This document shows, one piece after another, positions 1-33,663 of a DNA stretch of 33,663 bases. The first letter of the stretch is position 1. Each line of letters begins with the position of its first letter. Below the pieces are notes generated by a model, which ran no database searches, was not told where the DNA came from, and saw only the letters and a list, made by a program, of their open reading frames with translations. A program made the translations under genes and the position numbers. This DNA comes from Prasinococcaceae sp. CCMP 1430 (lineage: Eukaryota; Plantae; Prasinodermophyta). Location: NCBI GenBank assembly GCA_013416795.1, contig RQSC01000030.1, forward strand, positions 281,158 to 314,820. The letters are read 5' to 3'.

Positions 1-1
1 G

Positions 2-739
2 GCGGCGGCCGCCGCGGCCGCGGACGCGGTGGGCGGCGACGCGGAGCGGGTGCAGCTCCCCCCGCTGCAGCGCGCCTCCGAGGACAAGTCGGAGGGCTCG
101 GCGGGCCTGTCCGACGATACGGCGGAGGCCCAGCCGCGAGCGCCACCCCCGAGGGCGCTGCCGAGCGGGGGGCCCAAGCGCTGCGTGCAGTGCCGGACCA
201 CGAACACGCCGATGTGGCGCGGCGGCCCGCTGGGCCCCAAGACGCTCTGCAACGCGTGCGGCATCCGACACAAGCTCAACAAGCCGCGAAGGCCCGCGGA
301 CGGCTCGCATTCCAACGCGGCGCCGCGGGCGGAGCGGAGAGCGCGCGGGCCCGGCGAGCGCCCGGCGGAAAACCCGTACGCCAAGCCCGTGCACACCGGT
401 CGCGCGCACTCGTACCGCTCGTCGCGTGGGAGCGACTCGAGCAGCGGCGGCGGCAGCGGCGCCGCGCGCTTCGGCTCGGACGGCAACTACGCCAGCGGCC
501 GCGCCAGCCGGGCGCACCCGCCGCTGCTGACCGTCGAAGACTGCACGCGGCTGTACGACCCCTCGCGCGCCATCGGCGTGCTGGGCTTCGACCGGTGGCT
601 CGAGCAGGAGCGCAGCGGGCGCTCGGCAGGGCGCTTCGCCCTGCAGGACCTGCAGCAGGTGAAGCGCGCATGCAAGGACGGCCTGGCCGACGCGGCGGCT
701 GAGGCTGCGAAGAAGCGGCCCAGAATCGACCTTCGATGA
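2..739 (+). CDS. GATA zinc-finger transcription factor (5' partial; frame is open to the window edge)
   Basis: CVQCRTTNTPMWRGGPLGPKTLCNACG is a C-X2-C-X18-C-X2-C plant-type GATA finger followed by a basic stretch. No ATG precedes the finger in frame, and the frame is stop-free from nt 2. Confidence 0.9.
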   Translation, partial: AAAAAAADAVGGDAERVQLPPLQRASEDKSEGSAGLSDDTAEAQPRAPPPRALPSGGPKRCVQCRTTNTPMWRGGPLGPKTLCNACGIRHKLNKPRRPADGSHSNAAPRAERRARGPGERPAENPYAKPVHTGRAHSYRSSRGSDSSSGGGSGAARFGSDGNYASGRASRAHPPLLTVEDCTRLYDPSRAIGVLGFDRWLEQERSGRSAGRFALQDLQQVKRACKDGLADAAAEAAKKRPRIDLR

Positions 740-1267
740 GAGCAACGTTAGCCCCCAACGGCGGGCCGGGGCGGGCGGACGTTCCGCCCCGACGGCCAGC
801 CGCCACGGCCGGGCATGTGCACTGTGTAGAATAGGCCGACAGCCCCCGCGCGCGCCGCCGACTGTACCATGCTGCTCTCGGCACGGCGGCGCGCAGACGG
901 GACTCCGCTCGGCGGCCAACTCTTGTCATACGACCCTCCGCTCGACGCCACGCGACGGTCTGGGCTATCTCTATTCCTGTCTCCTTCCTTTTGTTGTACC
1001 CTGGGGCGGCGGGCGAGCGAGCAATCGCGCCCCGCCGCCCAGCCCCCTGCGGGGGTGCGCCCCTCGCCCGTCTCCCGGCAGAACTCCCGGAGCGCCGCGG
1101 CGACCCCGCGGGGGCGCTCACCCGCCCCCGCCCACCCGGCGACCGCGTGCCCGCGCGCCGCCGATGTAGTGTACAGTCGTAAGTTAAACAGCCGCAGAAT
1201 GCTGCATATTATGTCAGAGCGTGACGACGTCCGCCACGCCGGGCGTGCAGAGCGCGCGCGCGGCCGT

Positions 1268-2019
1268 CTACAGCATGGCGACGCCACGGTCGATGGCCTC
1301 GACGAGCTCCGGGAAGGGCGGGCTGAAGAAGTGATCGCCAGTCGGCTGCTCGATGTACCAATGCGCGGTGTCGGCGCCTTTCTCTGCGTCTGGAGTGAGC
1401 TCAAGGGCGCTCGCGACCTTGCGCTGGGCACCCACGGGCACGAGGGTATCCAGCCGGCCCGCGAACTGCACCACGAAGCCGCAGTTGGAGCGAATGCGCG
1501 CCCAATCGAAAGGCCTCGAGAAGTACCCGCTCGCGCGCTCGAGCTCGTCGCCGAGGTCGTCGTCGTAGCCTGCGACGAGAACGAGGCCCGCCAGGCGCGT
1601 TTGCTCTGCCACGCGCAGCGCGGCCGCCGCACCGCTGCTGTGGCCCACCAGCACTGTGCCAGCGCCCGCGCCCAGCTCGTTCGTGATGAATGGGACCCAG
1701 ATGCTCTCACGTGCACGCAGCGGATCCGGCATGCCGCCCTGACAGGCGGGCGGGCGGGCGGACGGGCGCGTGCGCTTGTCAGCCGCTGGGCGGCGAACCT
1801 GCCCACGCGAACAAAGGTGCCGTGCGCCAGGGCGGCGCGCTCCGGTCGCGCGGGCGGGCAGGCGGGCGCGCACCCGCGCACCTCGGGCATCCGGACAGTG
1901 TATCCCGCGCCCTGCAGCGCGCGCTCCGCCCAGCCGTAGAAGTTCGACCCGCGGATGCACCCGCCGCCGCCGTTCCCCGGCACGATGGCCACCTCCGGTT
2001 TGCGCCCCGCGCCCTCCAT
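1268..2019 (-). CDS. RBBP9/YdeN-family alpha/beta serine hydrolase, 2 exons (2019-1882, 1738-1268)
   Basis: Exon 1 reads MEGAGRKPEVAIVPGNGGG...NFYGW...RMPE. The intron 1881-1739 has GTGCGC...GCTGAC...TGTCAG. Exon 2 reads GGMPDPLRARESIWVPFI...VLVGHSSGAAAA (GxSxG nucleophile)...D..VP...DHFF. The splice restores the frame. Confidence 0.88.
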
Positions 2020-2761
2020 GCGCGCGCGGGCGCGGCGCAGCCTCGCGCTCGCGCCCCATCGCCTCTGCGGCGTCGGCGCGCGCGCGCGCGGCCGCCGCCG
2101 ACAGCTCGGCGCCCTCGTTGCGCAGGCGCTGCACCTCCGCCGCCATCGACTGCCCGGTGGTGTGCGCGTCTTCCAGGGCGCGCTCCAGCCACGCGTTGTC
2201 GAGCTGTGCCGCCGCCGCCACCTGCGCCTTGGCGGCACCCCTCGCCCACGCGGACGCAGGCAGACTCCCCGTGGCGACCCCAGCTGAGAGCACAGCGCGC
2301 CGCACGGCGCGCGGCGCCGCCGCCGAACGCAGCGCCCCCGCCGGCACTTTTGCGGCGGGAGAGCAGCGCGAGGCGGCTGAGTACCCCCACGGCGCCCTCT
2401 TAGGCCTGGCCGTAGCGCTGCTGGCCCCCGCCCTCTGTTTCCTCCTCCTCGCGGCGTCCTCCGTGGCCTCCCCCGCTTCCGCGCCCTCCTTTCCCCCGGC
2501 ACCCGCATCCGCTGCGTGCGCGGCCGTCGCGCCCAGCTCGACGACCACGGAGCGCTTTGCCTTGGGAGTCGACTTGCGCGGCACGACCACCACGCCCGGC
2601 GCCGCCGCCGCGGATCGCGAGGCCGTTCCGATGCGACGCCGCACAATTGCAATTCGGAATCGGAATCGGCAGCCGCAAGGCGGTGCCCCCCAGACACAGC
2701 CGAGGAAATGGAAAACCCCGTCGACGACAATCATACTGTAACCCAAACCCTTCGCGTCCAT
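2020..2761 (-). CDS. Possible coiled-coil coding segment upstream of and overlapping the hydrolase (hypothetical)
   Basis: ORF 1268..2761 contains the heptad-like QLDNAWLERALEDAHTTGQSMAAEVQRLRNEGAELSAAAARARADAAEAM. No family is recognised and the start is uncertain. Confidence 0.35.
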
Positions 2762-3309
2762 ATTTCAGGTAGGGTTCATAATCGAACTCGCGCAATGCGG
2801 GGTGCTCATCACTATGTTTTTCCCCGTTTGTTCGTTCGACTGTGGATGACGTAAGCTGCTGCTGCCGAGCGCAGATGCCGATTCCGATTGGCCCGACGAT
2901 TGCTGTGCTGATTTGGACGTGCGGGGCAGCAGCGTTTGGGTTGGGGCGCCGCGCGCGCGCGCCACCCGAGCGCCCGGTCAGGGCGTTCTGACGTGATTTT
3001 GAGGGTGGACCCTGATAGTAACCCGAACCCGAACCGCCGCGCGAGCGCGCAAGATGGCTGACGGCCACGACGTGAGTCTCAAGTACGCCACCTCGACCCT
3101 ACCGACTCGTTAAAAGTGTGTGTGCGTGGCAGAGGGGCGGGAAGGGGGTGGGGCGCCATAGGGCGCGCGGCGATCGCGCCCGCGGGAAGACCCCGCGCGC
3201 AATCCACGGCCGAGCCGTGCAGAGGCGGGCCTCGAGCGAGCGGCGCGGGCGTGAGAGGGCGTGAGAGGGCGCGGGCGCGGGCGCGGGCTGCGGCAGCCGG
3301 TTCCGTACC

Positions 3310-5561
3310 ATGGCGACGAAGCTCGTGAAGGCACCGACCATCAAGCAGGACGCGCAGAACACCGCCAAGCTCCCGAGCTCCTTCGCGCACGATGCGATCT
3401 TCATGTCCAACTTCCGCAAGCTCTTCGGCCCCGAAACGCAGGGCCTCGTCGCCGACCTGATCAACGCCGGCCAGGAGCACCTCTTCGACGACTGGGAGCA
3501 GGCGGGCAGCTCCGACGACGTCATGAAGAAGTATCTGGCCGTGCAGCTGAAGAGGCTCAACAAGACCTATCCCGGCGGGCTGGTGGCGTACATCAACAGG
3601 GTGCGCTGCGCGCGCGCGTGGGTGCGGGGCGGGCGGGCGGCCCCGCGCGCCCGCGCAGCCGCAACTGGCAGCGCCGCCGCCACGCCTGCGCGACAGATGC
3701 GCCCGCCGACTCGAGCATGGCTGTTGGCGCTCGGGCGAAGGGCGGCGCGCCGAGCCTGGCCGTGTGACGTGGCATGCGCCCAAGTGGCGGGCCGCGCGTG
3801 CGCATCGCGTGCTGCTGACACGCGCCACTCGCCGCGCCGCCGCTCTCACCTGCCCGCCCGCCCGCCCGCCCGCCCAACCTGCCCCGTGCACTCATTCCGC
3901 CCTTCCGACTGCGATGACGACAGGCGAAGGTGCTGCTCGCCGAGGCGCGCGACGGCGTCAACCCTTTCATGGGGTGCACGCCGTCGGTGCCCGAGGGCGT
4001 CAACCTCAAGTTTGGCGACGCCGATTTCGAGCGCTATGAGCAGCTCGGCCTGAGCGCCGCGAACGAGACGGTCTACGTGCTCGTCGCGGGAGGGCTCGGC
4101 GAACGCCTGGGCTTCTCCGGCATCAAGGTCGCGCTGCCGGTTGAGTCAACCACCTGCATCACCTACCTCCAGACGTACTGCGACGCCATCAAGGCGCTGC
4201 AGGACAAGTCCAACGCGCTCAAGGGCGAGTCGCGCAAGTGCCAGCTCGCAATTATGACCAGCGGGGACACGCACGCCAGGACCAAGGCTCTGCTCGAGGA
4301 GAACGGCTTCTTCTCGCTCGAGCCGGAGCAGGTGGTGCTCATGATGCAGGAGAAGGTGGCGTGCCTGGCAGATAACGACGCGCGCCTGGCGCTTGACATC
4401 GAGGACATCGACGACGACCCTTCCACCGTCGTGATGACCAAGCCCCACGGCCATGGTGACGTGCACCAGCTGATCGCCCAAACTGGGCTGGCCAAGCAGT
4501 GGGTGGCAGGCGGCTTCAAGTGGCTTGTCTTCTTCCAGGACACAAACGCGCTGGCCTTCCGCGCCCTGCCCTCGGCGATCGGCGTGTCGATCGACAGGAG
4601 CTTCGATGTCAACTCGATGACGGTGCCGCGCAAGGCCAAGGAGGCCATCGGCGCCATTACCAAGCTCACCAAGGAGGACGGCTCCTCGATGGTGATTAAC
4701 GTCGAGTACAACCAGCTCGACCCCATGCTGCGCGCGACCACCTACCCCAAGGGCGACGTCAATGACTCCACCGGCTACTCGCCCTTTCCCGGCAACATCA
4801 ACCAGCTGGTGATGAAGCTCGGCCCGTACTGCGAGACGCTCGAGCGCACCGGCGGTCAGATCGCCGAGTTCGTCAACCCCAAGTACACTGACGACACGAA
4901 GACGAAGTTCAAGAAGCCCACGCGCCTCGAGTGCATGATGCAGGACTACCCCAAGGCTGTGCCCAACGCCAACGTGGGCTTCACCTCGATGGCCGGATGG
5001 GCGGCGTACTCGCCTGTCAAGAACAACATCGCGGACGCCGCAAAGAAGGCCGCCTCGGGAAACCCCGCGCACGGCGCCTTCTCGGGGGAGCTGGACATGT
5101 ACGCGTGCAACGTGCGTATGTTCAACGAGGTCGATGGCGTCTCAGTCGATGGCCCGCACAACATCAAACTGCAGACGGCCGGCAACGTGAGGGTGCAGAT
5201 TCCCGCGCGCGTGGTGTACGATGCGGCATTCGCGAGCACCCTGGGCGACCTCAAGGCGAAACTGGGCAAGGTCAAGGTGTGCAAGGGCTCTACGCTCATT
5301 CTGCAGGGCGAGGGCATCGAGCTCAAGAACTTGTTCCTCAACGGCTCGCTGAAGATCAAGGCGTGCCCGGGTGCCAAGGTGGTTGTGGACGGCCTGCGCG
5401 TCAAGAACCACATGTACAAGTGGAGCGGCGTGGAGTCCATCAAGAGGGGTGAGGACGTGCCAGAGATTACCGCCATTCGCGGCTTCACGGTAGCGCCTTT
5501 CGACGGCCCCGTGCTCGAGTTCAGCCGGCCCGGCGAGTACGTCGTCACCGAGCTCCCCTAG
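3310..5561 (+). CDS. USP: UDP-sugar pyrophosphorylase, 2 exons (3310-3600, 3924-5561)
   Basis: Motifs VLVAGGLGERLG, TKPHGHGDVH, VFFQDTN, INVEYNQLDPML, SPFPGNINQL, EFVNPKY and KPTRLECMMQDYP. Intron 3601-3923 (GTGCGC...GACAG) joins YINR|AKVLLAEARDGVNPF in frame. Confidence 0.96.
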
Positions 5562-5648
5562 CTGCGTAATCGACGGGCCGTATGCGGAGTAGAGCAAAGG
5601 TTACAGGAATCGGTGTGTGCTGTGTGTGTTTGATGCGCCCCACGCGCG

Positions 5649-7157
5649 TCACCCGCTGCCGAAAGGCGCGAAGAGGTCTTTCTTTGCCTGCAGACCGTAC
5701 TTGGCCATGAAATTGCTCTGCCAGCGCCGTTTGTCGTTTCGCTTGGCCGTGAACTTGCGGCTCTCGTCAGAGTCGCCCAGCACTCCGGGGCTGCCGCCCG
5801 CGCCGGCCATACCCGCGCGGTCGAGGCGCAGCTGCGCCTCGACCTGCTCTCGCACCTCGTCGGCGGAGGGGGTCGCCAGGCGCATACTCCCTGTTCCGTG
5901 CTGCTGCAATCTCACCGCCATCGCAGGCGGCATCGGCAGCGGCGCCGTGCGCGGTCCGAGCGGCGGCGGCGACGACAATGGTGGCTGAGGCTCTCGTTGG
6001 TACGTCGGACGGCTGCCGCCACCGCTCGCGGCGCTGCCGTTGCCGACGGCGGCGCCTGGGCCCGCCCCGACGCTCGCACTCTGGTGCTGCCGGCGCACGA
6101 ACCTGCCGCTGGGCGATCCCCCCGACTCGGGCCTCGACGGTGAACGCGAGGCCGGCTGCGAGCAGGCCTGCGAGCCAGCCTGCGATGACGCGTGCGAGCT
6201 GCTGCGCGCTCGCACCGAGGGCGGGCGGTTGGCAGGCCTGTGCGTGGGCGTGGGCGCCAGGCGGTGCCTGACGCTCGCCTTGGGCGCCACCTCAGCGGGC
6301 ACCGCGCCAGCAGCGTTGCGCGCGTCCCGGTCGGCCCCGGCGTCGAGCAGCACATCTATCGTGCCCATGCCGCCTGCGAGGGCCGCGAAGTGGAGCGGTG
6401 TGTCGCCTCGCTCAGTGCACGCGCTCGCGGGTGCGCCACGCGCCAGCAGGTCACCCACCACCTCGGCTGCACCGCGTCGCGCGGCGGCGTGCAGCGGCGT
6501 GTAGCCCGCGCTGTCACGGGCGCCAACGTTGGCGCCGGCTAGCACAAGCGCTCGCACACAGGTCCTCTGCGCATTGCCCGCCGCCCAGTGAAGCGGTGTC
6601 TTGCCATCTTCGTCACGCGCATCTACCTCAGCGTTCGCCTCGAGAAGCTCGACGAGCGCCTATGTGCGCCCGCACGCGCATGCGCACGTTCGTGTGTGGC
6701 ATTGCGCGGTCAGCACACTTCGTCAGGCCATCGCTCGCGCGCGGACTGGCGCGGAGGACCGCCCGCCCCCTTTCCGCACACCTGCTCCCGCGCACTAGGA
6801 CGTCCACGAACGCTCGCACGCCGGTTCCGTGCGTACCTCCTCGGCGCCGCGCGTTGCTGCGTAATGCAGTGGTGTTGCGCCGGCGGCGTCGCGCACCCCG
6901 TGCGACGCGCCCGCGGCGAGCAGCTCTCGCGCAGCGGCAGCATGGCCGCCTTCGACGGCGGCGTGCAGCGGTGCCTCGGCCATCATCCCCTTCGAGGGCG
7001 CGCCTGCCAGCTCCACGGTGCCCCGCGCCCCCGCGCTCGTGCACGTAGCCCCAAGCAGCCTTGCGAGCCTCGCGGCGTCGCCCGCAGCGGCCGCCGCATG
7101 CACTGCGGCTGCGGCGCGCCGCCCGTCCTCGCCGCCGTCCGGAGCCACGCCCGGCAT
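5649..7157 (-). CDS. Ankyrin-repeat protein with low-complexity C-terminus, 2 exons (7157-6837, 6659-5649)
   Basis: Repeated TPLHxAA motifs: APLHAAVEGGH, TPLHYAATRG, TPLHWAAGN, TPLHAAARRG, TPLHFAALAG. Intron 6836-6660 (GTACGC...GCTGAC...CATAG) joins GAEE|ALVELLEANAEVDARDEDG in frame. The start Met is uncertain. TGTAA lies on the minus strand at 5605-5601, downstream of the stop. Confidence 0.88.
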
Positions 7158-7776
7158 GCGCCGCTGGCGCCGCCGCGCGGCGCAGCTTGCGGGCGCGGCG
7201 CCTCTCGGCGCGCGTGTGGCGTATTCGCAAGTGCACGTGGGTTCGTGGGACATGCAGGGCAAGGGCGAGGATGCGGGAGGGGGAGGGGGGAGGCGCGAGG
7301 ACGGAGGTGACACCCTCTCGCGGAGTCTACCAAGCCTCATGGGCGCAGCCGCGCGTCGCGATCCCAAATTGACCGCCCGAGCAAAAGCTGCACACACCTG
7401 CGGCGGGGGAACTGGGAAGAGAGCCTTCAATTCGACAAAATGATGAAAGTAAACCCTGGGAGCCGCAGCACGGCCCCTAAAGGAGCGCGTGGCCCCCGCC
7501 AGACCCAACCCGAGCGCGAACCAGGCAGCCGGTGGCAGGCGAACGCACAGGCGCCTCCGTCGCTCAGAGAAGACAGGCATCGACGGCAGCGCGCCGCGAG
7601 TGCGGAGAGGACGTGACTCGTTACAACGTGGAGCCGCGCGCGCGCGTGGTTGGCGGGTTGCTGGCGGGTGGAGTCGGGGTCGTTGCGGCGCCTCGTGCGG
7701 AGTGCACGCGTGCGCGCCGCGGCGAAGTGGCGGAGATGTGGAGAGGCGACGGCTGGTCGCGATGCGCCTCGATGGC

Positions 7777-8389
7777 TCACATCTTGCTGGCGGCGACGAG
7801 GCAGCCAACGCCGAAGGCCGCGCACGAGACGGTGTTGGCGATGGCCATCTCCTTCTTGAACTGGCCCTTGGACTGCTGGTCCCACATCAGGAGGGGCGCG
7901 GTGAGCCACCACGCGGCCTGCGCCTGCAGGCCGCGCTTGGTCGGGTTCTCCGAGGCCGCGGCTGCCATCAACGCCCCGCCGGCGAGGGCATGGCCGCAGA
8001 ACTTGAGCTGCGAGTTGGTGTTGCCATCGCTGCGCGTGGGTGAAGGGTAGCGCGACTGTCAGCACGTAGCGCGGGCGGCCCGCGCGGGCGATGCGGCGGG
8101 GCGCACGTACGTCCAGTACATCTTGCGGCACGTCTCCGGCATGAGCAGGCACTGCGCCGAGTAACCAGCCGCGCCAACGGCGGTAGCCTTGCACATGAAC
8201 TTGCCATCGATGGTCTGAGAGAGAGTCGCAGCGATAGCAGCGGTGTCGATGACGACGGTGACACCAGCGACGAAGGCGTGCGGGGGCACCGGCAGCACGT
8301 TGCCGCGCGGGATCGCAGCGCGCCGCGTCAGCGGCGGGCGCGAGGCGCCAGCGCGCGCGCGCGCGATCGGCGCAGCAACGCACCACCAT
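7777..8389 (-). CDS. Small (~125 aa) hydrophobic membrane protein, 3 exons (8389-8384, 8214-8111, 8055-7777)
   Basis: Introns 8383-8215 (GTGCGT...CTCTCAG) and 8110-8056 (GTACGT...CTGACAG) give MV|TIDGKFMCKATAVGAAGYSAQCLLMPETCRKMYWT|RYPSP...HALAGGALMAAAAS...AAWWLTAPLLMW...ANTVSCAAFGVGCLVAASKM. Codon usage looks coding and there are 3-4 hydrophobic segments. Family not recognised. Confidence 0.7.
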
Positions 8390-8602
8390 GGTCGCGGGCG
8401 AAAGGAGGCAGAGGAGGGTGCGCAGGCGGATCGGGTGCTGTGCCGGCGCGTTGAAAGTGCGGAGTGCCGCCGCAGCCTTCGGGTGGCGGTGGGAGAGGGG
8501 GCACACTCTTGCCGAGGGGCGCCTCGCAGTCCGCGCCCGCCGGGGCCGCCCCTCGCGGCATCTTCCGGGGCCGCTCCCGCACACAGAGACGCGCGCCGGC
8601 GG

Positions 8603-8809
8603 TTACAGCGAGCGCGGCGTCGCGCGGCGCGTCCGCGCGGCGCACCCACGCACCTCCTCGTCACGCTTGCGCTTCGCCGCCCCCGCCTCCGGCTCGTCGT
8701 CGAGCAGCTCATCCTCCTCCTCTTCGTCCTCCACCTCCTCCTTGACCTCGGGCGCCGGCTCCGGCTCCGGCTCCGGCTTGCGCTCCTCGTCGTCGCCTGC
8801 TTCGGCCAT
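8603..8809 (-). CDS. Short acidic ORF/exon (MAEAGDDEERKPEPEPEPAPEVKEEVEDEEEEDELLDDEPEAGAAKRKRDEE)
   Basis: Coding-like acidic sequence with a KRKR basic cluster, followed by a consensus GTGCGT donor at 8653. The downstream exon is unresolved; unspliced, it stops at 8603. Confidence 0.45.
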   Translation of the reverse strand: MAEAGDDEERKPEPEPEPAPEVKEEVEDEEEEDELLDDEPEAGAAKRKRDEEVRGCAARTRRATPRSL

Positions 8810-9061
8810 CGCTCCGCGCGGCGCCCGCCCGGCGCGGCCCGGCCGAGGGTCACGCGCGCAACCCCCTCGCTCGAGGCCTGCGCGCAGCGCCGCTCCCCCC
8901 AACCGCCGACGCCTATCCAAAAAGCCCTTCTTTTTTTTCCTCGCGTTTTGACGTACAGTATGTACTACGGCACGCGCGGGCCTTTCGCGGGTCCCTTCGA
9001 GAAAAAAAGATGCCCCGAGGTCAAACGAGGTGGATGGAGCCGGGGTCGCCCGACGACGCAC

Positions 9062-9665
9062 ACTCAAACAAATCAAAAATCAAAATAAAAATAAATAAAT
9101 ATTGTCCATCAAAACAACGCTTCAGTAGTACTACACTGTCTGTACGTGCAATAAAAGTAAAATCGAAATAAAAATCAAAATCAAAATCAAAATCAAAATA
9201 AACGTGAAAAATCATGCAATACTGTACGTGCAATAAAAACAAAATAAAAATAAAATAAAAAAAAAACATGAAAAATCCTCGCCCATCGCCGCCCTTGCGC
9301 GAGCGTCGCCGTCGCCACCGCCATCCGACGACAAGGCGATCAAAAATCAAAAACAAAAACAAAAACGTAAAAAAAAAAAAAAAAAACGTCCGATCCGGCG
9401 GTCGGTTGGCGGTTGGGCCGCCGCGCGCGGCGCGCGCGCGCGGAGCCGCGATAATTTTTATTTTTATTTTTATTATTATTTTAAAGTACGTACTTTTATT
9501 GCACGCACAGACAGTGTATTGTATTTTCGGATGGTGATGGAGACGGTTGTTGGCGATGATTGTGTCCTGCAACTTTATTTTGATTTGATTTGATTTTATT
9601 TCCGGATGGTGATGGTGATTTTATTTGTTGGTGATGGCGCCTCTTTTTGATTTTGATTTTTTTAA
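9062..9665. repeat. AT-rich foldback-like island: A-rich left arm, GC core, T-rich right arm, with a 28-bp inverted repeat
   Basis: 9132-9159 TACACTGTCTGTACGTGCAATAAAAGTA matches the reverse complement of 9491-9518 (TACACTGTCTGTGCGTGCAATAAAAGTA) at 27/28. (AAAATC)n occurs on the left and (GATTTT)n-like tracts on the right. Confidence 0.8.
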
Positions 9666-10393
9666 AATGGCGATTGCGATTCGCTGGCGCCGCGCGCCAC
9701 AGCGCGCGCGCCGCGCGCGCGGGCGCGCGCGCCCTACCACGCGGCGGCGCGGGCGAAGGCAGCGGCGCAGCGGGGGGGGGCGAGGGCGACGGCCGCACGC
9801 AGTTCGAGCGGCTGCAGCCGTGGGAGAGCGTGGTGAGCCGCTGGTCGCGCGACGCGTATCTCGCCGAGACGCCAGAGGAGCGCGCGCTGCCGCCCGAAGA
9901 GCGCCTCGATCGCGCCAACCGGCGGCGCGCGCGCGCGCTCCGCGAGGCCGAGGACGAGATCGCGAGGTTCGAGAAGGAGAAGGCCCGACGCGTGGAGGAG
10001 GCGTGCGCGGACGCGGTCGCCGCGCTCGAGCGCTGCACTCGCGCTCACTACTTCCTCGTCGCACCCCTCAAGTGCGGCGCCGAGCAAGAGGCGCTCGACA
10101 GGTGCCGCCGACTGGCGCGCTTCGGAGCTGCCGACGACGAAGAGGACGAGCGGGCCGACGGCGAGTTGCCGCCGCCGCCGCCGCCGCGCTCGGACGCCGC
10201 CGACGGGCTCGTCAAGCTCTTCACGCCACCGAGCCCCCCGGACTGGATTCTCAGGCCGCTGCAGAGCGCCTACGCCTACCAGCAAGAGCTCTTCGAGGGG
10301 CTGGCGCGCAGCACGGGCCTGGTCGGCGAGCCAAGCGGGGGTGGCACTGCGCCCGCCGCTGAGCGCGAGCGTGCAGGCAGCGCTGGCAAGTAG
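9647..10393 (+). CDS. Twin CX9C (CHCH / Cmc1-like) protein; true start unresolved
   Basis: EKARRVEEA-C-ADAVAALER-C-TRAHYFLVAPLK-C-GAEQEALDR-C has two CX9C motifs 12 aa apart. The frame has no ATG. The nearest ATG (9667) is in another frame. Confidence 0.65.
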   Translation: MILIFLKWRLRFAGAARHSARAARAGARALPRGGAGEGSGAAGGGEGDGRTQFERLQPWESVVSRWSRDAYLAETPEERALPPEERLDRANRRRARALREAEDEIARFEKEKARRVEEACADAVAALERCTRAHYFLVAPLKCGAEQEALDRCRRLARFGAADDEEDERADGELPPPPPPRSDAADGLVKLFTPPSPPDWILRPLQSAYAYQQELFEGLARSTGLVGEPSGGGTAPAAERERAGSAGK

Positions 10394-10465
10394 GAGGCCC
10401 CTTGTGCGCGGCGCGCACGCGCACGAGGAAGGGTGCGAGCCGCCGCCGCGCGGAGCCGAGCATCG

Positions 10466-13165
10466 ATGGCGGCCTTGGAACCCCCGCCGTCCGGCGTTCC
10501 AAGTGGCGGCGCGTCCGACGCCGACCCGTGCGCTGCAGTGCTCTTCGGGTACAGCTCGTGCGGGCAGGCGAACGGCTCGGTGGTCCCGCAGGACGCACCG
10601 GTGGCTCAGGTCTCGCTGGGGTGGGAGCACACTGCAGTGGTGACCGCGGAGAGGCAATTGTACGTGTGGGGCTCGAATGAGTTCGGTCAGCGCGGTGACG
10701 GCGGCGCCGACGGCGACGCGGGAAACGGCGCCACCGCAGTGGGCGCGGGCGCCGCGAGGCCGATGGGCACCACGAAGGTCGTCGCGGTCGCGTGCGGCGC
10801 GCACCACACTGCGGCACTCACTCCGGAAGGGCGTGTGTACTCGTGGGGGCGCTACCAGCGTGCGAGCCTGCCCAAGCACGTCAAGCTGCCCTCGCCCGTG
10901 ATGCAGGTCGCGTGCGGCGGCCGACACACGCTCGCGCTGCTCGAGACATACCGTGTATTCGCGTGGGGGTACAACGAATACGGCCAGCTCGGCTGCGGGC
11001 GCACGTCGCAGTGCATGCAGCACGTGCCGTCGGAGATCACGCCGCTCCGAGTGCTCGAGCACGATGGTGATGGTGAAGATGGGGGCGCGGACGCCGCCGG
11101 CTCCGCGGGCGCCACCACGGACCTGGACGATGTCAACGCCGGCGGCGAATCGTCGGCTGCCGAAAGCGATGTGACGGACAGTGACATGTCCGACGCAAGC
11201 GAGGGCGAAGGCGATGCTACGGGCGCCAGCACTGACGCTGCTTCAGGGGCGACGTCGGACCGTCGCCGCCGGCGCCACCGGCGCCGCATGCGCCTGCGCA
11301 GACCCGCTTTCGTGGCCGCGGGAGGCGAGCACTCGCTGTGCCTCGACAGGAAGGGCAGCGTGTACAGCTGGGGCAACGGCGCCATCGGGCAGCTCGGCCA
11401 TGTGGACCTCAATGCCAAACTCGTCAGCGCCGATGCCGATGGACGCACGGACGGTGCGGTGTGCCCCTGCCCGCGTCGCGTCGCAGCACTGGAACTACTG
11501 CCGTGCTCGGCCGTGGCCGCGGGCCATGCGCATTCAGTCGCGCTTTCCGAGCGTGGCGCAGTGTATGTGTGGGGATCAAACCTCGATGGGCAATGTGGGC
11601 TGGGTGTGCCCCCGTGCGTGGGACTGGGCTCGGCGCGCGAGTCCGCCGAGGCCAGCGCAGCCGTGTGGAGCCCCGAGTTGCTCATGCAAGGCGGCGCCAC
11701 GCGCGTCGATTGCGGCACCAGCCACACGCTGGTGCTCAAGGATAACGGCGACGTCTTCGGATGCGGCTACAACGGCTACCGCCAGGTCAGCGGTCCCACC
11801 GCTCGCAGCTCTCCGCGCACCCTATGGCATCCATGCCGCTTCCCCCGCGACAGCTTGCCGCCGGAGGGCGCGGTGCGGGAGGTCATGTGCGGAGGCGGAC
11901 ACAGCGCGCTGCTCGTGGATGTAGGCGACGCCGTCGTGCTCGCGCGCACCCCGCGTGCGCCCGTTGCCGCGCGGGCAGAAGCGACGCCGGCCTCAGAACG
12001 CTCCGCTGCGGCCGCAGGCACGGGCGCTGCGTCCAGCGAGGGCACTGTGCGTGCCGTGCGTGAGTCAATCGAGGCAATCGACGTCCCAAAGGACATCACA
12101 GTTGGCAGCCGGGTGGCGGTCGTGGTGAGGGCTGCCGCGGACGAGCGCGACCCAGGGAAATTGTACTCGTTCATGCCCCGGCCTGCGCACGTGGCGACCT
12201 TGGGCTCAGCGTGCGAGGTCATTCTCGACGACGGGCGGGACCTCGAGGTGCCGCTCGAACGCATCGAGGCATGGGAGGCCTACCGTCAGGGAGTGGGCAA
12301 GTACGCTGGCACCGTGGTCGGCCCGGAAGAGCGCCTCGAGGCGTGCATGGCCCTCGTCGACGCGGGCAACAAGGCCGTTTCAGAGCGCGGTGCGACGGCC
12401 GCCGCGGCAGCAGCGTACGGCGCGGCTCTCTCCCTCTTACCGCAGAGCACTTCCAGCTCGGGAGGCAACAATGACGGCGACTCGCGCACCCTCGATGTTG
12501 GCGCGCTCGTCGCCGTGCGGCAACCCGCCCGCCGCAAGGAGGGCACGCCTGACTGGCGGCCAGCCATGGTCTCGTGCCACTATGGGGGAACCCCGGGAGT
12601 CGAGTTGACGTACGACGTGCTCTACGACGATGACCTCGAGCCAGACGAGGAGGAGGACGTCCCTGCTGCGCGCATACAAGGCATTGTGTCTGGCCAAGCA
12701 GCTGCGTTGGACGAGGGCGGCGGCGCGTCGGCGGCAGCGGCCATAGCGCGTGAGCGCGCGCGCGCGGGGCGCAACCTCGCCAAGGTGCTACTTGACCTGG
12801 GTGAATTGGCCGCCGCGTGCTGTGCGGCGGGCTGGGCCGTCGCCGACGACCCCGAGAGCGCGAAGGCCCTGTATCTGCGCGGGCGGGCGCGCCTCGAGAG
12901 CGGCGAGCTCGAGGGCGCCCTCGCCGACGCGCGGGCGGCCGCTCGCGGCGCGCCGAACAGCGGCGAGGCGCGCGAGCTGCTCGCTCGTTGCCGTGTGGCG
13001 CTTGCCGAACGCCGCGCGTCGGATCAGTCGCTCTTCCGAATGGTGTTCGGTTGGGCAAATGCTGCTGCGGGCGTTGCGAGGTCCGCAGCAGGCTCGGCGG
13101 CCAGTACCGCCAGCATGGTGGGCGATCTGCTGAGTCGGAAAAATGGCGAGGGGATTGATGACTGA
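10466..13165 (+). CDS. RCC1-repeat protein with Tudor-like and TPR regions (single long exon, ~900 aa)
   Basis: RCC1 repeats: VSLGWEHTAVVT..QLYVWGSNEFGQRG, VACGAHHTAAL..GRVYSWG, VACGGRHTLAL..VFAWGYNEYGQLG, VAAGGEHSLCL..VYSWGNGAIGQLG, VAAGHAHSVAL..VYVWGSNLDGQCG, CGTSHTL. C-terminal TPR: DPESAKALYLRGRARLESGELEGALADARAAARGAPNS. First ATG is at 10466. Confidence 0.9.
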   Translation: MAALEPPPSGVPSGGASDADPCAAVLFGYSSCGQANGSVVPQDAPVAQVSLGWEHTAVVTAERQLYVWGSNEFGQRGDGGADGDAGNGATAVGAGAARPMGTTKVVAVACGAHHTAALTPEGRVYSWGRYQRASLPKHVKLPSPVMQVACGGRHTLALLETYRVFAWGYNEYGQLGCGRTSQCMQHVPSEITPLRVLEHDGDGEDGGADAAGSAGATTDLDDVNAGGESSAAESDVTDSDMSDASEGEGDATGASTDAASGATSDRRRRRHRRRMRLRRPAFVAAGGEHSLCLDRKGSVYSWGNGAIGQLGHVDLNAKLVSADADGRTDGAVCPCPRRVAALELLPCSAVAAGHAHSVALSERGAVYVWGSNLDGQCGLGVPPCVGLGSARESAEASAAVWSPELLMQGGATRVDCGTSHTLVLKDNGDVFGCGYNGYRQVSGPTARSSPRTLWHPCRFPRDSLPPEGAVREVMCGGGHSALLVDVGDAVVLARTPRAPVAARAEATPASERSAAAAGTGAASSEGTVRAVRESIEAIDVPKDITVGSRVAVVVRAAADERDPGKLYSFMPRPAHVATLGSACEVILDDGRDLEVPLERIEAWEAYRQGVGKYAGTVVGPEERLEACMALVDAGNKAVSERGATAAAAAAYGAALSLLPQSTSSSGGNNDGDSRTLDVGALVAVRQPARRKEGTPDWRPAMVSCHYGGTPGVELTYDVLYDDDLEPDEEEDVPAARIQGIVSGQAAALDEGGGASAAAAIARERARAGRNLAKVLLDLGELAAACCAAGWAVADDPESAKALYLRGRARLESGELEGALADARAAARGAPNSGEARELLARCRVALAERRASDQSLFRMVFGWANAAAGVARSAAGSAASTASMVGDLLSRKNGEGIDD

Positions 13166-13311
13166 GGGGCAGCATCTATCGGTGCGAGTGCGAGCTCTCG
13201 CCCGCCGTTACCCGCCGCCGCCGCTGTCCGACCTGCCACGCGCGCTGGCATCAATTTAACGCTCGATTCTTTTACCGCTCAGAGTAGGCCACAGTGCGTC
13301 TCGCTCTCCGG

Positions 13312-14360
13312 CTAGTCCTCGAGGACGGCGCGCGTGAATTGCCAGGCCGGAGACCAGACTGCCTGGCACAGGTCGATGGGCAGCTTGTCCTCGCTGTTGG
13401 TGAGGGTTTTGTCCGCGCCCTGTTCGAGCAGCTCCTTGACTATCTCCACGTGGCCACGCATGGCCGCCCAGTGCAGCGCGGTGTTGTCGCTCACATCGAG
13501 CGCGTCGATCTCGGCGCCCTCCTCGAGCAGGAACTTCACTGTCTGCAAGTGCCCGTTGTGAGCCGCGCGGTGGAGCGGCGTGTCGCGCATCATCCCGCAC
13601 TGCTGGAGGTCGGCGCCCTCGTCAATGAGGAACTTCGCCACTGCGAGATGCCCATTGCCGGCTGCGAGCACCAGGGGGGGGTCGCCGCAGAAGTCCGCCT
13701 CGTTCAGAGGGGCGCCCTCGGCGACATGTTCCTGCAGGGTTCGCGCAAGCGCGGGTGCAGAAGATCGAGTTTAAGGTTGAGGCGGACCACAACCGCGTTG
13801 ATGGGTACGAGCGAAGCGGCACAATGTGTGGGGCACCGACGGTGGAGACAATGGCACGTTAGCCACACAGAAAACACGATGCGGCCGCTCAGCGCGCCGA
13901 TGGGCGCGACGCGCTGCGGCGCGCGACCCCTTTCCCGCGCACCCTCAACCCCCCCCCCTACCCCTCCCCTGAGCGCACGGGTGAAAAAGCCGTCGCAATC
14001 AGACCTCCCAAAAAGTGGGCAGGCGAAGAGTCCCCGGCCGCGTCCTCGGGGCAGCCGCACACGCACGCCATGCGGTGCCCCCTCCGTGTCCGCGCACGCG
14101 CGTACCTTCACCCAGTCTGCGTCGACGGTTGAAAGGACGGCCGATAGCGTCGCGCACGGCGCGGATGAGCCGGACGCGAGGGAGTATGGGGAGGCGCGGG
14201 TGGCCGCGGGCGGCGGGCGGCGGGTGGCACTCCAGCCAGCCACGCAGTCGATCGACGACTCCTCATACAAATCCAACCAACGACGGCAATTCCGACGCCG
14301 AGCGATTCCGACCGGGAAAAACGGATCGTTCGGCAGGCTCGGTGAAGCGCCGTTCGACAC

Positions 14361-14413
<53 letters not shown>

Positions 14414-14841
14414 GCAAGGGAGAGCAAGCAAGAGCAGTGTCGCCAGCCAGGAAGTGCGAATATCCATCCACCCCCCGCATCTTCCTCCCGTTCCACGCCC
14501 CGACGACACCCAACCAACCGAAACAACGACGGTGCGTTGACTGACCGATTGACGCTGCATCGGTTCGTTGGTTGGAATTGGAAACGCGTTGGAGTCAATC
14601 AAAGCGCATTCGGAATTCGAACCGCCGCGCGGCGCCGCGCGGTCGGGGCGCGCGCGGTCGGCCCACGCGCGACCACACCACCACCGCACGCGCAGCAGCA
14701 GACACGCGCCGGCCACCCGCCGCCGCGCCGCGCGAGGCCGCGCCCTCTCCCTCGCGCCGCACCAATGTAGCCGTCGACGCAGTCCCTCCAAATGTTAGTC
14801 TTCTCCGGGATGTACCGCCCCGAGACGAGGTCCCACGGCAT
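13312..14841 (-). CDS. Small ankyrin-repeat protein (169 aa), 3 exons (14841-14763, 14116-14106, 13731-13312)
   Basis: Exon 3 reads EHVAEGAPLNEADFCGDPPLVLAAGNGH...DTPLHRAAHNGH...NTALHWAAMRGH. Exon 1 MPWDLVSGRYIPEKTNIWRDCVDGYI ends phase 1 at GTGCGG. The 11-nt microexon CAG|ACTGGGTGAAG|GTACGC restores the frame (DWVK). 79+11+420=510 nt. Confidence 0.85.
14361..14414. repeat. (TGTC)13 tetranucleotide microsatellite in intron 1 of the ankyrin gene
   Basis: Perfect TGTC repeat read directly from the sequence. Confidence 0.97.
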
Positions 14842-15195
14842 GGTCGCGGCCGTGGAGGAGGTAGGAGGGGGGAGGGGGGAGGGAAAGGGGGGCGCGTCCG
14901 ACGCGCGAAGTGTCACGCGCGCAACGCAGCGCGCGCCAAATGCTGCTCAATGCTTTTTGATGGCTGCTGGTCGGGCGCGGGAGGCGGCGCCCCGTTCCCC
15001 GCCTGTTCCCCGAAACGTGTCGCTTCGCGCGCGCGCGCGCGCGCCTTCGAGGCGCGATCACGACAGAACCAGCGCGCGGGCACGCGCTGGACCCCCACGC
15101 TCGACTGAGCCGCATCCGCACCGGAAGCGAGGAGAGCCGCACGGGCGGGGGATTGGAGGGGGTGCGCAAACGCGGCGGTATTACGAGGGCTGACA

Positions 15196-17799
15196 TCACT
15201 GGCGCGACCTCCTGCGCTCGGTGCGCTGCAGCTTCTCAAACCTGGTCCTGAGGTCCTTGCGATACGTCTGCCAGTGCATGTCTGCGCCGTGGCTGGGGCG
15301 CACGAAGGCGCTCGCGTCGACAGCTATGGGCGCCACCTTCTTGGGCTTGAGCGCCACGGCCGCCGCGGCCGCCGCGGGAAGCGCAAAGTCTGCCGCGGTG
15401 AGCTCCGCCGGACCTGGCGGTGCGCTGCCGCCCTGCTGCTTGCCGCTTGCCCGTTGGCGCTCCCGTGCCTCGACGGCGGCCACCGCGTTCGCCGCGGCTG
15501 AGCTCGCAGTGTGCGGCGACCATGCAGCGGCGGGCGATGTCGCCTTGGTGGCGTCAGGCGCCCAAGCAGGCGTCAGCGTCTGCCCGCCGCGGTCGCCACT
15601 GCCGCTACCACCCAACCCGCCATTGATGTCCATGTCCAGATCCATGCCCAGGACCGAGCCCTCGGGCGGCTTGTCATCCCGCGGCCGACGCTGCGCCTGC
15701 TCTTCACCTGCCGCTGTTCCACCCAGCTTGAAGCTCGACGTGGTGAGCTCGCCGAGGTCCTCCCGCCACATGCCAGTCTTGCAGGCGTTGGCCGCACCTG
15801 CAACGTCTCCGCTGCCGCCCGCTGAGCGTGCCGGCGGATCACTGCCGCCGCCGATGACAGCGCCCAGAGTAAAGGCACCGGTCGTGATGTCGCCGATGTT
15901 GTCGCGCCACATACCCGTCTTGCAGCTCGCCTCGCCCCAGCGTTTGCCAATGTCTGCCGCCGCCGACTTCTGCAGCCGCTCCGCCTGGGCAGCCGCGCGG
16001 GCGTTCGCGCGCTCCCTCGCCGTGGGCTTCGCCTTCCCCGCGCCCCTGCCGCTGCTGACCCTTACGTTGGGAGCGGCCGTGTCTGTCTTTCCCTTCTTGG
16101 TCCTCTTCGGTGGAGGCGCATCATCGGAAGGCGCACCATCGTCGCTGCCCTCGCGGCTGTCCGTGTCCGCCTCGGCGGCGGCGTTGGTGAGCTGTGGGAG
16201 CATGAAGTCGTCTTCGCTCTGGACGTCGTCGCCCGCATCACCAAGGCCTGCCATCTCGCGCTGGAGTGCGGCCTCGAGCAGGTCCTCGCCGGTGGGGGCA
16301 CTCATCGCTTGCGCGCCTGACCCAGCCCCAGCCACGTCTTTTCTTGAGCGGAGTGGCGCGGCATCCGCGCCTTCAGCAGTGCCATCGAGGCCCTTGAGCT
16401 GTGGCAGGAGAACATCATCATCGTCGCCGCCGTCTTCACTGCCACTGCCGCCGTTGCCAGCCGAAGCAACGTCGCCGCCCATCTCTCGCGCGAGCGCCGC
16501 CGTCAGCAGGTCCTCTCCGGAGGGCGCGGCTCCCTTCTCCTCGACCTCGCCTGCAGCTTGACCCTCACGGACGCCGTCGTCTGCGCCGCCCGCATCACCT
16601 TTGTCCGCCTTGTTCGCTGCCGCTCTTCTGGCCTTTGCCTTGGCTTTGGCCTTTGCTTTGGCCTCCGCCCGCGCCTCCGCCCGCGCTTTGGGCTTGCTCT
16701 TGCTGGCAGGGCTCACCACGCCTGCGTCGAGGCCGGCGAGCTGCGGCAAGAGCAGGTCGTCTTCGTCGTCTCCGCCACCGCCGCCGGTGGCGCCCATCTC
16801 TGCCGCGAGGGCGTTCGCCATCGCATCGGCCATCGGGTCAGGGGCTACATTGTTGGCAGTCTCGCTTGCACCGCCCTTCTTGCCGCTGTCATCTGCCGGC
16901 ATCTGCACCGCGCTGGCCCTCGCCTTGGCCTGCTTGGAGCGCTTGGCGAGCTGCTCGAAAGCGCTCTCGACGTCGAGCGCCTCCGCGGCGCTTTCCTCCA
17001 TCTCGCGGCGCGTGCGCCGAGAGGGGCGCGCGGGGCCCTCGCCGCCGTCCTCTGCCACGCCCCCGTCTGCACGCGGCTCCTGCGCGGCGGCATCTCCGCC
17101 GCCTGCCATGCCAGCGGCCACCCGCGCGCTGGTGCGCCCTCCGCCGCGAGCGCCGCCGGCCTCGAGCATGCGCTCGAGCAGCGCCATCGCGCTGCCCTTT
17201 TCCGCGGTGAGCGCAACGCGCACATCGTCGTGCAGCGCGTGGTCACGAAACTCGGCATTCTCCCACTTCTCCGCCGCGGCTGCGGCCGCCTCCACGGCCT
17301 CGGCCGCGCGCTGCGCGGCGGCCTCGGCCGCCTCCCTGGCAGCCTCGGCGGCCTTCCGCGCGCACTCCTCGGCCTCAGACGCAGCCCTCTCGCGCTCCCG
17401 CGCGTGCGCATCAAGCGCGCTTTCCTTCGCCTCCTCGACGCGCACGCGTCTGCCTTCCCATGTCGCGCCGCGATACGCCGCGCGCAGTCTACCGAGCGCG
17501 CCAGAGTCGCGGGGCGCGAGCGTGATGAACGCGTATGCCTCCTGCGCGACAGCAGCGTGCACGCCGCCGCGCACGCACTTCTCGGGCACGTGGGGCTCGC
17601 CTACGACCACCCCGAAGGGCGCGAAGCGCGCGCGCAGCGCAGCACGCGCCGCTTCGGCGCCGTCGAAGACCGGCAATCCGCCGATGAAGAGCTTCACGCG
17701 CGCGGGTATGCCCTCGCTGCCGCGCTCGCCGTCCGCACCTCCCGCACCTGCCGCGCCCGCTGCGGCGGCGCCTGCCGCCTCTGCCGCCGCCGCCGCCAT
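15196..17799 (-). CDS. NOL8: NOL8/Nop8-like nucleolar RRM protein (~867 aa)
   Basis: N-terminal RRM with KLFIGGL (RNP2) and AYAFITL (RNP1). YRGATWEGRRVRVEEAKESALDAHARERE resembles the NOL8-type RRM end (W.G..L....AKESF...L..ER). It has a long acidic/low-complexity middle and a basic C-terminus, WQTYRKDLRTRFEKLQRTERRRSRQ. Orthology is from recalled motifs only. Confidence 0.7.
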   Translation of the reverse strand: MAAAAAEAAGAAAAGAAGAGGADGERGSEGIPARVKLFIGGLPVFDGAEAARAALRARFAPFGVVVGEPHVPEKCVRGGVHAAVAQEAYAFITLAPRDSGALGRLRAAYRGATWEGRRVRVEEAKESALDAHARERERAASEAEECARKAAEAAREAAEAAAQRAAEAVEAAAAAAEKWENAEFRDHALHDDVRVALTAEKGSAMALLERMLEAGGARGGGRTSARVAAGMAGGGDAAAQEPRADGGVAEDGGEGPARPSRRTRREMEESAAEALDVESAFEQLAKRSKQAKARASAVQMPADDSGKKGGASETANNVAPDPMADAMANALAAEMGATGGGGGDDEDDLLLPQLAGLDAGVVSPASKSKPKARAEARAEAKAKAKAKAKARRAAANKADKGDAGGADDGVREGQAAGEVEEKGAAPSGEDLLTAALAREMGGDVASAGNGGSGSEDGGDDDDVLLPQLKGLDGTAEGADAAPLRSRKDVAGAGSGAQAMSAPTGEDLLEAALQREMAGLGDAGDDVQSEDDFMLPQLTNAAAEADTDSREGSDDGAPSDDAPPPKRTKKGKTDTAAPNVRVSSGRGAGKAKPTARERANARAAAQAERLQKSAAADIGKRWGEASCKTGMWRDNIGDITTGAFTLGAVIGGGSDPPARSAGGSGDVAGAANACKTGMWREDLGELTTSSFKLGGTAAGEEQAQRRPRDDKPPEGSVLGMDLDMDINGGLGGSGSGDRGGQTLTPAWAPDATKATSPAAAWSPHTASSAAANAVAAVEARERQRASGKQQGGSAPPGPAELTAADFALPAAAAAAVALKPKKVAPIAVDASAFVRPSHGADMHWQTYRKDLRTRFEKLQRTERRRSRQ

Positions 17800-18071
17800 T
17801 GCGTCCCCGCCCGTCCGCCCTTTCTCTCTCTCTCTCTCTGTGCCCCCCTTACCCGCGCGCGCGCTCCTGCCCACTCGCGTGCGCACTCGTGCGCTCGTGC
17901 GCAAGGCCGTGTGGCGCCGCGCCTCCGTCTGCATGCGCTGACGCCCTTTGTCCTGCCACGCACAGGTCAAGGTGGGCCGCGACGGCGATGCAGAGCTTTC
18001 CAGCGANGTCCGCAGGCGCAGGCGCACGCGCCGGCTTCCACGCGCGCCCGGCCGCGTCGGCGCGGGGCAGG

Positions 18072-19030
18072 ATGACGGGCGGTGCTCGGGGCGTGCGGCT
18101 AAGCCTCGGCGAGGCGCTGAACGCGCTCGGCATCGATGCATCGGGGGCTGATGATGCCGGCGCGCTACGGCGCGCGTACAAGCGCCTCGCGCTGAAGCAC
18201 CATCCTGACAAGGTGGGTGGAGTCGCGCGTGGCCGTCCATGTGCTCGCGGCCATTTGTGGCGGACTGTCCGAGCGCAGTCGCTGACGCGGAGCATCCCCC
18301 TCGCCCACCCGCACCGCGCTCGGTGCCCACACCCTCCCCTTCGCAGAACCCTGACGACAGAGAGGCGGCACAGGAGCGCTTCGTGCGCGTGACTGCGGCC
18401 TATCACTTCCTCAAGTCCCCCGCGGGCGCTCGGGCGCGCGATGGCGGCGATGCGGCGGGTGGCGTTGCAGCGGATTTCGACTGGGGCGCCTTCACTGCAG
18501 AGGGCGGCTTCAAGATGCCCAGCCTGGAGGAGATCCTGAGCATGGCTCTCGGGGGCACCAACATGAGTGAAGTGGACGAAATGCTACGAGCTGTGGGACA
18601 GCACCGCCCGCCGGAGGGCTTTGGCATCGCGCCCTTTCCCGCCTTCACGGCCGCAGAACGCAGCGCCGAGGACGCCAAGAGGGAGCACGCGCAGCGCACA
18701 TACCTCGAGAGCATCAAGGCAGATGAGCGCGCGAGCGCGGCGCATGAGTGCGCCGTCGCTATCCTTGCCGAGGAAGGCGACTCGAGGTGCGGCACCGCCT
18801 TCTTCCTGCGCCCATGACTTGACCTTTGCTGGCGCGTCATCTGACCCTCTTGTCCGCGCCCGCGTCGCCGCTGTCGATCATACGGCTCCAGCGACGGCGA
18901 GCTTGCCGGCGGTGGCTCGAAGGACCTCGGACTCGAGGAAAAGTTGAGGCGTGCGTTCGCCGAGGACGGGCTCGCAGGTGATGGCACGCCTTTGGACTCA
19001 GACAGTGCTGACGATCTCGAAGGCTGGTAG
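18072..19030 (+). CDS. DnaJ (J-domain) protein, 3 exons (18072-18212, 18347-18786, 18892-19030)
   Basis: LRRAYKRLALKHHPDK|NPDDREAAQERFVRVTAAYHFL contains the HPD motif. Introns are 18213-18346 (GTGGGT...CTGAC...TTCGCAG) and 18787-18891 (GTGCGG...CTGAC...CTCCAG). The third exon gives an acidic tail ending ...DDLEGW*. Confidence 0.9.
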
Positions 19031-19206
19031 CCCCCGCTCTGCAGAGCGACGCGCTCATCGCACGTGAGTGCGCGTGGGCGCGCATGATCCCTCCGTAGTC
19101 TGTACGTGTACACATAATACAAGCCAGGAAGCTGGTGGGAAGCTGGGGAGGTGGGATTGACGGGTGATACGGAGGTGATGCGCCTGGGTGGAGGCGAGCG
19201 CGCGCA

Positions 19207-20049
19207 CTAGATTTCCATCAGCGGTTTCGGACGCTGTCGCCGCGGTGAAGGCGTGAACATGGGCTCCGCCGGCGGCGGTGAGGGCGGAAGCACTGCACCG
19301 GCGCCCGCACCGCGTTCGGTGAACGCCTCCGTTCCCGGCACGCGGTGCGTGCTCGAAGCAGGGGGTGGCGGTGGTCGCACCACCGCGTTCAGCTCCGCTG
19401 CGACAGCCTTTGCAGCCGGCACTATGGCCGACGCGACTGGCGCCACCTGCTGCACCAACGTGCGCGGGAACGCCAGCACGTCGTCGATGATGACGCCCAG
19501 CATATCGCCGGCATGGCCCGCGTCCTTGAGCCGCTCGCCGAGGTCTGCCATCGCAGCTGCCGCGCTGCGCGGTAGCGTCAGGATGTCCGCGCCCGCGTCG
19601 GCGAGCGTGCGCAGCGGGGACCCCTCCTCTCCCGCCATCGTCTTGAGCGCCTCGGGGAACCGCTTGAGCTCGCTTCGCGCAAACTGTGCAGAGGCTGCCA
19701 CCTTCGCAGGCATCGCGCGTGCGCCGACCGCCGCGCCACGGGCGCGTGCGCCCGCCTTCGCCGCTAGCTCACGCGCCTGAGTGGAGTCCCGCGCCACCGC
19801 GTTGGCCACCACAGCGACTGTCGGGACGACGGCAACCGCGACCGCGATGCTCGTGATCCACGTGCTCGCCGGGCCGTCCATGCCGCGCGGCATCGGCCAC
19901 CCCGCCCATATCCCCTCGAAGAACGAGACAAGCCAGTACATGCTCGCGTCCACACGCCGCGCCACCGCCCCGCGCGCGACGCAACCCGCGCCCAGGAGCC
20001 CGCCGGAGGAGGCGGGGGCCCGCGGGGCCCACGGCGGCGCACGCCCGGG
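19207..20049 (-). CDS. Hypothetical protein with N-terminal hydrophobic segments (frame open into the N gap; first ATG near 19941)
   Basis: MYWLVSFFEGIWAGW...WITSIAVAVAVVPTVAVVANAV followed by amphipathic helices (FARSELKRFPEALK, LGVIIDDVLAFPRTLV). Codon pattern looks coding; no family is recognised. Confidence 0.6.
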   Translation of the reverse strand, partial: PGRAPPWAPRAPASSGGLLGAGCVARGAVARRVDASMYWLVSFFEGIWAGWPMPRGMDGPASTWITSIAVAVAVVPTVAVVANAVARDSTQARELAAKAGARARGAAVGARAMPAKVAASAQFARSELKRFPEALKTMAGEEGSPLRTLADAGADILTLPRSAAAAMADLGERLKDAGHAGDMLGVIIDDVLAFPRTLVQQVAPVASAIVPAAKAVAAELNAVVRPPPPPASSTHRVPGTEAFTERGAGAGAVLPPSPPPAEPMFTPSPRRQRPKPLMEI

Positions 20050-20364
20050 NNNNNNNNNNNNNNNNNNNNNNNNNNNNNNNNNNNNNNNNNNNNNNNNNNN
20101 NNNNNNNNNNNNNNNNNNNNNNNNNNNNNNNNNNNNNNNNNNNNNNNNNNNNNNNNNNNNNNNNNNNNNNNNNNNNNNNNNNNNNNNNNNNNNNNNNNNN
20201 NNNNNNNNNNNNNNNNNNNNNNNNNNNNNNNNNNNNNNNNNNNNNNNNNNNNNNNNNNNNNNNNNNNNNNNNNNNNNNNNNNNNNNNNNNNNNNNNNNNN
20301 NNNNNNNNNNNNNNNNNNNNNNNNNNNNNNNNNNNNNNNNNNNNNNNNNNNNNNNNNNNNNNNN
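20050..20364. other. Assembly gap (N run) between two divergent gene starts
   Basis: Run of N read directly. Confidence 0.99.
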
Positions 20365-21750
20365 GCTCGCCGGCGGCTGGTGTGCGCGCGCGCCGTCGCG
20401 GGCTCCCCAGGCAGCGGAAGCGGCGGCGCCAGCGCCAGCGCCAGTAGCGAGCTGGGCTTCGATGCGCCCCCCGCCGCGCCGCGCGCGCGTCGTCCAGGTT
20501 CTTTTGTCGCGCGCCCCGGCGCTCTGCAGGGTCTGCCGATGGTGCCACCCTCAGAGGAGCTCATGGGCACGTGCTTCAAGGCCGCCCGCAAGCAGGGGCC
20601 GAAGCGTGGCATGAAGAGCGCGCTGGCGCGCAACCGCGAGCAGTACACGCGGCAGATGGACACCCTCACGGTTGAGTTCACGACGCGGCTGCGCACCCTC
20701 TGCGAGGGTTTCGTTCGCCCCGACCGCTTGCACGCGTTTGAGCGCGAGCTGGTGCTGCTCACGCTCGGCGAGGGGCGCTACGAGGATGCCATCTCCGGAG
20801 TGGAGAAAGTGCGCAAGAAGATCGTGGATGTGGGCAAGGAGAACACGCGCAAGGTCGCCCGGGCGACGACGCTCGAGGAGATTGAGGACACGCGGGAGGC
20901 GGGCTTCGCGCACGTGCGCAGCGTGTACATGAGCATGGGCTGGGCGGTCGACGAACTCAAGGAGGTCGCGAAGGTGTGCAGGCGCATGCCTGTGGTCGAC
21001 CTCGAGGTGCCGACCCTCGCGCTCGTCGGCGCGCCCAACGTCGGCAAGTCGAGCCTGGTCGCGACTCTCTCCAGTGGCAAGCCCGAGGTCTGCAACTACC
21101 CTTTCACCACCAAGGCGATCTCCATGGGCCACATGTTCATCGACGCCGCCAAGCTCGAGCCCGCGCAGATCACCGACACGCCGGGCCTGCTCGCGCGTCC
21201 GGACGAGGAGCGCAATGACATCGAGGGGCTGGCCATCGCTGCGCTCGAGCACCTGCCGACGGCGGCGCTCTTTGCCTTTGACATGAGTGAGGAGTGCGGC
21301 ACGTCCGTGCAGGACCAGCTCTCGCTCTTCGAGGAGCTGCGGGGCAGGTTTCCGCACAAGCCGTGGATCACAGTGTCCAACAAGGTCGACCTCGACCACG
21401 GCGAGGGCTACGCCGCTGCGATGGCCGGCGCGCGGGCAGAGACCCTCGAACACGTGGAGGCCGCGCTGCGAGTGTCGGTCCTCACGAATGAGGGCATCGA
21501 CGCGCTGCGCGCGCAGGTGCTGGGGGTGCTGACGGAAGCGGCCGCGACGCGCGAGGCGGAGCGCGAGCGCCTCGGCCTCACGAGCGCCGACAGCGGCATC
21601 GGCTTCGGGCCAAGGCCCCACGACCGGGAGGACGGCGATGCGTCGGAGGGCGAGAGCAGCGGTGCGGAGGGCGCGCAGCCGCGCCCTCGAAAGCCGAACC
21701 GGCGGTCGCACGGCCGCGCGGCTGTCAGCGGCAGCGGCGTCCACGGGTAG
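20365..21750 (+). CDS. NOG1/GTPBP4-like GTP-binding protein, short (probably organellar) type; 5' end in the gap
   Basis: G1 GAPNVGKS, G2 NYPFTT, G3 DTPG, G4 NKVD. NOG1 features include LHAFERELV, RRMPVVDLEVPTLALVG and DMSEECG. It lacks the long cytosolic NOG1 C-terminus. Confidence 0.92.
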   Translation, partial: ARRRLVCARAVAGSPGSGSGGASASASSELGFDAPPAAPRARRPGSFVARPGALQGLPMVPPSEELMGTCFKAARKQGPKRGMKSALARNREQYTRQMDTLTVEFTTRLRTLCEGFVRPDRLHAFERELVLLTLGEGRYEDAISGVEKVRKKIVDVGKENTRKVARATTLEEIEDTREAGFAHVRSVYMSMGWAVDELKEVAKVCRRMPVVDLEVPTLALVGAPNVGKSSLVATLSSGKPEVCNYPFTTKAISMGHMFIDAAKLEPAQITDTPGLLARPDEERNDIEGLAIAALEHLPTAALFAFDMSEECGTSVQDQLSLFEELRGRFPHKPWITVSNKVDLDHGEGYAAAMAGARAETLEHVEAALRVSVLTNEGIDALRAQVLGVLTEAAATREAERERLGLTSADSGIGFGPRPHDREDGDASEGESSGAEGAQPRPRKPNRRSHGRAAVSGSGVHG

Positions 21751-21991
21751 GCCGCGCTGCGAGCGCTGCCCATGTTGTACATGTACATGTCGTGCGAAGT
21801 TTCCGTTGGGAGTATCTGCTGTTTATGGGAATGCGCGGGAGCGCTGCGCTGCTTGTACGAATTCGTTGCTCGAGCCGCGGGCATGGGGAGCGCAGGACGC
21901 TGATTGGGAACCCCCCTCATCCCCCCCCCCCCCCTTCTCCTCGGCTCCCCGTTCGCTTGCGTTCCGTCCCGCCTGGGCGAGAGGCCCGGCG

Positions 21992-22966
21992 CTATCGCCT
22001 CGCCTTGCCCCCGGCGGACTTCGCGCGCGTGAATGCCACCCCCGCCGCGAGCCCGAGCCCGATGCTCGCAAGGTTCTGCCACGTGGTGGGCGTGTTGAAG
22101 AGCAAGATGCCCAGAATCGAGGTCGGAATCTTGTTGAGGCTCCCGACGAGCGAGTACGTGGTCGCGATCGTCGACTGGAGGAACCACAGGCTGGCCAGCG
22201 AAATGGCGAAGCCAACGCAGCCGCTCATGGCCGCCGCCATGAGGAACGAGGTCGATCGCAGCTGGGGCGCGTCGAGGACGCCCGGCAGCTCGCCAAAGTA
22301 CACCATGAGCGCCAGGATGAACGGCGTGCACAGCAGGTTGTTGAAGTACACCATGCTGAACTGCGAGAGCTCACCCGAGCGCGTGAGAGGCTTCACGGCG
22401 TCCATCGTGCGGCGCAGGTAGAGCGCGTACGCGGCCGTGAAGATGCAGTTGGTGAACTGCCACGCGTAGCCCTCCAGGTTGAACTCGAGATCGGTCAAGC
22501 CCGAGCACAGCCCCGAAATGAATATGAGCACCAGACACCACCACACGCCAGCGCTCGGGCGCCGGCCGAAGAACCACATGTCGCCGCACACCACGAAGAT
22601 GTTGGAGAAGTTTTTGAGGACGGTGACCATCGGCACGCTCAGGTGCTTGATGGAGAAGAAGCCCGTCATGATCATCCCCACGAAGATCGCGTTCGCCGGC
22701 AGCCACAGCTTGGTGATCGGCAGGGTGAGCGGCTCGAGCTTGACGATGCCCACCAGCGAGCACGCGCAGACGAGCAGCACGCTCATGAGCGTCTGCGATA
22801 GCAGCAGCGAGTTGGTGAAGTGAAAGTCGAAGCCCGTGAGCACGTACTTGTTCATGAGCACCATGGTCGCGCTCGCCGCGCAGTAGCAGGCGCCGGCGAC
22901 GAGGGTCTGGGTGCCGCCCGGCGCCGGCGCCGGCGCATGGTGGGAGGGCAGCACCGATCCCTTCAT
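21992..22966 (-). CDS. Nucleotide-sugar transporter, GDP-mannose transporter (GONST1/VRG4)-like; may start further upstream (ORF open to 23599)
   Basis: About 10 hydrophobic segments. YCAASATMVLMNKYVL, LSVPMVTVLKNFSNI, YALYLR, MVYFNNLL and TTYSLVGSLNKIP, the G(A/S)LNK motif of GDP-sugar transporters. Confidence 0.9.
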   Translation of the reverse strand: MKGSVLPSHHAPAPAPGGTQTLVAGACYCAASATMVLMNKYVLTGFDFHFTNSLLLSQTLMSVLLVCACSLVGIVKLEPLTLPITKLWLPANAIFVGMIMTGFFSIKHLSVPMVTVLKNFSNIFVVCGDMWFFGRRPSAGVWWCLVLIFISGLCSGLTDLEFNLEGYAWQFTNCIFTAAYALYLRRTMDAVKPLTRSGELSQFSMVYFNNLLCTPFILALMVYFGELPGVLDAPQLRSTSFLMAAAMSGCVGFAISLASLWFLQSTIATTYSLVGSLNKIPTSILGILLFNTPTTWQNLASIGLGLAAGVAFTRAKSAGGKARR

Positions 22967-23599
22967 CCCCGCCTCGCCGTCACCCGCGAGCAGCGGCGCC
23001 TCCTCGACCTCCGCCGCGCTCCCCACCGCCCTGCGCCCCCCCCGCGAGGCGTCCTGGCCCGCGCCTCCCAGCGGCAGGGCGCCGCGGGCCGCCACGCTTG
23101 CCGAGGCCACCCTCCTCCCTCTTGCGCCGCGCTGCTCCCCTCGGCCCCCGCGCGCGCACTGACGCCCTGGCGCGCGCGCGCTCGCACGCGCGCCCAGCTC
23201 CACCACCCGCTGCTCTGAGGCGCCAACGACGAATTGCAGCGCCTCCGCCGAAGTGGGCGGCGGCTTGGGCGGCTTGGGAGGCACGACGACGGGCTCGACT
23301 TTCACGCGCGGCGGACGGGGCGGGCGTTTGCCGCTCCTCCGCCTAGGCGTCGCACCATCGCCGTCGTCGGCGCTGCGGCGCGCGCGGGCGCCCGACCTCG
23401 ACCCAGAACGCGCCGCCGATGGCTTGGCTGTGAAGGGGCTGACACCCGTCGCCTGCAGCAGGAGGTCCAGCCCCCCGAGCGCGTCCATATCCATCTCGTC
23501 GACGGTNCGCGCGCGCGCGGGCGCGCCGCGGTCGCAGGGAGCGCGCGCAGCAACAGCGAGCGCCCGCGCGCGCTGCCAGCGGCGGGAGATGACGATCAT
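22967..23599 (-). CDS. In-frame upstream segment (MDMDALGGLDLLLQA...KVEPVVVPPKPPKPP), either an N-terminal extension or a separate gene
   Basis: Stop-free and in frame with the transporter, but the Pro/Arg/Lys-rich content is unlike a transporter leader. It contains a GTGCGC donor-like site near 23160 and an N at 23507. Confidence 0.3.
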
Positions 23600-24824
23600 G
23601 GACTCCCTCTACCGAAGACCAATGTGGATACGTCCCAAGGAATCGAAAAAAGCAATAATCTAGCTTCCGATCCCAGCCGACCGCACGGCGCGTGCGCCCC
23701 GGCGTCGCAGCGCGCGCTATGCTGACACCAGGAGCCACCGCGCGGCTCGGCCGCGCGCCTCCCGCGCTGCTTCGACGCGCGCTCGCGCAGACGTCGGGAT
23801 CGCCTCGAAGTGCTCGGGGCCGCGTTTGCCTCCCCGACAGCGGCGGCACACGTGGATGGTGCCGGGGCGTCAGCTCCCGGCAGAGACTTCGGACGTACGT
23901 GTGCATATGCGCTGCGCGTCGCGTCGGCGCGCCCGCGCTGCGCACCCCGCCGCGGCGAGCGCGAGCGAGCGTGTCTCCCTATGATGAGCAAACTTATTAG
24001 ATGTGCGACGCGGCCTGGGCCTCCAATGGAGTACGGCGGTGTGCCGTGGGGTTATCCCACTGGCCGCCGGCGATGGCCATCGGCTGGCGCTTGCCGCAAT
24101 GAGCGGATCCGTCGAGGCAATTACACGGAACCAATACGAGGGAGACCGCACCGGGACGCCCTGTGCGCGCTCGCGCGAGCGGGGACGGGGTTGAAGTGGG
24201 GGTAGCAACGCTCTTATCGTCGGGGCTGGCGCGGCGGGCTAACGCAGTGCGCGGCCGCTCGTCACGCGACACAGGTGCGCGCACAGCGAACGAACGAGCC
24301 GTCCGCCTGAGCAGAGCAGGGGATGCACGGGGTGTTTCTGGACACCACCAACTTCACTCGGCCGCGGCCCGAAGCCTTTCGCGGATCCGCGGCGCCGTGC
24401 GGCAGGCGAGCGCTGACATCCTCGCTCTCTCGCGTGCCTACGTCGTATACTTGCTACCGTGCGTGGGATATCACGCGGCGTTCACCCTGGAGGGCGTGCG
24501 CGCCGATGTCTGCGGACTCCCGAGCACGATCGGGAGGTGCCTCGCCAGCCACCCCTCCGGCGCGGCCTTCACCGGCTGCTGTGTGAGCCCTGCGTTGACC
24601 TTGGCCGGTGTGACCTGTGCGGCGCCCGCCACGGGCGCGGACGCATCGCCTGTGTCCTTCTTGCGCGACTTGTGCTTGCCAGCGCGCCCGCGGCGGCGGG
24701 CGCGACGAGCCAGCGTCTCCACAGGCTGCTGCGCGTCGCCCTGGCTGTCGGTGGCCACGTCGTTCGTTGCGCTCCTGCGTTTGCGCCGATTGCGAGTCGA
24801 CGGATCCGAAGCGTGAGCCATGAG

Positions 24825-27800
24825 TCAGTCGCGCGCTACGCGGCGTCGACGTGCGCAGTGCATCGGCCTAGGACGCGCGCGCGTCATGGGGCGGCGGTCG
24901 CGAGCGCAAGCGCGCCGCGCGCCGTGCCTTTGTGCGAAGACGCGGGACGTGAACGTGTCCAGGATGCGCCCCGTTTGCTGCCCGGAGCCACGCACGCGGA
25001 ACGCGCGCCCGGCGAGCGATTCGGGAAAGACTTGTACCACCGGGATTGAGCCGCGCACGCCCTTGAGCCGCAGCTTTCCCACCGGCTGGGCCTCGATGCT
25101 GCTCCCTACCGACGTACGCATTCCGTGGTGGCTACGCAGCCACCAGGGCACTTGGTCTTCGCAGCGCTCCATAGCGCTGGAGCCGCCTGTCGCCTCGAGC
25201 ATCTCCGAAACTTGGATATCGCCTTCAGCGATGGAGGCGTCGGAGAGCGTGCGCGCGGCCGCCTTCGGGAACGATCGCCACGACTGAAACGCGCGTTTCC
25301 TGAGTGCATCGTCGGCAGACGCTGCCGCGTCGTCGCTCCCGTGAGGCCCGTTGCCGTTGTTGGCGCGCTCCCCCGTCTCATCTGAGGTGGCGTGACCGCC
25401 CGAGCCCCCCTCCTCAGTGTCAGGGAGTGCATCGTCGGCAGCCGCTGCCGCGTCGTCGCTCCTGTGAGGCCCGTTGCCGTCGTCGCTCCTGTGCGCCCCG
25501 TTGCCGTTGTTGGCGCGCTCCCCCGTCTCGTTTGAGGTGGGGTGACCGCCCGAGCCCCCCTCCTGAGAGTGAGGGGCGTCGCGCACGACGATATCTGCCT
25601 TGCCGTCTTCGTCTGCGGCGTCTGCTATGCCGTCTGCTATGCCGTCTGCTAGCGGCGACGATGCCGCCGGGGTGGACTCGTCGTCGTCGGTCGATGCCAT
25701 GGCTGACTCGGCGTCCTGCTCGTCGCGGAGGGCCCGCTCCCAGGTGTAGCGCGCGCAGAGCGTCTGCCCGCCCGCCGCGCGGTTTGCAATGCGCGCTGCT
25801 CGGTTGATCACCGGCCCCTTCCACTGCGCGAAGCTCGTGGTGGCGTCTGGATACACCTCGGATGGCACACCCGTGCAGATGCCGCAGGCGACGCGCAGGC
25901 CGCGGAACACGACGCCCCTGGCGCAGCTCGGCAATGGGTCCGCGCCTTCCGCGCTTGGCGCGCTCGCGCCCTCCCCGTCGGTTCCTGGATCTGTCTCGAA
26001 TTCGGTCTCGGTGGCGGTGCCACTTCCGACCGTCCGGTTGAGCCGCTCCTCGTCGTCGTCGGTGTCGGCACTGGACCGTCCGTCGCCGCCAGTGGTTGCG
26101 ATGTCGCTCCTCGAGCCGCGCTCGTCTCCCTCGGGGATGGTCACACACACCGTGCCGCCCGCGTCGCTCCTCTGTCGCGCTGCTGGGGGAGGGAAGCTCC
26201 CGCCCTGGCGCTGGGCGCTCGCAAGGGTTTCTGTCCCAGTGGCGACGAGCTCGATGCCGCCGTCCTCGCCACTCTCGCGGTCGCCCCCCCACTTGCCCCG
26301 CGCCCGCAGCGGGTTCGGCAGGGCGCCCAGCCCGAGGTCCGGCACCCAGCGCGGGAGAATGTGCCCCTCGCGCTGACGGTACGAGCGCGAAGGCGCGAGA
26401 GTGCTGCTGCTCACGCTTCGGTCCGACGTTGAGCCCTCCGTCTGACCGGAGTTGCGCAGCACCGCGCTCGACAACGCAATCCCCGAGAGCGCGCCGTCGC
26501 CGCGCCGTCCGGTGGTGGCTGCGATGCCATCTCTGCGCGCGGGCGGCACGAAGGCGGCACGCGGCGCGAGCGACATTTCTGCCGCCTCGTTGAGGGCGAG
26601 CAGCTCCTTGGGCCAGTCCACGTCCATCGCACGCTCCTGCAGGTCGCAGCAAAAGCGCACCCCGTCCGCCGGAGCGCGGAACGCGATCACGTAGTTGCCG
26701 TGGAGGGCATCCACGGATTCCGCCGGATAGCCCGCGTGTTCCGTCCACAGCACGTGCAGGAAGTCAAGCAATCGCTCGAGCGCCAATGTCGTGGCCTCCC
26801 TGTCCATGCGCAGGAGGTGCAACAAATCAGGCACGTTGAGGAAGACGAGGGTGACTTCGCCGTCCACCGCCCCGAGCGGCGGGAGCGTGCCTTCGGAGGG
26901 CGTGCGCGGCACCGCCGGCGCGTCGAAGAAGCCCGGCTGCGTCTGCGCAACCGTCCTGTGCGCGCGGGGTGCGGGTTCGCGAATTCGTTAGCAGTGCGGT
27001 CGGCGGGCCCCATCCATGCGCGGCGCAGCAGAGACGAGCCCTTCCTGCCATCGTCGCGGTGCGTTCGCACCGCGATCGGCGCACATCATCGGCGCGGGCG
27101 CGGGGCGCGAGGGCGACTGCACCGCGGCGCGACTGGCCCGCGCCCTCCCAGCCAGGGCCGGGCGTCCCACGTACCTGAGCCCCTGCATGTGGGGGATGCG
27201 ACCCCTGAGGCGATCGTTTAGGAGCATGATGAGCGGGATGGGCGCGTCCGCGTCGTGGGCCGGCGTCGTGCCCGAGCCCCTGATGAGCACGTGCTCGCCC
27301 ATGTGGATGGCCATGAAGCTCGGGGCGGCGTGCACGGAATTGTCGCCTCGGCGCTCGCTGCTGGCCCTGGACAGCGCGTTTTGCACGTACTCGGCGTTGA
27401 GCCCGTTGAAAGCCTGGCCGGAGAGCAGGATGGTGCCGCCGGACTTGGCGGCATCGCCCACCGCGCGAGCGACGCGGTACTCTTGGCCGCTGTAGCGAAA
27501 GCGCCCCGAGTGCTTGTCGCGGCTGCGCTGCATGACGCCGGTGTGGATGCCGATGCGCACGCGCAGGCCGCGCCACAGCAGGGGGGGCTTCGCAAGCGAG
27601 GCGGCGCGCCGGGCGTCCTCCCCTCCCTTGCTGCGCGCGGACGGGAGGAAGGCCCTCAAGGTGCGCAGCGGCCCGCCGACGTCGGTGCCGGCCTCCGAGG
27701 AGGACACCACTGACGACGAGGTCGAGCGCTCCGAGGAGGGCGCGGCTGCCTGCGGCGTGGCCACACCGTTGGCGTGCAGCCGCTCGCCGCCAGAGAGCGC

Positions 27801-30800
27801 GCCGTCGCGGTGGCCGTTCACTCCCGCGTGCGCGGCGCCCCGCGGCGTGCCGTCGGCGTCCTGCAGCGCCTGCCCGCCTTCGTCGACGACTGGCGCGATT
27901 GGCACGCTCGGGTGCCGCGCGCTCGCGCCGCTGGCGAGACCGCTGCTGCCAGATCCACCCCCGTCGCCGTGGCGGTGGTAGATTGGCCGCAGCCACCCGT
28001 CCATGGCGCCGAGCAGCCCATCGCTCCACTCCACCTCGAGGAGAGCGTCCTGCACCTCGAGCGCCCACAGCACGGCGTCGGCGCTCGTGTGGAAGGCCAC
28101 GACGAAGGCGTCGCCCTCGGTGTTGGATTCGTAGCCGCTGTGCTTGCTGATGAGCTGCCGCATGACCTGGTGGTGCTGCCTGAGGGCCGCGTTCATCGCG
28201 ACCGGGTCGGCCTCCCACAGGTCCGTCGACTTCTCGATGTCGGTCGTCGCGAGCGTGAGCTCGTAGCCCGCCTCTCCGTCGGCGCCCGGCGGGGCGTTGT
28301 ACATGCGGCGCCACATCGCCAGGAAGAGGTGCGGCGTCATTCGATACGACCGCCACATGAAGCAGCCGAAGCACACGAGCGCTGCCGCCGCGAGCAGGAG
28401 GACGCCGGACACAACGATGGCGGCGATCTCCCACGCCGTGATCGAGTTGCCCTCTTCTTCCAGCGGGCAGCAGAAGGGCTCGATCACGGTCATGATGCGC
28501 ATCGCGCTGTTCAGGGCGTCCGACACGAAGATGTCGGGCGGGCGAGGTATCAGGCCCAACGACGAGTTGAGCGCCGGCAAGACGGCCACGCCCGCCGGTG
28601 CGCAGAACAGGGCGTTGCCCGCCGGCTCGGGCGACAGCACCCTATCCTCCTCGTTCGACGAGTCAGCCGCACACTGCGCCGGGCTGCCGTAGGTGGCGTT
28701 GACCGTCGGGGCGCTGCATAGGTCGTCGTTGCGAAGCCCCGCGTCGGTCGCCGACCCCGCGAGCGTGAACACGAACGACTGTCGAACATCGACGAGGCGC
28801 ACGGTGTTGTCGTCCGTCACCGCGAGGTATTCCAGGATGGGGTCTCCATCCCTGTTTACAGCACAGCACCCCGAGTCCGGGTCGCACAAGCACTCGTCCG
28901 TGTCGTTCGGCGGCAGGACGAGCGGAAAGGAGTCCATCGCGCCGGGGTTGCTAAACCTGGCGAGCGGGCCGAAGCTGCGTGGCCGCCACGGTCGGTCGCC
29001 GGGCGATCGATTGGCCGAGCGTTGCGTTCGCGGCACGAGGGCGCGGTCCGGCCGCGCGCGCGAGGGGGGCGGCTCGTCAGAGCGCGGCGCGGTCAGGGTG
29101 CGGCTCGGCGCCCGAATGGCGCGGCGCGAACGGCGCGGCAAGCGGGTGAGTCGCCGGAGGTGGGGCGGGCGCACGCGGCGTCCGAAGGCGCGCGCGTACC
29201 CGTCCGTCACGGCGCTCGAGCCAGACGTGAACGCCCCGACCAGGGTGTTCGTTATGCACGAGACGGTCTCTATCAACCGCACGACGTTGTTGCCCTGGTC
29301 GGTGACGTACATGATGGCGAAGGGGCGATCCACGTCGATGCTGCCGTCGTCCGCGTCTTCGGCGTCGTTGCTGTTGAAAATCTTGGACATCCTGAGCCCC
29401 GTCGGGTACGCGAACAGTATGTCGTTCTCGTCGGGCGTCCCGGAGATGGAGTCCCTGAAGCCGAAGACCGTGCCCAGGTAGGTGCTCACGTTCCCGCGCA
29501 CGTCCGAGTCGGAGGCGTTCCCCCCGAGGTTGACGCGCCTGATGCTCGAGCCCGCCCTGTCGGCGACGAAGAGCTGCGCGTTGCCTTCGCAATCGGGGTC
29601 GCAGCAGTCCGTGATGCACTGGTTGGGCTGGTAGCACTGCGTTGACGCGCTGCCGGCCTCGATGTACGCCAGCCCGGCGGGCGCCATGAAGCGCGCGTCC
29701 TCGGGGGGGCCGTCGATGTTGCCCTGTATGCCGCTCCCCGCCAGCACGCTCACGTTCAGCTGGTCCGCCGCGGCGTCGGCGAGCGTCAGCCCGGCCGAGA
29801 GGGCCGCGTCCGTCAGCGTCGCCTGGATGATGCAGAATCCCGCTGAGTTGGAGATGTACAGCTCGGTGAATTCGTCGTTGGCCACCATGTCACCGATGCT
29901 GATCGCCGTGCACTGCACGCGCTTGAGCGGCTGGTCGCAGGACAGCTGCTTCGGGCTGATGAGCTCCTCGAGCTCCCCCACCGCCCCCGCCGCCCGTCGC
30001 TTGATGGAGGGCAGCACCACCCCGTGGGCCGCGTCGGTCGCGCAAACGCCGTTGTCCGCGATGAGCATGGCGCCGACGCCGCCGAAGTAGCCGACCGGCG
30101 GCGCGGCGTCGTTGCTGCCGATGATCTCGGACTCGCCTGACTGGGTGGCGCCGCCGTCGACCACCGTGCCGTTCGACAGGTGCAGGATGGCGCCCGGGGT
30201 GGTCAGGCCCGTGGAGGCGTTCCCGAGCCTCACATCTTCGACGTTGCAGCCGCTCGTGGCATTCGTGGAGCCGTCCGTGGGGAGCGAGTACACGAAGAAG
30301 CCGCCCTGCAGGTCGGGCTCGGTGGGCGCCCTGCAGTTGAGGCTCGTGGGCGCTTGCGCGAGGCTGCGAAAGGGCGCCACGTAGCCCGCCGTGATGGTCG
30401 TGTTGCCCGGCAGCACGGCCTCCGCAGGGAGGGCGCCCGCCGCTCTCAGCTGGAACTGCCGATCGCACACCTGGCCCACCTGCGCCGCCGTGAGCGAGCC
30501 GAGGGGGTCTGCGCACGTCTCGTCCTCCGAAGAGGACGAGGACTGGCCGCCGACGAGCGCGCCGAAGAGCCCCTCGGCGAAGTCCGCCGCCGGCGCCGCC
30601 GCCGCCGGCGACGCCGTCGGGGACGCCTGGGCGTCTGCCTCCGACGGCGGCTGGGGCGCCTCGCCGCCCCCCCCTTGCCCCCCGTCGGCCCCCGACGTCG
30701 CGGCCTCCTTCAGCTGGTTGTACTGCACGCACGAGTGCGACACCTTCACCTCGAGGACGCGCGAGGACAGGGAGCAGTCGTTGGCGTTGGGGCTCTTGTC

Positions 30801-31726
30801 GACCAGCGTGAAGCCGTCGTCGGTGGTCTCGCCGGAGTAGCACGCCTCGGGGACCGTGCGCCCGCTCGAGGCGTTCACCAGGTCGTTGCATCGCAGCGTG
30901 AGGTCTTTGTTGAGCTGCTCGAGCGTGCGCGTCTCGTTCCAGACCGTTATGGTGTCCAGCACGCCCGTGTAGAAGCCGTCGCCCGCCACCAGCTCGCTCG
31001 CGAAGCCCAGCACCGAGCAGTCGGGCGACGCCACGCGTCCGGGGCACTTCGCGCGGGCGGTGACGTTGCCGTCGAGGTAGTACGTGAGGTGCTGCCCGTC
31101 GTACGTCCAGGCCATGAAGTGCCACACGTTGCCGACGACCGTCCCGTTGCCGAGCAGCGTCTGGGTGACCAGGGAGGTATCGTTGAACTCGCCGCACGTG
31201 CAGTTGTTGACGCCCGCGGGCAGGCCGTTCCAGCACGTGGCGGGGTCGTCCTCCCGCACGATTTGGAAGTTGCTCGTCTGCACGCCCTCCAGCACCCCCA
31301 CGTCGAACGCCAGCGTCGCGTTGACCGCGTCGCCGTCGTGCAGCACGCCGCGCGTGGCCACGATCTGCGGCGTCACGGACTGCCTCATGATGGTCCACGC
31401 GGCGATCGTGAAGTTCTGCGAGGACTCCGTCTGCGGCGCGGGCCCGCAGTTGGCGAACTCGGCGTTCTGCCCGTTGAAGTAGACGGAGCCGTCCTCGATG
31501 AGGATGCCCGTCAGGTTGCACTGCGCGGGGTTCGGTATGTCGCCGCCGCCGGAGGACGGCTGCAGGAGCAGCGGGAACTCGTCGTACGCGTCCGGCGCGT
31601 CCTGGTATCCCCCATCTTCGTCCTCCTGCTCCTGGGGCTGGGGCTGGGCGGCCGGGAGGGGCTGGGGCTGGGCGGCCGCGAGGCGGAAGGCGAGCGCGAG
31701 CGCCGCCGCGCACGCCGCCGCCGCGC
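24825..31726 (-). CDS. Single-pass receptor class III nucleotidyl cyclase: signal peptide, LamG/pentraxin-like domain, NHL repeats, TM, two cyclase domains; exons (gap)-29200, 28974-27175, 26955-24825
   Basis: Signal-like AAAACAAALALAFRLAAAQ. LamG: FTIAAW, WHFMAWTYDGQHLTYYLDG, FYTGVLDTITVWNETRT. NHL: DGPPEDARFMAPAGLA, LFVADRAGSSIRRV, FAYPTGL, YVTDQGNNVVR, DG|FGPLARFSNP. TM IAAIVVSGVLLLAAAALVCFGCFMW. C1 TDIEKSTDLW..EGDAFVVAF..GLRVRIGIHTG. C2 GLRVACGICTG..GPVINRAARIA..GQTL..LKG. Introns 29199-28975 and 27174-26956 have consensus ends. The start codon is probably in the gap. Confidence 0.9.
25302..25571 (-). repeat. In-frame tandem duplication (123-nt period; second unit has an extra 24 nt) inside the cyclase C2 exon
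   Basis: GAGTGCATCGTCGGCAG starts at 25302 and 25425. Protein: EGGSGGHPTSNETGERANNGNGAHRSDDGNGPHRSDDAAAAADDALP / EGGSGGHATSDETGERANNGNGPHGSDDAAASADDAL. Confidence 0.92.
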
Positions 31727-31858
31727 NNNNNNNNNNNNNNNNNNNNNNNNNNNNNNNNNNNNNNNNNNNNNNNNNNNNNNNNNNNNNNNNNNNNNNNNNN
31801 NNNNNNNNNNNNNNNNNNNNNNNNNNNNNNNNNNNNNNNNNNNNNNNNNNNNNNNNNN
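31727..31858. other. Assembly gap (N run) at the 5' end of the cyclase gene
   Basis: Run of N read directly; the right edge is accurate to about 1 nt. Confidence 0.97.
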
Positions 31859-32223
31859 GGCGCCGAGGCGCTATGGCGCCGCCGCGCGCCGCTCCGCGCC
31901 GGCGCCGCCGCGCTGCTTGTTTTTACGCCGCGCGCGCCGCCGGCTGTTCTCTCTGCTCGCTCGCCGTCATCATCAGTCAGTCGTGTCAGAGGCACGAGGC
32001 GCAGCCGCAGATGCCAACCAACAAATAGGCTCGCTCGCCCGTCAGAAGAAGAAAAAAAGCAAGACGTGGCGGGGGCGGACGGACAACGCATTTGCACCAG
32101 CCCGGACACACACGAAAAAATGGCATATTCAGCCTCGGTTAATATGGGTTATCGGGACAGAGGAGGGTCTGCACACGAGCGCGTGTTGGAATTGCAGTGT
32201 TGGCCGGTCGTTCCCCGAGCGCG

Positions 32224-32325
32224 TTCCCTGGACGCGCCTGGGCGGCCAAAAATCAAAATATCTGGCGCAGGAGGCGCGCGCGCGGCGTGTGCCACTCTTG
32301 TTGCTTTGCGCGCTGTCGCGCGCAC
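32224..32325 (+). repeat. 102-bp direct repeat, copy 1
   Basis: TTCCCTGGACGCGCCTGGGCGGCCAAAAATCAAAATATC...GCTGTCGCGCGCAC, identical to 32804-32905. Confidence 0.97.
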
Positions 32326-32358
32326 AGCAACCCCCGCGGCGTGAGCGCCGCGAGAGTC

Positions 32359-32710
32359 ATGGCTCCGACGACCACGCTGCACACGGACTCATCCGAGTTC
32401 GCGTGGGGTGGCGTGGTCGGGGCCGGCGAGCCGGGAGCGGTCCCTGACGTCCCCCAGCCCCGCCATGATGGCGGAGCTGCGAGCCCTGAACGCGCTGCTG
32501 GAGCGCCACGACATAGAACTCCAAACGGAGTATATTCGTTCCGAGTCCAACGTCGACGCGGATCGGCTGTCAAGGGAGGACGACGAGCCAACGTGGCGCC
32601 TGGCTCGGTGGGCGCTGGCTCGCCTCGGGGTACATCGGTGCACGATAGACAGGTTCGCGTCCACCGCGAACGCGGTGCTGCCGCGCTTCAATCCGTTCGC
32701 TCGATGTGCA
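32359..32710 (+). pseudogene. Internally deleted, frameshifted DIRS-type RNase H plus the start of the downstream conserved segment
   Basis: One frame gives TTLHTDSSEFAWGGVV (the TDAS..GWG first motif). The next frame gives LTSPSPAMMAELRALNALLERHDIELQTEYIRSESNVDADRLSR...TIDRFASTANAVLPRFN. The central HI..LE and DN motifs are missing. Confidence 0.8.
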
Positions 32711-32803
32711 AGGATTGGAGGTCATGCCGCACGGCATCCGCCTGCGCCGAGCCTACGTCAAGGGGCAGATCGACGAAGAGCCACACGATATCGTCGGACG
32801 AGT

Positions 32804-32905
32804 TTCCCTGGACGCGCCTGGGCGGCCAAAAATCAAAATATCTGGCGCAGGAGGCGCGCGCGCGGCGTGTGCCACTCTTGTTGCTTTGCGCGCTGTCGCG
32901 CGCAC
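32804..32905 (+). repeat. 102-bp direct repeat, copy 2
   Basis: Base-for-base match to 32224-32325. Confidence 0.97.
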
Positions 32906-33663
32906 CCACCCACCCAACCCGGTCTATTTTGCGTAGGCCTGGGTCAAAGCTTAGTTTTCAGGTTTTAAAGGGTTTCAACCCCTTCACCGTAAGATGTGAC
33001 TTTAAAGGCAACACGAGACCCCCTCAAGATAACCCCGAGCTAGCTAGCTATCTTCTGGGCCGGGCGGGGTGGGGCTGGGGTGAGAAGGTGAGGTTGGGGT
33101 TGAAAGATCCGCGGGTCATCAGATCTTTGGCATGCGCGCGCGCCGCGCGGAAGACTGGCTGGCGAGCGCGCGCGTCTGCCGCCATCGCCTGGGAACGAAC
33201 GAGCCGCTCGATCGATGGAGGATCTGACCCGCACGAGGGCAATAGCCCCGCGATCGGACCGACACGTGCGCCAATCGATCCGGGCGAACCCCACGCCCGC
33301 GTGGGTGCACCCCCGATCAACCGACCAACCAACCAATCAACCAACCAAACTGCGCGCTTGTGCACGTGTCCGTATTTTCCACGTCAAAACGGAAGCGATA
33401 GTGCGATGCGGCGGATCTGCTCTCGCTCGCGCCTTTGTTCGGGCTTGTGCGGGCGCGCGCTCGTGATGCGATGTATTCTGAAGGGCGATGGGCGCGGAAG
33501 GGCGATGGGCGCGCGTACGAACGGAGCGGAGCGAGGGGGCGCGTGCGGAGGTGGGGGGCACAACTGATACTGTAGCAGCAGACGCGGCGTGCGGCCGGTG
33601 CGCGGCAGCGGGCGCCATAGTGCGCGCGGCGGGCGGGGCGCCCCCCCCCCCCAGGCGCCGGGC

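Follow-up and report, generated by a model that had tools for sequence, protein, structure and literature searches.

A candidate single-pass receptor cyclase with two complementary class III domains in a prasinodermophyte alga

Gene layout and receptor architecture

The window, i.e. the whole stretch of 33,663 nucleotides from Prasinococcaceae sp. CCMP 1430 that was analysed, carries one receptor cyclase gene on the minus strand, from about 31388 to 24825. It encodes, in order, an ectodomain with LamG and NHL-propeller regions, one transmembrane (TM) helix and two class III cyclase domains (C1 and C2). The same LamG-NHL propeller-TM-C1-linker-C2 order is found in Picocystis salinarum P0112, an uncharacterised MMETSP transcript product of 1293 aa that is collinear with the window protein over all parts at 25-49% identity. 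The ectodomain (28443..31388, minus strand like all features below; Pfam and BLASTP against P0112) starts with a LamG/ConA-like lectin domain (aa 75-158, nt 31166-30915; Pfam Laminin_G_3, E 3.2e-9), followed within the same interval by an NHL-type β-propeller region (about aa 418-975). In BLASTP, the window ectodomain is collinear with both the LamG and the NHL regions of P0112; NHL in P0112 itself matches Pfam at E 5e-21. On the 5' side, the upstream frame contains a stop, an assembly gap lies at 31727-31858 and the resolved part begins at 31388. A candidate in-frame ectodomain intron of 243 nt (GTACGC...CCAG, 28957..29199), proposed from the sequence read only, has a donor like that of the C1-C2 intron and gives Arg/Pro-rich text when read in frame.

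The TM helix (aa 986-1010, WEIAAIVVSGVLLLAAAALVCFGCF, 28359..28433) is the sole Kyte-Doolittle segment over threshold in both exons and aligns with the TM helices of P0112 and P0111. The single-pass receptor proposed in the preliminary description thus agrees with the one hydrophobic segment of the resolved part. The spacing between the helix and C1 is ~30 aa, with no long helix in between.

The C1-bearing ORF spans 26988..31388 and the C2 frame runs from 26957. They are joined by a GT-AG intron of 219 nt (GTACGT...CACAG, 26956..27174; sequence read and P0112 alignment), which reads in frame except for a TAA at 26990-26988, and which had been missed in the preliminary description. Exon 1 ends in ...MQGL(R), the BLASTP alignment to P0112 extending through ...KLR, and both exons align to residue 935 of P0112, exon 1 with its end and exon 2 with its start. 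The transcript-derived P0112 bridges the intron position and is continuous across the junction, which, together with the GT-AG intron, places C1 and C2 on one polypeptide. The C1-C2 linker (26871..26955) carries QPGFFDAP, a form of the family motif (S/T)P(S/G)FF(D/E)AP; the motif is conserved, and in 25/28 relatives the linker measures 25-37 aa. The gene closes with a C-terminal tail and stop codon (24825..24995), the stop being identical in wild-strain P0108.

Complementary residues in the C1 and C2 domains

C1 is interrupted by one insert. Its N-half (β1 to α3, 27999..28262) scores 43.2 bits against Pfam PF00211, over the curated cut-off of 21.9, and 115.5 bits against the clade HMM, with PDB 1FX4/1FX2 matched at E 1e-20. 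The C-half with its HMGEH β7-β8 hairpin (27175..27584) is supported by the clade HMM (46.9 bits), the GRESAG4 alignment and BLASTP to P0112, and reaches 14.5 bits with PF00211 on its own; across both halves, 1FX4 is matched at E 8e-21. The arm insert between them (27585..27998, about 138 aa, low complexity) is unmatched by the clade HMM and occupies a site at which inserts range from 15 to 480 aa across the family.

C2 is split into three segments. Segment 1 (β1 to α3, 26574..26870) scores 41.7 bits with the clade HMM and is supported by the ortholog alignment and an AF2 pLDDT >90; segment 2 (β4 to α4, 25704..25913) scores 43.5 bits and is supported by the alignment to PDB 1FX4 and the family profile; segment 3 (β7-β8 with the LAGRAF end motif, 24996..25106) scores 14.7 bits at pLDDT >90. 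Insert 1 (25914..26573, about 220 aa) is disordered, with pLDDT <50 and no HMM match. Insert 2 (25107..25703, about 200 aa) is an acidic/Gly-rich repeat with pLDDT <50 except for one predicted helix (pLDDT about 55-63); its copy number varies between strains, with a 123-nt in-frame deletion in L001. Of the Pfam alignment that the preliminary description had set for both domains, only the C1 part could be obtained: C2 gave no Pfam match, although three sub-pieces were searched with E values of up to 10 allowed. The clade HMM recovers C2 in three collinear segments at E 5.3e-32, and the AF2 model, with a core pLDDT >90, superimposes on T. brucei GRESAG4.1 (1FX2) with a VIA Z of 24.3 and an rmsd of 3.2 Å, 212/235 residues of 1FX2 being aligned. 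Sequence profile and predicted structure together indicate that C2 is a complete cyclase homology fold.

The preliminary description had read C1 as keeping both metal-binding aspartates (TDIE and EGD) with EYRVARAVG in place of N-x-x-x-R, and C2 as having lost both aspartates (LNVP; GNY) while keeping GPVINRAARIA. All four motifs were recovered on the minus strand at the coordinates given earlier, and in the alignments to GRESAG4 and the clade HMM their residues fall on canonical positions. In C1, the metal aspartates are D1050 (nt 28241-28239; TTDIEKST from aa 1048) and D1093 (nt 28112-28110; TEGDAF from aa 1090), and the β4 Arg is kept as R1278 (27557-27555). The purine Lys position is Asn1089, the Asp, Asn and Arg positions are occupied by R1298, R1305 and A1309 (EYRVARAVG from aa 1303, nt 27482-27456), and the β7-β8 Lys position holds Ile; C1 is thus devoid of the purine Lys, the Asn and the Arg. 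In C2, Asn41 stands at the first metal position (VTLVFLNVPD from aa 35), Gly87 or Asn88 at the second (HGNYVIAF from aa 86) and Ala357 at that of the β4 Arg, while the transition-state pair is kept as Asn385 (nt 25805-25803) and Arg389 (nt 25793-25791) at canonical positions (GPVINRAARIA from aa 381), as is the β7-β8 Lys (K632, 25064-25062). The losses are therefore complementary in the residue table: Asp-Asp-Arg occurs in C1 only and Asn-Arg-Lys in C2 only. The β4 Arg of C1 and the β7-β8 Lys of C2 are additions to the preliminary description.

At the purine Lys position, C2 probably has Glu80 (26720-26718), of the guanylyl-cyclase type, a residue missed in the preliminary description. This assignment follows the ungapped register from a conserved Gly-Tyr and the ortholog alignment of GYPAE with GYECE; HMMER gap placement gives Asp83 instead. 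At the second purine position, that of the Asp, guanylyl cyclases have a small residue or Cys; C2 has Gln378, which fits neither class. The window C2 is also more derived than its relatives, with Phe376 at the position of Arg139 of the family profile, Trp for Tyr142 and Ala at β4, and could for this reason be impaired.

Comparison with a wild strain shows that both cyclase cores are conserved: 7/1334 nt differ in the C1 and C2 cores against 35/1869 in the inserts and intron (Fisher p 8e-4), i.e. about 3.6-fold less divergence. Divergence is 0.3% in the C1 core, 2.0% in the C1 arm insert and 2.7% in the C1-C2 intron. The core changes are 5 synonymous and 2 non-synonymous, and in this one wild-strain comparison cores and inserts do not differ significantly in N/S (p 0.2).

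Relatives, phylogeny and known cyclases

Among 253 relatives, at least 55 cluster representatives have a C1-like domain followed by a C2-like domain, and the reverse order was found in 0. Since 55/253 relatives share this order and none is reversed, the complementary pattern is not due to chance. The taxa include, among others, Mesostigma, Picocystis, Volvox, Gonium, Chlamydomonas and Fabomonas. Positions that were not used in the selection are conserved as well across those 55, namely Lys194 (50/55) and Arg139 (53/55) in C2 and Thr62, Glu63 and Gly64 (each >50/55) in C1. P0112 has the same complementary residues and is the sister of the window C2 in the tree. It is compact and without the long inserts of the window protein, keeps Arg139 where the window has Phe, and has Leu where the second purine residue of the window is Gln.

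In line with the phylogeny proposed in the preliminary description against algal and trypanosome cyclases, a branch separates the C1-type from the C2-type domains, and this split holds when 10 trait columns are left out (supports 84 and 94). The window C1 lies inside a clade of 21 C1-type rows (support 97-98), and all 26 C2-type rows, the window C2 included, are set apart by a branch (92-94), in both cases also without the trait columns; these values come from quick trees and are of moderate weight. The intact tandem cyclases of other protists are duplicated within each protein. These trees are consistent with a single old tandem duplication, common to green algae, as the source of all C1-type and C2-type domains. 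Both window domains group with GRESAG4/CYR1-like domains, and because GRESAG4 is closest to both, the data are consistent with an origin of the algal composite design separate from that of animal tmAC and sAC.

In mammalian tmAC (PDB 1CJK, 6R4P, 7PDD), two class III domains also share one chain. Residue maps bear out the complementarity with tmAC that had been put forward: C1 contributes the Asp pair and β4 Arg, and C2 the Asn/Arg pair and β7 Lys. However, tmAC has 12 TM helices (2 x 6) and no ectodomain, whereas the window protein has one TM helix and an ectodomain, and the purine pair is Lys/Asp in tmAC C2 versus Glu/Gln in the window C2. Sequence searches with the window domains retrieved no tmAC chain at E up to 1. 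Membership of the animal tmAC family (ADCY1-9) was rejected on the single TM segment and on the grouping with GRESAG4/CYR1-like rather than animal C1/C2 domains. Soluble adenylyl cyclase ADCY10 (PDB 4CLF and others) is likewise a single-chain C1-C2 protein that pairs its domains within the chain and uses its degenerate site as a regulatory bicarbonate pocket, but it is soluble, of class IIIb type and has a longer linker, whereas the window protein is membrane-bound with a short one. In soluble guanylyl cyclase α/β (PDB 3UVJ, 6JT2), one composite site is formed by two unlike class III domains with Glu at the purine position, as in the window; there, however, class IIIa domains with an H-NOX sensor are on two polypeptides instead of one chain.

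The T. brucei receptor cyclases GRESAG4.1/4.3 (1FX2, 1FX4) are the closest solved structures for C1 (E 1e-20) and for the C2 model (Z 24.3) and share its topology, in which a single TM helix connects a large ectodomain to a cytosolic cyclase. They have one intact catalytic domain, which must homodimerise, whereas the window protein has two complementary tandem domains under an unlike, LamG + NHL ectodomain. The distinction drawn earlier from homodimeric single-domain receptor cyclases such as these was upheld, as the window protein has two domains and neither is complete. ESAG4/GRESAG4 membership was rejected for the same two domains, neither with the full residue set, even though the single pass and GRESAG4-like fold do fit.

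A proposed composite active site and its implications

In class III cyclases, active sites are located at a dimer interface. Our preferred reading, to which we assign a probability of about 0.65, is that the window protein belongs to the GRESAG4/CYR1-like branch of class III as a type I single-pass receptor nucleotide cyclase, with C1 and C2 derived from an old duplication and a composite C1:C2 site. In such a site, C1 would supply the two metal-binding aspartates and the β4 phosphate Arg, and C2 the purine-contacting Glu, the Asn/Arg transition-state pair and the β7-β8 Lys. A canonical site should not arise from two copies of the same domain, so that catalysis would need a head-to-tail C1:C2 pair. 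A caution is that Ma1120 works with Ala replacing the Asn, and a domain is thus not safely declared dead on its sequence. Of the two pockets in a C1:C2 pair, one would be a composite active site and the other degenerate, as in tmAC and sAC, and a ligand bound to the LamG + NHL ectodomain might shift the C1:C2 interface via the TM helix and the ~30-aa segment. The Glu-for-Lys substrate rule and the N-R pair have been described (PMC4215837), and Glu at the Lys position points, with low confidence, to GTP as substrate (cGMP as product); confidence is low because the second determinant is Gln and the conserved Arg is Phe in this protein.

How the domains pair is the point on which the main competing reading differs. 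The composite site could be built in trans between two chains, each C1 joining the C2 of its partner. A dimer would then have two sites, ligand-driven dimerisation would activate the enzyme, as proposed for trypanosome receptor cyclases, and monomers would not signal. The confident AF2 model of the tandem homolog P0171 (pTM 0.65) agrees with this, as it lacks sAC-like cis packing: superposition of both domains together onto sAC or AC9 fails (TMt 0.25-0.31, rmsd about 20 Å), and VIA matches one domain only. The model also has a 48-residue helix before C1 (H73-120); such helices form coiled-coil dimers in other cyclases, and single-pass receptors are often dimeric. However, the window protein has only ~30 aa from TM to C1 and no long helix, and in most of the family the linker is short, conserved and constant in size, against a 30-fold variation in other loops, which fits a cis tether. 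This length constraint favours pairing within one chain, although between-chain pairing is also compatible. We consider trans pairing a possible but clearly less probable arrangement; the sequence fits both, and monomer signalling may occur.

It is improbable, in turn, that the window copy makes no cyclic nucleotide and uses its domains as a scaffold or ligand-binding module. The absence of Arg139, kept in 53/55 relatives, the unusual Glu/Gln purine residues, the large disordered inserts that break up both domains and the failure of Pfam to detect C2 all speak for such a pseudo-enzyme. Yet all six composite-site residues are kept (two Asp and Arg in C1; Asn, Arg and Lys in C2), these residues are also retained by relatives that carry comparable inserts, and the low core divergence from the wild strain, with its mostly synonymous changes, argues against decay. 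Hardly credible is a gene-model artefact, in which the TAA at 26990-26988 would be a real stop and C1 and C2 separate proteins meeting as a true heterodimer. A stop does lie in frame between the domains, and prokaryote-style gene callers give two ORFs on metagenome contigs, but the C2 frame has no upstream ATG (the called start is GTG), the intron boundaries are clean, the Picocystis transcript protein crosses the junction residue for residue and both domains are on one chain in 55/55 relatives.

A wider and rather doubtful proposal can also be made: a family of single-pass receptor guanylyl cyclases may have been inherited throughout the green algae (Prasinodermophyta, Chlorophyta and the streptophyte Mesostigma), with a C1:C2 site independent of tmAC/sAC and swapped ectodomains (LamG-NHL, periplasmic-binding-like, LRR). 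The C1 helix A-[KR]-A-[VI]-x-D-A-x-x-G-G, which replaces N-x-x-x-R, would then mark a regulated pseudo-site like the tmAC forskolin or sAC bicarbonate pocket.

Composite sites from two unlike cyclase domains are already known in animal tmAC, sAC and sGC. The window protein and its relatives show the same predicted solution in the trypanosome/fungal-type cyclase branch, on single-pass receptors, with a split-site design that has been kept through the earliest divergences within the green lineage. It would offer a natural replicate for the question of why one catalytic site is given up for a regulatory pocket. A literature search found no description of this green-algal split-site receptor cyclase, which agrees with its earlier characterisation as under-described. 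As a large family, the proteins add candidate cGMP or cAMP receptors to the algal repertoire, in which cyclic-nucleotide pathways have hardly been mapped; the number of cyclase domains is about 60 in Chlamydomonas and likewise in Volvox (PMC4620153). The wide occurrence of the family among green algae had escaped the preliminary description. Finally, as Pfam misses C2, such proteins are filed as single-domain cyclases, which matters for annotation.

The receptor gene and its architecture

The cyclase gene of the window (G+C ~70%) is carried by two minus-strand ORFs lying in one frame, at 26988..31388 (1466 aa) and 24825..26912. Between them, a 219-nt stretch with GTACGT...CACAG ends (27174-26956, minus strand) contains the sole in-frame stop separating the two ORFs (TAA, 26990-26988), and the frame offers no ATG upstream of the second cyclase domain (C2). 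P0112, a transcriptome-derived protein of Picocystis salinarum, is continuous across the window's exon junction: its ...KLR / TAKSLSPSFFEAP matches the ...GLR that closes exon 1 and the RTVAQTQPGFFDAP that opens exon 2, and the two alignments share residue 935. Taken together, the stop-bearing GT-AG stretch, the missing start codon and the uninterrupted homolog lead us to read the cyclase ORFs as one gene with an intron. For a transcript across the junction, a cluster look-up of P0108, the corresponding wild-strain protein, returned metagenome ORFs only. Searches and folds of the window's protein were run on the exon pieces, each by itself. A probable second intron, in-frame and devoid of stop (29199-28957, minus strand, GTACGC...CCAG), would be translated as ectodomain by a plain ORF reading. 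Upstream of the first Met (31388), a stop interrupts the frame, whose translation is rich in Arg, Ser and Pro (31389-31858), and an assembly gap (31727-31858) lies beyond the 5' end of the cyclase ORF. The 5' end of the gene given here is provisional, and no signal peptide was found in the cyclase protein read here, although a type I topology is expected.

Pfam recognized Laminin_G_3 (aa 75-158) and Guanylate_cyc (aa 1044-1113, in the first cyclase domain, C1) on exon 1, and gave zero matches on exon 2. The receptor has one hydrophobic segment (aa 986-1010). BLASTP against P0112, whose own Pfam domains are Laminin_G_3, NHL repeats and Guanylate_cyc, was collinear through LamG, NHL propeller, TM helix, C1, linker and C2. 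This Picocystis ortholog was reached via a full HMMER search with C2, then direct BLASTP. A word search with the ectodomain had been blank, and an absence of ectodomain relatives was rejected once the ortholog turned up; the blank therefore reflects a sensitivity limit and not absence.

Catalytic residues and fold of the two domains

The preliminary description had ascribed both metal-binding aspartates but no Asn/Arg pair to C1, and the reverse to C2; the residue assignment bears out both halves. C1 keeps the two metal Asp (D1050 and D1093) together with the beta4 Arg (R1278), and carries Arg1305 and Ala1309 at the positions of the transition-state Asn and Arg. C2 displays Asn41, Gly87 (or Asn88) and Ala357 at the metal and beta4 positions, and keeps Asn385, Arg389 and the beta7 Lys (Lys632; Ile in C1). 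The purine Lys position is occupied by Asn1089 in C1 and Glu80 in C2, and the second purine position (Asp) by Arg1298 and Gln378, respectively. Asp83, proposed for C2 by a HMMER alignment with a 3-aa gap directly after Gly-Tyr, was rejected in favor of Glu80, which is supported by the ungapped register (G-Y-P-A-E versus G-Y-E-V-K) and by orthologs from Picocystis (GYECE), Mesostigma (GYECE) and Volvox (GYVVE). Glu at this position is a mark of guanylyl cyclases, and most class III enzymes use an N-R pair to stabilize the transition state (PMC4215837). Since an active cyclase with Ala replacing the Asn exists (PMC4215837), calling a domain dead from its sequence is a prediction.

Both domains resemble the Trypanosoma brucei receptor cyclases GRESAG4.3 and GRESAG4.1 (1FX4, 1FX2), C1 with an E of 1e-20 in two blocks around a ~140-aa insert and C2 through a weak match (E 0.003). 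Cut into smaller pieces, C2 still had no Pfam match at an E limit of 10. A clade HMM built from 22 compact domains of relatives scored C1 at E 2e-50 and C2 at E 5.3e-32, the latter in three collinear segments interrupted by inserts of ~220 and ~200 aa. One alignment of C2 with full-length tandem proteins was discarded as chimeric, its first C2 segment being paired with the C1 of relatives; the alignment used for the C2 model was made of single-domain sequences. The resulting AlphaFold model reached a pLDDT >90 in the core and <50 in the inserts, and superposed on 1FX2 with a Z of 24.3 and an rmsd of 3.2 A (212/235 residues aligned). Based on the HMM match, the confident core and this superposition, C2 is a complete cyclase fold missed by Pfam.

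A family of tandem C1-C2 cyclases

The receptor is one member of a family. With C2 as query, the full HMMER search listed 693 proteins (E threshold 0.001), and all 253 fetched proteins were classified with the clade HMM, C1-like meaning Asp, Asp and Arg kept and Asn/Arg lost. A C1-like domain followed by a C2-like one was present in 55/253, and the reverse order in none of the 253. The pairs come from Mesostigma viride (many paralogs), Picocystis, Chlamydomonas sp. UWO241, Volvox, Gonium and C. eustigma, with one protein of non-green origin from Fabomonas. P0009 from Edaphochlamys is a C1-C2 relative by its residues, yet lies outside the classifier's 55. The C2 purine position holds Glu in 37/55 and Gln in 10/55; outside the classification criteria, Lys194 is found in 50/55 and Arg139 in 53/55 family C2 domains. 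The window's C2 has Phe376 (nt 25832-25830) at the latter position, as does P0108, and the Picocystis ortholog has Arg there. P0132 (Chlamydomonas sp. UWO241) shows C1-C2-C1-C2 on one protein. The top-scoring matches, the metagenome proteins P0001 and P0002 (E ~1e-95), were rejected as orthologs because their scores sum over 4-5 domains; of these four or five tandem domains, P0001 has most intact and P0002 most degenerate.

The C1-C2 linker measures 25-37 aa in 25/28 relatives and bears the motif (S/T)P(S/G)FF(D/E)AP; unlike the linker, arm inserts range from 15 to 480 aa. Such a constrained linker fits a tether within one chain. The AlphaFold model of a tandem homolog, P0171, was confident across the two domains and their linker (pTM 0.65). 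As a two-domain unit it gave no superposition on the animal cyclases sAC or AC9 (TMt 0.25-0.31, rmsd ~20 A), and a VIA search with it returned matches covering one domain each and no two-domain match. Signalling as a monomer, the proposal of the preliminary description, is accordingly conjectural.

The domain trees (45 and 73 domains) place the window's C1 among C1-type domains and its C2 among C2-type domains, where Picocystis is its sister. One branch has every C2-type row on the same side; with the 10 trait columns dropped, this also holds for every C1-type row (supports 94 and 84). In Hemistasia, Capsaspora and others, whose tandem domains are all intact, the domains of each protein pair with one another. 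Ectodomains differ, from LamG-NHL in the window to LRR in the relative P0039, with weak periplasmic-binding-like matches in those from Mesostigma and Edaphochlamys. Catalytic residues divided between domains also characterize LRR-type relatives, P0039 and P0249. This picture is consistent with one old duplication, then swapping of ectodomains. The pair of P0140, from the non-green protist Fabomonas tropica, has Gln/Asp at the C2 purine positions, and its C2 groups with algal C2-type domains; the duplication may therefore be older than the green lineage or have been transferred.

The working principle of tmAC, sAC and sGC is predicted from sequence to be common to the window's receptor, but it does not belong with them because it has one TM helix and both its domains are nearest GRESAG4. 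It also stands outside the trypanosome receptor cyclases, which have a single intact domain, in agreement with the earlier contrast to single-domain receptor cyclases. No description of such tandem cyclases was found in the literature covered, which included few subscription journals; a review gives domain counts alone, ~60 each in Chlamydomonas and Volvox (PMC4620153).

Variation between the window and a wild strain

The same gene, with identical neighbors, is found on a Tara Oceans scaffold (L001), where its nucleotide identity to the window's copy is 98%. The cyclase cores differ at 7/1334 nt, of which 5 are synonymous, versus 35/1869 nt in inserts and intron (Fisher p 8e-4), and all indels are in frame and outside the cores. 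Among them are a 15-nt indel in the ectodomain near 30617 and a change of 123 nt (41 codons) in the copy number of an acidic/Gly-rich repeat within C2 insert 2 (25319-25441). The neighboring genes, a TPT-family sugar-nucleotide transporter and a NOG1 GTPase, occur in identical order in the window (20401-23599) and in L001 (8729-11535), and the locus is thus stable in wild populations.
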